The notes below the pieces were generated by a model. The model was not told the DNA's origin and made no database searches. It was given only the letters and a program-made list of their open reading frames with translations. Positions 1 through 64,000 of a stretch of 64,000 nucleotides of DNA are shown here, piece after piece. Both the position numbers and the translations under genes were made by a program. Position 1 is the first letter of the stretch; the number at the start of each line of letters is the position of its first letter. Where the stretch lies: NCBI GenBank assembly GCA_965216755.1, contig CBDCGL010000011.1:416001-480000 (forward strand). Direction: 5' to 3'. Origin of the DNA: Alphaproteobacteria bacterium. GTDB taxonomy: Bacteria > Pseudomonadota > Alphaproteobacteria > UBA7887.

Positions 1-566
1 GCGTGACATGACTCCACATCCTCTTGAAAAAATAGACAATTCAAACTGTGACCCCAACAACGTACATCAGATACCGGGCGCCAATCCATGCCGGTTTGGT
101 ATGCCGATACGCGGCCAATGCGTGGCGCGTGTACTGCCTCGCCTCGCAAGGCTGACGGCGCCCTGGACCGTCCTACTCGCGATTGCAATAAGATTATAGT
201 TAGGCCTCTAAAGATGTTTGGGCGATCTATGCCCTGATGCGCGGCGAGGCCACAGATTGACTGCTGGGCTGGTGATAAGAAATGCGTCGCGCGCGGGCCT
301 TCGGAGGGGCGGCCGTAGGCAGCCTGGTCTTTGGTCAAAGCCCAACTCAAAACAACCCCCAAAATGCCGAGAAAATAGGCGATTTTGGTGGCAAAGCCTG
401 AGCTGCCGGGGTACAAACTGCTTGCGGATTCCTTGGCAAAGCACTTGACCTCTTGGTAACAAGCCGTTCTGTCAAAATAGCGAATCGGACGTTGGCCGGC
501 GGTCGCCGAAAAGCTGCGCTGGGCCAACGTTTTTTCGTGCGCCGTTAAGCAACGAGCCGTGGACAC

Positions 567-3314
567 GTGACTGAATCATCATCCAAACCGATAGATATCG
601 CGCCCATCGGCATCGAGGAGGAGATGAAGCGCTCCTACCTCGACTACGCCATGAGCGTGATCGTCAGCCGCGCCTTACCGGATGTACGCGACGGCCTGAA
701 GCCGGTCCACCGCCGCATTCTGTATGCGATGGAAGAGGGCAATTACGATCCGAACAGGCCATACCGTAAATCAGCGCGCTTGGTCGGCGATGTCATGGGC
801 AAATACCATCCGCATGGCGATTCAGCGATTTACGACGCGCTTGTGCGCATGGCACAGGATTTTTCCATGCGGTTGCCGCTGGTCGACGGGCAGGGCAATT
901 TCGGTTCTATGGACGGCGATCCACCCGCGGCGATGCGCTATACCGAAGTACGCATGGCGTCCGCAGCGAAGACTCTTCTTGAAGATATCGACAAAAACAC
1001 AGTCGATTTCCAAGAGAACTACGACAATACCGATCAAGAACCGTCTGTCCTTCCGGCGCGTTTTCCGAATTTGCTCGTTAACGGCGCCGGCGGAATCGCG
1101 GTTGGTATGGCTACGAACATCCCGCCGCACAATCTGGGCGAGGTGATCGATGCCTGCCTGGCCTTGATTGAAAATCCCGATCTGACGATTACCGAATTGG
1201 TTGAAATTCTGCCGGGACCGGATTTTCCAACAGGTGGGATCATCATGGGCCGGGCCGGCATTCTCGCCGCGTATCACATCGGCCGGGGCTCGATCATGAT
1301 GCGCGGGCGGACGGTTCGCGAAGAACGGAGCCGCGATCGCGAGGCGATCATCGTCACCGAAATTCCGTATCAAGTGAACAAATCGCGGATGGTCGAGCAG
1401 ATCGCCGATGCTGTGCGCGACAAGCGCGTCGAAGGCATCAGCGATTTGCGCGACGAATCCGATCGTGATGGTGTTCGCGTGGTGATCGAGCTCAAGCGCG
1501 ACGCCACATATGACGTCGTCCTCAATCAACTGTATCGATTTTCGTCGCTGCAAATGACGTTTGGTGTCAACGCGCTCGCTTTGAATCATGGTCGCCCTGA
1601 ACAGCTCAATATCAAGGCGATCTTGGAGGCGTTCCTGGCCTTCCGAGAAGAGGTCATTACCCGGCGCACTGCGTTCGAGCTCGCCGAAGCCCGCAAGCGC
1701 GCGCACATTCTGGTCGGTCTTGCGGTGGCGGTCGCGAATATTGACGAGGTGATCGCGCTGATCCGCAAGGCGCCGGACCCCCAGACCGCACGCGAACAGA
1801 TGCTGGTACGAGCTTGGCCCGCGGAGACGGTCGCGCCTTTGATCAAGTTGATCAACGATCCCGAAGGCAAGTTGGAAGAGGACGATACTTACCATATGAC
1901 CGAGGCCCAAGCGCGGGCGATTTTGGATCTGCGCTTGCATCGCTTGACCGCACTCGAACGCGACAAACTCGGCGATGACCTCAAGGCCTTGGTCGCCAAA
2001 ATCATCGACTATTTGGAAATACTGGGCAAACGCGAGCGCCGACTTGAGATCTTGCGTGCGGAGCTTACCGATGTTCGCGAGCGGTTTGCGACACCGCGGC
2101 GGACTGACATTCAAGACGTCGAATTCGAAGCGGATATCGAGGACCTGATCGAACGCGAAGATATGGTTGTGACGGTAACCGGCAATGGTTATGTCAAACG
2201 TGTCCCGCTTTCGACCTATCGTGCGCAACGGCGCGGCGGCAAGGGGCGCGCCGGCATGGCGACGCGCGAAGAGGATTTCGTCTCTCAAGTCTTTATCGTT
2301 AACACGCACACGCCGGTGCTGTTTTTCACCACGGGTGGCATGGCTTATTGTCTCAAAGCGTACAAGCTGCCGCTTGGCACGCCACAGGCGCGCGGCAAAC
2401 CGCTGGTCAATTTGCTACCGTTGGAAGATGGCGAGTCATTGGCGACCATGATGCCGCTGCCGGAGGACGAAGATTCCTGGGGTGATCTGCACGTGATGTT
2501 CGCGACGTCGTCTGGCGACGTGAGGCGCAATTCGCTGAGCGATTTCACCAATATTAAGGCCAACGGCAAGATCGCCATGCGTCTGGAAGATGACAGCGGC
2601 CGCAGCTTCGGCCGCTTGATCGGCGTGCAAACCTGTTCGGAAGACCACGATATTCTGCTGGCGGCGCGTGGTGGCAAATGCATTCGATTTCCGGTTACGG
2701 ATGTTCGTGTATTTTCATCCCGCTATTCGACGGGGGTACGCGGTATCCGATTGGCACGCGGCGACGAAGTGGTCTCCATGTCCGTGCTCAACCACGTCGA
2801 GATCGATCTCGATGAGCGCGACACCTACTTGCGTGCCGCGACGGCTCGGCGGCGCCTTGAATCGGGCGATGAAATTGAGGGCGAAGATGCCGGCTCCACC
2901 GAGTTCGCGGATTCAGAACGCTATGCCAAGCTGGAGGCCCAGGAAGAAGTCATTTTGACCGTGACCGAAAATGGCTTCGGCAAACGCACATCGGCTTACG
3001 AATATCGTGTCGCCGGGCGTGGTGGACAGGGCGTCATTAACATTGAGACCTCTGACCGCAATGGGCCGGTGGTTGCTTCGTTCTCGGTGAACAGGGATGA
3101 TCAGGCGATGTTGGTTACAGATGCCGGGCAATTGATCCGTATTCCCGTGGGCGATATCAGGATTGCCGGACGCAATACCCAGGGTGTAACACTGTTCCGG
3201 ACCGCGAAGGATGAACATGTCGTCTCGGTGACGCGCTTGAGCGAAAGCAACGGCGATCGTCTTGATGACGAAACTGCCACCGACGATGGCGGCAAGGGTG
3301 AAGAAAGTGAGTGA
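567..3314 (+). CDS. gyrA: DNA gyrase subunit A
   Basis: 915 aa; [41 protein letters not shown], catalytic AAMRYTE, GyrA-box QRRGGKG. Confidence 0.99.
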
Positions 3315-3834
3315 CTCGATTGTCGGCGTCTATCCCGGCACGTTTGATCCGCCGACATACGGCCATTTTGATATTGTCACCCGCGCGTTGCGGGTCGTTG
3401 ACCGGCTTGTCATCGGCATTGCCATCAACGCCGGAAAAGGCCCGATGTTTTCGATCGAGGAACGTGTCAGCCTGGTCGAAGACGCGTTGCGCGACATGGA
3501 CCACGGTATTGCCGAAAAGATATCAATCAAACCGTTTGACAACTTGCTGATGCATTTCACGTTGGCGTGTAACGCCAACGTGATCGTGCGCGGTCTGCGG
3601 GCGGTTTCCGATTTTGAGTACGAGTTCCAAATGGCCGGCATGAATGCCAGGTTGGAGCCCGATGTCGAGACATTGTTTTTGATGGCGTCGGAACGGACCC
3701 AGTTCATTTCGTCCCGGCTGGTCAAGGAAATCTGCATGCTTGGCGGAGATGTCTCGACGTTTGTGCCGCCAAATGTTTTGCGCAGCCTATTGGAGAAACG
3801 TGCGCAGGCCGCAGGCGGCGCTGGCACCGCGTAA
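3307..3834 (+). CDS. coaD: Pantetheine-phosphate adenylyltransferase
   Basis: [41 protein letters not shown]; GTG start at 3307 overlaps the gyrA stop. Confidence 0.97.
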
Positions 3835-3912
3835 CGGCATTCACACGCCGCAATCTGATGGGTCGCACATCTGCGCAACACCATCGATCCGCTCAACCCA
3901 GGGAGACGCTTG

Positions 3913-4461
3913 ATGAATCCGACTCTCAGTAAGCTACTCATTGCAGCGGCCGTCATCGGCGCGGGCCTGTCGGCCGCCGAGGCAGGCGACCCGGAAAATA
4001 CGCTATATTTGGAGCTCGATGGTGGTCGGGTCGTGATTGAGATGAAGCCGGAATTGGCACCCAATCATGTCGCCCGCATCAAAGAGCTGGTGCGCGATGG
4101 CTTCTACGACGGTTTGGTGTTTCACCGGGTGATCGACGGTTTCATGGCCCAGACCGGCGATCCGCTCGGCAATGGCACGGGTGGTTCCGGCCAGAATATC
4201 AGTGCTGAGTTTTCCGACTATAATCATGTGCGCGGCACTGTCTCCATGGCGCGCGCACAAAGCCCGAACAGCGCCGACAGTCAGTTCTTTATTTGCTTTG
4301 AGGAATCCCCCTGGTTGGATGGCCAATACACGGTTTGGGGGCAGGTGGTTGAAGGCATGGAACATGTCGATGCCATCAAACGCGGCGATGGCAACCGCAA
4401 CGGCGTGGTTACCGATCCGGACCGGATCATGTCGCTCAAAGTTGCGGCAGATGTCGATTAA
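3913..4461 (+). CDS. Cyclophilin-type peptidyl-prolyl isomerase with signal peptide
   Basis: FYDGLVFHRVIDGFMAQTGDP, SMARA, SADSQFFI, WLDGQYTVWGQV; hydrophobic N-terminus. Confidence 0.95.
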   Translation: MNPTLSKLLIAAAVIGAGLSAAEAGDPENTLYLELDGGRVVIEMKPELAPNHVARIKELVRDGFYDGLVFHRVIDGFMAQTGDPLGNGTGGSGQNISAEFSDYNHVRGTVSMARAQSPNSADSQFFICFEESPWLDGQYTVWGQVVEGMEHVDAIKRGDGNRNGVVTDPDRIMSLKVAADVD

Positions 4462-4510
4462 GCGCGCCGTATCCTAGCGCGCCGTGCACGCAGCTTGAGT
4501 GTGCCTGGGC

Positions 4511-6666
<2,156 letters not shown>

Positions 6667-6683
6667 GCGCGAAGACGGCCCTA

Positions 6684-6712
6684 TTGACCCGATAACGCGT
6701 GGTCCGTATGGT
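6684..6712 (+). promoter_or_regulatory. Sigma70-type promoter for tRNA-Lys
   Basis: TTGACC (6684-6689), 17-bp spacer, TATGGT (6707-6712), followed by a GC-rich discriminator CCGCGC as is typical of stable-RNA promoters. Confidence 0.7.
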
Positions 6713-6763
6713 CCGCGCAATGGGGATTTGCGGGGCGGCCCTGTCCCGCCCCACGCCACTTCC

Positions 6764-6838
6764 GGGCCCGTAGTTCAGTGGTAGAACACGTGACTTTTAA
6801 TCACGGTGTCGGAGGTTCGATTCCTCCCGGGCCTACCA
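6764..6838 (+). tRNA. tRNA-Lys (anticodon UUU)
   Basis: Acceptor GGGCCCG/CGGGCCT, D-arm GTTC-AGTGGTA-GAAC, anticodon arm CGTGA-CTTTTAA-TCACG, T-loop GGTTCGATTCC, encoded A-CCA end. Confidence 0.97.
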
Positions 6839-6847
6839 AGTCGACCG

Positions 6848-8144
6848 GGTCCAGCCCGGAGACATAGGTAACAGTTTGTACCTAGGACATGGGTGACAAC
6901 CACGCGCCGAACGGGTTGTCGAGGGGTTGCAGGGTTCTCTGTTCAAGATCGACGTAACCGAGATCATAGTGCATGAAGCTGACGAGCCAAATGGCGTCGT
7001 CAACTTCCTTGATGCCGAGCCTTTGCCCCGCGAGCACGGTTGAGACATTGATTTTTTTGCGGTGCAAGCAGATGCGGCCGCAATTGGTAACCAGGATGTC
7101 GCGATCGTGAAAGGGGTAGGCGAGCTCTGGGACGCCGGTATAGGGCCGGGTTGAGGGTTTGTAGACCTCGTCTGGTGGTTTCATGTCCAGGGCCTGGTGG
7201 GGTCGTTCCGTGTTGAATTCGTCAACGAAGGCATCGAAGCGTGCTTGCTGCTGCAGGCTGTTCATGCCGGGCGGCCGTGTGGCTTCCTTTTTCAAAGTAA
7301 GGTGGAGGCGCTCGTGTCGGCCATTTTCTTGGGGATGGCCTGGTTTGATGCGCTCGATCTGAATGCCGAGGCGTAGCCACCAGACGGAGAGCTTGGAGAG
7401 ATTGAACAAGCCGTTGGGGCTGGCGAAGGGTACGCCATTGTCCGATCTGATGGCGGCGGGCAGGCCACGTTCAGCAAACAGGCGTTCGAAGGCGGTGAGA
7501 GTGAGATCTTGCTTTGTCGACTCGAGAGCTTCGCACATCAGGACGAAGCGCGAGGCATGGTCGGTAACGGTCAAGGGGTAACAATACCGCCGGTTGCCGA
7601 GTCTGAACTCGCCTTTGAAGTCGGTGCACCACAAATCATTGGGTGCGGTGCCAGCGGACAGGGGTGTGCCTTTGGCTCTTCGGCGGGGCCGGCCTTTGCG
7701 TTTGACCAGGCCGTGCCGGTCGAGGACGGCATGAACGGTACTTTGGGCTGGGATGCGGACATCCCCGGCCAGGCGGCGGACGAGCAGCTCACGGATCTTG
7801 CGTGCGCCCCAATGGGGTTTCTCCTTTTTGAAGCGGATGATCAGGCTTTCGACCTGTGCCGGCAATTGGTTGGCATAGCGAACCGGCCGGCGGGAGCGGT
7901 CGCAGAGGGCTTCGAGCCCGTGCTCCTTGTAGCGATTGTAGATTTTGTAGCCTGTCTTGCGCGAGATACCGAACTGACGGCAGACATCGCTCATTGGCTC
8001 GCCCTCTAACAGGCGGGCGACAAAACGTAGACGTTCTTCCATGACCGAACTCTCTTTCCACGGCATCAACACCTCCGGCCCCACGAATTCGGCCAAAAGT
8101 GTTACCCATGTGTCCGGTACAAAACGTCACCTATCTCTCAGGTC
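6848..8144 (-). mobile_element. IS481-family element
   Basis: Imperfect ~50-bp terminal IRs containing ATAGGTAACA/ACATGGGTGACA sub-repeats; flanked by AGTCGACCG at 6839-6847 and 8145-8153. Exact ends uncertain by a few bp. Confidence 0.8.
6882..8066 (-). CDS. IS481-family transposase
   Basis: MPWKESSVMEERLRFV, HTH CRQFGISRKTGYK, DDE core WCTDFKG...IRSDNG...QENGRHER. Confidence 0.93.
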   Translation of the reverse strand: MPWKESSVMEERLRFVARLLEGEPMSDVCRQFGISRKTGYKIYNRYKEHGLEALCDRSRRPVRYANQLPAQVESLIIRFKKEKPHWGARKIRELLVRRLAGDVRIPAQSTVHAVLDRHGLVKRKGRPRRRAKGTPLSAGTAPNDLWCTDFKGEFRLGNRRYCYPLTVTDHASRFVLMCEALESTKQDLTLTAFERLFAERGLPAAIRSDNGVPFASPNGLFNLSKLSVWWLRLGIQIERIKPGHPQENGRHERLHLTLKKEATRPPGMNSLQQQARFDAFVDEFNTERPHQALDMKPPDEVYKPSTRPYTGVPELAYPFHDRDILVTNCGRICLHRKKINVSTVLAGQRLGIKEVDDAIWLVSFMHYDLGYVDLEQRTLQPLDNPFGAWLSPMS

Positions 8145-8157
8145 AGTCGACCGTGAA

Positions 8158-9501
8158 CTAAGCGAATTGGTGTGCGTTTCTGACGCAGGTGAGTGTCCAA
8201 AGTTGGAGCACAGGAAGCCTGATCCAATTCAAGATCAGGCGGAAGTTGTATCCGGCAGCAGCAAGAACTGGATTGATTGCGTCGCCCTGTTTGTGGGCGA
8301 GATAGTTTGTATTCATGGGGTGGCCGGACTTGAGATGACCGATGACGGGTTCGACGGCCGAACGTCGTTTCATCTGACGTTTGATGGCGGCTGTGACGCG
8401 GCGTTTTTGTCCGGCGGTGAAGACGCGGAACCTGTGGCTGTTGGGCGCATTGTGGCCCTTGTAGCCGGCATCGGTAAGGATACGCGTGAGCGTGACGCCG
8501 GTGAACGCTTCGATCCGGGGAATGACGGTCCCAAGGGTGTGCCCATCATAGGGCCGGCCCGACAGGGCTTGGACGTGGACAACAAACTGGCCGCCCTTTG
8601 ACCGCTTGAGGGTGGTGGCGACCGAAGCCTTGACGCCGAACTCATAAGGTTTGTGGGCTTTGCCTTTGCCAATGCACTCCACCTCCGGCGCGTGCAGGGC
8701 ATAAACCTTGGGCAACGGATCGCGTTGCTTCTGGGTCATCACCCGTGTCGCCAACCATAGGGGTCGTCGGAAGGCGTCTTCCAGATCTGGGTTGCCTTTG
8801 ATCTTGCGCCCAATGTCGCGCACCGTTCGGCCAAGATAGGTCTTCAGGCGGCGCAGCTGCTTGCGCGCCCGCTTGTGTTGTTTGGCGTGGGCATAACGCT
8901 GATAGGCAATTAGCGCCTTCTTGCCAACACGCCGATAGGATTGGCGTAACGCAATGCCTTCCGCTTTGGCTTGTTTGACCAGCCGTTCGCGGGCGCGATG
9001 GATCAGCTTGGCGTCAGTCGGAAACGCGATGTTCTTCTCGGCAACTGTTGTATCGATAATCACTTTCGTAAATTCGCGAGGCGTCGCTGCGCCGATGTCC
9101 ACAGCCACCGAAAGGCTTTCCTGCAACAAAGCCTGAAGCCGCTCCTCACCCATGCGTTGCCGCCAACGTGTCATCGAAGAGCGATCCAGCGGTAGTTCAT
9201 GACGGAAGAATTCTTCGCCACAAAAATATTGATAATACGGGTTCTCCACCCAGCGCCGGCAAAGCTCTTCATCCGACAGGTTGTCGGCATATTTCAAGAT
9301 GTGGAGACCGGCCATCAACCGCGTTGAAAGCGGCGGGTAACCCGGACCGTCGATGTAAACCGCGCCGCACTGATCGGCCAAAAACTGCCAATCAATCGTG
9401 TCCGCCAAAACCACCTTCTCGTGGCCCATGTCCAAGATTTGATCCAGCCGCGCCCGAAAAAAATCGCTCTGCCCCGTGGTCTCTGGCTCTCTTGGTTTCA
9501 T
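8158..9501 (-). CDS. IS5-family transposase (DUF772 + DDE)
   Basis: DFFRARLDQIL, WVENPYYQYFCGE, IDTTV, ECIGKGKAHKPYEFGVK, DAGYKG, RRSAVEPVIGHLK. Confidence 0.93.
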   Translation of the reverse strand: MKPREPETTGQSDFFRARLDQILDMGHEKVVLADTIDWQFLADQCGAVYIDGPGYPPLSTRLMAGLHILKYADNLSDEELCRRWVENPYYQYFCGEEFFRHELPLDRSSMTRWRQRMGEERLQALLQESLSVAVDIGAATPREFTKVIIDTTVAEKNIAFPTDAKLIHRARERLVKQAKAEGIALRQSYRRVGKKALIAYQRYAHAKQHKRARKQLRRLKTYLGRTVRDIGRKIKGNPDLEDAFRRPLWLATRVMTQKQRDPLPKVYALHAPEVECIGKGKAHKPYEFGVKASVATTLKRSKGGQFVVHVQALSGRPYDGHTLGTVIPRIEAFTGVTLTRILTDAGYKGHNAPNSHRFRVFTAGQKRRVTAAIKRQMKRRSAVEPVIGHLKSGHPMNTNYLAHKQGDAINPVLAAAGYNFRLILNWIRLPVLQLWTLTCVRNAHQFA

Positions 9502-9661
9502 CGTGCCCTCATCGCCATTTGGCACAATGAATCACAGCTCAACCGCCAACGCAAATTGCAAGAAATCGGTCTTCATACACCCAAAATCCTGCAAGTCTGA
9601 CTATTGTCGCAGCGCTTACTTCGTCTCTAATTCAGACCGTTACAGATACTTCACGGACGAC

Positions 9662-9733
9662 TACCAATGAAAACAATGACTTATGGGACGATGTGGGTGG
9701 GGCGTTAGCCCCGCTGGTCGCATACTGGTCGCA
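9662..9733 (+). repeat. att-like scar of an integrative element: continuation of the tRNA end plus tandem 9-bp direct repeats
   Basis: TACCAATGAAAACAATGACTTA follows the duplicated tRNA end; CTGGTCGCA at 9714-9722 and 9725-9733 (11-bp period) resembles integrase arm sites. Confidence 0.5.
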
Positions 9734-9742
9734 AAATTTTTT

Positions 9743-10355
9743 TCACTCTTCTGGCGGGCAGGGTGCGATATCGATTTTTCCCCGTGAATAGGGCCACAGC
9801 ACTTCACAGAGCTTTTCGATCCTCTTGGCGGCCTTTGCTCCTTCTTCTATAAACCAACGGTCAGCACGGTCATCGCGCTGGCGATGTCCCTCGGCGGTTG
9901 CTCCAAGCCACTGTAATTTCTCTATTAGTTGGGAAATAGTCTCAGCGGTTTCTTGATCCGCATACTCAACACATTCTCTGAACACGCCGATAGCCTCAGG
10001 GGAAAATGGCCGCAGCCGAGATTTAAGATCATGGAACGCACCAAAGGCCTCTAAAGCGGCGTCTGTGTAGTCCGTGGTCTGGTCCATCGCAAGCGGCATC
10101 AACGCTCGAGCTGCTCGATTTTTCGCGCGCCGGATATTTTTTGAAATGCGTTGCTCGCTGGTGAATTTGGCATATTAGGACGATGATCGTAATGATCGCG
10201 GCGAAAAGGGCCAGAATGCCCGCAACTAGCGTCTGGTAGCTGTAGAAGCACTGCCACGAGAGCAACGATTCGCAAACCCACTCAACGGACTCTGGGGCTG
10301 CGTCAGCGGTTTTGACGAGTCCCGCGGAAGATGCTGAGGAATCAACCATCATCAC
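9743..10355 (-). pseudogene. Single-TM hypothetical protein split by a 1-nt frameshift
   Basis: Frame 1 YQTLVAGILALFAAIITIIVL (TM) joins frame 2 KNIRRAKNRAARALMPLAMDQ if one base is removed from the A6 run at 10137-10142. Confidence 0.6.
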
Positions 10356-10558
10356 TTATCCCTCCATCGACTCACCCTCGGGTCGTCGTCCGGCAACAGC
10401 TGACTCAACCGCAACGCCTTAACTGCGGCGTTAGCCAGGGACATGAAGTTCCTGTCTCGATACTCCGGATTCTTCTCGCGGGCCAGCGCGCGGATAAGCT
10501 GGCCCTTTCGCTTCAGGGCCGTTGATATCGCTAAGGCGATGTCCTCGTCATAGGTCAT
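10352..10558 (-). CDS. Small hypothetical protein (68 aa), paralog A
   Basis: MTYDEDIALAISTALKRK...; 33/59 identity by hand with 11443-11622; its stop overlaps the next gene start. Confidence 0.75.
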   Translation of the reverse strand: MTYDEDIALAISTALKRKGQLIRALAREKNPEYRDRNFMSLANAAVKALRLSQLLPDDDPRVSRWRDK

Positions 10559-10577
10559 GGCGGCAATCATAATACGA

Positions 10578-10592
10578 GAACAAAACGAGTAC
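10578..10592 (-). promoter_or_regulatory. Alphaproteobacterial LexA (SOS) box
   Basis: GAAC-AAAACGA-GTAC (GAAC-N7-GTAC) about 20 bp upstream of the paralog A ATG, next to a TATGAT -10-like hexamer on the minus strand. Confidence 0.65.
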
Positions 10593-10605
10593 AAACGTTA
10601 CAACT

Positions 10606-11349
10606 TCATGGTGCTGTTTGGAGCCTTGCAGCGTCCACCTGATAGAGAAGCTCATCGATAAAACCGCAGATTTTAAGAGCCCGCGTTCGCGATAGATCCG
10701 ATAAATGGTGGTGAACCGGATTTCGGTACGACTGCATTATTCCTCGGATCGAATTGGCCAATCCCGCTTGTATGCTCGGATCCGTATCCAGAACTAGAAT
10801 CGATTTTTTGGGGTCGGACTTAATAACCCGATTGACAAGGTCTGCGCCGGCCACGTTCCGATCTTGAAACGCCGACTTCCGCCGGATTCGGTCTTCAAGT
10901 ACTACTGTTGCTTCGCGGACCGCTCGGTCAAATTTATCAGGGGCGGAAAGCAGATCCGAACACCTTTCTCGCATATCGGGGTCAGTCAAAGCATTATACA
11001 AAGCACCAATCCGCGCGACTGACTCTCCTGCAAAATGCACTTTTTCTAGATACGACAAAAGCTGCGATAGCTTTGCTCTGAGTTCGTTCGCAACCGTATC
11101 CGTCGTTCGCCGGTCGCGATCCCTGTAGAATCCGTTTTCGTCCAATCTGAACGTGCCCGTATCTTCGCCAAGCACGTCGGCGAGTTTCCCTACAATCTCG
11201 TTGTAGTCGGTGCCAAGTGATAGCGGCACTAGATGAAGTGACACAATTAGCGCATCGCGAATCCCAGTCAGTCTTGCGTAAAGACCGGATAGTAATTTCC
11301 TGTCAATTGTCGAATGGTTGTCGACTGCAGCATCGGCATCGGTAACCAC
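10606..11349 (-). CDS. TIGR02391 / Ymh-family (HEPN-like) protein
   Basis: C-terminal FDRAVREATVVLEDRIR...GADLV...GIMQSYRNPVHH, which has an RxxxxH motif; unrecognised N-terminal domain. Confidence 0.75.
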   Translation of the reverse strand: MVTDADAAVDNHSTIDRKLLSGLYARLTGIRDALIVSLHLVPLSLGTDYNEIVGKLADVLGEDTGTFRLDENGFYRDRDRRTTDTVANELRAKLSQLLSYLEKVHFAGESVARIGALYNALTDPDMRERCSDLLSAPDKFDRAVREATVVLEDRIRRKSAFQDRNVAGADLVNRVIKSDPKKSILVLDTDPSIQAGLANSIRGIMQSYRNPVHHHLSDLSRTRALKICGFIDELLYQVDAARLQTAP

Positions 11350-11442
11350 GGCAGCCCCCGGATGGCGTCTGATTTCTCGCTACTAGGTGGTTATAACAAG
11401 AAGGCTCATCAAACAAACATGTCGCGGCAAGAATTCCGCTTT

Positions 11443-11622
11443 TCAACAATCGTCAGGCGGCAGACTACTCTCACGCAAAGATTGAGCAACCACCTCGGCC
11501 AGGAACTTGAAGCTGCGGTCCCGATGCTCCGGCGTCTTCTGCCGAACGAGCGCGCGCATGGATTTGGATTGACGCTTCAACGTGGTCGATATGGCCAGAA
11601 TAAGGCTCTCGTCGTAGGTCAT
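11443..11622 (-). CDS. Small hypothetical protein (59 aa), paralog B
   Basis: MTYDESLILAISTTLKRQ...PEHRDRSF...PDDC; clear paralog of 10352-10558. Confidence 0.7.
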   Translation of the reverse strand: MTYDESLILAISTTLKRQSKSMRALVRQKTPEHRDRSFKFLAEVVAQSLRESSLPPDDC

Positions 11623-11641
11623 GGCGAGTACCGTAGTATGA

Positions 11642-11656
11642 GCACAAAAAGAGAAC
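11642..11656 (-). promoter_or_regulatory. Alphaproteobacterial LexA (SOS) box, one mismatch
   Basis: Minus strand GTTC-TCTTTTT-GTGC, at the same distance from the paralog B ATG as the first box is from paralog A. Confidence 0.55.
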
Positions 11657-11681
11657 AAAGTCTGCGAGGACTTTGCTGAAA

Positions 11682-13418
11682 TTACTGATAGGGTAGCCGC
11701 CAAATGTGACAAGCATGCTTAGCCATTTCCTGCTGGCGACGTTCAATTGCCTCCGCGTTCCAGGTTGGCAAATCTAGCAAGGAGCGATTGATCGCCAGGT
11801 CCCCAAGGCGATAGGCTTGCTCTTTCTTCTCTAAAAACGAGGAATTCTGGATTTTCTTGTTTAGCTTACCCGTGAGCAAAGTCATGTTTCCTAAGCGATA
11901 CAAATACTGCTCTGCCTCGTCGCGCTCAAAAACGGTAAGCCATTCGCTAGAGATGCTCTTAGGTAAGATGTGCTCCAAAGTCAGACCTTCCCTCGCCACA
12001 ACATCGCTTGACGATAAGTGGTCATTAATCTTCTTCAAAATATGTCTAGCCAATAACTTGTCTTTATCCATGAATTCTTTCTTCGAAAATTCTCGAATGA
12101 AATCATCATCGCTTGGATAAAGGCCCTTTACACGTGCAAACACTTCGGAAGCCGTGCACCTTTGGTTTTGCCGCACATATCGAGCTGCGTCGCTGAAAAC
12201 CTTTTCTAGGTTACCTGTACGTGCGCGCCCAATAACGCTAAAACGGAATGTAAATACATTTACCATCCTATATATTCTTGCAAATATCGAAGGGTTTGTC
12301 TCAATAACAGCTAACAATAAGGGGTATATCTGAGTAACACGGCCATAAAATTTCATGTCCTTTATCGCTGTGTGTATTATTATCCTATCATCTTTCTCAA
12401 ACAAAAAATTCCACACATCGCTTTCAGTGCTTCTAAATGCACCATAATATTCTGCCGCATCCTTTAATTCCCTAGTGAAACCTCTAACAGAATTGCTATC
12501 TTCATATTCTCTTGTTGCAACTCTATACAGTTCTTTATCACGGACGACCCCTTTTTTAGATAGCCAATAATGTCGTATAAATGTTCTTATGGGGGTTTGA
12601 TTTAGGAAAGCTGCCATAGTGTCCCAGTCGTCTTGCACATAACCAAGGACATCGTCGTTTGATTTGGAAAAGATGTAGTTTTTCAAGAGATCGGCAGTGG
12701 ATAGTTCCAAGCCGCGATCGTTAAGCGTCTCGAATAAAAGGTATGCATCGTAGTTGTCCTTCACAGAAATCTCTATTATATACATGTGTTTGTCTATCGC
12801 GGTGACAATTTTCTGCACAAAATCATCGATGCGCCTGCCGCACTCTTTCTCTTTCTTTATTTGTTTTGTCATCTCATCGAAGAAATATAGGTAAGCGGAA
12901 GCTAATAGTTTGTTTGATCGAAGTGTCTTCCTGCGGCGAGAAGAAATGGTCCGAAGTTCTTCTACGTTTTCCAATGAAAATCCACCGAGCGGCGATAGAA
13001 TCTTATCTTGATAGAATTGTTTGTCGTTCTTGTTTAATTCAATTCTTGACTGCGTGACACGAGTTGAATAATCATAACGTCCTAGAAAATCGTTGGCCAA
13101 TCGTCCGGCGTTGTCTCCTTCATCAGCCGCTTTCAATAGGTCTCGCAAGGCGCAGAGCAAAAGGCAGATCGTTGTTAGCCTTTGTTGACCATCAACAACT
13201 TCCAAGAGAGGCGGATTAGCTGTTTTAATTACCATTGAACCCAAGAAATACTCAGGCGTCTGGTCAGCTAATATTGTGTCTAGGAGATCATACCAAAAGC
13301 GACCGTATTCGTCGTCGGTCCAGGAATAGTCGCGCTGAAAACGTGGAATCTTATAGGTCACTGACCTTCTAAGCATATCTCCGACGCTGCGAGTCGACGA
13401 TTCGATGTTTGCGGGCAT
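11682..13418 (-). CDS. DUF262 + DUF1524 GmrSD-like (type IV restriction-like) endonuclease
   Basis: IPRFQRDYSW, VVDGQQRLTT, FETLNDRG (DUF262); LEHILP...LGNMTLL...N (DUF1524 HNH-like); visibly AT-rich. Confidence 0.9.
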   Translation of the reverse strand: MPANIESSTRSVGDMLRRSVTYKIPRFQRDYSWTDDEYGRFWYDLLDTILADQTPEYFLGSMVIKTANPPLLEVVDGQQRLTTICLLLCALRDLLKAADEGDNAGRLANDFLGRYDYSTRVTQSRIELNKNDKQFYQDKILSPLGGFSLENVEELRTISSRRRKTLRSNKLLASAYLYFFDEMTKQIKKEKECGRRIDDFVQKIVTAIDKHMYIIEISVKDNYDAYLLFETLNDRGLELSTADLLKNYIFSKSNDDVLGYVQDDWDTMAAFLNQTPIRTFIRHYWLSKKGVVRDKELYRVATREYEDSNSVRGFTRELKDAAEYYGAFRSTESDVWNFLFEKDDRIIIHTAIKDMKFYGRVTQIYPLLLAVIETNPSIFARIYRMVNVFTFRFSVIGRARTGNLEKVFSDAARYVRQNQRCTASEVFARVKGLYPSDDDFIREFSKKEFMDKDKLLARHILKKINDHLSSSDVVAREGLTLEHILPKSISSEWLTVFERDEAEQYLYRLGNMTLLTGKLNKKIQNSSFLEKKEQAYRLGDLAINRSLLDLPTWNAEAIERRQQEMAKHACHIWRLPYQ

Positions 13419-13544
13419 TTTGGTACCTAGCGCTTGCGGATACCTCTTTGAGAAAACTATGATATAGCACGCCATGCAAAAAATAGCACTTATTCAGTAT
13501 CAGTGCCTTTACACATATTAGGACAGTCCGCACACACAGAATAA

Positions 13545-13806
13545 TCAGACGTTGATTCCCAACAATCGGGCCAAACACCGGTGCCGAGCCATGAACGCTT
13601 CCAGAGCTTGCGAATAGTTCGCAACGACGATTGTAACCGGATGCGGCTCCGGCAGATCGCCCGAAGTTTCTTTGACCCATGGGCGTAACGGCCCCCTCAA
13701 GTCACGCCGCTCGGTCGCCAGCGCCATGGCATCGGCGTGTTTGATCTCCGGTTGTTGCGGCCACGTGCAGCCGAAAGCTTCGGCGAGAGCCGCCTCGATC
13801 CGAACT
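13545..13806 (-). pseudogene. 3' remnant of a phage YfdR-like HD-domain phosphohydrolase
   Basis: Frame reads VRIEAALAEAFGCTWPQQPEIKHADAMALATERRDL; KHAD...LATERRDL is typical of the YfdR C-terminus; the N-terminal HD half is missing. Confidence 0.65.
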
Positions 13807-14205
13807 AAAACAGGTTTCAGGTGTGATGACCTTCAGGCCGACCAACGAATGGGATCGAGCCTTCGATTTTGCGGCGCCGCGCAAGCCCGGTTTTTCCTGT
13901 TGGGGCCTCAGGGGCATCGTCGGCACCTCGCACAACCAAATCGTATGACAGTTCAGGCGGTTTGCGCGGATCAATTGCGGCGAGGTTTAGTTGCTCCTGG
14001 GTGAGGCCGAGAGGTGACCGTGATCGGGAACTGATCGCGCATGTTACGGCGTGCGGCAGGGGGATCAACGGTGCGGATCTGGGCGACAAAGCCCTCGGGC
14101 CGATTGGAGCGCAGTTTATAGCGTTGTCCAGGTAGGACGAATTGCCAAAACTGTCGATACGTATCAGAGTTGTTGTAATCAAAAGAGTGTCTTCAAGAGG
14201 GTCCC

Positions 14206-15225
14206 ATGCGTCTCACGCTCCCGGCATTTCTGTTGGCGGCAATCCATATCACCACGGGGTACGCAAATAGTACTGGTATCCAGACCAATGTTGCTGGCCC
14301 GGACCCCACGGAAAGGCCCAGCGTGACCGTGTCGCAAATAGTTCGAGACGATCCGGGCGCGGCGAGGGGCCATGCGGACCTACCGTCTTTTCTCAAATCG
14401 TCGAAAGCCCCCCATGCGCTTGAACAGAGCGCAGAGTGTCGCCATCGCCCGGCCTACGAGACTGCGCTGATGCAAAATGTTCTCGAAAACTTCGACCGGA
14501 CCGAAACGCTTCGGCTAACCGGTCCCGAGTGGGATAACACGCTAGTGCGTAATTGCAGGATCCACGATACGGCTGAGGATGGGGTGATCATCAAGAACGT
14601 CAGAAATGTCGTTGTCACGAATTGCGAAATTTGGAATACGGGCGGCGAGGGCATCAAAACAAGCTCGAGCGGAAGTACTGAGAATGTGACGCTCGACGGA
14701 AACTACATTCACGACACGGCTTCGCAAGGTATCCATGCCCCGCAACGATCGGCTGAAGGCATCGATCACAGAAATCTGAGAATATTGAATAACGTGATAG
14801 AGAATACTGGATCACATGCAATTTATGTCCAGTCGCAAGACTTCATGATAGCGAACAACACGATCCGTGGCTGGCGGAAGGGTAACGGCGTGACCGTACG
14901 CAGTTCAGGTACGATCAAATGTAATGCTATATCGGGCGCTTCGCTCAATGATAAGCCAGCCATACGTTACTATTCAGATCATCAGTCGGGACTCTCAAAC
15001 GCATTGGTGATCGAGCGGAATGAGATTACCAGCGATACAATCGGCATCGATTTATACCCGCCCAGACAACGGTATGATGGCCAAGCTCCGACGGACCACG
15101 TGGTCAAGAACTTCATCGTAAGATACAATAGGGTCACGGCTATCAAGCCGCTAAGAATACATTCCGACTACGATCAACGAGAATTCTCAATTCGCATGTA
15201 CGACAACTGGCTTATGGCGAAGTAA
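14206..15225 (+). CDS. Secreted right-handed parallel beta-helix protein (pectin-lyase-like fold)
   Basis: Signal-like N-terminus; repeats NCRIHDT.EDG, NCEIWNTG.EGI, GNYIHDT.SQGI, NNVIENTG. Confidence 0.8.
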   Translation: MRLTLPAFLLAAIHITTGYANSTGIQTNVAGPDPTERPSVTVSQIVRDDPGAARGHADLPSFLKSSKAPHALEQSAECRHRPAYETALMQNVLENFDRTETLRLTGPEWDNTLVRNCRIHDTAEDGVIIKNVRNVVVTNCEIWNTGGEGIKTSSSGSTENVTLDGNYIHDTASQGIHAPQRSAEGIDHRNLRILNNVIENTGSHAIYVQSQDFMIANNTIRGWRKGNGVTVRSSGTIKCNAISGASLNDKPAIRYYSDHQSGLSNALVIERNEITSDTIGIDLYPPRQRYDGQAPTDHVVKNFIVRYNRVTAIKPLRIHSDYDQREFSIRMYDNWLMAK

Positions 15226-15232
15226 ATTCACG

Positions 15233-16726
15233 TTAGGGGCGCAATACAGCTGTCGAAGAGCGGAAAACCGATACAAACGCTTTCTCCGGCCCCTCGGGAA
15301 GACCAGAGATATACCACAGCAGGAGCAAGGCAAGGACATAAGTGCCGCCACCCACTATGCCACAAACCAAGAGTTGAACAAGGTTCTGAACAAGCGTGGA
15401 GTCAGACGGAATCAATAAACGTACGCCAATCACCAAAGATGCCATCATGATGAGAGCGACGCAACCGCGCAAGAAAGATGGGATGATTTCACTCGCCGAA
15501 GCGTTCACATAATATAATACGTACGCTAATGATAATAAGGTCGTGACGGCACTTGAAAATGCGACGGCCAAGGCGACACCGTATGTTGAGGCGGTGACCG
15601 CGCCGACATAAATGAGCGGCACGGCGACGGCGGCACCAATGGATTGTACCACGAGCATCGAACGCGTTTTTCCAAGGGCAAGAAAAACGGCTCCGCACGA
15701 CGCGTTACACAAATGAAATAGCGCGTACAGAACCAGAACGCGAATGAGAGGAATGGTGTCTAGCCAAGTGTTTCCAAGTACAACAATCACAAATGGACGA
15801 GCGACCAATCCTGTGAGAATCGCTATCGGCGCGCCGATACAGAAGATCAGAGAAAAGGATTGTATGAATGAGGTTTTGAGCAACTCGGGCTGATTAGCCA
15901 TTCTTGCGTAAGCCGGAAACATTGCACTGCGCAATGGTGCCGCCAACTCAGCGCCGACAAACTGCGAAATCGTTTTTGCCAGGTCATAAAAACCGAGAGC
16001 TGATGCACCGGAGAGTTTGCCGATAATAAGAGCGTCAGCCCGTTGACGAAGACTGAACACGATTCCGTGTGGGATAAGCCATTTCGAATAGTCGAAGATA
16101 TCGCGCCACGCGGCCAATGAAAATCGCGGCCTGAAGGCGTGCATGTGATAGCTCAAGGCCACGAGCAGGATGCGGGAGGTTGCATAACCGGCAATCAGTG
16201 CCCAATAGTTCTGCCAAAGTAGGGCGACCGCGACGGCGATCAAGAAACTTCCGAGCCGGCTTGCGAAATTGAGCTTGAACACTTTATCAAAAGTGAGGTC
16301 CTTGAAAAAATCAATCGCACCGACATTCTGCGTGCCTTCAATAAGGACAATCGCTGCCAGCCAATAAACAATTGCCTCGAGCTCAGGGGAGCCAAAGAAC
16401 GACGCGCAGGGGCGAGCCAGAAAGACAAGCACAAGCGCCATCAGGAGGCCGCGAAGGAACGTCAGGGTCCAGACGGTATCGTAGTGGCGGCGTTCGGCCC
16501 GCGTGTTTTGTATCAACGCGAGGTCAGGGCGTAGTCGCGACAAGGCCTCGACGAATCCCAAGATCATCATGGCCAGGGCGACGATACCGAAATCGGTGGG
16601 TGCCAACAGGCGCGCCAGAACCAGCGTGCGGACAAATCCGAGGCCTCCAACCGCCCAACGCAGAAAAACCATCCATCCCGCACCTCGGGCGATCTGCCGA
16701 CCGGTTACGGGTTGTTCGTTTGTCAT
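15233..16726 (-). CDS. wzx: PST-family polysaccharide flippase
   Basis: Many TM helices; LARLLAPTDFGIVALA, ALIQ, DALIIGKL...LGFY. Confidence 0.88.
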   Translation of the reverse strand: MTNEQPVTGRQIARGAGWMVFLRWAVGGLGFVRTLVLARLLAPTDFGIVALAMMILGFVEALSRLRPDLALIQNTRAERRHYDTVWTLTFLRGLLMALVLVFLARPCASFFGSPELEAIVYWLAAIVLIEGTQNVGAIDFFKDLTFDKVFKLNFASRLGSFLIAVAVALLWQNYWALIAGYATSRILLVALSYHMHAFRPRFSLAAWRDIFDYSKWLIPHGIVFSLRQRADALIIGKLSGASALGFYDLAKTISQFVGAELAAPLRSAMFPAYARMANQPELLKTSFIQSFSLIFCIGAPIAILTGLVARPFVIVVLGNTWLDTIPLIRVLVLYALFHLCNASCGAVFLALGKTRSMLVVQSIGAAVAVPLIYVGAVTASTYGVALAVAFSSAVTTLLSLAYVLYYVNASASEIIPSFLRGCVALIMMASLVIGVRLLIPSDSTLVQNLVQLLVCGIVGGGTYVLALLLLWYISGLPEGPEKAFVSVFRSSTAVLRP

Positions 16727-17057
16727 GCCTAAGGTCTCGAAAATACCAACACGCGGCTAGGAAGGTGGATGAGGTATCGCACCTTGTCAAATGGAACGGC
16801 GGCCTGAAAGCGGATGAGTTGATCGAGATGGCGGGAAACACGACGCTGGGCCTATAGAAAACCCGACATAAACCGACGGGTTGTTACGGCGGGCTGCGGG
16901 CAGGTACGGTGGGGGATGGTGAATTTTCCAAGATGTTGGGCCGCCGCCGTAGATGCGCTTTTCCAACGAGATCGCACCTTCCTTGCAAAATTATGCGATA
17001 TATTGCTTTCGGCGGATTTCGAGATGCAGCAATGGCGACGTAAGATCAGTTCGCGGA

Positions 17058-18641
17058 ATGACCCCTGAATCAAACTTGGTGGAACGAGTGGCAACACGCC
17101 GCGGGCGCCTTGTTGGCGATCTGTTCGATGCGTGGGACGAGCTTGATGTTTTGTTTTGTATTTGGAAAACATCAAGCCTGAAAAAGGCCTTCATGGGGCA
17201 GTCGGATTTCGACATTCTCATTTCTCAGGCGGACGCAGGCAACGCGGAACGCGCTTTTCTTGAGCACGGCTTCATTCGTGTTGTGGGGCCGGATCGCAAA
17301 CAGATGCCGGCAGTCGAAGATTGGGTCGGGTACGATCACGATGCCGATACGTCATATCACTTTCACGTCTATTTTCAGTTGTGGGAAGGAATCGGCGGCC
17401 TTGCAGAATATCGTTTACCTTGGGAGGCGCGCGTCTTGGCCTCGCGCGAACGCGACGAGAATGCCGGCGGGACTTGGGTCATCGATCCGAACCTAGAAAG
17501 TATTTTGGTCGTGGTTCGAATGGCGCTGCGAGCAAACACGGGTGGTGCGTTTTGGTGCGCTGTCCGCAACAAGCCCTATTTGTCACGGCTCTGGGATCAC
17601 CTGGACCAGTTGAGCGAGCGTACACACCGTGAGGAAGTTGCTTCGTGTGCGGCGGATCTTCTTGGTTCCGGGTTATCCGCATCAGTCCTGGTGGGGCGGT
17701 TGAGCGGGCGAGCACAGGGGGACAAAGGGTTTTTGAGCTGGGCGCGCGGGCTTAGATCTGGTGTGCATATGTACTCAAGGTTCGGTCGCTGGCGAACGCG
17801 CTATCATCGGCTTGGGCTGTTTGTCATGTCCATCTTTGAACGGTTTCGGCGCCGTTTGGGCGTACACGACGGCACAAAGTGCCTCCATAATGGCGGCCGA
17901 ATTATCGCAATTGTGGGACCAGATGGCGCCGGCAAATCGACAATTTCGAAGAGCCTCGTGGCTTGGCTGTCGTGGAAGATCGATGCCCAGTATGTTTATA
18001 TGGGCGAAGGCGTGGGTTCGAATGTAACGGCTTGGCTACGGCGATTACGGCGAGTCGCAAGAACGACCCTTCGGCCCTTAGTACGTCCAAAAAAAGCAAA
18101 TTCAGAAAGCGGGGATTTGCGCCGGTCTCGACGTTTAATCATGCACCACGGTCGAAACCCGCTTATGGCATATTTGAAGGCCAACGGGTTTGCGGTTACA
18201 CGTATACTCTTGGTGTGGGAGCGTCGCCGGAAGTTCAGAACCCTTCAGCGTGCTCGCATGCGCGGCGGATTGGTGATTACCGACCGTTACCCGCAAAGCG
18301 ATTTTATCGGATTTTATGATGGACCGCGCTACCAAAATAGCGACGCAAACTTGAAATATCGATTATCGCGTCTCGCCGCGAATTTGGAAGCGGCATTTTA
18401 CGAACACGTCGGGCGGATGCCCCCCGATCTCGTCGTGCGGCTTCACGTTAGCGAAGACGTGGCGCTCGCACGGAAACCGGATCATGGTCTCGATATGATC
18501 CGTAAGAAGATCGAAGCGACGCCGAAAATTTGCTTTGGGGACGCGCGAACGATCGATGTCGATGCGGCTCGCCCGCTGGCGATTGTGGAACGACAAGTCA
18601 AAAAATGGGTATGGACGAACCTACAATACCGCGCCCGTTGA
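17058..18641 (+). CDS. Nucleotidyltransferase-like + thymidylate-kinase-like fusion protein
   Basis: N-terminal GQSDFDILI (DxD); C-terminal P-loop IVGPDGAGKST, ITDRY, PDLVVRL. Start uncertain (ORF open from 16953). Confidence 0.7.
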   Translation: MTPESNLVERVATRRGRLVGDLFDAWDELDVLFCIWKTSSLKKAFMGQSDFDILISQADAGNAERAFLEHGFIRVVGPDRKQMPAVEDWVGYDHDADTSYHFHVYFQLWEGIGGLAEYRLPWEARVLASRERDENAGGTWVIDPNLESILVVVRMALRANTGGAFWCAVRNKPYLSRLWDHLDQLSERTHREEVASCAADLLGSGLSASVLVGRLSGRAQGDKGFLSWARGLRSGVHMYSRFGRWRTRYHRLGLFVMSIFERFRRRLGVHDGTKCLHNGGRIIAIVGPDGAGKSTISKSLVAWLSWKIDAQYVYMGEGVGSNVTAWLRRLRRVARTTLRPLVRPKKANSESGDLRRSRRLIMHHGRNPLMAYLKANGFAVTRILLVWERRRKFRTLQRARMRGGLVITDRYPQSDFIGFYDGPRYQNSDANLKYRLSRLAANLEAAFYEHVGRMPPDLVVRLHVSEDVALARKPDHGLDMIRKKIEATPKICFGDARTIDVDAARPLAIVERQVKKWVWTNLQYRAR

Positions 18642-19393
18642 TCGTCGAGTTCGTGGGATTTACGGGCGCCGGTAAGAGCACAATCCAGAACGAACTGATG
18701 AACCGGCTAGCGGCGCGCGGGCTTGGATTCGTTGATGTGGGGGGACGGGTCAAGACGCGTTGGGCAGACAACTCGGTTGTTGTCAGGCGCCTTCAAAAAC
18801 TCCTATTCTTTCTGCGCTATCCATTTATGAATTTGCGGCTTTTTTCGGCTGCTATTCGGTATGTCACTGCGGTCAAACCATTTCGCTTTCAAGAAGCGCG
18901 GTGGATCCGCCATTTGTTTGTGCTCGACCGAGCCTATAAATCGCTTTTCGATAATGGTTGTTCGCCGGTGCCACGCGTCGCCGTCTGCGGCGATGGGTTT
19001 CTTCAGGTTATTTGGACCCTGACCCTGATGCGCGAACCGCCGCCACGGCAAATCTTGCACCGAATGATGGATGTCATTTTGCGTGATCACGACATTTTTC
19101 CCATCCTTGTCGTGGTAAGCGCATCTGAGGCGTGCAGCAGACTGCGGAACAGGCCGGTGCCCGGCAGCCGCCTGGCACATATGTCCGATGACACGGTTCT
19201 GAACGTACTGGAGAGGCATCGCGAGACTTTGACGGAGATCTTTACCGTCAGCGGCGAAAGATCCAGTCAGGGGTCGCTCACAATTTCCGGAGCGGACAAC
19301 GTTGAAGAAAACGCGCGCCAGATATGCCAGCACCTTGAGAATATCGTGGTTCGAGATAGCAACGCCATCGACGCCGCAGACAACGAAAATTGA
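18605..19393 (+). CDS. P-loop nucleotide-kinase-like protein
   Basis: IVEFVGFTGAGKST, ACSRLRNR lid-like segment; overlaps the upstream stop. Confidence 0.7.
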   Translation: MGMDEPTIPRPLIVEFVGFTGAGKSTIQNELMNRLAARGLGFVDVGGRVKTRWADNSVVVRRLQKLLFFLRYPFMNLRLFSAAIRYVTAVKPFRFQEARWIRHLFVLDRAYKSLFDNGCSPVPRVAVCGDGFLQVIWTLTLMREPPPRQILHRMMDVILRDHDIFPILVVVSASEACSRLRNRPVPGSRLAHMSDDTVLNVLERHRETLTEIFTVSGERSSQGSLTISGADNVEENARQICQHLENIVVRDSNAIDAADNEN

Positions 19394-19747
19394 TAATTTC
19401 CGTAGGAATAATCAGCAATTGACGCAGACTATGTTGCAACACTGAAGCAATCGCGCGTGACATGATGCGAGAAACGCATGGAATGTGTGTAGCGATCTAG
19501 CCAAAGTTGTTATCGTTCATGCACGCCTCACGTCAAGTTCGGAGGTCACATTTGCGCCGAGGCTGTTCGACTGTCGCCCCGTTCTCATACAATTTTGCGA
19601 AACAAGTCTATCGGCGTGATCCGGGCAAACCTACCGAAATAACGCCGAGTGTCATTGGTCGACGGCTGTCAGCCAATTTGCTTGAACCTTGATCCTTTCA
19701 TACGAGAGGTGACATTATCAATTAACTGGTTGGAGCGTGTGTTTGGC

Positions 19748-21658
19748 ATGAGCGATTTCTTCGCTTTTTTTTCCCGGAAGCACTTGGGCGCGGATATCCC
19801 GCATTGGCAGGCGCTCTTTCAGATATTGCAAGCGCGCCAGGGCAGCAAGACGGTGGATCATTACGAATCGCCACATTACCGTATTTTGTTGTCACTTTGG
19901 CGGGACGATCGGTCCATGCTTCGGTTCGATCGTGACGAGAGTTTTCTTTTCTTGAGTAAAGGGGTGATTTTCGATAGCGAGACCGACGTTGCCACACTTG
20001 ATATTCAGTTGATATGCGCGGCGCTCCGCGCCAACGATGTTGACGCGTTGTTGCGATACGAAGGCGCTTTTGCATGCTGTGCTTGGGACGACGTGACACG
20101 GCGCGCTTTTATATTCAACGATCAAGTTGCTCAGCTAAACATATACTATGCTGAATACGAAGACGGTTTGTACGTTTCGACAAATGCTTTGGCGCTGGCG
20201 CGCGCCTTAGGACTCAAGCTTGACCCGACCGCAGTGCAGGAGTTTCTGGCGTTGGGCGTTGTCCATTGTCCAGACAGCATGTTCGAAGGTTTAAAGCGGG
20301 TAGGTGTGGGCGAGTATTTGGTCTATGACCGTGACGGCATCAAGGTCGTGAAAGCTTGGCGGCCCTTGGCCCATCGCGAAGAGATCTCTTCACGCCGTCA
20401 GGCCGTCGACAGACTCAAAGAGGTCGTAAGGGACCGTATTTGGCGACTACGGCGCGCCGCGTCGGATGGCAAGATCGTCTGCGATATGACTGCCGGGTAC
20501 GATAGTCGACTCATCGGAGCCGCGTGCCACGATCTCGGTCTGAATATTGGCCTAACGGTCAATGGTGAGAAAGAAGATGTCGATGTGCGTATTGCTCACC
20601 GTATCGCGAGCGTGCTCGACGTGCCGCTTGCGTATTTCGAGACGTCCAAAGAGGTGAGGCACGACATTGAAGGAGATTTCAAGCTGGATCTTCTTTATCG
20701 GACCAGCGGCGAGCTTCCGTTCAATGAGATTTACCGTCACGCGCTATCGCGGCCGCGGTTGGGTAGCGAATATGATTTGCATTTTAACGGTTCTGGTGGC
20801 GAGCTGTTTCGGTACTATCCATGGAGTCAAGAATTCTTCGGCATCGGGCGGCGACGGCTTGCTAATGTTGAAAGGGCCTTGCGGTATCGATACGTTCCAA
20901 AGCATGCTGTGCGGCGAGATGTATTTCGACAAGACTGGTATCCCTACTTTGTCGCACGGCTGCGTCGCCGTATCCTCGAGATTTTTCGAAGCGAACCGAG
21001 ATCGCTGACAACCCAGCAGTTGGACACGGCGTATCTCTGGAAGAAGACGGGAAACCCGACCGCCTACTTGTCGGCCCTTTCGAACTGGTTGCCAACGATG
21101 AGTCCGTTGTTGTGCGCCGGCGTGGTTGAAGCGGTTATTGCCTTGCCGTGGCGTTTTCGTCTGACGAGCGGATTACAAAGACATGTGATAAACGAACTGT
21201 GTCCAGAGTTGGGTAAGGTGCCGACGCAATATGGGGGGCGCGGTGGCCCAGTTTCAATCTGGCATCTTGGAGCCGAGTTCAAACAAGTTCTGAATCGGAC
21301 TGGGAAGCTAGTGGGGAAACTCGATAGAATGATTTTGGGGGACGGGTTTACCGGAACTTTCTCTCGATTCGGCAGCGGCCCAACGAAATTGCATGGCGGC
21401 ATTCCCGACATTTTCCGATTTGCCTTTCCGCCAAACGAAATGCGAAGCGCGGGTTTATACAATCCTGAGACCCTGCGGGCTATCACGAACGGTGCGGGTG
21501 GGCGTTTCCCGAAGTTATTGGTCGAACGTATGGCTACGATCGAGCTTTTGTGCCGAGAATTGGACTTCGAGCCGAATGAGGGGTTCCTGCTCAGTCAGGA
21601 GGGGGACGGCGGTCACGGCGTCAAGAGCGTAGAGGATCCGCGGCCAAGGATAGCGTGA
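19748..21658 (+). CDS. Asparagine-synthetase-like (AsnB-like) ATP-dependent amide ligase
   Basis: Degenerate glutaminase domain (EGAFA...NDQVAQLNIYY, no N-terminal Cys); synthetase motifs MTAGYDSRL and NGSGGELFR. Confidence 0.75.
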   Translation: MSDFFAFFSRKHLGADIPHWQALFQILQARQGSKTVDHYESPHYRILLSLWRDDRSMLRFDRDESFLFLSKGVIFDSETDVATLDIQLICAALRANDVDALLRYEGAFACCAWDDVTRRAFIFNDQVAQLNIYYAEYEDGLYVSTNALALARALGLKLDPTAVQEFLALGVVHCPDSMFEGLKRVGVGEYLVYDRDGIKVVKAWRPLAHREEISSRRQAVDRLKEVVRDRIWRLRRAASDGKIVCDMTAGYDSRLIGAACHDLGLNIGLTVNGEKEDVDVRIAHRIASVLDVPLAYFETSKEVRHDIEGDFKLDLLYRTSGELPFNEIYRHALSRPRLGSEYDLHFNGSGGELFRYYPWSQEFFGIGRRRLANVERALRYRYVPKHAVRRDVFRQDWYPYFVARLRRRILEIFRSEPRSLTTQQLDTAYLWKKTGNPTAYLSALSNWLPTMSPLLCAGVVEAVIALPWRFRLTSGLQRHVINELCPELGKVPTQYGGRGGPVSIWHLGAEFKQVLNRTGKLVGKLDRMILGDGFTGTFSRFGSGPTKLHGGIPDIFRFAFPPNEMRSAGLYNPETLRAITNGAGGRFPKLLVERMATIELLCRELDFEPNEGFLLSQEGDGGHGVKSVEDPRPRIA

Positions 21659-21803
21659 CCGAATTCCGAATAGAAGAAATTGGCTTGGACGGCCGGTGAG
21701 GATCAACTCGTCGCTGAAGAGTCCACATAGAATCGCGGTCGCTGCATATGAGGCGCTCTTCGCTGTCGAAAGCCGGAAAACAAAACCGTTTCGATCGGAA
21801 TAC

Positions 21804-22265
21804 TAGAGCGCTTTCCGGCCATATTGAACCATTCTGCCGGAGCGACTTTGTGACAAGATCAAGTCGATGTCCGCAGGCCGTATCGGGCATACGGCTACGG
21901 ACAGCGTCGTCGCGATTGTCACAAAATCGCCCGGCCCTGCGGGTTTGCGACCGGCAGGCGTCCCCCAATGGGAATCCATGTGGGCGACCACATTGGTCGG
22001 CCGACTTGCCCGATGCGCGCGTGCGGTGGATCGGACGTTCGCTTGATCTTGCATCGAGCACCAGAGCGAACGTCCGATCCGTGAACCACACGAGATCCAA
22101 ATATTCGGCTCGTGTCCTGACGAAACCGAAGTTCGTAAGGCGCCTGGGGTCAGACGTGACGAACTTCGGTTTCGGGACACGAGCATCGCGCTGCGGCGCC
22201 CTTCGTGTGGACCGCCGCGCCGGACCGCAAACAGAATTGACTCAATATGGTCGAAAAGCGCTCTA
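21804..22265. mobile_element. 462-bp non-coding inverted-repeat (MITE-like) element with nested hairpins
   Basis: TAGAGCGCTTTCCGGCCATATTGA (21804-21827) and TCAATATGGTCGAAAAGCGCTCTA (22242-22265) are 22/24 inverted; TA at both ends; internal stems at 21842-21930, 22028-22080 and 22108-22184. Confidence 0.7.
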
Positions 22266-22301
22266 TGATCGGAGTGCCCGTGCTGAAGCGTTGCGACCTT
22301 G

Positions 22302-23513
22302 CTAATCGGTGCGCGAGACGATGATGATGTCCCCCGGTTGTATTCTTTCCGCACTCGTCACAGGACTTTTTTCTGCGCCATCGGGGCCGTGGCGGATCAG
22401 TGAGAACGTGTGAAAAGCGAACTCGTCGGTCAGCGACGGCGAGTCGGCGTGCATCGATTCTCGCAAGGCCAAAAGTTGAGATTGGGCGAGGATCTGTTCC
22501 TCTAATACGGCGATATTGGCCTCAACGTCGGCCAACGCAGCGGCAACATCGGTTCCGCGTTCATTTGCAGCCGAAAACGTTTCATACTTTGCCTCGTTAA
22601 TGTTCAGTCTCGCTTTGGTGGCGTCCAATATGGTTCTACGGCGTTCAGATTTGAGGTCCAAGATCTGGTTTTGCAGGTCGACGACTTGAACTGTGCGCGC
22701 GAGCCCGCGGTCAAGAAGTTCGTTTCTTTTCTCGAGCTCTTCTTCCATAAAGGCGATTGTGCTGTTGATGGATTCCGCATGCCGGTTGAGCGCGCCAATC
22801 TCATTCTGATAGATCTCAATTTGCGCTGGGTTATGGCTGGTTTGCTCGCCGATTGCCGATTTGCGCAGGGCAAAAAGACGGCGCTCTTGGTCAATTGCCA
22901 AGCGGCCGGACGGCGTATTCTCAAAGTCGCGTAGTTCCTGCGAGAAGGAGATTTCTTCCAGATTCTGTTGTTCGGCGAGCAATCGTGCACGTCGCGCAAT
23001 CGCGGTCAGGCGTTGCGTCTTCAAAGTATCGACCCGCTCTTTCGCGCGTGTGAGCAGAAGCTGTTGTTCCAAATCGCCTGCAGGATTCCTAAGAAAGCCT
23101 CCCGCCATTGCGACCGCGTCCAACACGGTCGTGTTGACGACATATGGATAGCGATTGGGGGCCTCCACGGCGCCGAGGATGGAGATCGGCCGGTAGGCCA
23201 TGACATCGGCGACGACTTTCAATGTTTCTATTCCGGCCAATTTACGAGCCGCGTCGGCCACGCTTTCTTCGATTTGCGCCAATGTGCGACCAGCCGCCTG
23301 CACGCGGCCGATTGCCTGTATCGAAATACTTCCAGAATCGTCGACCACGGACTCGCCAGAATACTCAGGCCACTGAAAAACCGTCACACGCAGCGTATCG
23401 CCCGGAGCCGTCAAGTAATCGTCGGCGGCACTGCTCGATGGCGGCGTCGCGGACAAAATCTGAACCGCGAAGACAATGAAAAGTCCTTTGCGCATTGATA
23501 TAAGGTGCTTCAT
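22302..23513 (-). CDS. Polysaccharide export protein (Wza/ExoF-like)
   Basis: YLTAPGDTLRVTV, VDDSGSISI, AAGRTL, ILGAVEAP..Y, TVLDAVAMAGG, coiled coil, IQPGDII. Confidence 0.88.
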   Translation of the reverse strand: MKHLISMRKGLFIVFAVQILSATPPSSSAADDYLTAPGDTLRVTVFQWPEYSGESVVDDSGSISIQAIGRVQAAGRTLAQIEESVADAARKLAGIETLKVVADVMAYRPISILGAVEAPNRYPYVVNTTVLDAVAMAGGFLRNPAGDLEQQLLLTRAKERVDTLKTQRLTAIARRARLLAEQQNLEEISFSQELRDFENTPSGRLAIDQERRLFALRKSAIGEQTSHNPAQIEIYQNEIGALNRHAESINSTIAFMEEELEKRNELLDRGLARTVQVVDLQNQILDLKSERRRTILDATKARLNINEAKYETFSAANERGTDVAAALADVEANIAVLEEQILAQSQLLALRESMHADSPSLTDEFAFHTFSLIRHGPDGAEKSPVTSAERIQPGDIIIVSRTD

Positions 23514-23708
23514 TCACCGCCCGACCGACAAGAGAGATGCACCAATAGTCTAACCCCAATTCAGGAGGTGGCGTCAAAGAAAAGAAGCTGACGCGTTTTG
23601 GCATCAGTGGAATAACGACATGTGACCGGTCGTGAGCGTTGAGATTCCGGAACGTGAGACGGAGTCCAGGTCAAATGTATCAGGCCGCATATGCTGCGAA
23701 AATGTAGA

Positions 23709-24986
23709 TTACTGATTTTCGATGTTGGGTTTAAACCTGTTTTTCCGGCTTTGGAGCAACGAATTCCAGATGTCTAGGCGGCGTTCTGTAATTCCAGCGA
23801 TGTCAAATTTTGTTTCGACTTTCGCGCGCGCCGCATGCGCCATTCTTTTGCGCATCACAGATGATGTTAGCAGTTGCACGGTCATTTTCGCCGCCGTGGC
23901 GACATCTCCCTGCGCAATGATGATCCCGTCGCGTTCATGTTCGATCAGTTCTTCGATGCCTGGTGACCACGTCACGATTGGAACGCATCCTTGCGACATC
24001 GCTTCCTTGACGACATTTGGTAGACGCTCCGAGGGGTGACGCGACATCGATACCAAGGCTTCGGCACGAGTGAGTTGTGCATAGACGTCGTCATGGGGAA
24101 CAAACCCGAGAAAAGTTATCGCTCCGTTGAGATCAAGTTGCTGCGCAGTTTGCTGCAAGTTCGCCAATTGCGGACCGTCTCCCAAGACGAGCAAGTGGCT
24201 TTCGGGAACTCGTTTGCGAACGAGCGCGAAGGCGCGGAGCGCATCGACCGTGTGTTTTGAGGGTATCAAACGCTCTATCACGAGGATTCGTCCAGGAATC
24301 TTTTGTGTTGGCTTTCCTGGTGACGGCTGGGGTTCGATGCCGTGATAAGCAACTTCGATCCGCGATGAAGTTATCCCAATTTGTGCCAGCGCAGGTCGGT
24401 TGGCTTCGGTGAGAGTCCATACCGTAGGCAACTGGCGAGCCAGCTCCGCGCTACAAACATAGTTCCTCGCCAAGTCGTAGTTGCCCAGAAACATGGAGAC
24501 CAGAGTCGAAGGGACATGGCGGTGCACCAATAGGCCCAGCAGGCTGGGATAATGTCCCCAGAAAAGGTGCAGCACGTCAGGCGGATCGCGACGAACTGCG
24601 GAAAAAACATCAAGGATGCGCGGTGACAAGAGAAGACCGCGTAACACGTCTATCGGTCGATGAATGTTGTGAACCACGACATGGATTAAGAGATCCAAGA
24701 GTATGCGCGGCCGAGAGAGGCCGTACCAGAAGCCACGTATATTCGACCGGAACCCGCTGTGTGTCAGTGGCACTTCATTCAGTCTGTATTCGTCAAACAG
24801 TCTTGCGCAATCGGCGCCACGTGCGCGCAAACATGCAATAGAGATGTCGACGCCGGCGGCACGCAGTCCGCGCACTTCGACGGCCGCAAAGGTCTCCGAC
24901 CGCACCGGGAAACGCATTGTCGCGTAAAGCACGCGAAGCGGCGTCGTCTTGTCGGCTGTCAAAGGATTGTCGATTGATTTCGCCAT
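23709..24986 (-). CDS. GT4 glycosyltransferase (WcaL-like)
   Basis: FPVRSETF, ERL...K, GDGP, ERLPNVVKEAM. Confidence 0.9.
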   Translation of the reverse strand: MAKSIDNPLTADKTTPLRVLYATMRFPVRSETFAAVEVRGLRAAGVDISIACLRARGADCARLFDEYRLNEVPLTHSGFRSNIRGFWYGLSRPRILLDLLIHVVVHNIHRPIDVLRGLLLSPRILDVFSAVRRDPPDVLHLFWGHYPSLLGLLVHRHVPSTLVSMFLGNYDLARNYVCSAELARQLPTVWTLTEANRPALAQIGITSSRIEVAYHGIEPQPSPGKPTQKIPGRILVIERLIPSKHTVDALRAFALVRKRVPESHLLVLGDGPQLANLQQTAQQLDLNGAITFLGFVPHDDVYAQLTRAEALVSMSRHPSERLPNVVKEAMSQGCVPIVTWSPGIEELIEHERDGIIIAQGDVATAAKMTVQLLTSSVMRKRMAHAARAKVETKFDIAGITERRLDIWNSLLQSRKNRFKPNIENQ

Positions 24987-25136
24987 TCCGTGAGGTCAAC
25001 TCGATGAGGCGGTTTGTGGAGTCTAGGAATGGCTTTAAGTCTTGCGGTTGCTTTCGTCAATTCACGGTGGAACACATCCAAGCCGGCCCCGCGTCTCTCG
25101 CGTTGTCGAATGGCTGCACCGTCTGTGTGTGTAGGA

Positions 25137-25379
25137 TCAGAAAATCAATAGGTATGCCAGTATGACGATCCAAAGAATGATACCGAGAATGGCGCCCGAG
25201 ATGACGCCATATGTCGACCGCATGGGCTCTCGGTCTTCTTCGGCCTCCAAGTCGCAGCAAACATGCGGTGCGGCGTTTCGTTCGGTCGTATCATCCACGA
25301 GGTCGCCGGTACCTCTTAGTGACAACGTGCGCGTTGCGCGTCGTCCAGTCCACTTCCCAAATGTAGTTTTCATTCTCAT
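25137..25379 (-). CDS. Small protein with a C-terminal TM helix
   Basis: YGVISGAILGIILWIVILAYLLIF; lies upstream of and co-oriented with the GT4 gene. Confidence 0.4.
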   Translation of the reverse strand: MRMKTTFGKWTGRRATRTLSLRGTGDLVDDTTERNAAPHVCCDLEAEEDREPMRSTYGVISGAILGIILWIVILAYLLIF

Positions 25380-25833
25380 GAAAAATATTGCAGTCTTGTC
25401 AATGTGTAGGTGTTAATCTCCTCTGGAGATTGACAAGAAAGAATCACTTTATGTCCAGTTTTTACTGAATGAAACGTTACACATTTTCATGTTGTTGTTT
25501 AAGAACATTTGAAAGACTATTTTGCGTCAAGAATATGAAGTAATTGTGACCAAATAGCAAATCTGTCCGATTCCAACTCGCGTGAACATGTGAGGCGATA
25601 TTGCCTTTCGCCAAAAAATTACCGTATTACCGTCAAACAGTGTGAGTGGCTACGAAATGATGCCAATAACATCAGGACAGGGAGCACGATTGCGTGTCTG
25701 CGCAATGTTCTTGTTGCCATTTGATCGGAATTGCCAAGAGAAGCCGATTCGCCTCCATCGTTCGTTTGGAAAATCTGCCACATCATCCCGCGCTGATCAT
25801 CCGGTTATGAATGTGACGGTGATGCTGTGTTAA

Positions 25834-27085
25834 CCCGGATTTCCCAGATGGAATCCGAATAAGCGGACTCGCTTGAACGATTCTGCTATAAGAATCAATG
25901 AAATACCATCACCAAATCGGTTCAAGACCAGCTTACCCAGCGGGTAACACCAAAAAGGTGCCATTGCGGGTCGATTTCGACCGCCGCCTGAAACTGGAAT
26001 TTCACGGCGGCAAGATCACCTCGGATGCCGGCCTCCTGGCCGACCGGGAACTGGATGTGGTTCCCACCCAGACCGATCTGGCCGGCGTGGCACTGTCAGA
26101 CCTTCGCCGAGGCAAGAACACCCGCCACCTGCTGACGGGCCTGTTGCGCCAATCGCTCTACGGCTGGCTGGCAGGGTACGAAGACGCGAACGCTGCCGAG
26201 CGGGTTTCCCGTGACCCGGCGAAGCGCGCCATCGCGAACTGAAATGGCCTTGAGCGCCGTGTCGCTTCGACCAGTCAGATGGGGCGCTTCGAGACAAAGT
26301 GCCGGGCAACGGTGGAGAACTTGGCGGCCCTGTCCGACCTCTCAGGACTCTGGATCGACCGTGTTCATGATTGCATGAAGTGGACTTACCCGAAAAAAGT
26401 TGAGGGACTTTTGATAGCGTGAGTTGATCAGGACGACCTTATGGACCAACGATCACGACGGAATTTCACGGACGAGTTCAAACGCGAGGCGCTTCGCATT
26501 TTTCAATCAGCGCGGCACGGCCGCGCAATGGACAATAAAAGCAAACAGGCGATCCACTGGACGCGCCAATCCTGCCACAGCTTCCGCAACAACGAGGTTC
26601 GGCCCCAGCTTCATGCGTTAGCCTACAATCTCAGCAACGTCTTGCGCACGCCGGCTCTGCCACAAGAGGTCGAGCATTGGTCGCCGACCACGCTGCAAAC
26701 CAAGCTTATCAAGATCGGCGCCAAGGTGGTGCGCCACGGCCGCCGCGTCACCTTCCAGCTGGCCGCAGTCGCCATCCCCAGACATCTCTACGTCGAGAAC
26801 CTGCGGCGGATCGACGAGCTGCGGCTTGGCCCGGCTGCGGCCATGACAGGCTTCGATTCAGAAGCAATCGGTCTTCCCGACAGAGGTGCCACGCATCGTG
26901 AGTGTCGAAGCGTGCCCTCAATGCATGAGAGATTCGATCTACCAGCTGTTCACCAGCCAAATCGGCCCCACAAGCCCAGGAGATCATCATGCAAAGTCCC
27001 GACCGAACCGAGGTTAGAATCCTATTCGACAGCTGAATGTGCTACTGTTTTTGGTCAGTTGGAGATGTTATCCGGGAAATCTCGG
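25834..27085 (+). mobile_element. Degenerate IS1380-family element with an internal IS3 left-end fragment
   Basis: IRs CCCGGATTTCCCAGAT / ATCCGGGAAATCTCGG (13/16); transposase fragments LRVDFDRRLKLEFHGGKITSDAGLL and FRNNEVRPQLHALAYNL; IS3-like end TGAAGTGGAC at 26376 plus OrfA start MDQRSRRNFTDEFKREA. Confidence 0.8.
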
Positions 27086-27411
27086 ATAAAGACCACGGTA
27101 TGGTCGTCGTCGGCACTGAGGGCATGGTCGCGTTCGACAGTGTTTTGGCGTTTGCCGACGAATCGCGTTTAAATCGCCACGGCGTCGGCCGGAACGGCGA
27201 GGGGCGTGCGGTCGGTCGCGCGGCGGCGGCCGTGCCGATCGCATATCAAGAGGACGAGCCGTTGCATGCCGAATGCGTCCATATTCTGGAATGTGTGCAG
27301 GGCAGGGTACCATCGCGCTCAGATGCCGAGGACGGTTTGCGTGTGTTGACCGCCTGTCAACGGGCTCTGGCCACCAGGATGCCGGCCAATTTGACCACGG
27401 AGCTGCTTTGA
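27086..27411 (+). pseudogene. 3' remnant of a Gfo/Idh/MocA (WbpB-like) oxidoreductase
   Basis: MVVVGTEGMVAFD...EPLHAECVH...SDAEDGLRVL; truncated by the IS1380 end. Confidence 0.6.
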
Positions 27412-27429
27412 GCGCGCCCCAAATTTGTC

Positions 27430-27590
27430 TGCCTGCCGTGGTCGCCAAAGATGTCCCGGATTTTTGCCTCTGTGTCGGCAACCGGGGTCGGCGCGATCGG
27501 TTGGGTCGGTCGCACCGGCGATCCCTTGAGGCCCGATTTGGTTTGTCCCTGCACCGGCGAACGCTATCGCGAAGACGATGGTGCGCCGCT
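27430..27590 (+). pseudogene. 3' remnant of a WbpD-like hexapeptide N-acetyltransferase
   Basis: AVVAKDVPDF..VGN, frameshift, IGWVGRTG...LVCPCTGERY. Confidence 0.55.
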
Positions 27591-27689
27591 CCATCCGCGA
27601 AATGCTTATGCCGCCTTTGGTCATGGCGCGGGCGTATGTTGGTGCACCCAACCGGCATAGTGCCGTCGTCGGATTGTTGATTTTGTCGG

Positions 27690-28754
27690 ATGACCCGCCG
27701 ACTGGCTTTCCTTTTGCCGAGCTTTGCCGGTGGTGGTGCGGAACGGGTGATGATCCGTATCGCGTCGGGCCTGGATCCGGGGCGTTATGCGAGCACGATC
27801 TTGGTCATGGACGCGGCCGGTCCATTGTCTGCAAACCTGCCGCGACATATCACCGTGCACGATATCGGCCGGCGCCGGTTGCGCAGCGCGTTGCCGGCGA
27901 TCATCGGCTGGTTGCGCCATCATCGCTCCTATGCGGTGATCGCCAGCTTGGGATACATAAATCTCGGTCTTTTGGCGGCGCGTCCAGCCCTGCCGGTTGA
28001 AACCCACATCGTCGTTCGAGAAGCCAACACACCGTCGTTGGCCTTGCCGCAAAGCCCGCGACCGTGGCTGACTCGACTTGGCTATCGCCTGCTCTATCGG
28101 ACAGCGGACGCGGTCGTGGCACAGCATCAACAAACCGCGGCAGAGATGCGCGACCACTTTCAGGTGCCGGGTCGGGCGTTACACATAATTGCCAACCCGA
28201 TCGATGTGAAGGCGGTGCGTGCCGCCGCGAGCGGCCCCTGGCCAAAACGCGACGCCATCCGTCTGGTGGCCGCCGGACGCCTGGCGCGACAAAAAGGTTT
28301 TGATCGCCTTATTGCGTTGATGGCAGAGACGGCCGCCGACCGCCATCTGACAATCTATGGGGACGGTCCGGAACGTCACGCTCTGCGGCGGCAGATCGAT
28401 GACAGTGGGCTCGGCAACCGAGTCACTTTGGCCGGCTTCACGCCGAACCCGGTGCCGGCGCTGGCGCGCGCCGACGCCTGTGTTCTGTCTTCGCGCTGGG
28501 AAGGTCTGCCCAATGTTGCGTTGGAGGCTTTGGCCTGTGGCACGCCGGTAATCGCGACGCCGCAATCTGGTGGTTTGGTGGCGCTGGGCGGGGCACCGGG
28601 CGTTACCATCGTGCCTTGGGGTCCGGCATTCAAGGCCGCCATCGAGGCCGTTGAGCCGGCGCCCGACACGGGCCTGAGTGCCAGTTTGTTGCCGGCGCAA
28701 TTCGAAAGCACGGCGGTCGTGGCCCAATTCACGGTCATGCTCGATCAGCTGTGA
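27690..28754 (+). CDS. GT4 glycosyltransferase
   Basis: GGGAERV, AGRLARQKGFD, GDGPE, SSRWEGLPNVALEALACGTPV. Confidence 0.93.
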   Translation: MTRRLAFLLPSFAGGGAERVMIRIASGLDPGRYASTILVMDAAGPLSANLPRHITVHDIGRRRLRSALPAIIGWLRHHRSYAVIASLGYINLGLLAARPALPVETHIVVREANTPSLALPQSPRPWLTRLGYRLLYRTADAVVAQHQQTAAEMRDHFQVPGRALHIIANPIDVKAVRAAASGPWPKRDAIRLVAAGRLARQKGFDRLIALMAETAADRHLTIYGDGPERHALRRQIDDSGLGNRVTLAGFTPNPVPALARADACVLSSRWEGLPNVALEALACGTPVIATPQSGGLVALGGAPGVTIVPWGPAFKAAIEAVEPAPDTGLSASLLPAQFESTAVVAQFTVMLDQL

Positions 28755-28948
28755 TTGGGGGGTTAATAGCCTGAGCCCACAGCGGGACGCGCGCATCGAC
28801 TGCGCGCCGCGACGAAAAATGAGACCGCCTCCTGTTTGCTGTTTCCCCTCATTTCGGTGTGTGTGTGTAAGATGAACCGGCGCCTATGTAACAAGGCCGC
28901 CGGATCGCCCCGGCTCGGATGTGCAAATAACAAACGCGACGACGACAC

Positions 28949-30100
28949 ATGGCATACGTGTTCGGAATTCTGCTGCTAATCTTGCTGTATACTTATGTTG
29001 GGTATGGGGTGCTCCTGTTTTTCTTAAGGCGGTTTCGAAGAAGACCACGGCCACGATATGACGGTTTTGCGGCAGACGTGACGTTGTTGGTTGCTGCCCA
29101 CAACGAACAGTTGAACATAGGGCGCAAAATCACAAACGCATTGTCATTGAATGTCGGTCCGCACGAACTCGATATCTTGGTTGTCTCGGACGGGTCGACT
29201 GACGGTACCGTCGCGGAAGCACGAGGAAACGGGCACGCCAGAGTTCGGGTTATTGATATCCGACGACATGTCGGAAAGGCTGCAGCGCTAAACCGGGGAC
29301 TTGCCGAATTACGGAGTGATGTCGTCGTCTTTACTGATGCTAACAGCGCTATTGAAAAGGACTCAATCGTCGAACTGATGAAGCATTTCGCCGACCCCTC
29401 GGTCGGCGGGGTCTGTGGCCGGATAGGTGTTCCGAAGAAAAAGCGTAGCTGGATTGGGCATGCCGAGGCCCTGTATTGGCGTTACGATCACAGCTTGAAA
29501 ATGGCTGAGAGTGACCTCGGCGGGGCGGTTTCTGCTCAAGGCGCGCTTTATGCCATTCGGCGCGATTTGATCGGCGCCATACCAGCCGCGGTGGCCGACG
29601 ATTCGTACAATTCGCTTCGGGTTGTCGCGCTCGGTAAGCGTCTGGTCTTCGAGCCGAGCGCCGTCGCGCTGGAGACAGTATCGCCTTCGGCAAAAATGGA
29701 ATTTGGTCGGCGTGTGCGTTCGACTGAACGCGGGTGGCGCAGCTTGATGCTCAATTCGGAGCTTTTCAATCCCGGTAAGTTCGGATTCTATTCACTTCAG
29801 CTGTTTTCTCACAAAGTCTTGCGACGCCTCAGCCCTTTCTTGCTTGTTGGATTGGCGACCGCCAATCTGTTGTTGGTCGCAGACCATGTGGCCTATGCGC
29901 TGGCCGCTGCGATTCAAGCATGTTTCTACCTTCTTGCGATCATCGGCTGGTGGTTGCGGCAGCGCGGTAGCGCGCTCACGTCATTGCCGTTTTTTTTCGT
30001 GATGGGCCATTATGCGATGGCCCTTGGCTTGCTGAATATTCTGTTCGGAAAACAAAGCGCGAAATGGCGGCCCGTCCGCATGGATTCTGCGGACACGTGA
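28949..30100 (+). CDS. GT2 glycosyltransferase with TM segments
   Basis: AAHNE, VSDGSTDGT, GKAAALN, FTDAN, GALYAIRR, EFGRRVR. Confidence 0.92.
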   Translation: MAYVFGILLLILLYTYVGYGVLLFFLRRFRRRPRPRYDGFAADVTLLVAAHNEQLNIGRKITNALSLNVGPHELDILVVSDGSTDGTVAEARGNGHARVRVIDIRRHVGKAAALNRGLAELRSDVVVFTDANSAIEKDSIVELMKHFADPSVGGVCGRIGVPKKKRSWIGHAEALYWRYDHSLKMAESDLGGAVSAQGALYAIRRDLIGAIPAAVADDSYNSLRVVALGKRLVFEPSAVALETVSPSAKMEFGRRVRSTERGWRSLMLNSELFNPGKFGFYSLQLFSHKVLRRLSPFLLVGLATANLLLVADHVAYALAAAIQACFYLLAIIGWWLRQRGSALTSLPFFFVMGHYAMALGLLNILFGKQSAKWRPVRMDSADT

Positions 30101-30187
30101 TCGGTGAAACGGGCTAGACAATAGATTTCGAAGATCGAAGAGCCCTGGATTATTGATCAAACAAGTAGGGCGCCAAAGATGAAACCG

Positions 30188-32014
30188 TTATTTGACGCTT
30201 TCCGCCAACAGAAAGGCTAACGGTCGCTTGCATGTGCCCAAGCTGGCTTTCTTGAACATGCCGATTGAACCTTCAGTCAAGTGCCCGGACGGGACAACGC
30301 AGACCAAGCCTGGAGCGGGCAGAACAGACGCATGCCAGTCAAAATCCGCCGAAATGGGTTTGAGGCACTCGATGTGAATTTCGTGGGCAGCCAAAATCTC
30401 CTCGTGGGGTCCGAAAACGGAAATCCGATGGCTCCATTCACCAAGAGCTGAGCGTTGCGCGTCGGTCAGGCCAGCTAGACGGCATGAAACGGTTTTCCCC
30501 ATACTTGCGAGCGCTGCCGCCATCACGAGTGTTGCCGAGGACACAAACTGCTGAGGCCCAAGGCCTGTGACCTGAATGACCGGCACCTCGAAGTAGCCGA
30601 GTGCGGACAAACGTAGTTCAAGCGTGGAACCAAGTGACCGAATGCCACGAAGATCTCTCTGGCGCAGGCGCCGACGGCCATGGACGACCGAACGAATAAG
30701 GGGGCGCGGCAAGAATCCGAGCGGTTGTTCGCCGGTGACACGCAAGATGTCGACCGGCGTTCTTATCTTTCGCGACACAATATCAAGCATGAGCAAACTG
30801 GCGAAGGCAGCGAAAACCGCCGCAAAAAGGCCTTTGGCGACATTCGCCAATACTTTCGGCGATGACGGATAGGGCGCTGGTTGGGCCGGGCTGATAATCC
30901 GCAATTGCGACAGTTCCCTCGAACCAGCGAGTTCAAGCGCGGCAACGGGCTGTCGCAATTCGTGGATTTCATCTTCTAAGGAAGCGCGCATGCGCCGTAG
31001 ATCCATGAGCGGCTCCTCTTGTGCATTGATATTGTCGAGGTTTGTCACAAGATCGTCGATCATTATGGAGCGCACGGAGATGCGCCGATCCAACTCGCGT
31101 ATGCGCGCATTGATCAAGTTGATTTCACGGCGCAACGCGTCGCGCGTCTCGCGATCCTCGGATGCGGCCTGTTGTTGTTTGAAGATGCTAAGACGAACTT
31201 TGAGTTGCTCGCCTTCGACCTTATCCTCCGTCAGAATGGTCCGCTCGCTATCGAGCGCATTTCTGAGAGAGAGCCGTTTCTCTTCCAACGACAGGGCGCC
31301 CGACGATTTGCGCCAAGCAAATTCGCGCTCGGCCAGCGTTTCCAAATGCTCCTGTTTTTGGCGGATTTGCTTGGCGAGGCGCGCCTCGAGCACTTTGGCG
31401 GCATCCGCCGCCTGTTCCGATGCGCGTTCCACATATGCGTTTGCCAATGAGTTCGCGAAAGCGGCGGAAAGGTGAGGATCTGACAACGTTGCCTTGATTT
31501 GAAGAATAAAACTGCCCTCGACCGCGTCGATGTCAATGGCTTTCTGGAACTTGGCTATTCTCGCAATGCGTGTATCCGGCGGCTCAGTTATTCCGGAGTT
31601 GACCAGGCGGAACAATGCGTCGAATTGACGGCGTACGTGGCGCACCAAGTCAAAGGCCTTTCGCAGCATCGTCTGAAGCTCCGGTTCGGGCGGCCGCTCC
31701 TCGACATCTGAAGTTATCGAGTCCATGGCCCGCTCGACGACCGGCCAGCTCCTCAAATATTCTTTGTGCGTATTGCTGAGCGCATTTGCTTGATTTTTCC
31801 GTGTACCTCCAAAAAAGCTGCTGGAAAATCGCAACTCGTCTTCGCTTGGTAGCATAGTCACCCGCGCAACACTTGTGTACTCAGGTGAAATGACAAGCTT
31901 GGCCGCGCTTAGAATACCGACAATGGCAGGAATAACGACAACCAAGGCGAACAACGGGCGCCAATGTTGCTTAAATAGAATCCAGTAGTGGTCGACGAAT
32001 AATAGGGGACCCAT
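30188..32014 (-). CDS. Polysaccharide co-polymerase / chain-length regulator (GumC/Wzc-like) with a degenerate kinase domain
   Basis: N-terminal TM, YLRSWPVVE, long coiled coil, IISPAQPAPYPSSPK + TM; Walker A position reads VTGLGPQQFVSS. Confidence 0.82.
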   Translation of the reverse strand: MGPLLFVDHYWILFKQHWRPLFALVVVIPAIVGILSAAKLVISPEYTSVARVTMLPSEDELRFSSSFFGGTRKNQANALSNTHKEYLRSWPVVERAMDSITSDVEERPPEPELQTMLRKAFDLVRHVRRQFDALFRLVNSGITEPPDTRIARIAKFQKAIDIDAVEGSFILQIKATLSDPHLSAAFANSLANAYVERASEQAADAAKVLEARLAKQIRQKQEHLETLAEREFAWRKSSGALSLEEKRLSLRNALDSERTILTEDKVEGEQLKVRLSIFKQQQAASEDRETRDALRREINLINARIRELDRRISVRSIMIDDLVTNLDNINAQEEPLMDLRRMRASLEDEIHELRQPVAALELAGSRELSQLRIISPAQPAPYPSSPKVLANVAKGLFAAVFAAFASLLMLDIVSRKIRTPVDILRVTGEQPLGFLPRPLIRSVVHGRRRLRQRDLRGIRSLGSTLELRLSALGYFEVPVIQVTGLGPQQFVSSATLVMAAALASMGKTVSCRLAGLTDAQRSALGEWSHRISVFGPHEEILAAHEIHIECLKPISADFDWHASVLPAPGLVCVVPSGHLTEGSIGMFKKASLGTCKRPLAFLLAESVK

Positions 32015-32023
32015 GGAGGCAGT

Positions 32024-33163
32024 TTAGGATGGAATAAAGCATTTTTCCAAAAAGTATTTGTCAATTATGTGGCTGTCCAGTGCCGAAACCGGCTGATATT
32101 TGACTACGACCCGGTAGCTTGACCCGTTGGACTTACGACCGTTGATCAGCTCTGTTGGACCCGTGTATTTCGTCTGCCGCTCAATCATGCCGCGGCACAG
32201 AGCTCTTTTTCTTCGGCCGGATATCGTGCTGCGCACTTTCAAGGTAAACGTCTCATTCGCGGGATCTGGGAAATATTTTGAAACAAACGCAAATGCTTCG
32301 TTGTTGATGTCCAAGATATTCCCATAAGCAGACGTTTGTCCATTGTCGTCCGAAATAACAACGATTGCTTCTGAGGGCTTATGCCTTGGCATCAAACGCA
32401 GGTTTGTTTCATTTCCTAAGATAACTTTCTGATTGGCTTTGGCACGTATGTATTTATATATCTTCGCAAACATAGTCCATGTTACCACGATAATCGTTAT
32501 TACCTCTTTCCAAATGCACACTTTCCTTCGAATAAGTATTGCGTTGTATCGGGCACGCAGTTTCTTCGGCGCGCCGTGCGGCAAAAAGATTTGTGCCTGG
32601 CCGATCAGCCCCGGCTTAACCCTAAATCGCTGATCATATTCGCTTATCTTTTTCGATAGCCTGTCCGCCAGCGCGCGACGCACGGGACGCGGACCGAACA
32701 TGTTCATGTCGCCTTTGAGGACGTTCAGAAGTTGCGGCAGCTCATCAAGCCTGGATTCTCGCAGCAGCTTCCCGACGAGAGTCTCCATACGACTTCCTTC
32801 GGGCAAGACTCTATCATGACTGATCGCATTGGCCCCGAGTTTAAGGCTTCTAAACTTATAGATTGTGAAGGGCTTGCGATGAAGACCCAGCCTTTCGCCC
32901 CGGTAGAATATCGGCGGGCCGGACGTCACAAATACGATGATACATAGTAACGCAAAAAGTGGCATTGCGGACAGCAGGAGAAAAGCTGCACAACCGACGT
33001 TCCACAACCTATAAAGTCTTGATTCATTGGTACAATAACCGAAATAGAATAGTCGTATTGGAGGGTGGGATGAGTGGGATTTCATGGTCGGCACGTCGCT
33101 GTCGCGAACCCAGCGCGTTGTCGCGTGTGCGTGTTTGAGTCCTTTTAGGATCATCAAGACCAC
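32024..33163 (-). CDS. Priming sugar (phosphoglycosyl) transferase with C-terminal PilZ-like extension
   Basis: RLGL..KPFTIYKFRSL, LDELPQLLNVLKGDMNMFGPRP, VKPGLIGQAQ; tail RLMPR...ILDIN. True start may be downstream of 33163. Confidence 0.85.
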   Translation of the reverse strand: MVLMILKGLKHAHATTRWVRDSDVPTMKSHSSHPPIRLFYFGYCTNESRLYRLWNVGCAAFLLLSAMPLFALLCIIVFVTSGPPIFYRGERLGLHRKPFTIYKFRSLKLGANAISHDRVLPEGSRMETLVGKLLRESRLDELPQLLNVLKGDMNMFGPRPVRRALADRLSKKISEYDQRFRVKPGLIGQAQIFLPHGAPKKLRARYNAILIRRKVCIWKEVITIIVVTWTMFAKIYKYIRAKANQKVILGNETNLRLMPRHKPSEAIVVISDDNGQTSAYGNILDINNEAFAFVSKYFPDPANETFTLKVRSTISGRRKRALCRGMIERQTKYTGPTELINGRKSNGSSYRVVVKYQPVSALDSHIIDKYFLEKCFIPS

Positions 33164-33448
33164 CGAGCTCGACTATTCTACTTTCAGCGAGGAGCGCAAA
33201 CGTTTTGAGGGTGGAACGTTTGATCGAATTCGGTTCGGTGTCAAGCCATGAAGGCAACAAAATTGGTACTAACAATGCGAAAGTACTGCATACGACTCTG
33301 TTGGCGGATGCATGCGCAACGGTGCTGAGCCTTTTCCTGCGGGCTAGAATGTCTTTACTGGCACGGCGGTATAGCTGCCAATTACAGACGGTGGTCGGCG
33401 TTAGCGGGCGGCCGCGTGACCCGTCGGTGTTGGGACACGTTGATCGGT

Positions 33449-34213
33449 CTATCGGAGATCTTCGCCGTAGCGCTGACGATAGGTCGCGGCCAACGCACGC
33501 TCGCAGAGATGGTTTATGGCCACGGGAATACCTTTGGTGTTTTTATGAATGGCCGCGATGGCGCGTTCATTGAAGAGATTCGTTTTCGCTCCGGCGATAA
33601 GAAGGTGATGCCGAATGTAGGCGCGCGTGTCTTCAAGGCCCAGTGCGCTCATGGTGATATGCGTTGGTTCATAGGGATGCGCGGGATCGCTCCGCGCGCG
33701 CGACAAAGCTGATGATGTTCCCGGACGACCGATGAGCAAGATTTGGAGCAAGCTGCCGTCTTCCGTGGCAGACCCTATGCGCGTCAAAAAGTTGTCCATC
33801 ATCGACGTCGGCAGCTGCTCCGCGCGATCAACGGCCAACAGAGAACGTTTGCCGGCGGCGCGGCGGCTCTGCAAAAACACCTCTAAAGCGTCGTAACGGG
33901 CGTGGACAAATGCGTTGGGAATTTGGCAACGGAATGCGGAGAGTACCGAAAACAGGAATTCATGGGTGGTTCTATTATGGTTTTCGACGGCCGCCCATGC
34001 GATGTCCGCGCCCAATTGTTTGAGGAAACGACGCACGAGCGTTGTTTTGCCCGTGCCTGTTTCCCCGATCAGACGCGTGACGGGTGATCCGCCTGCTAGG
34101 CTGTTCTGAAGAAGCGTCAGTGTTTGAGTGTGGCTCTGACCGACGTAGAGGGCGTTGGCATCCGGCAAGATCGAAAAAGGTTTGGATCGAAGTCCAAAGT
34201 ACGCTTGATACAT
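33449..34213 (-). CDS. ExeA/GspA-family AAA ATPase
   Basis: MYQAYFGL..KPF, GETGTGKTT, LQILLIG, GIP..IN.LCERAL. Confidence 0.85.
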   Translation of the reverse strand: MYQAYFGLRSKPFSILPDANALYVGQSHTQTLTLLQNSLAGGSPVTRLIGETGTGKTTLVRRFLKQLGADIAWAAVENHNRTTHEFLFSVLSAFRCQIPNAFVHARYDALEVFLQSRRAAGKRSLLAVDRAEQLPTSMMDNFLTRIGSATEDGSLLQILLIGRPGTSSALSRARSDPAHPYEPTHITMSALGLEDTRAYIRHHLLIAGAKTNLFNERAIAAIHKNTKGIPVAINHLCERALAATYRQRYGEDLR

Positions 34214-34372
34214 TCCAAGTTGTCCGTGTTACGCGTGCGGTTCGTCCAATTCCGCCATGCATCTCATGTGGCGACTGCGATACTGCCAATTTTGCGCAAA
34301 GGCCACCAAAGCATGACGTACAGGTGAAAGATGTGTCAACCAATGGGCGCCGCGGGCAGGGCACATCAGAGG

Positions 34373-35836
34373 TCAAGGGTTGGCTCGTGCTTTCGAGCTC
34401 TCGAGCACGTTCGCGTCTGGCAGCGGTGCAACGCTCTTAGTCGGCATTTGAGAAACGGAGCTTCGGACTGCTATGCGGGAGAGCGCGAGGGTCATGCCGA
34501 TAAAGAACCACAGATATTTGTTGAATGTGCTCGACAAAAAGGCGGCTTGAATGAGGATGCTCACGAATGAAAATTGAAGTGCTTCGGAAACCGTTTGCAA
34601 TGATTGAGATGTGCAATGCCTGCGCAATGCGCCTAGATTTTGCAAACATAGTAGTAGTAAGCTAATGAAAAGGACAAATCCCAAAATGCCAACCTCAACG
34701 GCGACCTGTAGATAGATATTGTGCAGGGGGCGATCGCTCGCGGTTCGTCCGGGAACCCAGCGGTATTCAAAATCGGAAAAGGCGCCTGGGAAATTACCGA
34801 TACCAATGCCAAAGAAACCGTTTGTTGACAAAAGGTCCAAGCCGATAACGTGGTAGCTAATCCGTCTCAACACCGTTCGGTCTTGGCCCGGGTCCAGCAA
34901 GATCTCAAATCGGTCACCAAGTGCGCCAGGTAGAACTTGTAACGTTGCGATGACAACAAGGCCGAATATGACCGTCATAAGTGCAAAACTATAGTTTTTT
35001 CGAAACTTCAACAGGAACCAGAGAAGCATGATGAAATACGTGGCGGTCGTATGCCGCGTGAGTGTAAAGAAAATGGCCATGGTTCCGAAGGCAACCGTCG
35101 GCACTGTAAGCACGCGCGTTCGTGGCTCACGAGCGGCAAGAATGAGCGCCAGCGTTGTACCGGCAAGCAGCATTGACGCGGCCAGCGTCGGGGCTTCTTT
35201 GGAGGCACCGGAAGATCGGTAGACGTTTTCCCACGTGCTGATCGCCGCGCCTTCAATGTCGGGAAGCAGTTGCGAACCTGCGACCCAATCGCCAATGACA
35301 AATAACCCAGACACGAGGGTCGAACCCATAATTGCGTATAAAAGGTACTTCAGCCGTTGTTCGGAATTGGCCAAAGCCATTATCAAGAATACCAAAATGC
35401 AAACACTCGCGAAGTTGCCAAGTGCGTCGATTGATGCGGCTGTATCGTTGGCAAACAAAGCCGAAAGTAATACAGCGATCGCAAACAATATTAGCAATTT
35501 GATTGCCGTATTGTCTGCGACTGGATGGTGGGCGGTGTTGTGGTAGCGTTCATTGCTCAGAACAAACCCTGCGAATGTCAGGCCCGCGAGGATTTCGATC
35601 CCAGATACGGGGGCCCAGGCAAACAAGAGCGCGGCGAGAGCGTCGATTTGTGTCAGAAAAGCCAGCGCCAGCAGCCCCAGAAACGGGCTTCTGATGACCC
35701 ACAGGGCGCACGCCGCCGCGATCGGCAGAACCAATAAAGATACGGCAGATATGTCGCTGTTTCGGACAAGCAGAAGCGATCCGGCGAAGGCCGTTCCGAG
35801 TCCCAATGCGAAAAACCCAGCAGAACTTCTTGACAA
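34373..35836 (-). CDS. O-antigen ligase / Wzy-family polymerase
   Basis: Multi-TM; FFTLTR, FFGIGIGNF, HNIYLQVAVEVGILG. Confidence 0.85.
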   Translation of the reverse strand: MSRSSAGFFALGLGTAFAGSLLLVRNSDISAVSLLVLPIAAACALWVIRSPFLGLLALAFLTQIDALAALLFAWAPVSGIEILAGLTFAGFVLSNERYHNTAHHPVADNTAIKLLILFAIAVLLSALFANDTAASIDALGNFASVCILVFLIMALANSEQRLKYLLYAIMGSTLVSGLFVIGDWVAGSQLLPDIEGAAISTWENVYRSSGASKEAPTLAASMLLAGTTLALILAAREPRTRVLTVPTVAFGTMAIFFTLTRHTTATYFIMLLWFLLKFRKNYSFALMTVIFGLVVIATLQVLPGALGDRFEILLDPGQDRTVLRRISYHVIGLDLLSTNGFFGIGIGNFPGAFSDFEYRWVPGRTASDRPLHNIYLQVAVEVGILGFVLFISLLLLCLQNLGALRRHCTSQSLQTVSEALQFSFVSILIQAAFLSSTFNKYLWFFIGMTLALSRIAVRSSVSQMPTKSVAPLPDANVLESSKARANP

Positions 35837-36061
35837 TTATGGCCTCGATCTTTGCAGCCTGTTTCCGGACGCGACTTGGCCCAGAATAAACGATCTTTCG
35901 AGAATCTCTAATGTTCATGGACACTTGTGAAAACCGGCATCGTTGTCGGCAGAATCGTTCGAGCGCTTCCGGCCATGCAGTGTGTCGCAGGTGAAGCCGC
36001 TGGACCGCCCGCGGGTAGGGATTTTCGGGCATTTCGCGATGGCGGGCTGGTTGGGTCGTCG

Positions 36062-36370
36062 TGATTTAGGGGCCCGATCGGGGACTAGTTGCCGATCGCG
36101 CGGTATTGCCTGACGGGGTTGTAATAGCACCGCCATTTCTCGATCAGCACTTTCGCCTCGTGCGGCGTGTAGAAGATTTCGCCGTCCAACAATTCGCCCG
36201 CTATCTTGCTATTGAATGACTGGTTGTAGCCATTCTCCCATGGCAGGTCTGGCTCGATGTAGAAGGTCTTCACGCCGACCCGCGGCAACCAGTTCCGTAC
36301 CGCGGTCGCGGTGAACTCAGCGTGAATGTCCGACCGGATATGATCCGGCGGGCCGGTGTAGATCTGTGGG
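36062..36370 (-). pseudogene. IS3-family OrfB 3' remnant with terminal IR
   Basis: HIRSD..EFTATAVRNWL...IEP..PWENGYNQSFN...EAKVLIEKWR.YYN. Confidence 0.75.
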
Positions 36371-36423
36371 CGCTCGCGAGACATCTCTTGTGATTTTTTT
36401 TTGGGGGCGGGAAGATGTCGTCG

Positions 36424-37117
36424 ATGACCAACGATCAACGCGAGATTTGGTGGAAGCCGCGTTTTTTTCGACATGCGGAGAGCAGTGACTCGGTATCCAA
36501 GACGTGTCGATATTTCGGCGCGGGCTGCGCAAGCTTCTATCGCTGGCAAAATGCTTTTCGGGAGCGTGGCGCAGCCGGCCTGGTCAACGCCCGATCGGTA
36601 CCGCACCGACATCCGGACAAAACGCCGTCGGAGATCGCTGTCAAGTTCTCCATCTGCGGCGGATATACCGTCTTGGGCCAATTCGGAACGTCCGGTACCT
36701 GGACCGTTGTCATGGCATCAAGATCTCGGATGCTGGCGTCTATCGAATCCGCAAGCGCAACGGTCTGAATAGACTTCCCTGTGGCACACGGTTGCGCAAG
36801 GTCCACACCAAGCGATACGTCAAGCAGGTTCCGGGCCATCACATCCAATGGATGTCAAGTTTCTGACCTTCCGTGGCAAACGCGGTCAGAAGATCAAACG
36901 CTATCAGTAAACGGCCATTGACGATGCAACCTCTGTCCGCGCTCTCAAAATATGCGAGCGACATACCCAGCCCAACGCCTCCGATTTCGTTGACTATGTC
37001 ATCGACAAATTCCCGTTCAGGATCCGAGAAATCCGGGCCGATAACGGGCACGAATTACAGGCCAAGTTCCACTGGCACGTGGAGGACAAAGGCGTCAAAC
37101 ACGCCTCCATCAAAACC
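36424..37117 (+). pseudogene. Frameshifted IS481-family transposase
   Basis: VSKTCRYFG...FYRW, LGPIR, KRYVKQVPGHHIQ.DVKF across several frames. Confidence 0.75.
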
Positions 37118-37195
37118 AGATCAAACAATCACTGCCCAAACTTCTTCAGCAGCCTGCTGGTACGACCCTTCCAAAAGCGCCGTCGCACGCAAGGC

Positions 37196-39469
37196 TCATT
37201 CAGCCGCCTGGCGGGTGAGTTCCGGGGCGCGTATTCGATCGGCGCGTTTGCGGCGGGCGACAAGCGGCGGGCACACGGTGTCATCGAAGTAGTCGACCTG
37301 ACAGTCGAGGCATTGGTAGCACTCGTTCATATCGATGCCGCCGTCGACTTTGATCGCGCCGATCGGACAGGAAGCGCGGCAAACCTGGCATGGGCTGCCG
37401 CATTCGGGGCGCCGCTTGAGCCAATCCAACAAGTGGAAGCGGCCGAGGATCGCAAGGGCGCCACCCAGCGGGCACAAGAACCGACAAAAAAACCGCTCGA
37501 TGGTTAGGCCGATGGCAAGCAGCAGGCCAGCGTAAAGAAGATATGGCCAACTGCGCGCGAAACCGACCACGATCGCGGTCTTGAAGGGTTCGACTTCCGC
37601 CGCCTTGATTGCCGCCTCCATGGAAAACAATGCCAGACCGAAGACGACAAACACGACGACGTACTTGACCGCCCACAGACGTTCTTGAAGGGTTTCCGGT
37701 ACCGTGATCTGCGGCACCTTTAGCCACTGGGCAATCTTGCCGAGGATCTCTTGGAGCGCGCCAAACGGACAGAGCCAGCCGCAGAACACACCCCGTCCCC
37801 ACAGGACAAGTGTGATCGCGACGTAAAGCGACAAAAGGAAAATTAGTGGATCGAGCAGGAAAAGAACGGGATCCAAGTCGGCGAAGGCAGATTCGAAGTA
37901 CGTGATGATGTTGATGCTGGTGAGCTGGGCGTCCTTGTACCAGCCAAGCCAGACAAGAATAACGACGAGGAAGCCGAAGCGGACCGCGGCGTGAACCCGA
38001 CGATTTCGAACATATTTGTGTTGAAACACAATCAGCAGCGTGAGAACGGCAAGAATCACCGCCAAAATCGCGATATCAACGCGCCGCTCCAGCCAGATCG
38101 TCTGCCACTCATTGAGTGTGCTCACGCGCACCTGACCGAGCAGGGCATAGACCGGCTCTTTAAATCCGGCCTCTTCCAATGCGAAGTCGTTGCCCATCAC
38201 GAACGCCGCCGGAATTCGGTAGGGAACGGTAACATAAGCCGGTTCGGTCCCGGTGGGCGCGCCCACGGCATCGGGCCTGATTTCGATGCGAAGCGCCCAG
38301 GGCTCGAACGGATCGAAGCCATCGCGCGGGCGCAGCCGGAAAAGCTCCTGCTCCTTGAAGCGTGGCGCACCGTGGACCCGAACGGCGTTGTGCTTGAGCA
38401 TCTTGTCGCGTGTCAGAGCGATGGTCTTGCCATTCTGAACAATTGCGACGCGTTCGAAATTGCTCCGGACGTTCGTCCGGACTTGACCCGAGCCCAAAAC
38501 TCGATACTTGCCAAGGGCGGCGATCAGAACGATTTGATCGCCCAGGCTGACCTGCGCCATGTTGAAATTGTGCCAGCGCTGGCCGTAGACATTGCGGCCG
38601 ATACCATCCGGCGTGACCATGCCGGTGTAGACCTCGAAAAACGTGCCGTCCGGCGGTCGCTGGCGAAACGCGGTAAGATCCAAATCAGCTGGAAAAGCTG
38701 CTGCAGCGTCGGCATTGGTGATCGTAAGACGTCCGATGTCTGCGGCCGCGATCAAGTCGCGCCACCGTCGATCCTCGCGACTAACCACACTGATGGATTG
38801 ATTACCGGCGGTGAGATTCCCGGTAGGTGAGGTCGCCAGCAGACCATCGTTACCGGCAAGCTGGCTTCCAAGATCGATTGAGAGCCCGGCCTTGTTGGTT
38901 TGCGCCTGAACCAAGCCTGTTATCATGGCGACCTTGCGCGCAGAAGCGAAAGCGGCACTTCTCATCAGTTTCGAACTGACCGTCGCGCCGGAGACGCCGT
39001 CGACCGCCGCGCGTTGGGTGGCGCGGTTCGCGCGCATTGTCGGAAGATTTTTCAAGCGATCGAGAAAGGCCTGCAGCAAATCGCCGCGGATCATGCTGGG
39101 ACCGATGATCGGCTCGTAGTGCTCGAGCAATATGATGCCCTTCAGATCGGCCGCGAGATCGATGCCAACGAGAATGTCGTATGGTTCGCCGGCAAATCCG
39201 GTCGAGCGCACGGTGTCGTGGGTCGACATTAAATAGCCGACAACTTCGCCCCCAATCACCACCGGCACGGATGGTGGATCGCCGGTAACTTCGCCGATAC
39301 CTTCGGCTCCGGGGAAGGCCTGCTGCAACACCTCCGGCGTGATACGCGTACCGAGTGGATCCTCCATGCCGGCCATGGCCGCGCTGGCGGACCAGCAGGC
39401 GACAATACACAGCCACACGTAGGTGAGCGCGATTCGTGGCCCTGGCGTCACAAAATGACGTTCTGCCAT
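37196..39469 (-). CDS. nosR: NosR/NirI-family flavin/Fe-S membrane protein
   Basis: FMN-binding VDGVSGATVSS; CGWLCPFGALQE, FCRFLCPLG, CGSPCQVCRASCP, ECYQCLDC. Symbol reflects the family; function not confirmed. Confidence 0.8.
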   Translation of the reverse strand: MAERHFVTPGPRIALTYVWLCIVACWSASAAMAGMEDPLGTRITPEVLQQAFPGAEGIGEVTGDPPSVPVVIGGEVVGYLMSTHDTVRSTGFAGEPYDILVGIDLAADLKGIILLEHYEPIIGPSMIRGDLLQAFLDRLKNLPTMRANRATQRAAVDGVSGATVSSKLMRSAAFASARKVAMITGLVQAQTNKAGLSIDLGSQLAGNDGLLATSPTGNLTAGNQSISVVSREDRRWRDLIAAADIGRLTITNADAAAAFPADLDLTAFRQRPPDGTFFEVYTGMVTPDGIGRNVYGQRWHNFNMAQVSLGDQIVLIAALGKYRVLGSGQVRTNVRSNFERVAIVQNGKTIALTRDKMLKHNAVRVHGAPRFKEQELFRLRPRDGFDPFEPWALRIEIRPDAVGAPTGTEPAYVTVPYRIPAAFVMGNDFALEEAGFKEPVYALLGQVRVSTLNEWQTIWLERRVDIAILAVILAVLTLLIVFQHKYVRNRRVHAAVRFGFLVVILVWLGWYKDAQLTSINIITYFESAFADLDPVLFLLDPLIFLLSLYVAITLVLWGRGVFCGWLCPFGALQEILGKIAQWLKVPQITVPETLQERLWAVKYVVVFVVFGLALFSMEAAIKAAEVEPFKTAIVVGFARSWPYLLYAGLLLAIGLTIERFFCRFLCPLGGALAILGRFHLLDWLKRRPECGSPCQVCRASCPIGAIKVDGGIDMNECYQCLDCQVDYFDDTVCPPLVARRKRADRIRAPELTRQAAE

Positions 39470-39761
39470 GCGAGTCCTCGTTCAAGCTATCCACGCGGGA
39501 AGCCCGATCGAACTCGCCGCACTGCTGTTAAACACTTGGCGTACAGGGAAATCAACTGCTACCGGACGAAATACAGCGCAAATGACGCCCTAGCTAGCGC
39601 TGGGCGCGCTCTTGAGGGCTTCCTGCAAGGTTTGACCCAGTTCGGGCTGTTGATGCGGCGCGTTGCCAAAATGGGTTGAGAGCTTCGATTTCTGCCAATA
39701 GCCTTCACGCCCGTGTTCCAATTGAGGAATTTGGGGAAGTATTTTCTGATAGGGAGGTCCA

Positions 39762-40154
39762 ATGACGCGCGCGGAGTTGAGACAGCTCGTAGTAGCGTTC
39801 ACGGACGCATTCAATCGGGAGGATCTGGACGGCGTCATGGCCTATATGGCCGAAGACGCGCTCTATGACGAATTCAACGGTCATCGCACCGAGGGCGCGG
39901 CCGAAATCCGCAAGGCGTTCGAGCCGCAGTTTGCCGGCAAGTTCGGAACCATGCGCTTCCGCGGGGAAGACCTGATCGTCGACGCGGAAGCGAGGTCCGC
40001 GATGATCTCATGGACCTGTACACTTGAAACGCCAGAGCGCTTCGGCGGATGGCGCGGACTGGACCTTCTGTTCTTTAACGATGCGGGCAAGATCGTCCGC
40101 AAGGAAACTTACGCCAAGACCGAAAAACCGGCTATGCGGCGTCTTAAACGCTAG
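39762..40154 (+). CDS. SnoaL/NTF2-like protein
   Basis: AFNREDLDGVMAYMAEDA...G...IR, GLDLL.F...GKI; RBS GGGAGG. Confidence 0.85.
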   Translation: MTRAELRQLVVAFTDAFNREDLDGVMAYMAEDALYDEFNGHRTEGAAEIRKAFEPQFAGKFGTMRFRGEDLIVDAEARSAMISWTCTLETPERFGGWRGLDLLFFNDAGKIVRKETYAKTEKPAMRRLKR

Positions 40155-40355
40155 CACGAAATACGCAGCGAGGATTGTGTTGCCCCGGATCTCTGAGGTT
40201 TGGCTGGCGAGGCCGCTCTCGGGGCAATTCGGACCCGCTCCACTGCGGCCCGTGAAGCTCCCTCGTGACGCGAACCGGTCATGGTGGCATTTTCGGCGGG
40301 CGCGACTCCGGAATTTGGAACCGCACGGAAAAACGACCCGGATGGGGATCCATTC

Positions 40356-41196
40356 TTACGACGTGTGGCGGTCGAGGAAGTCGAGAATTGCCGCGTTAAC
40401 CATGGGATCGTTATCCTCATGCATTAAATGCGACGCCTTGCTGATCTCGACAAAGTCGGAAGCTGGCAGTAACTCGCGCAATCGGCCAGTGCGTTTGCAG
40501 AGGAAACGCGGACTATCTTCGCCGGCTAAGAGTAAAGCTGGGGCACGCACACCGCGTACTTGTGCATCAGTGAGCGGTGGGAAGCCGGCGCCCAGAAGCT
40601 GCGCCCGGTCGGTCTTTTGATTGTCACGCACTTGCTGTTTGCGCGCCTCGCTCAACCGCTCGAAGCTTGCTTTGCCGAGCACGCCGCAACCAAATATTCG
40701 CATCGCGGCCGCGTCGTCACCGCGCCGATATGCTTTCTCAGCGGGCGCGAATGCGGTGGCCGGGCGAGTAAACAAGAGCCGAAGCAATTCCCGGGGCCGC
40801 GGGGGCGCACTTACAAACAACGGCATCACGGGCGGCTCCATCAAGACCAAGCTGCGCACCAACTCGGGATAGCGGATTGCCATGAGCAGGCTAATGAAGC
40901 CGCCCCAAAAAATGGCCGACCAAGTGCGCGTTCGTCAGATCCAACGCCTTCAGAAAAGCGGCCAAGTCCTCCACGTGCCGCAGCATTCGATCGTCCACGC
41001 CAGGTTCGATGTCGATGTTTGGCGGGGCATAGCGTCGGCTGTAGGCCATCGCTCGATAATGGGCACCCACCGCGGACACCTGATCTTGCCCAGTTTCGCG
41101 GATCGGATGCGCTTCCGTGGACGAAGACCACTGGCTCGCCGGTACCTTGCTCGTCGTAGGCGAGGCGGGTTCCGTTGGCCGAAACGTTGCTCAGGC
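40356..41196 (-). pseudogene. Frameshifted alpha/beta hydrolase
   Basis: GTGEPVVFVHG / AYSRRY...AHLVGHFLG / YPELVRSLVLMEPP...ASHLMH lie in three separate ORF pieces; the nucleophile motif is broken. Confidence 0.75.
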
Positions 41197-41507
41197 TATC
41201 AAGTGAAATTGTCGTCTGGACGGACAGCGTACAAAACCCGGGACCAGCGTCAATGACCGAACTAAACTCGATTGCCGAGGCGCCTTTGATCTGGTCTCGT
41301 TCGTGGCGCCGCATCGTCGGGGTCGGGCTTCGAGCGCGAATGGCTCACAGGTCTCTTTGATGGTCGCAGTGTCCTTAATTGGGAGCTGAATCTGTAGATC
41401 GGCGTGGAATAAGGACCCCAGTATTGGGGTGATCGGCGTCCAAAAAGGCCCCTCCCTGATACGAGGGTCCATTGTGCTCCCGATTCGAATCGGGGGCCGA
41501 GTTTGGG

Positions 41508-43073
41508 ATGCTGGTAGTGGAGACGATCGCGAAGATCCGGCGGGCGTATTTTCAACAACAGAAGCCGATCAAGCAGATTTGCCGGGAGCTGAAGGTCTCG
41601 CGGAAGGTTGTCCGCAAAGTGATCCGCTCCGGGAAGACGGAATTCATTTACGAGCGGTCGGTTCAGCCCAGGCCGAAGATCGGCCCCTGGCGGAACGAGC
41701 TCGATCACATGCTCACGGAGAATGCGCGCCGTCCTAAGCGCGAGCGCTTAACACTGGTTCGTATTTTCGAAGAGCTCCGCGGTCTTGGCTATGAAGGCGG
41801 ATACGACGCGGTTCGGCGCTATGCCGCATCCTGGATCCGGCAGACATGCGCAGCGTCTGCATCGGCCTTCGTGCCGCTGAGCTTCGATCCGGGCGAAGCA
41901 TATCAGTTCGACTGGAGCCACGAGATTGTCCTGATCAACGGGGTCACCACGACGGTGAAGGCGGCACATGTTCGGCTCTGCCATAGCCGGATGCCGTTCG
42001 TCCGCGCCTACCCCCGCGAGACGCAAGAGATGGTGTTCGATGCCCACGATCGAGCTTTCGCTTTCTTCAAGGGCGCGTGTGCGCGCGGCATTTACGACAA
42101 CATGAAGACGGCGGTCGACGCAATCTTCGTCGGCCGGGAACGCGCCTACAATCGCCGGTTCCTGCAAATGTGCGGGCATTACCTTGTCGAGCCGGTGGCC
42201 TGCACGCCGGCCTCGGGTTGGGAGAAGGGACAGGTTGAGAACCAAGTCGGTGTCATACGTCGTCGGTTCTTCACGCCACGGCTGCGGTTCAAGACCTACC
42301 GGGACCTCAACGCATGGCTGCTCGATCGCTGCATCGCCTGGGCAAAGGCGCATCCACACCCGGACAGGCGCGACAAGACTGTCTGGGAAATGTTCGAGGC
42401 CGAACGCGCAAGTCTTGTCCCCTATACCGGTCCCTTCGACGGCTTCCACGCCGTGCCGGCATCAGTGTCCAAGACCTGCCTGGTCCGGTTTGATTGCAAC
42501 CGCTACTCGGTCAATGCCACAGCCGTTGGCCGGCCGGTGGAGATACGCGCCTATGCCGAACAGGTGGAGTTCTGGCAAGGCGGTCAGATTGTCGGCCGCC
42601 ATGCCCGTGTCTTCTGCCGTGACAAAACGGTCTACGATCCTTGGCATTACATCCCGGTTCTTGCTCGCAAACCCGGTGCGTTGCGCAATGGAGCACCGTT
42701 CAAGGACTGGTCGCTTCCAACCGCCATGAAGCAGGTGCGGCGGAAGCTGCGGAACATTGCAAACGGTGACCGGCAAATGGTGGACATCCTTGGCGCGGTG
42801 CTGACCGACGGTCTGCCGGCGGTGGAGGCCGCTTGCGCCGAAGCGCTTCGCGAGGGCGTGTCTTCTGCCGACGTCATTCTCAACATCCTGGCGCGGCAGA
42901 GAGAACCCGGCCCACCGGTGAGCATCGCAACGCCAGAAGCGCTGCGACTTCAGTGTGAACCTGCCGCCGATTGTGCCCGTTACGACAGCCTCAGGAGATC
43001 CAACCATGGAAAGACTGCAAGTTCTCGACGCGATGGGACAGCTCAAGCTCTACGGCATGAAGGCCGCCTATGA
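41508..43073 (+). CDS. istA: IS21 transposase IstA
   Basis: [24 protein letters not shown]. Confidence 0.95.
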
Positions 43074-43734
43074 CGAGATTCTCGTCAGCGCTGTAAAGCG
43101 CCAGCATGAACCGCAGAAGATCATCGGTGACCTCCTTCATGCCGAGATCAGCGAAAAGCAAGCACGTTCGATCAAGTATCAGATGACCATCGCCAAGCTA
43201 CCGCTGGCCAAGGAGATCGAAGAATTCGACTTCAACGAGACGCCGGTCAACGAGACTTTGGTGCGCGATCTGGCTGGCGGCGCATTCCTGCAGCACCAGC
43301 GCAACTTGATCCTGATCGGCGGTACCGGCACAGGAAAAACCCATCTCGCTGTGGGCATCGCCCGCGCCTGCATTCGGGACGGGGCGCGGGGACGGTTCTT
43401 CAATGTCGTCGACCTCGTCAACAAGCTCGACGCCGAAGCGCGCGCCGACCGGCAAGGGCGCATGGCCGACCTTCTGTGCCGACTGGACTTTCTGATCCTC
43501 GATGAACTCGGCTATCTGCCCTTTGCACAGACCGGCGGTCAGTTGCTCTTCCATCTCATCAGCCGTCTCTACGAGCGCACGACGATCATCGTATCCACCA
43601 ACCTGACCTTCGGCGAATGGCCGAGCGTGTTCGGAGATGCAAAGATGACGACGGCACTGCTTGACCGGCTGACACATCACTGCGACATCGTCGAAACAGG
43701 CAATGAGAGCTGGCGCTTCAAAAACCGCGCCTGA
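43006..43734 (+). CDS. istB: IS21 helper ATPase IstB
   Basis: [28 protein letters not shown]. Confidence 0.95.
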
Positions 43735-44204
43735 AAAAACCTCCTCGAAGCGCCCTCCGGCAATGCACTGCGCAAACCTGATGGCTTCGCGCATCGCCTC
43801 CGGGCGTCCTCAAACACGCCAACACGGGGGTCCTCTTTGCACGCCGATTGGGGGGCCCAATTCAATGCCGGTTGACACTGAATCCGTTATTGGTTGCTTA
43901 TGCCCAGATTGCCGACATCCTGATCGGGCGAACGCGACCGCCGCAACGGACCCTCTATGGAAGCGAAGACCAACGGCACCGAGCCAATCCGATTCTTGGA
44001 TGGTCGCGTCGATTACCGAACGGGGCGCATCAATGCTGCCATCATGTGGTACTCGGTAGGTCCATGGACCTGTCAGGACGGACGCGATCACATCGGATCA
44101 AGTTGGGTGGCGACGATTTCTCGGGAATCACGGATGTACACACGGACCAAGAATTTGCTCATATAAGGAATCGCCGACAACGTGCGATCTCGGAGGGCTA
44201 AAGG

Positions 44205-45179
44205 ATGTCGGAGTTGCACCAAGACCTAATCGTTTTCGACGGCCTGAACGTTTCGAACTGGGGCCCGGCCGTGTTCGCGGATATGCGCCGCGGCGGCGTC
44301 ACGGCGGCGAACTGTACGGTCTGCGTATGGGAAGGTTTCGTGGACACCATGCGCAATATCGCGCGCTTCAAACGCTGGTTTCGCGAGCATGATGATCTGA
44401 TCGTTCAAGCGCGATCCGTGACCGATATCCGTCAAGCCAAGGACGATCATAAGACCGCAATCGTTCTCGGTTTTCAGAATGTATCGGCATTCGAAGACCA
44501 ACTTGGCTACGTGACGTTGTTTAAAGATGTTGGCGTCGGCATCGCCCAGCTGGCGTACAACACCCAGAATTTTGCTGGTTCAGGGTGCTATGAAAGCAGC
44601 GATGGCGGCCTGTCAGATTTCGGTCACGACCTGGTGGCGGAAATGAACCGTGTGGGCATCATGTGCGACCTGTCGCATGTCGGACCGAAAACGTCGGATG
44701 ATGTTATCCGGGCATCGACCCGCCCGGTTTGCTACTCGCATTGTCTGCCAGCCGGCCTAAAGGAACACCCGCGCAATAAGAGTGATGCGCAGCTTAAGGC
44801 CATGGCCGATGGCGGTGGCTTTGTTGGTGTGACCATGTTTCCAGCCTTTTTGAAGCAAGGTATCGATGCCACTGTCGACGACTATGTTGCGGCCATCGAT
44901 TATGTTGTCAATTTGATCGGCGAGGATACGGTGGGCATCGGCACTGACTTCACCCAAGATCACGATCACGCATTCTTTCAGTGGATCACTCACGACAAAG
45001 GCGATGGGCGCAGGCTCACGGACTTCGGCGCAATCATTAACCCGAAGGGCTTGCGCACGATCCGCGAGTTTCCCAATCTAACCGCGGCCATGGAACGGGC
45101 CGGCTGGGGTGAAACCAGAATCCGCAAAATCATGGGCGAGAATTGGGTGCGGGTTCTCGCCGACGTATGGGCGGGTTAG
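44205..45179 (+). CDS. Membrane (renal) dipeptidase family M19 protein
   Basis: QLAYN, GLSDFG, CDLSH, YSH, HPRNKSD, VGIGTDF, KIMGENW. Confidence 0.9.
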   Translation: MSELHQDLIVFDGLNVSNWGPAVFADMRRGGVTAANCTVCVWEGFVDTMRNIARFKRWFREHDDLIVQARSVTDIRQAKDDHKTAIVLGFQNVSAFEDQLGYVTLFKDVGVGIAQLAYNTQNFAGSGCYESSDGGLSDFGHDLVAEMNRVGIMCDLSHVGPKTSDDVIRASTRPVCYSHCLPAGLKEHPRNKSDAQLKAMADGGGFVGVTMFPAFLKQGIDATVDDYVAAIDYVVNLIGEDTVGIGTDFTQDHDHAFFQWITHDKGDGRRLTDFGAIINPKGLRTIREFPNLTAAMERAGWGETRIRKIMGENWVRVLADVWAG

Positions 45180-45526
45180 TTCCGTGCGCCAATTCCACCA
45201 ATGGCTGTCGTTGCCACGCTGCCAGCCAACCGAACATCGCATCCATCCTGACCCGACGTTGCGGCGTCCATCGTCGGTGTTACGGCCTCCATGGCGCGTT
45301 TACATGCGCTCTTCGACGATAGAACCCGTCCCTCTGGGACGGCGGCACGACGCCAAGCTGGCCTGCGGCGGGCGCAGCGACTTTGTCCTGCATGCCGCCG
45401 CCTGGTCGAAGCAACATGCTCGTCGAGCCTATTTGATTGGCCGCCACTTTTCCGGAACAGACATTGTCGTCGGCCACAGATGTCCGATAGCCACTCATAC
45501 CCGACCTGTCAGCGACCACGATTCAA

Positions 45527-45559
45527 GTGTGGCTCATTTCATGGCAAAGTGAGCCACAC
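45527..45559. repeat. Perfect 10-bp inverted repeat between convergent genes
   Basis: GTGTGGCTCA-N13-TGAGCCACAC; no U-tract, so its role is unclear. Confidence 0.4.
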
Positions 45560-45609
45560 ATGCATAACTCTTTGACATGGATTGGGCTGGAGAAGCGCTC
45601 CAGCTCTGT

Positions 45610-46140
45610 TCACGACGGCCACTGGCGACGGATTGGGGCGGCGCCGTCCCAATCGATGGCGGCGGCCCGGACCGCGTCGAATATGCGCCGGCGCGTGTCT
45701 GTCATATGCGCCATCTCGATCACCGTGCCGGGATGACCTTCCTCACGCAAATAGACAAAGCGGCCGCGCGGGGTGTCGCCAGCCTGACCAAGGGAATAGC
45801 CGTTGGAGAGCGCGCGCTCAAGGCGGTCGTCGTAATCCTCCGGCCAGCTCGACCAATGCTGCATGCCCTCGTGCCCCGCGCCCAAGAATTCCTGATACAT
45901 ACTAGCCGTGTCACAACGCTGTTGAATAAGTTCAAGTTGCACCTCGCCGGAATTGGCCAGCGCGACCGAGAGGTGGATGTCATCAAATTCCTGGTCGTGA
46001 TAACGGAAAGTGGTCACCGGCAGCTTGTCGGTGTAGTACCACGGGCCAACGCCACACACCTCTATCCAGTGTTGCATGGCCGCTTCGATGTCGCGGACGA
46101 CAATGCCGATCTGGCGCAATTCGCCGAATAGACGGCTCAT
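45610..46140 (-). CDS. VOC family protein (methylmalonyl-CoA epimerase-like)
   Basis: QIGIVVRDIE, QLELIQ, GMQH, VIEM; RBS GAGGAGG. Confidence 0.85.
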   Translation of the reverse strand: MSRLFGELRQIGIVVRDIEAAMQHWIEVCGVGPWYYTDKLPVTTFRYHDQEFDDIHLSVALANSGEVQLELIQQRCDTASMYQEFLGAGHEGMQHWSSWPEDYDDRLERALSNGYSLGQAGDTPRGRFVYLREEGHPGTVIEMAHMTDTRRRIFDAVRAAAIDWDGAAPIRRQWPS

Positions 46141-48117
46141 CCTCGCCTCCTCTGTGTCCAGTATTTGCTTAGTCGATACAGGACGGATCATATGCGAGCT
46201 GCCATGGAAACGGCAGCTCCCATCGAGACGAGCCAATACCTGGCGCGATCAAGCCCGGCCGGTACACGCATTGATACTGATTTCAATCCGGCGTAACATC
46301 TTGACTTAGCGGCTTGTTCAACTCGGCCGGTCTGGGTTGAAAGTGATGGCAGACCAGAAGCGCAAGCTTGCGGCGATTCTGAGTGCGGATGTGGTCGGCT
46401 ACTCGCGCTTGATGCGCGACGACGAAGCCGCGACGGTTGCGACGTTGCAAGAATACCGGGCGGCCGTTGGCCGGGTGATCGACCAGCGGGGCGGGCGCGT
46501 CGTCAACGCACCCGGCGACAATATCTTGGCCGAGTTTGTGAGCGCCGTTGAGGCAGTCCAAGCCGCCGTCGAAATCCAGAGGAATATCGAAGGTCGCAAT
46601 GCCGAGCTACCAGAGACTCGGCGCATGCAGCTACGGGTTGGGGTCAATCTTGGCGATGTGATCGAGGAAGAGGACGGCACTATTTATGGCGACGGCGTCA
46701 ACGTCGCTGCGCGCATGGAATCGTTGGCGGATAGCGCCGGCATTTGCGTCTCCAGCACAGTTTACGACGCTGTCGAAGGCAAGCTTGATTTTGGTTTTGA
46801 CTTCCTTGGCGCGCAGCCCGTCAAGGACATCGACAAGCCGGTGCGCGTCTACCGCGTGCGCGCGGAGGCTGGAAGCAGGTCTCCAAAGGGCCGGCCACGA
46901 GTCGCCCAACGCCTATCCTTGGTTGTCGGCGCCCTGGCGGGGATAGTTGCTGCAGTTGTCGTTGGTTGGTGGGTAACCCAAGGGCCAGTAGCCCTCCAAC
47001 AGGAGACAGCAGAAGGATCGTTGACCAATGATCCGATTCTCGCAATGCCGACGGGACCGGCGATTGCCGTTCTGCCATTTGAGAACATAAGTGACGACGA
47101 GAGTCAGGACTATTTTTCGGATGGCGTCACCGAAGACATCATCACGGAGCTGTCGCGCTTCGACGAAATCCACGTCATTTCCCGAAACTCGACCTTTCAG
47201 TTTAAGGATAAAGCCGTTGACGTGCGCAAAGTCGCGCAGGACCTGGGCGCCGATTACATTGTCGAAGGCAGTGTTCGCAGGGCAAGCAATCGTATTCGGG
47301 TGACGGCTCAATTGCTTGACGCCGGGGAAGGCACACATCTATGGGCCGATTCGTACGATCGCCAATTGACCGCCGACAATATCTTCGATGTTCAAGATGA
47401 GATCGTCGGCCAAGTTGTGACAACCATTGCCGACGCCTATGGCATCATCGCGACCAGCCGGCTCCAAATCGCGCAGCGTTCCGAAGCCCACGATCTGGGT
47501 GCCTATGAGTGTGTTTTGCGCGCCCACGAATATTACGGAAGTAGCGACTATACCGTGGACGCTGCGAAGCATCTGGTGGTCAGAACGTGCCTCGAAGAAG
47601 CCGTCAAAACCGATCCGACATACGCCGACGCCTGGATTTGGTTGGCGGGAATGTATCGAGATGAAGCTTGGTATGGTCACAATGCGATACCGGATCCGTG
47701 GGGCCGCATGGAAGCGGTGCTGCGGCGCGGCCTTGATTTGGATTCCAACCACCAAGCTGGACATGCGTTCCTTGCCGACCTCTATAAGGAGAGAAAACAG
47801 GAGGAATTGTTCTTCGAAGCCGCAAGACGGGCGATCGAGCTTAACCCCAATAGCGCGAATATTTTGGCATGGATGGGCGCTGCCATCGCCACATGGGGCC
47901 AATGGGACCAGGGGATTCCGCTTATGCGGAAAGGTGTCGCACTAAGCCATACGCCGCCTGCATGGATGTTTTGGACCATTTCTTGGGACCACTACAGGCG
48001 GGGTGAATACGAGGAGTCACTCTCTGTCGCAATGAAGGGGTACGTGAATTGGCCCCCATTTCGACCGGACAGTCGGCGTAAGCAGGGAGGCTTAGGCATA
48101 GCCCTAAGCATGTGCTT

Positions 48118-48507
48118 ATGTCTGATGACTTTCAGCGGATCGAAGTGATCACAGGAACCGCACGTCGACGGCATTGGTCGGCCCAACAAAAGCTGGCGAT
48201 TGTCGAGGAAACGCTTGCGCCTGGTGCGAGTGTTTCGGCTGTCGCCCGACGTCATGGGGTTGGCGCCAATTTAGTGTATCGTTGGCGGCGGTTGATGAAA
48301 GAAGGGGGCGCCGTGGCTGTGGGGGCAGACGAGACGGTGGTCGGCGAAGCGCAGGTCAAGAAGCTTGAGGCACAAGTACGTGAACTCGAGCGCTTGCTTG
48401 GCAAGAAGACCATGGAGGTGGAAATCCTGCGCGAGGCCCTTGAGCGGTCGCGGGCAAAAAAACCGATCTTGCACGTTGCCTCGCCGCTACGGGGCGATAC
48501 CCGATGA
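48118..48507 (+). CDS. IS3-family OrfA
   Basis: RRRHWSAQQKLAIVEE, VARRHGV, LERLLGKKTMEVEIL. Confidence 0.9.
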   Translation: MSDDFQRIEVITGTARRRHWSAQQKLAIVEETLAPGASVSAVARRHGVGANLVYRWRRLMKEGGAVAVGADETVVGEAQVKKLEAQVRELERLLGKKTMEVEILREALERSRAKKPILHVASPLRGDTR

Positions 48508-49331
48508 GCGCCGTGGCCAGAACGCTGGGCGTGTCGCGCTCGAACCTGTACGAGCGGACACAGGGGGCCAACCGATCGCGCGGCGCTTATCGCAAACCGG
48601 GCGACGCGGCCTTGTTGGAACTGATCCGCCGTCTTGTCGATGAACGGCCGACTTACGGCTATCGCCGGATCACGGCCCTGGCGCGCCGAGAGTTAGCGCG
48701 CGTCAACGAACCCCTGCCGAACCACAAGCGCGTCTATCGGCTCATGAAGCGACATGGTTTGTTGCTGCGCAAATCGTCTGGACGTCGTGACGGCCGTGTC
48801 CATGACGGCAAAGTCGTCGTCATGAGTTCGAACTTGCGATGGTGCTCGGACGGCTTTGAGTTCGCGTGTTGGAACGGTGACATTGTCCGCGCCGCGTTTG
48901 TCATTGATGCTCACGATCGGGAGTTGATCGCCCATGTCGCCGTTTCCGGCCGGGGCATCAGCGGTTCGGACGTGCGCGACATGATGCTCGAAGCGGTTGA
49001 AACACGGTTCGCGACACTGTCCGCGCCGCGGCGGATCGAATTCCTGTCCGACAACGGATCACCCTACACCGCCAAGGACACGCGCGACTTTGCCATGGCG
49101 CTCAATTTGGAACCATGTTTCACGCCGGTCGCCAGTCCTGAAAGCAACGGCCTTGCCGAGGCTTTTGTGAAAACCATCAAGCGCGATTATGTCCGGGTCA
49201 ATCAGATCCCGGACGCCAAAACCGCGCTTGAACAAATCACCGGATGGTTCGAGGATTACAACGACAATCATCCACATTCCGGGCTCAAATGGAGATCGCC
49301 CCGCGAATTCCGAGGAGCCCAAAACACATAG
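48504..49331 (+). CDS. IS3-family OrfB (DDE)
   Basis: YGYRRI, RWCSDG, FLSDNGS, PESNGLAEAFVKT. Confidence 0.9.
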   Translation: MSAVARTLGVSRSNLYERTQGANRSRGAYRKPGDAALLELIRRLVDERPTYGYRRITALARRELARVNEPLPNHKRVYRLMKRHGLLLRKSSGRRDGRVHDGKVVVMSSNLRWCSDGFEFACWNGDIVRAAFVIDAHDRELIAHVAVSGRGISGSDVRDMMLEAVETRFATLSAPRRIEFLSDNGSPYTAKDTRDFAMALNLEPCFTPVASPESNGLAEAFVKTIKRDYVRVNQIPDAKTALEQITGWFEDYNDNHPHSGLKWRSPREFRGAQNT

Positions 49332-49676
49332 CCGGGTGTCCGATCAAACGGGGGCAACACCAGTACGCGCCAACAGATCCATGGTTCCTCGCTCAAATCA
49401 TTCCAGTCTACGTTCAGCTCGTCGAAAGGCCGACGCTGAAGCGGCACTTCATCAAATGCTCACTCTTGACCCTAATATTGGGCGGAACGTTCGCGGGGGC
49501 TTCTCATCTTGGACATACGATGAAGAGCTTGTTGAGCGCATGGTGACCGACTTGCGAGAGGCCGGTCTCGAGGTTCCCGAGACAAGCATCGAGAATCCGT
49601 GACAAACGCCTGGGTCGAACCACCCCACCCATCATTGACAGTTTTCTAGGATCGGCCAGAATCAATTGACCGTACC

Positions 49677-52600
49677 GTGTCATGGGAGCGCTTCTTGGCC
49701 GACGGTAAAGGTCCGAAACAGAGACTTGCGGCGATTTTGGCCGCAGACGTGGCCGGTTACTCGCGCCTGATGCAGGCCGATGAACGGGCGACCATCGCCA
49801 CGCTCAACGAATATCGCAGCCTGTTCCGTGCTGAGATCGAAACCCATGACGGCCGCGTGGTCGACATGGCCGGTGACAGCGTCCTTGCCGTATTCGACTC
49901 CGCCATCGGCGCGGTCACCGCGGCGGTGCAGATCCAGGGCGAGCTGGCAAAGCGCAACGTGGCTCTGCCCGACGACCGGCGCATGGCGTTTCGCATCGGC
50001 GTTAATCTGGGCGACATTTTCGAGCAGGCTGACGGCACGATTTATGGCGATGGCGTCAATGTGGCCGCACGCCTGGAAGCCATTGCCAGCCCCAGTGGCA
50101 TCAACGTCTCGGGGAGCGTGTTCGACAGCGTGCGCTCCAAGGTTGGCGTCTCGTTTGACTTTTTGGGCGAGCAAGAGGTCAAGAACATCGCCGGCCCGGT
50201 CCGTACATATCGTGTCGCCGATGGCGAAGAGGTGCGTTCGGACACACCGCTGCGGCGATCAAAGCGCAACCTCGTTATCGGATTGGCCGCGGCGGCTTCA
50301 ATCCTTGTTGTCGGTGGTTTGTGGGGCGTCGGCCTGTTTACAGCGCAGGCCCCCGACGGGCGCGAAAAAAGCGCGAGCGCGCTGGCGGACGTCGACAGCC
50401 CGGCAGGCCGCGCGCCGCCGTCGGATAAAGCTTCGGTAGCCGTGCTACCGTTTCAGAATCTCAGCACTGACCCGGCGCATGCTTTCCTCGCCGATGGTTT
50501 GCACGAGAACATTACCTCGACACTGTCTCAGGCCCGCCGCCTGTTTGTCCCGGCCCGCTTTTCCACACTCCAATACAAAATCCCGGACGTTGACATAGGG
50601 ATCGTCGCGCGCACGCTTGGCGTTGCGCATGTGTTGGAAGGCAGCGTGCAAGTAGCGGGAGAGCAAGTTCGCATTACCATGCAGTTGATTGACGCCGCCA
50701 CCGGCGGTCACATCTGGACCGAGCGCTATGACCGACCACTCGACGACGTCTTTGTTCTGCAGGACGAAATCACACTCGACGTTGTCAGTGCACTACAGGT
50801 AAAGCTGATCGAAGGCGCGCAAGCCCTGCGATGGCGCGGCGGCACGGTCAATCTTGAGGCCTGGGCCCTAGCACAAAGCGCGCTGGTCCATATTCGCCGT
50901 TTCAACCAGGAAGACCATGCCGAGGCGCGCGCACTTGTCGAACGCGCACTCCAACTGGACCCTGACTATGCACTCGCCTGGACTTTGTTGGGCTACATCT
51001 ATCAGCAGATTTTTGATGAAGGCTGGGTTGATGATCCCTCGCTTCTCAACCAAGCACAAATCTGTGCTGAAAAGGCGATAGCACTCGACCCCAATCTGCC
51101 GCTTGCACATACGCTCATTGGCTTCGTTGCGTTGAGCAGAGGCAACGTCGATGTGGCAGTGGCCCAGGCTGAAAAGGCGATTGCGATCGATCCCAATGGC
51201 TCAATCTCGCGTATGCACCTCGCGATATTTCTCAATGTCGCCGGAGACCCGGACAAGGCCCTGAGTTTGATCGACGAGGCCATGGCGTTGAGTCCGATTT
51301 ATCCCGATTTTTATCTCTGGAATAGGGCCCACGCGCTTCTCCTGGCCGGTGAGTACGACGAGGCAGCCGATCTATTCGTCAAATACCAGCAACGTGTCCC
51401 GGGCGATTGGCCTATTTTGACAACGATTGCCTTGGCGAAGGCAGGTCGAAACGAAGACGCGGCGGCGTACATCGAGGAAATGATGGACGAGACCTCGGGC
51501 TTCTCGATCGATCTTGCACGCGATCAACTCGATCGCCGATATCCCTACAAGGATCAGTCTATCCTGGAGGGGCATCTCCACACGTTGCGAGGTCTCGGCG
51601 TGCCTGAGCATCCGCCACGTGCCGATGCCGACAAACCATCGATTGCAGTGCTACCGTTTGTGAACTTGAGCGGCGATCCGGACCAGGACTATTTTGCCAA
51701 AGGCATCAGCGAGGAATTGATCACGGCGCTGGGGCGATTCCCGGCGCTTCGGGTGGCGGCTCGGGGCACATCTCGCGAAATGACCGGACAAGACCCAAGA
51801 AGAGTCGCCGAGGCTCTCAATGTGGATTTTGTGCTCGAAGGATCGGTGCGTAAAGCCGGCGCGACCGTGCGTGTTGACGCCAGCCTTGAAGCCGCCGACG
51901 GCACGCAGGTTTGGGCGGAGCGCTTCGACCGCGACCTGACCGCAACCAACCTGTTCGCAATCCAGGATGACATCACAAGCCGCGTCGCGGCTGCGCTTGC
52001 AAGCGGTCGCGGCGCCATCAGCGCTGGTGTCGTTGCCCGGCGAGCGCGGAGCCGCACGGCCGACTTGAGTGCATATGAATGCTACTTACGTGCCTTAGCA
52101 AGTCTCCAGTCCCCGAACCCGAAACGACACACGGCAGCACGCGATTGCCTGGAAGCTGCGGTTGCGGCAAATCCAGATTTTATCGATGGCTGGTCAGCCC
52201 TTAGATGGCTCTACGAGTCAGAGCATGTGCTGGGCTTTAACCCACGTCCGCGGCCGTTAGACCGCGCGCTTGATGCTGCACGCAGGGTGGTTGCGCTTGA
52301 CCCCAATCATCCCAAAGGCTTGCACGGTCTCGCGTCAATCCATTTCATGCGACGGGACTTAGAACAGTTTTTCGACACAGCGGAGCGTGCGCTGCGCGTC
52401 AACCCCAACGATACAGAAACGTTGGCCGATCTAGGCTGGATGATCGCATATGCAGGGCGTTGGGAACGTGGCATCAAGCTGTTAGAACAGGCGAATGAAA
52501 TCAATCCATCGATTGGTAAGTGGATCTACATCGCGTATGCGATCGATAAGTACAGGCGCCGCGATTATGTCGGCGCGCTAGCTGATGCGCAGCGCGCCCA

Positions 52601-52832
52601 GATGCCGGATTTCAGGCGCGATCCATTTGTGACGACGATCGCGCTCGCGCAGGTGGGCCGTATCGATGATGCCAAAGTGAGCCTTGCGCGCATGCTTGAG
52701 CTTCATCCCGAGTTCGCCGACGATCCCTGGGGCGAATGCCGCAAGTGGAACTGGTCCGAAGATCTGATCGCCGACATCCTGGACGGCTTCGAGAAAGCCG
52801 GCCTGCAGATTCCGCCTGATCCGGCTGGGTAA
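49677..52832 (+). CDS. Class III adenylate/guanylate cyclase with two TolB-like/TPR modules
   Basis: ILAADVAGYSRL, AGDSVL, RIGVNLGD, GDGVNVAARLE; SVAVLPFQNL and SIAVLPFVNL modules each followed by TPRs. Start may be TTG at ~49695. Confidence 0.9.
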   Translation: MSWERFLADGKGPKQRLAAILAADVAGYSRLMQADERATIATLNEYRSLFRAEIETHDGRVVDMAGDSVLAVFDSAIGAVTAAVQIQGELAKRNVALPDDRRMAFRIGVNLGDIFEQADGTIYGDGVNVAARLEAIASPSGINVSGSVFDSVRSKVGVSFDFLGEQEVKNIAGPVRTYRVADGEEVRSDTPLRRSKRNLVIGLAAAASILVVGGLWGVGLFTAQAPDGREKSASALADVDSPAGRAPPSDKASVAVLPFQNLSTDPAHAFLADGLHENITSTLSQARRLFVPARFSTLQYKIPDVDIGIVARTLGVAHVLEGSVQVAGEQVRITMQLIDAATGGHIWTERYDRPLDDVFVLQDEITLDVVSALQVKLIEGAQALRWRGGTVNLEAWALAQSALVHIRRFNQEDHAEARALVERALQLDPDYALAWTLLGYIYQQIFDEGWVDDPSLLNQAQICAEKAIALDPNLPLAHTLIGFVALSRGNVDVAVAQAEKAIAIDPNGSISRMHLAIFLNVAGDPDKALSLIDEAMALSPIYPDFYLWNRAHALLLAGEYDEAADLFVKYQQRVPGDWPILTTIALAKAGRNEDAAAYIEEMMDETSGFSIDLARDQLDRRYPYKDQSILEGHLHTLRGLGVPEHPPRADADKPSIAVLPFVNLSGDPDQDYFAKGISEELITALGRFPALRVAARGTSREMTGQDPRRVAEALNVDFVLEGSVRKAGATVRVDASLEAADGTQVWAERFDRDLTATNLFAIQDDITSRVAAALASGRGAISAGVVARRARSRTADLSAYECYLRALASLQSPNPKRHTAARDCLEAAVAANPDFIDGWSALRWLYESEHVLGFNPRPRPLDRALDAARRVVALDPNHPKGLHGLASIHFMRRDLEQFFDTAERALRVNPNDTETLADLGWMIAYAGRWERGIKLLEQANEINPSIGKWIYIAYAIDKYRRRDYVGALADAQRAQMPDFRRDPFVTTIALAQVGRIDDAKVSLARMLELHPEFADDPWGECRKWNWSEDLIADILDGFEKAGLQIPPDPAG

Positions 52833-52891
52833 ATTGGCGCGTTCTGGTCCGGTGAATAGTACGGATCGCCGAACAGCGAATTTGCCGAATT

Positions 52892-52950
52892 GGCCATGTC
52901 TAAGCTTTCCTGCTCACGCCAACTGTCCGGTCGAAATGGGGGGCAGTACA
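52892..52950 (-). mobile_element. Solo left end of an IS2-like element
   Basis: Reverse complement TGTACTGCCCCCCATTTCGACCGGACAGTTGGCGTGAGCAGG matches 48045-48086. Confidence 0.75.
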
Positions 52951-52953
52951 TGG

Positions 52954-53385
52954 TCATTCGTAGATTTCGCCGTCGAACGTCTCTCTTGTTACACCTTCGG
53001 CCTCCGGGTTGAAACCGAGTTCGATCTGCACGCCGTTGGGGTCATTGAAGAAGACTTGTATAACTCTTCCGCCGCCCGCCAGCCTTTTTCTGTATTTCAC
53101 GCCGTTCTTTTCGAGAACAACGAGCTGTTCTGCGAGGCCCGATCCCCACATTGCGAAATGGTCGAGCCCCTTGCCCATGGCGTCTGGATTGGTCCGCGGC
53201 GGGCTGTCCCGGTCAACTGGTGATATATGGATGATCGGCATATCATCGGCGTACATCCAGTAGCCCGGCTCCGGGAACGGCGGGCGGAATCCGTTCTTGA
53301 GGCCGAGCACTTCCGCATAGAAGTCACGCGTTTCCTCAAGACTGGTCGCACGAATGTTGACGTGGTTCAAATGGTATCTCGACAT
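52954..53385 (-). CDS. VOC / glyoxalase family protein
   Basis: LNHVNI, FYAEVLGL, RPPFPEPGYW, LDHFA, QVFFNDPNGVQIEL. Confidence 0.9.
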   Translation of the reverse strand: MSRYHLNHVNIRATSLEETRDFYAEVLGLKNGFRPPFPEPGYWMYADDMPIIHISPVDRDSPPRTNPDAMGKGLDHFAMWGSGLAEQLVVLEKNGVKYRKRLAGGGRVIQVFFNDPNGVQIELGFNPEAEGVTRETFDGEIYE

Positions 53386-53568
53386 GATGCTCTCCCCCGT
53401 GAAATTGGCCTGCCTGCTGGAGGCTGCGCGTAAACACTGAAACCAATTCGAGGCTCATTATTTCCCGGCAATTCAAGTGCTTTGCAGCGTCCCCCAGGGT
53501 CGTCGGAAACGACCCGCCGGCAAGGGCCGCTGCCGGAGTGATGCTGTTTATCTCCGACACTCGATCAC

Positions 53569-55251
53569 CTAGCCGAGCTTGATGCACAAGATCTCGGACG
53601 CGCCGCCCTCAAGCGATGCCAGCGGGAACGGATTGTTTGATGTGCAAGCCTTGCCATCCGACGTAAAACTGAAGTCCCGCGTGTAGCTGCCACGCAAGGG
53701 TACCGGATAGGCAACGAAGCGTTCTTCGGATGGGATGAACCGGTACATCCGATCGGTCATCGTCACGTTCATCCAGATCTCTTGGGTTTGCGGATGCACG
53801 CCCAAGGCGTAGGGTGCCGGCCGATAGCCTTCGGCGAACTCGGGCATCGGATAGACCTTGGTTTCAAATCCGTCATCGGTCGGTTGGATCCGCGCCAGTG
53901 TGCCTTCGGCAAATCCGGCCAGCCACAACACGCCGCTCTTGTCGAAACGCAGCCGCCGCGGCCCGCGGATTGGTGAAACGTATTCGGTGGGTTCCAAGGT
54001 TCTTGGGTCTATGCGTCCAATTTTGTCGGCGAACAGGCGACTGTACCACACCGAGCCGTCGATCGGATTAATGTCGATTCCATAGGGCCAGGTGCCGCGC
54101 GACCCGCCGAGCGGCTTCGCCCCCGGCAGGTGGATGACCTTGCTTTCGCCAGTCGCCGGGTCCAGCCGTCCGACCTGTTCCGACCCGGCGATCGTGAACC
54201 ATGCGATGCCTTGCGCATCGATCCGGATGGTGTGCGGGTAGCGCGCACCGCCGCCGATGACATGTGAAGGTTCCCATTCGTTGGTGGCTGGGTTGAACAC
54301 GCCGATCGAATTTGTCGCGGTGTTGGTTACGTAGTATTTGCCGTCGTGGCCGAGAGCCATCGAGTGTGGGGCGTTGCGGGTATACTGGCCGAAGCTGTCG
54401 ATCTCGCCGGTCGTTGACCCAGGCACCCAGAAGCGATTGCCGTTGCCGGACTGGGAGATGTATTTGGACTTACCGGTCTTGGTGTCGGTGACCGCGAAAT
54501 GCGAACCTACCTGATCCGCCGAATAGATGATGTCGGTGTCGGGATGGACAATCGCATCATGCGGGTTGCCGCGCGACAGCCTGTATTCGTAGATCTTCGC
54601 CTGGCTCAGCGACCGATCGATCGGAAAGTCAGGCCGGACCGCGATGGGTTCGCCATCGAACCCTTGCGCCAAAATCGCGGCGCGTCGCTTGCGCAATTCG
54701 ACACCGTATCTGCCACCCATATAGCTGTGCATGCGCACAATGGTCTGGTGCCACCATTCAGGGCTGCGCTGCGCGCGGGTTCGGGCATTGCCCAGCTGAT
54801 GGCAGGAAAGACAATCGCGTCGAAACTGAAACTGATTGAAGAGATCGTCGTCGCGACGCTCGAACGCGAGTTTGCCGAAGTGATAGATCGCGGGAAGACT
54901 GTCAGAGATTTCAACCGGGTCGGTCATCGCCTCCATGACCAGCGTCTGGCCGACCACCGGAGCTGACCTGAGTGCGATTTCAGTTTCCAGGTCGCGGTAG
55001 TAAGGCGTGCGCAGGCGTACCGCGAGCTTTCCCTTGAGCGCCGTGTCGAGGCGAAAGGCGCCTTGGCTGTCCGAAAACACTGACTCCGAAATTCCGGATT
55101 TCGCATCGCTGACCCGGACCATGACACCGGCCAAGGCCGCACCATCGGTATCCGTAACGGTTCCGCTAAAACTCCCGGCAAGCACAGGCTGCGCGGCGGC
55201 CGCGATCGCGCAAGCGGCGACGGTTGCGCTGATTTCGTTAAACCATTTCAT
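53569..55251 (-). CDS. Exported carboxypeptidase-regulatory-like + c-type heme + Vgb-like beta-propeller protein
   Basis: Signal peptide, FSGTVTD.DG..LAGV, CLSCH, propeller repeats YPHTIRID.QG.AWF, PYGID...DGSVW, GPRRLRFD..G.LW. Confidence 0.8.
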   Translation of the reverse strand: MKWFNEISATVAACAIAAAAQPVLAGSFSGTVTDTDGAALAGVMVRVSDAKSGISESVFSDSQGAFRLDTALKGKLAVRLRTPYYRDLETEIALRSAPVVGQTLVMEAMTDPVEISDSLPAIYHFGKLAFERRDDDLFNQFQFRRDCLSCHQLGNARTRAQRSPEWWHQTIVRMHSYMGGRYGVELRKRRAAILAQGFDGEPIAVRPDFPIDRSLSQAKIYEYRLSRGNPHDAIVHPDTDIIYSADQVGSHFAVTDTKTGKSKYISQSGNGNRFWVPGSTTGEIDSFGQYTRNAPHSMALGHDGKYYVTNTATNSIGVFNPATNEWEPSHVIGGGARYPHTIRIDAQGIAWFTIAGSEQVGRLDPATGESKVIHLPGAKPLGGSRGTWPYGIDINPIDGSVWYSRLFADKIGRIDPRTLEPTEYVSPIRGPRRLRFDKSGVLWLAGFAEGTLARIQPTDDGFETKVYPMPEFAEGYRPAPYALGVHPQTQEIWMNVTMTDRMYRFIPSEERFVAYPVPLRGSYTRDFSFTSDGKACTSNNPFPLASLEGGASEILCIKLG

Positions 55252-55446
55252 CCGACATTTCCAAGATGACCCCATTTCCAACCCGATTTGTAGTCATTCG
55301 GCGGCGCCACGGCAATTTTGGCGTTGATCGGGCACGGCGGTACGCGCCATCCGCAGGGCCGATGGGCGCCGGCCATACTATCATCGTGATCCAATACGAC
55401 TCTTCCGTCGGCGTGGCTTGTTTCGCCCTTGTGTCTCCCCGCATGG

Positions 55447-55700
55447 TCATCCGCGTATGGCGCCGGACTCAGATCTTTGAAGGGTGTCTCGCGTACGGTC
55501 CCTGACATAGATAGCCAGCGCCGGGTAATCCGGATTGAACAAGACAAGGGTCACAAACATCGTGACGCCATGTTGACTCACGAATTGCTCGATCTGGTGG
55601 CGCCCGACGCACGCGAAGAGCATCAAGGTGCCTACCGGTTGGCTCTTCCCGGGCGCCGATCCAATTGGCCCGCTCGCCACACCTCAGCTCAGTCGCATTT
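55447..55700 (+). pseudogene. Tyrosine recombinase fragment
   Basis: SAYGAGLR...DIDSQRRVIRIEQDKGHKHR..ML, then WLFPG in another frame. Confidence 0.7.
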
Positions 55701-55702
55701 CG

Positions 55703-55843
55703 TTCACCATTCGGCCACAGGTGAAAATGATGCGCACCAGCGGCCGCGTGGTTTATGGCGATTGCTTTCTTGTCCCGCCAGTTGTACGGGCCATACTTTA
55801 TCGCTCCGTCACCCATCGCCCGCGACATGTGAATGAGTGCGAC
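55703..55843 (-). pseudogene. Fragment of a phage DUF5664-like dATP/dGTP diphosphohydrolase
   Basis: AMGDGAIKYGPYNWR...AA..H...W..GE matches the GA.KY...NWR signature. Confidence 0.55.
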
Positions 55844-55965
55844 ACGGCGCTGGTCGCGCGCGATCATGTCTGGCGGTCGCGGCATTTTTCAGCCTGTCGG
55901 CGACCCGGGTATCAACTTGTAAGAGCCGGATAACTGTGCCTGAATTCCCCTATGGGAGGGGCGAT

Positions 55966-58137
55966 ATGACGTTGAAGGATTTGCGAAACGATCGTGCGAC
56001 CGAGACAGATTCCGCGCGGCGCGGCCGGGCGCACGGAGACGGCGTGGATGTCAGTCTGTCCGCGCGGTCGTGCGCCGGAGAGCCATTCAAACAGATCATG
56101 GACCGGCGTTTGGCAAGACGATCGTTTTTGAAGGGGGCCGCGGCAACGCCCGTGGTGATGGCGATCCCGACAGCGTTGCTACCCCGCGACGCCGAAGCCG
56201 AGAATCGCGATGATTACCTGAAGTTTAAACCGATTGCGCCCACCACCGCCGATGATGTGGTGACGCCCGACGGATATACCGCCCATTTGATCATCCGCTG
56301 GGGCGATTCATTATTTGCTGACACCGAAGACTTGGACACGAGTAATCTGATCGACGGTGCGTTGCTGGATGAAGGTGCGGCGGACAAGCAAGCGAAGCAA
56401 TTCGGCTACAATTGCGACCTCAACGCCTACTTTCCCTTGGCCCAAGGCGCGCAAGGTGGTCGCAACGGCGTCATCGCCGTCAATCACGAATATGTCAATC
56501 CGCCCCTGATGTTTCCGAACTATCCAGAAGAGTTCGGACCTGAAGGTCCGATCCTTGATTTTGTCAGAACAAATCCCGAAGCCGTCCGTGTGTTGAAGGC
56601 CGCACACGGGCTGACCTTGGTCGAGATCAAGAAGCACGGCCATTCGTGGGGCTATGTAAAGGGATCACCCTACAATGTGCGCATTACGGCCGACACCGAG
56701 ATGGAACTTACCGGTCCGGCGAGGGGCCACGCATTGTTCAAAACCGATGACGATCCGGAAGGCGCTCGAGTCCATGGTACGCTAAATAATTGTGCCGGCG
56801 GTAAGACCCCTTGGGGGACCGTGTTGAGTTGTGAAGAGAATATCGACCGCTATTTTGGCCGTGCCGCTGATTTGGTCGCCGCGGCAACCGGCGACGCCGC
56901 TGCTGCCAAAATCGTGCGCCGGCACGAACGCGTCGCACCGAGCGAAGGCATGAGCGATTGGGCCTGGGAAGAGGTTGACGAGCGCTTCAATGTTTCGCTG
57001 CATCCAAACGAAGCATTTCGCTTTGGTTGGGTTGTCGAAATCGATCCTTACGACCCGGGTTCGACACCTAAGAAGCGGACGGCGCTCGGCCGCTTCAAGC
57101 ATGAGGGCGCCACCACAACAATCGCCCAGAACGGCCAAGTCGTCGTGTATTCCGGCGATGATGCCCGCTTTGAATATGTCTACAAGTTCGTGTCGGACGG
57201 CAAATACAATCCGAACGACCGCAAAGCGAATATGGCGATCCTGGATGCCGGCAAGCTTTATGTGGCCAAGTTCAATGACGATGGAACGGGCAGGTGGCTA
57301 CCATTGGAATTGAGGGCGAACCCGGCCCTGGGCGATGAATTTGCGGACCAAGGCGAACTGTTGATTGACGCTCGGCGGGCCGGTGACATTGCTGGTGCCA
57401 CGCCCATGGATCGGCCAGAGGACATCGAAGTCAATCAGAAGACCGGCAAAATCTACGTCGCGCTGACAAACAACACCCGGCGCACCAACGATCCTGCGGG
57501 AACGCGCGATGCCCAGGGGCGCGCCGTGCCGACCTTCCCGAACGGCGCCAACCCTCGGAGTCCGAATCCCAGCGGTCACGTGATCGAAATTACCGAGGCC
57601 GGCGAGCAGACCGCGAACACCTTTCATTGGGAGATCTTCATGCTGTGCGGCGACCCGCGCAGCGATTCCGGGTCTTACCTGACGACGATGGAAGACCTAG
57701 ACGACCTGCCGCTAGCGTCCACGGACACCTATTTCGCAGGGTGGTCCGACGCGGCTAGCGTCAGTCCGATCGGCGCGCCCGACAATCTTGCGTTCGCTGC
57801 TGACGGCACGTTGTGGGTGGCCACCGATGGCGCCATGCGAACGACGGGCTATCACGACGGCTTTTTCGTGGTGCCTGTCGAAGGCGGAACACGTGGGCAT
57901 CTTCGGCAATTCTTGAGTGTCCCAACCGATGCCGAAGCATGTGGGCCGGAACTGACGCCAGATGGCAAAACGATATTTTGCAATGTGCAACATCCCGGCG
58001 ACAGCGGTTCCATCAGCGGCACAAAGGGCGGTACCCCGCCGTTGCCGGGCAGCGATTGGCCCGATCGAAACGGCTTGCCACCGCGACCAAGCCTTGTTGC
58101 CGTCACCAAGAACGATGGTGGTAAAATCGGGTCGTAA
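55966..58137 (+). CDS. phoX: PhoX-family alkaline phosphatase (Tat-exported)
   Basis: RRSFLKG Tat motif; GYNCD, VNHEY, NNCAGGKTPWGT..SCEEN, GRFKHE, DRPED, PDNL, NVQHPG; RBS GGGAGG. Confidence 0.95.
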   Translation: MTLKDLRNDRATETDSARRGRAHGDGVDVSLSARSCAGEPFKQIMDRRLARRSFLKGAAATPVVMAIPTALLPRDAEAENRDDYLKFKPIAPTTADDVVTPDGYTAHLIIRWGDSLFADTEDLDTSNLIDGALLDEGAADKQAKQFGYNCDLNAYFPLAQGAQGGRNGVIAVNHEYVNPPLMFPNYPEEFGPEGPILDFVRTNPEAVRVLKAAHGLTLVEIKKHGHSWGYVKGSPYNVRITADTEMELTGPARGHALFKTDDDPEGARVHGTLNNCAGGKTPWGTVLSCEENIDRYFGRAADLVAAATGDAAAAKIVRRHERVAPSEGMSDWAWEEVDERFNVSLHPNEAFRFGWVVEIDPYDPGSTPKKRTALGRFKHEGATTTIAQNGQVVVYSGDDARFEYVYKFVSDGKYNPNDRKANMAILDAGKLYVAKFNDDGTGRWLPLELRANPALGDEFADQGELLIDARRAGDIAGATPMDRPEDIEVNQKTGKIYVALTNNTRRTNDPAGTRDAQGRAVPTFPNGANPRSPNPSGHVIEITEAGEQTANTFHWEIFMLCGDPRSDSGSYLTTMEDLDDLPLASTDTYFAGWSDAASVSPIGAPDNLAFAADGTLWVATDGAMRTTGYHDGFFVVPVEGGTRGHLRQFLSVPTDAEACGPELTPDGKTIFCNVQHPGDSGSISGTKGGTPPLPGSDWPDRNGLPPRPSLVAVTKNDGGKIGS

Positions 58138-58436
58138 CGTCAAACATGCAAACCGTGTGCTGACGTTGACGGGCCGACACCAGTCGCCGCGTCATTTCAA
58201 AGGAGAAGACAGCCACGATTTCTCTCTTAGCTCAACCTCTCTTCAAACAGGGAGCGGCATAACCATTTGCGCAAAGTCGTCGTAGGTGTCAAATTCATCG
58301 AAGGTATTAAACAGAATGATCTAAACCACACCGCCGCCTGATCATCGTCCGTCACCAAGATTCGTGCATATCTGCCGATGGCGCGCGTCCGTATTGTGTT
58401 TGAGGTGTCGCACGCAGACCCAAGACGGGACCCGCC

Positions 58437-58886
58437 CTAGCAATTTTTCACTTGTCGAGCCTTCGCCCAGTCTTTGCCGAGTCGGACCAGCGTTTCTTCG
58501 TCCACGATCCGCCGCGCGAGGGGATAGAGTATCTCTTCTTCATTTTGAAAGTGATGGCGCGCAATGGCGAAAGTCTTCCGGACTGCATCTACCGCTTGCT
58601 GCACACTTGCCGCATCCTCGATGCGCTCAAGTCCGGACCGGATCTGACGATGCTGGGCGCACATCTTGGAGATCAAGTCGTCGTCTTCCAGCAGGGGCTT
58701 GAGCACCGGAAATAGAAACTCTTCTTCGAACGCTGCATGCCAGGCTACTTCGGCCGCCAGAGCCGCCAAAGCGCCCTCGATCTGAGCAAGATCGCCGCCT
58801 GTTTCAGCCGACTGTTCGACGGTTCTTAATAGCGCTTTGAACGCGCCATGTTCACCCGCAAGTGCGTCGATCAAATTCATAAACAT
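58437..58886 (-). CDS. Hemerythrin-like domain protein
   Basis: EH, HAAFEEEFLFP, QH, HFQNEEEILYP. Confidence 0.85.
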   Translation of the reverse strand: MFMNLIDALAGEHGAFKALLRTVEQSAETGGDLAQIEGALAALAAEVAWHAAFEEEFLFPVLKPLLEDDDLISKMCAQHRQIRSGLERIEDAASVQQAVDAVRKTFAIARHHFQNEEEILYPLARRIVDEETLVRLGKDWAKARQVKNC

Positions 58887-59108
58887 GCTCCCGTCGCCGC
58901 ATTGATTCGACTTTTTTCCGCAGCTCTGCGCGCGCTGTCGCAAGCGGGTAGCATACATGCTGGCGTCCCTACCTGGGTCGTCTTTTGACTTCGAGACTTA
59001 GTCGCCCCTTTACGCCAAACGTGGCAAAGCGACTTGGGACACTGAGATGGCCGCGCGCCGCGGCCAGGTTCACGACTATCGGGTGGTTGTGTTGGGTCAG
59101 CGGCGCCA

Positions 59109-59122
59109 TTGATTTAGGTAAA
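59109..59122. promoter_or_regulatory. Possible FNR/FixK-like box
   Basis: TTGAT-TTAG-GTAAA (8/10 to TTGAT-N4-ATCAA) between the divergent hemerythrin and regulator genes. Confidence 0.35.
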
Positions 59123-59307
59123 TGCAAACGCGACGATATTAGGATACCCGGCTTAGATGGGCGTGAGCGTCACATGAGCCAAGTAACAGCAACGGTGCAG
59201 AGGCGGGGCGTGTTGTGCCAAACGACGCGCGCGAGGTCATGTGGAGGCAGTCTGGCCTTGAGAGGTCTTGGTCGGATGTATGCCTTTAGACGCTGAGGGG
59301 GAGTCCG

Positions 59308-60510
59308 ATGATGGATGCCCGCTACGTGGTCGCGTATGCGTCAGACGCGGCATTCGCTGTCGACGAAAATTTGAAGATCGTCGCTTGGAATTACGCTGCG
59401 CGGGCCCTGTTGGGTTATACCCGTCATGAAGTGATCGGCAAGCACTGTTCGGAGATCCTCCAGCTGGTCCTACCGAACGGAGAACCGCTGTGCGTTCCTG
59501 GTTGCGAGGGGGTTCGGTGTTTCGAACACTTCCGACCTTTCACGACAGCGAATTGCTTGGCGCGGCATAAGGAGTCGCACTGGATCGCCTTAGAGGTCGC
59601 ATCTGTGGTGACGCCAAAACGAGCCCGTGCCCGGGATCGGCGCAGCGCAGTGGCAACCATATTATTGCGCAGACACAACGAAATCGAGGCTTCTCAGTCG
59701 AACCAGGCGGTGCTGCAAATCTTCACGTTCGGCCGGTTTGGGCTGGCCTTCGGCGGACGCGGTCTTGTCGTAGAGAAGTGGGAACGTCAGCATGCCGTGA
59801 CGCTGTTGAAAGTGCTTGTAGCGCACGCGGGCCGCGCAATACCCCGCGAAGTACTGATCGATTACCTCTGGCCGGACGCAGACGAAAGGAACGGATGGGA
59901 ACGATTGAAGGTGACAGTCTATTTCCTACGGCGAAGGCTGCGCGTCGCCGGGGTCGCAGAGGATGTCGTCGAGACCGTCAATCGAGCGTACAGACTACGA
60001 CCCGAAGCTGTATGGATCGATGCAGAGGTCTACGAATGTTGCATCGCGGCTGGATCGACCTATCAAACACGACAACGCTGGTATGATGCGCTCGACCAAT
60101 ATCGTAAGGCGCACAGGCTCTATCGGGGGCCCTATCTCAGCGGTGACATGTATGCGGACTGGTGTGCCGAAGAGCGTGAACGACTGCGTGAAATCCACCT
60201 GGAAATGCTGACCGATTTGGCGAAATGCCATTCGGCTCTCGACGGTTACGTTGACGCGGCGAGGGTTTGCCGAGAAATCCTCGCTGACGACCCTTGTCGC
60301 GAAAGTGCGCATCGTGCGCTCATGGAAAACCTTGTGCGCCTTGGCCGCAACGATTCGGCTCTGGCCCAATATCGTCAATGTCGACAGATCTTAGCTGACG
60401 AGCTTGGTGTGGAACCAATGCTCGAGACCCAAGCTCTTCACCGACAGATCGTGGCGCGAGGAAGAGCGGCCGCGGCCGCGTCAACGGAAGCGGTTCGGGG
60501 CGCCGAATAG
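59308..60510 (+). CDS. Cys-rich PAS + SARP (winged helix-BTAD) transcriptional regulator
   Basis: AFAVD...IVAWN.AA..LLGY...EVIGKHC; LIDYLWPD; LYRGPYL; DPCRESAHRALM; ELGVEP. Confidence 0.88.
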   Translation: MMDARYVVAYASDAAFAVDENLKIVAWNYAARALLGYTRHEVIGKHCSEILQLVLPNGEPLCVPGCEGVRCFEHFRPFTTANCLARHKESHWIALEVASVVTPKRARARDRRSAVATILLRRHNEIEASQSNQAVLQIFTFGRFGLAFGGRGLVVEKWERQHAVTLLKVLVAHAGRAIPREVLIDYLWPDADERNGWERLKVTVYFLRRRLRVAGVAEDVVETVNRAYRLRPEAVWIDAEVYECCIAAGSTYQTRQRWYDALDQYRKAHRLYRGPYLSGDMYADWCAEERERLREIHLEMLTDLAKCHSALDGYVDAARVCREILADDPCRESAHRALMENLVRLGRNDSALAQYRQCRQILADELGVEPMLETQALHRQIVARGRAAAAASTEAVRGAE

Positions 60511-60691
60511 ACCCGATTTTTTAGCGCGGTCGCGAACCTCCCCTAGATCGGAAACAAGACAACTCGTCTGCGCACGCGGACGTCAAATTCCATTGATGCG
60601 CACCTTCCCGTCACTGGTATGTCACCAGGCAATGTTTTTGTACGCGTCGAATGTCGTCGTGTTGGCCAGTGGTGTGGACAGGCTATGCGAG

Positions 60692-60952
60692 ATGATCAGA
60701 GAGCGAGAACTCGATTCATTCGTTGCCCGTATCTGGATGGAACGTGGCAGCAACGGGGAACCGCTTTGGCGCGGACATGTTCGACACGTCCAAGGCGACC
60801 AAGAAGCCTATTTTCAGAACCTAAAGGAGATGGGCGAGTTTCTCGAACGGGTAAGCGGGGTCCCGTGCCCGGCCGCGACTGTTCGTGCGGGCAAATCAAA
60901 AAAACGCGGCGACAAGCCGAAAGCTGCCGCCCCCCGAGGCCGCAAACGATAG
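60692..60952 (+). CDS. Small hypothetical protein
   Basis: SFVARIWME...WRGHVRHVQ...YFQNL..M.EFL, a pattern I recall next to BTAD regulators. Confidence 0.6.
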   Translation: MIRERELDSFVARIWMERGSNGEPLWRGHVRHVQGDQEAYFQNLKEMGEFLERVSGVPCPAATVRAGKSKKRGDKPKAAAPRGRKR

Positions 60953-61121
60953 ATCTGAGTCACACGTTTCAGTTCCGATCCAAGACGAGCAACGTATCAT
61001 TTGCACACTCAATATCTAGGCGACATCGCTATCCCACGGTGTGTGTGCATTTACCGATTCCTACCGCCGGGGGCGGCCAAGAATTCGAAGAGGGGTCGTG
61101 CAATGTCTTGTTGTGACCAGG

Positions 61122-61135
61122 TTGTAGTGAATCAA
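61122..61135 (+). promoter_or_regulatory. Possible FNR/FixK/DNR-like box
   Basis: TTGTA-GTGA-ATCAA about 90 bp upstream of the cytochrome c ATG. Confidence 0.4.
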
Positions 61136-61225
61136 TGCCGGGTTCTTGAGCGCCTTTTCCGGAGCAGCGTGTCCGACTCGGCGTTTCATTCAGGCAGATC
61201 GCCCGACCGCAAAAGGTTGACACGA

Positions 61226-61720
61226 ATGACGACCCACCTTCCGAAATTATGCAGATGGCCAACTTTGGTGCTTGTTCTGATCATCCTTGGTTGGCTCGTT
61301 CCACAAACGACTTGGGCCGTTGAAGATGGCCAAGAGCTTTTCGAAAGCAATTGTGCGGCCTGTCATACGATCGGCAAAGGTAAACTCGTCGGGCCCGACC
61401 TGGCAGGTGTTACGTCACGGCGCGAAGAAAGCTGGCTCGTACGCCAAATCCAAGATCCAGAGGCACTGATTGCCGAGGAGGATCCGATCGCCTTACAGCT
61501 TCTGGCGGAGGCCGACAATGTGCCAATGCCGACTCTGGAACTGACGGACGACGATGTTGGGGCCCTGATCACCTATTTGAAAGGCTTTGAACTAGGAGCT
61601 GAAGCAGACGTTGGGCTCCCGTCTCAATACCTTCCCACCATCATAATCAGTATCGTGCTAATCGTCCTCCTAACCATCATAGGCCTTAGGGTCGGGCGTA
61701 AGCAAGTCGATGTCAATTGA
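61226..61720 (+). CDS. Membrane-anchored monoheme cytochrome c (NarC-like position)
   Basis: Signal/TM, CAACHTIG...GPDL.GV, distal Met VPMP, C-terminal TM. Confidence 0.88.
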   Translation: MTTHLPKLCRWPTLVLVLIILGWLVPQTTWAVEDGQELFESNCAACHTIGKGKLVGPDLAGVTSRREESWLVRQIQDPEALIAEEDPIALQLLAEADNVPMPTLELTDDDVGALITYLKGFELGAEADVGLPSQYLPTIIISIVLIVLLTIIGLRVGRKQVDVN

Positions 61721-61763
61721 ACCCACGAACCCTGGCGACCAGGAAGAAAGCTAAAGGTGAGTC

Positions 61764-64000
61764 ATGAAGAATGGTAGCAAGTGGTTTAACGTGAGCGAAG
61801 ACTCTCGTTCGTGGGAAGATTTCTACAGAAAACGATGGAACTATGACTACAGCGTACGAACGGGTCATGGCGTAAATTGTTCTATGGCCTGCAGTTGGGA
61901 AGTGTTTGTCAAAGACGGCCTTATCTGCTGGGAACTCCAGAAGACAGACTATCCACAAATTGATCCTGACATCCCGAATGTCGAGCCGAGGGGCTGCCAG
62001 CGTGGTGTCACCGCGTCGTGGTACCCGTACAGCCCCCTACGGCCCAAGTTTCCATATATTCGTAAAGTATTATGGGACTTCTATGCCGAAGAACGCAAGA
62101 AAGGAAAGGACCCTGTTGAAGCGTATGCAAGTATTGTGGAGAACGAACAACGTTCAACCGCATACAAAACTGCGAGAGGCAAGGCCGGTTGGAAACGCGT
62201 GAGTTGGGACGAGTCGGTTGAACTTGTTGCCGCGGCCCAGATCTACACGATCAAGCGCTATGGGGCCGACCATATGGCCAATTTCTCGCCAATTCCGGCC
62301 ATGAGCTTGCTGAGTTTCCTTTCCGGGCATAGGTACAACAATCTGCTTGGTGGCATCTATTGTAGCTACTATGAGTGGTATCATGATTTGCCACATGTTT
62401 CGTCGTCTATGTTTGCAGATCAGACCGAGAACTGTGAAAGCTCTGACTGGTATCTGGGGACATATTGGGTCGTGGCCGGGTCCAACATAAACATGACGCG
62501 GACCGCAGACGCTCATTTCTTATCTGAGGCCAAATATCGCGGTTCGAAAATCGTAGTAATGTCTCCAAACTATTCGGACGTGACAAAGTATGCGGACACT
62601 TGGGTGCCACTTACGCCAGGAAGTGACGGCGCCTTTCTCATGGCCTGTATACACGTCATCTTAAAAGAATTCTATGCAGAGCGCGACACGCCGTATTTCA
62701 CAAAGTACGTGAAGCAATACACAAATTTGCCGTTCCTCGTCGTATTAGAAGAGGATGGCGATAACTATCAGATGGGTCGATTCCTGCGGGCATCGGACAT
62801 TTCCGAGTATTCTGGTGAGGAGAACGCCGATTGGAAGCTCATAATGACCGATGGCGACCAGAAGCTGCACGTGCCGACCGGAAGCATCGGCTTTAGATGG
62901 GAAAAAGAACCTACCGGAAACTGGAATCTTCAGCTCAAGAATGCAGTGACGGGAGAAGACTTCGATCCACTACTGACAGTGCTCGGAAACGATGACCAAA
63001 GGGCAACAGTTTCCTTTAGCGACTTCACCGATACCTTCAATATTGAAACAGGCAAAACGAACGGCAAAGGTCAGAAAGCAACCGCTCTGTTACGCGAGGT
63101 ACCCGCGAGACGGGTCAAGATCAGTAGTGGCAAGACCGTACTCGTCACGACAGCCTATGACCTCTTGATGGCACAGGCTGGTGTATCGCGCGGGCTTGGG
63201 GGCGATTACCCCAAAGACTACGATGATCCAATGCCGTACACACCGGCATGGCAGGAATCGCAGACGGGCGTCAGTCGCGATCTCGCCATACAAATCGGGC
63301 GAGAGTTTGCCGAGAACGCCGAAAAGACCAAAGGAAAGTCGCTTTTCATAACTGGCCCTGGGATCCAGCACTTTTACCATGGCGCATCCCTGTATTACCG
63401 CAGCGAAGCGGTAATGCTGGCCCTGTGTGGCTGCAATGGTGTGAATGGGGGCAACTTTAATCATTATGTTGGCACACAACATACGCGGTTGAACGCGGCG
63501 TTCGTAAACTTGAGCGGAGCTTTGGATTGGTCGCGCCCGCCACGCCTTATGAACAGCACATCTTTGTGGTACTTCCATACGGGCCAGTGGCGATATGACA
63601 ACATGCCTTTGGATACACAATGGGCGGACGGCGCCAAAAAGCTTCCTGCTTTCAACCACGCAGCTGATGTGAACGCGCTGGCCGTCCGATTGGGGTGGCT
63701 GCCATTCTTCCCGCAAGTCGACAAGAAGAACCCAATGGCTCTTTACAGGGAGGCAATCGAAGCCGGCTGCAAGTCCGACGAGGAAGTGAAGGCGTGGGTT
63801 GTCAAGCAGTTCAAAGATGGCAAGTTGGATTTTGCAATTCGCGATGTTGATGCGCCCGAAAACCGCCTGAAAATGGTGACGGTCTATCGGGGCAATCTTA
63901 TCGGCACAAGTATGCGCGGCCATGAGTTGGCGCTCAAACATTTCCTTGGTACGCATAACAACGTTCTATGGGATGAAGAACCGGCCAAGGATCTGGTTAA
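61764..64000 (+). CDS. narG: NarG-like molybdopterin oxidoreductase alpha subunit (5' part; runs off the window; absent from the ORF track)
   Basis: Hand translation is open from ATG 61764 to the end: SRSWEDFYRKRW, HGVNCSMACSW, EPRGCQRG, FSPIPAMS, WYHDLP, TRTADAHF, YTPAWQE, HYVG, YRGNLIG..GHE. No Tat leader. Confidence 0.85.
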   Translation, partial: MKNGSKWFNVSEDSRSWEDFYRKRWNYDYSVRTGHGVNCSMACSWEVFVKDGLICWELQKTDYPQIDPDIPNVEPRGCQRGVTASWYPYSPLRPKFPYIRKVLWDFYAEERKKGKDPVEAYASIVENEQRSTAYKTARGKAGWKRVSWDESVELVAAAQIYTIKRYGADHMANFSPIPAMSLLSFLSGHRYNNLLGGIYCSYYEWYHDLPHVSSSMFADQTENCESSDWYLGTYWVVAGSNINMTRTADAHFLSEAKYRGSKIVVMSPNYSDVTKYADTWVPLTPGSDGAFLMACIHVILKEFYAERDTPYFTKYVKQYTNLPFLVVLEEDGDNYQMGRFLRASDISEYSGEENADWKLIMTDGDQKLHVPTGSIGFRWEKEPTGNWNLQLKNAVTGEDFDPLLTVLGNDDQRATVSFSDFTDTFNIETGKTNGKGQKATALLREVPARRVKISSGKTVLVTTAYDLLMAQAGVSRGLGGDYPKDYDDPMPYTPAWQESQTGVSRDLAIQIGREFAENAEKTKGKSLFITGPGIQHFYHGASLYYRSEAVMLALCGCNGVNGGNFNHYVGTQHTRLNAAFVNLSGALDWSRPPRLMNSTSLWYFHTGQWRYDNMPLDTQWADGAKKLPAFNHAADVNALAVRLGWLPFFPQVDKKNPMALYREAIEAGCKSDEEVKAWVVKQFKDGKLDFAIRDVDAPENRLKMVTVYRGNLIGTSMRGHELALKHFLGTHNNVLWDEEPAKDLV

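Follow-up and report, generated by a model that had tools for sequence, protein, structure and literature searches.

The genome of this alphaproteobacterium (GTDB lineage UBA7887) carries three paralogous genes, A, B and C, for small basic proteins (pI 9.0–9.9), each preceded by a direct-repeat box resembling the alphaproteobacterial LexA operator. The explanation that we favor, with a probability of about 0.6, is that the three genes are transcribed from LexA-operated promoters and that, in the island that holds A and B, this transcription would read through into the cargo genes.

A and B lie in the window, the 64,000-nucleotide stretch of DNA that was analyzed, in an island bordered by a tRNA-Lys gene (6764–6838, plus strand) and by two transposase genes on the minus strand, of IS481 type (6882–8096) and of DUF772/IS5 type (8158–9525). 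The neighbors of the locus are transposase and polysaccharide genes. ORF coordinates and domain matches reproduce the gene order of the first-pass annotation. Along the minus strand this is a GmrSD-type (type IV restriction-like) nuclease gene (597 aa, 11682–13475), small gene B (59 aa, pI 9.0; 11443–11622), a Ymh/TIGR02391 (HEPN-type) gene (247 aa, 10606–11349), small gene A (68 aa, pI 9.9; 10352–10558) and an ORF of 108 aa (10029–10355) in which one hydrophobic stretch is visible by eye. An orphan ORF of 119 aa (9743–10102, minus strand) completes the locus, which spans 9743–13475.

The small genes and their composition

BLASTP aligns A and B with 33 of 58 residues identical (E 3e-23), in agreement with an earlier hand count of 33/59 and with the paralogy proposed from it. 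A third paralog, C, was found 3.7 Mb away behind a perfect box, GTTCTCTTTATGTTC, at the same distance from its ATG. It sits between rodA and a TRAP transporter gene, amid ORFs without family and outside any obvious mobile element; a downstream gene on the strand of C was looked for, and none was found.

All three are real protein genes under purifying selection. In the sense frame, dN/dS is 0.18 for A–C, 0.175 for A–B and 0.189 for C–B, as against 1.21, 0.90 and 0.87 in the antisense frame, which is open as well; the changes between A and C at codon positions 1, 2 and 3 number 9, 4 and 20. The first reading of the small ORFs as genes of an unrecognized family is upheld by sense-frame ratios close to 0.18 rather than near 1. 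Synonymous sites differ at 39–69% among the pairs (A–B dS about 1.8), and a repeat search puts the DNA identity of A and B at ~70% over the best 87 nt. In base composition the small genes resemble the host, with a GC3 of 0.68–0.75 (B 0.68; host mean 0.654, sd 0.042), whereas the cargo neighbors, at a GC3 of 0.45–0.59 (GmrSD gene: GC 0.43, GC3 0.45), look foreign.

No homolog of A, B or C turned up in any collection searched, other genomes included, and within these data the family is seen only in this genome. A and B match no family in Pfam, NCBIfam or PADLOC, antitoxin families included. PHROGs has no family for the three proteins at E below 0.01 (A has a weak match at E 0.028, B and C none), a phage tblastn search with the small protein gave no match, and Rfam gave none to the small-gene repeat at E up to 1. 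The small protein is predicted to be a basic two-helix hairpin, with helices at residues 3–29 and 36–54 in an AlphaFold2 model of A, which was made with three sequences and is of low confidence (mean pLDDT 67). The best Foldseek match to this model has E 2.8, so that none reaches a threshold of E 0.001.

The boxes and the SOS motif of the genome

PMC8565304 gives GTTC-N7-GTTC as the alphaproteobacterial LexA motif. Box A (GTACTCGTTTTGTTC, 10578–10592, minus strand; GTAC...GTTC) and box B (GTTCTCTTTTTGTGC, 11642–11656, minus strand; GTTC...GTGC) are direct repeats of this type with one mismatch each, and the box of C has none. The equal distance to the ATG, noted earlier for A and B as about 20 bp, is confirmed: all three boxes end exactly 19 nt before the start codon.

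The resemblance to LexA operators, at first recognized from the motif alone, now finds its counterpart in the genome itself, where the same motif stands before lexA, recA and imuA and the three boxes fall within the top 30 sites. A perfect GTTC-N7-GTTC with a T-rich spacer lies upstream of each of lexA (C11:888982-889680, box at 888901), recA (2135541-2136503, boxes at 2136668 and 2136597), imuA, the B12-dependent nrdJ and a radical-SAM gene of the PA0069 family. A matrix trained on these five 19-nt sites ranks C 11th, A 20th (score 19.1) and B 30th (score 18.18) among 10,030,872 genome positions. The second recA box, which ranks 31st, is a GTAC-N7-GTTC variant like box A, and the flanking T bases of the small-gene boxes fit the extended pattern of the lexA, recA, imuA and nrdJ sites. 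Read on the coding strand, four of the five training sites are GAAC...GAAC, and the small-gene boxes GTTC...GTTC.

For scores as low as those of A and B, the five-site matrix has only moderate specificity. Sites that score at least 18.18, the value of B, number 29 in the genome versus 11 in the reversed genome and 9, 6 and 2 in three block shuffles; up to about one third of the sites at this score could be due to chance. At 21.6 or above, the score of C, there are 11 sites in the genome versus 1, 1, 0 and 0 in these nulls. Fifteen other sites with ranks of 12–32 were inspected, and for eight of them the flanking ORFs were scanned; these eight adjoin OmpA-like, LysR, SDR, L,D-transpeptidase, MlaC-like or no-family ORFs and no known repair gene. 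With the same matrix, no good box was found in the uvrA–ssb spacer (best score 10.9), and none at recN. A one-mismatch box is by itself common; perfect GTTC-N7-GTTC boxes occur 152 times in the genome, versus about 134 expected from base composition.

Comparison among the three copies shows where the upstream sequence is conserved. The window from −36 to −18, which contains the box, is identical at 15–16 of 19 positions in all three pairs, against 8–10 of 17 from −17 to −1, 13–20 of 62 further upstream and 14–17 of 60 after the stop codon; identity upstream of the box and beyond the stop is at random level. The boxes are homologous and thus do not count as three independent observations. On this evidence A, B and C very probably encode an orphan small protein under LexA repression, with the boxes as candidate operators.

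Putative promoters and the cargo genes

All three upstream regions can be read as a pair of putative promoter hexamers: TTGTAC/TTGTTC/TTGTTC, 17 nt, TATGAT/TACGGT/TATTTT, 7 nt and the ATG. Box B together with its two preceding T bases, for example, forms TTGTTC, a possible −35 element. We infer that a promoter of this form (TTGTnC-N17-TAnnnT) would place the mRNA start at the ATG itself, giving a leaderless message; by eye, the 19 nt upstream of each of the three ATGs contain no Shine-Dalgarno sequence resembling GGAG. Each small gene would thus have its own promoter, with a LexA operator of GTTC-N7-GTTC type covering the −35 element and the spacer. LexA would block this promoter in the undamaged cell, and DNA damage, through RecA-stimulated cleavage of LexA, would free it to yield a probably leaderless mRNA from the ATG.

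In the tRNA-Lys island, transcripts started at box B would extend into the Ymh/HEPN gene, and those started at box A would enter the putative membrane ORF of 108 aa and the 119-aa ORF, so that read-through would make foreign cargo genes damage-inducible. This is suggested by the lack of a convincing terminator after A or B: neither a fold check nor a terminator scan turned up a terminator-like structure behind any of the three small genes. Within the island, the A and B units would probably act also as SOS-gated internal promoters. Directly after the GmrSD stop codon, a hairpin (11654–11677, minus strand) with a stem of 9 bp and a U-rich run behind it may be a weak terminator, and box B overlaps the 3′ arm and the U-run; the hairpin folds at −9.4 kcal/mol (z −1.88), a stability matched by 7 of 200 shuffles.

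The cargo is in part well defined. The nuclease combines GmrSD_N (DUF262; Pfam E 5.5e-37, 128.3 bits) and GmrSD_C (DUF1524; E 1e-29, 103.7 bits) in one protein, the combination that characterizes GmrSD/HEC-06, and matches PADLOC HEC-06 over residues 20–594 (E 4.9e-165). The Ymh protein scores 56.6 bits with Pfam Hypoth_Ymh (cut-off 25) and 38.2 bits with TIGR02391 of NCBIfam, just short of the 39.45 cut-off. Its gene starts with GTG, with GGGGG ahead of the start, 93 nt beyond B; its R-N-P-x-H-H motif (R209, N210, H213, H214) is invariant in 12 aligned relatives, and the HEPN-type R-x4-H motif is intact. The 108-aa ORF, whose matches to SLATT_5 and DUF6724 are both below the cut-offs, is probably co-transcribed with A; its start overlaps the stop codon of A by 4 nt (GTGA), which suggests translational coupling. 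The 119-aa ORF overlaps it by 74 nt in a different frame and matches only its own record. The proposal that the small protein heads each cargo gene is borne out only in part and fails as a rule, C having no downstream gene.

Alternative readings, known systems and significance

SOS-controlled type II toxin-antitoxin pairs in which the antitoxin comes first are known, such as dinJ-yafQ, yafN-yafO and Caulobacter higBA, and the small protein might similarly be an antitoxin, as the first-pass annotation had considered, or an immunity partner of the adjoining effector, B serving the Ymh/HEPN protein and A the membrane ORF. The likeness lies in the succession of repressor box, small gene and possible effector, in the overlap of A with the next ORF and in the intact R-x4-H motif of Ymh. 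However, C is partnerless, B and Ymh are 93 nt apart, the supposed toxins are mutually unrelated, and the small proteins show no known antitoxin fold and match no antitoxin family. Moreover, Ymh relatives elsewhere stand alone. In a survey of 80 metagenome loci (31–49% identity), none of the 60 with at least 350 nt of upstream sequence has a conserved small upstream gene, which weakens the antitoxin idea; none of 1,824 ORFs from the 80 loci matches the small-protein profile (best E 0.15). The large upstream ORFs are varied, with five guaA and two GmrSD_N + HNH among 25 picked by hand, the others including an integrase, a transposase, a type I restriction R subunit and housekeeping genes. We regard this alternative as unlikely. 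Equally doubtful in our view is that the element is a mere promoter (a −35 hexamer with a T-rich spacer) or the small protein's own autoregulatory operator, with a coincidental likeness to an SOS box. The first half-site with its preceding TT does make an acceptable −35 element, boxes A and B are each short of one core base, the nulls yield 2–11 chance sites per genome at such scores, sites of similar score adjoin unrelated genes, and basic proteins could bind DNA. Against this, the second half-site and the T-rich spacer would lie in a promoter spacer that is indifferent to sequence, yet they belong to the conserved −36 to −18 window; the box of C is perfect, with a score reached by only 0–1 chance sites per genome; the variant half-site of A recurs in the second recA box; and the flanking T bases follow the extended pattern.

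Two further readings concern the repeated unit as DNA. The first-pass annotation had considered a recombination handle for swapping defense genes, and the unit might in this role mark the boundary of a cassette, in the manner of an integron or hotspot. It does occur twice in the same direction, at a distance of 1,064 nt and with one cargo gene in between; the small genes are host-like and the genes between them foreign, and a tRNA-Lys gene and two IS elements adjoin the island. Nevertheless, at ~70% identity and with saturated synonymous sites A and B are too diverged for homologous exchange, and selection acts on the protein, not on the DNA alone. Besides the A/B unit, a repeat search of 9400–14200 recovered only short pairs attributable to chance, and nothing of integron type; there are no attC-like inverted repeats flanking the genes and no integrase among the ORFs of 7,000–17,000, and the unit is found in no other genome, so that no swapping is visible. 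This reading is accordingly very improbable. It is scarcely credible that the small ORFs are not genes at all and that the repeat is a non-coding element or RNA: the opposite-strand frame is open in all three copies and homologs elsewhere are lacking, but dN/dS approaches 1 only in antisense, changes concentrate at third codon positions, the homology ends at the stop codon and Rfam has no match.

The boxes of A, B and C share with the alphaproteobacterial SOS box the direct repeat and T-rich spacer found at the genome's own lexA, recA and imuA, and their placement over the −35 element and spacer would suit repression. They differ in that two of the three have one core mismatch, in their opposite orientation to the gene relative to four of the five reference sites, and in that the regulated gene is an orphan rather than a repair gene. 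As to the protein, our best guess, by analogy, is a trans-acting regulator that binds protein or nucleic acid, like the LexA-controlled antirepressors; an antitoxin dedicated to its neighbor is less likely. The small prophage antirepressors GfoA and GfhA of the Salmonella Gifsy phages are LexA-controlled (PMC3121763). The present genes would resemble them in being small genes placed directly under LexA (here predicted) among the accessory genes of a mobile region, and in having paralogous copies within one genome, from which it follows that the small protein could act in trans. They differ in the lack of any sequence likeness, with neither a PHROGs family at the E value above nor a phage tblastn match, and in that no prophage was identified here, C lying outside any obvious mobile element and A and B in the tRNA-Lys/IS island.

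Sda of Bacillus, which is linked to replication or DNA-damage stress, and Rop of ColE1 are small helical-hairpin proteins with checkpoint or binding roles. The small protein matches them in its length of ~60 aa and its predicted antiparallel two-helix hairpin, but the likeness is one of predicted shape in a low-confidence model, with no close Foldseek hit. A more speculative and, in our estimation, rather improbable extension is that operator, leaderless promoter and hairpin protein form a host-made cassette, copied by the lineage in front of newly acquired defense genes that are potentially harmful to the cell itself and would stay silent until DNA damage; the protein would then act in trans, as an antirepressor or Sda-like checkpoint binder, tying these effectors to the SOS response. 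Small genes with a host-like codon composition amid foreign cargo are what such a cassette would predict.

Mobile-island genes and phage-defense genes under LexA control are known already. What this locus adds is a protein family without relatives: three of the ~30 best LexA-type sites of the genome belong to it, it is clearly under purifying selection, and two of its copies lie between foreign nuclease-type genes. As the family is confined to one genome, the general reach of the finding is small unless functional analogues are found. Were the small protein shown to be a regulator or binder induced by damage, a poorly studied alphaproteobacterial lineage would gain an SOS effector, and the island would be a simple case of acquired defense genes put under host stress control.

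Gene order and coding status of the small paralogs

Six ORFs, all on the minus strand, occupy window positions 9743–13475. The first encodes a 597-aa GmrSD-type nuclease (11682–13475; Pfam GmrSD_N and GmrSD_C), matched over almost its full length by PADLOC HEC-06 (E 4.9e-165). Small gene B (59 aa; 11443–11622) lies between it and a 247-aa Ymh/TIGR02391 gene (10606–11349), which scores 56.6 bits in Pfam (cut-off 25) and 38.2 bits in NCBIfam, slightly under the 39.45 cut-off, and carries an R-N-P-x-H-H motif that is invariant in an alignment with 12 relatives. Small gene A (68 aa; 10352–10558) follows; its stop codon overlaps the beginning of a 108-aa ORF (10029–10355) that has a single hydrophobic stretch and in turn shares 74 nt with a 119-aa ORF (9743–10102). 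Neither of these last two ORFs has a family in Pfam, NCBIfam, PADLOC or PHROGs, and the sole match of the 119-aa ORF is its own record. They lie in different frames within 9743–10355 (minus strand), with A-rich runs nearby and both without relatives, and could be two overlapping genes or a single frameshifted gene.

The island begins with tRNA-Lys (6764–6838) and two transposase genes, after which comes the cluster, with polysaccharide genes beyond it. GC3 is 0.45 in the GmrSD gene, 0.50 in the Ymh gene and 0.59 and 0.52 in the last two ORFs, against 0.68 in B, 0.75 in A and a host mean of 0.654 (sd 0.042); host-like small genes are thus set between foreign-looking cargo genes.

The A and B proteins are identical at 33 of 58 positions (BLASTP, E 3e-23). 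A third copy, C, turned up in a six-frame search of the genome, 3.7 Mb away at C11:4115855–4116058, with a GC3 of 0.68 and 81% identity to A in that search (79% in the alignment). C stands amid ORFs without a family, with rodA on one side and a TRAP-transporter gene on the other; its 3' end is overlapped by a convergent 254-aa ORF, and no same-strand gene lies downstream. The small gene is therefore not always the head of a cargo gene. ORF calls, domain matches, BLASTP and the box sequences agree with the genes, their order, the A/B paralogy and the upstream boxes described in the first-pass annotation, but its proposal that a small gene heads each cargo gene is not general, failing for C.

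In all three copies the opposite strand is also open in the codon-aligned frame, for 64, 121 and 73 aa opposite A, B and C (window 10331–10525 and 11314–11679; 7814–8035 in L004, the locus of copy C; all plus strand), so we compared the substitution patterns of both frames. Sense-frame dN/dS is 0.18 for A–C, 0.175 for A–B and 0.189 for C–B, as compared with antisense values of 1.21, 0.90 and 0.87. The small ORFs thus behave as genes, away from the dN/dS near 1 that had been named as evidence against them, and the same comparison leads us to reject their reading as a non-coding element. Between A and C, 9, 4 and 20 differences fall at codon positions 1, 2 and 3. Homology among the copies starts about 36–38 nt 5' of the ATG (further upstream, 13–20 of 62 positions are identical) and stops at the stop codon (downstream, only 14–17 of 60). 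Rfam gave no match over 9400–13800.

LexA-type boxes and predicted promoters

The last base of each box lies 19 nt before the ATG of its small gene: box A is GTACTCGTTTTGTTC, box B is GTTCTCTTTTTGTGC, and box C, GTTCTCTTTATGTTC, is a perfect match to GTTC-N7-GTTC, which PMC8565304 gives as the LexA motif of Alphaproteobacteria. In a 19-nt window round the box, 15–16 positions are identical in every pair of copies, versus 8–10 of the adjacent 17 nt, making the box the best-kept non-coding part; synonymous sites differ at 39–69%.

Since the genome holds 152 perfect boxes against about 134 expected from its composition, a bare match says little, and the genome's own SOS genes were therefore located for a matrix. 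They were found by locating lexA and recA and by annotating genes beside T-rich perfect boxes. The five training sites precede lexA, recA, imuA, a B12-dependent ribonucleotide reductase gene and a PA0069-family radical-SAM gene, and all of them are perfect boxes that fit the extended pattern T-GTTC-T..TTT-GTTC-T. By this matrix, built on only five sites, C ranks 11th, A 20th and B 30th among 10,030,872 positions, the three boxes being of common ancestry. A second box before recA, at rank 31, has the form GTAC-N7-GTTC, the same as A. At or above the score of C (21.6) there are 11 sites in the real genome, 1 in the reversed genome and 1, 0 and 0 in block shuffles; at or above that of B (18.18) the counts are 29, 11, and 9, 6 and 2. 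It is very probable from these sequence comparisons that boxes A, B and C are LexA sites, C being the surest.

Four of the five reference boxes are oriented opposite to the small-gene boxes relative to their own gene. Among 136 sites scoring at least 14, the layout of a box, 12–29 nt and a start codon recurs, besides the three paralogs, only at the radical-SAM gene and at scattered ORFs that probably represent chance. The ORFs flanking 8 of the 15 other sites at ranks 12–32 were scanned, and none was a recognised repair gene. A LexA-like site inside the GmrSD gene, on its opposite strand (13024–13042, plus; rank 48, score 16.6), is probably also fortuitous.

Elsewhere in the genome, perfect boxes stand at C11:3539503 (L014) before the ribonucleotide reductase gene and at C11:3893069 (L019) before the radical-SAM gene. 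A good box is lacking both at recN and in the uvrA–ssb spacer, where the best score is 10.9; together with the two former sites this makes the SOS regulon of the lineage look unusual. The site at C11:2777795 (L013; rank 5, score 26.8) precedes a 117-aa ORF and a large serine recombinase gene, and may mark an SOS-controlled integrative element. On C5, a 17.9-kb contig of lower GC, a perfect box at position 3715 (L009; GTTC-TCTTTTT-GTTC, with the spacer of box B) overlaps the beginning of a 112-aa ORF that belongs to no family.

All three small genes share the layout TTGTAC or TTGTTC, 17 nt, TATGAT, TACGGT or TATTTT, 7 nt, ATG. To judge from the hexamer spacing, transcription would start at or beside the ATG, giving a leaderless mRNA, and LexA would cover the -35 element and spacer. 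The 19 nt before the ATG contain no Shine-Dalgarno-like sequence in A, B or C. The hexamers are weak, and a generic promoter scan did not list them among its promoters. A 9-bp hairpin with a U-run 3' of the GmrSD stop codon (-9.4 kcal/mol, z -1.88) overlaps box B. None of A, B and C is followed by a terminator-like fold. Transcription started at B is therefore likely to continue into Ymh, and that started at A into both ORFs behind it. A 78-nt spacer (L004 8060–8137) separates C from a divergent 132-aa ORF without a family and contains box C, so that this ORF could be under the same operator.

Search for relatives and for a conserved partner

The small proteins are basic (pI 9.0–9.9) and hydrophilic, with acidic termini (N-terminal MTYDE, C-terminal PDD); several of their Arg and Lys positions are invariant among the three copies. 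An AlphaFold2 model of low confidence (pLDDT 67, three-sequence input) has two long helices, 3–29 and 36–54; its best Foldseek match in the PDB has an E of 2.8.

The survey of alphaproteobacterial homologs proposed in the first-pass annotation yielded no relative outside this genome in the collections searched, which contain no other genome of its genus. A word-index search of 5.8 billion proteins returned two matches, both from this genome, and a profile search of 1.84 billion representatives added to this genome's two only a 476-aa low-complexity repeat protein (E 7e-4), judged spurious. Six-frame profile searches found nothing in 60 related genomes (22 of the same family, 38 of the same class), nor in the whole order, represented by the same 22 genomes. 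Across 400 genomes of the class they gave four weak matches (per-genome E 0.001–0.01), roughly as many as chance would produce; the strongest lies antisense within a 463-aa ORF that by eye resembles a flagellar hook-associated protein. Pattern scans of genome and metagenome contig collections gave no confirmed match, tblastn against phages and plasmids no match, ESM Atlas no usable match, and Pfam, NCBIfam, PADLOC and PHROGs none at E <0.01.

A scan of the genome contig collection gave no close relatives of the Ymh gene. From 271 relatives confirmed in metagenomes, 80 loci were fetched, and a conserved small upstream gene was present in none of the 60 with at least 350 nt upstream; the small-protein profile matched none of the 1,824 ORFs of all 80. 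Among 25 large upstream ORFs that we chose for annotation were five guaA and two GmrSD_N + HNH genes, the remainder including integrase, transposase, type I restriction R subunit, PD-(D/E)XK nuclease and housekeeping genes. Such Ymh genes thus normally stand alone in variable regions, which speaks against B as an obligate Ymh partner. In the five guaA (GMP synthase) cases (L034, L043, L075, L079 and L108) the Ymh/TIGR02391 relative lies directly 3' of guaA, which suggests that this 3' end is an insertion hotspot for Ymh-type genes.

Parallels among SOS-controlled small proteins

The arrangement would work as a LexA-repressed promoter carried by a mobile island. For a small protein directly under LexA, the nearest functional parallel is the antirepressors of the Gifsy prophages (PMC3121763), to which A, B and C have no sequence likeness. 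SOS-controlled pairs in which the antitoxin gene comes first are a second parallel, from which the present case differs in that the small gene and Ymh, when tested, did not form a conserved pairing. The observation of the first-pass annotation is thus confirmed, and its interpretation as a damage-inducible cassette is borne out in part. Interest in the finding is moderate, being limited by the confinement of the family to one genome; what is new is the small-protein family itself and the repeated layout of a box followed by a small gene.
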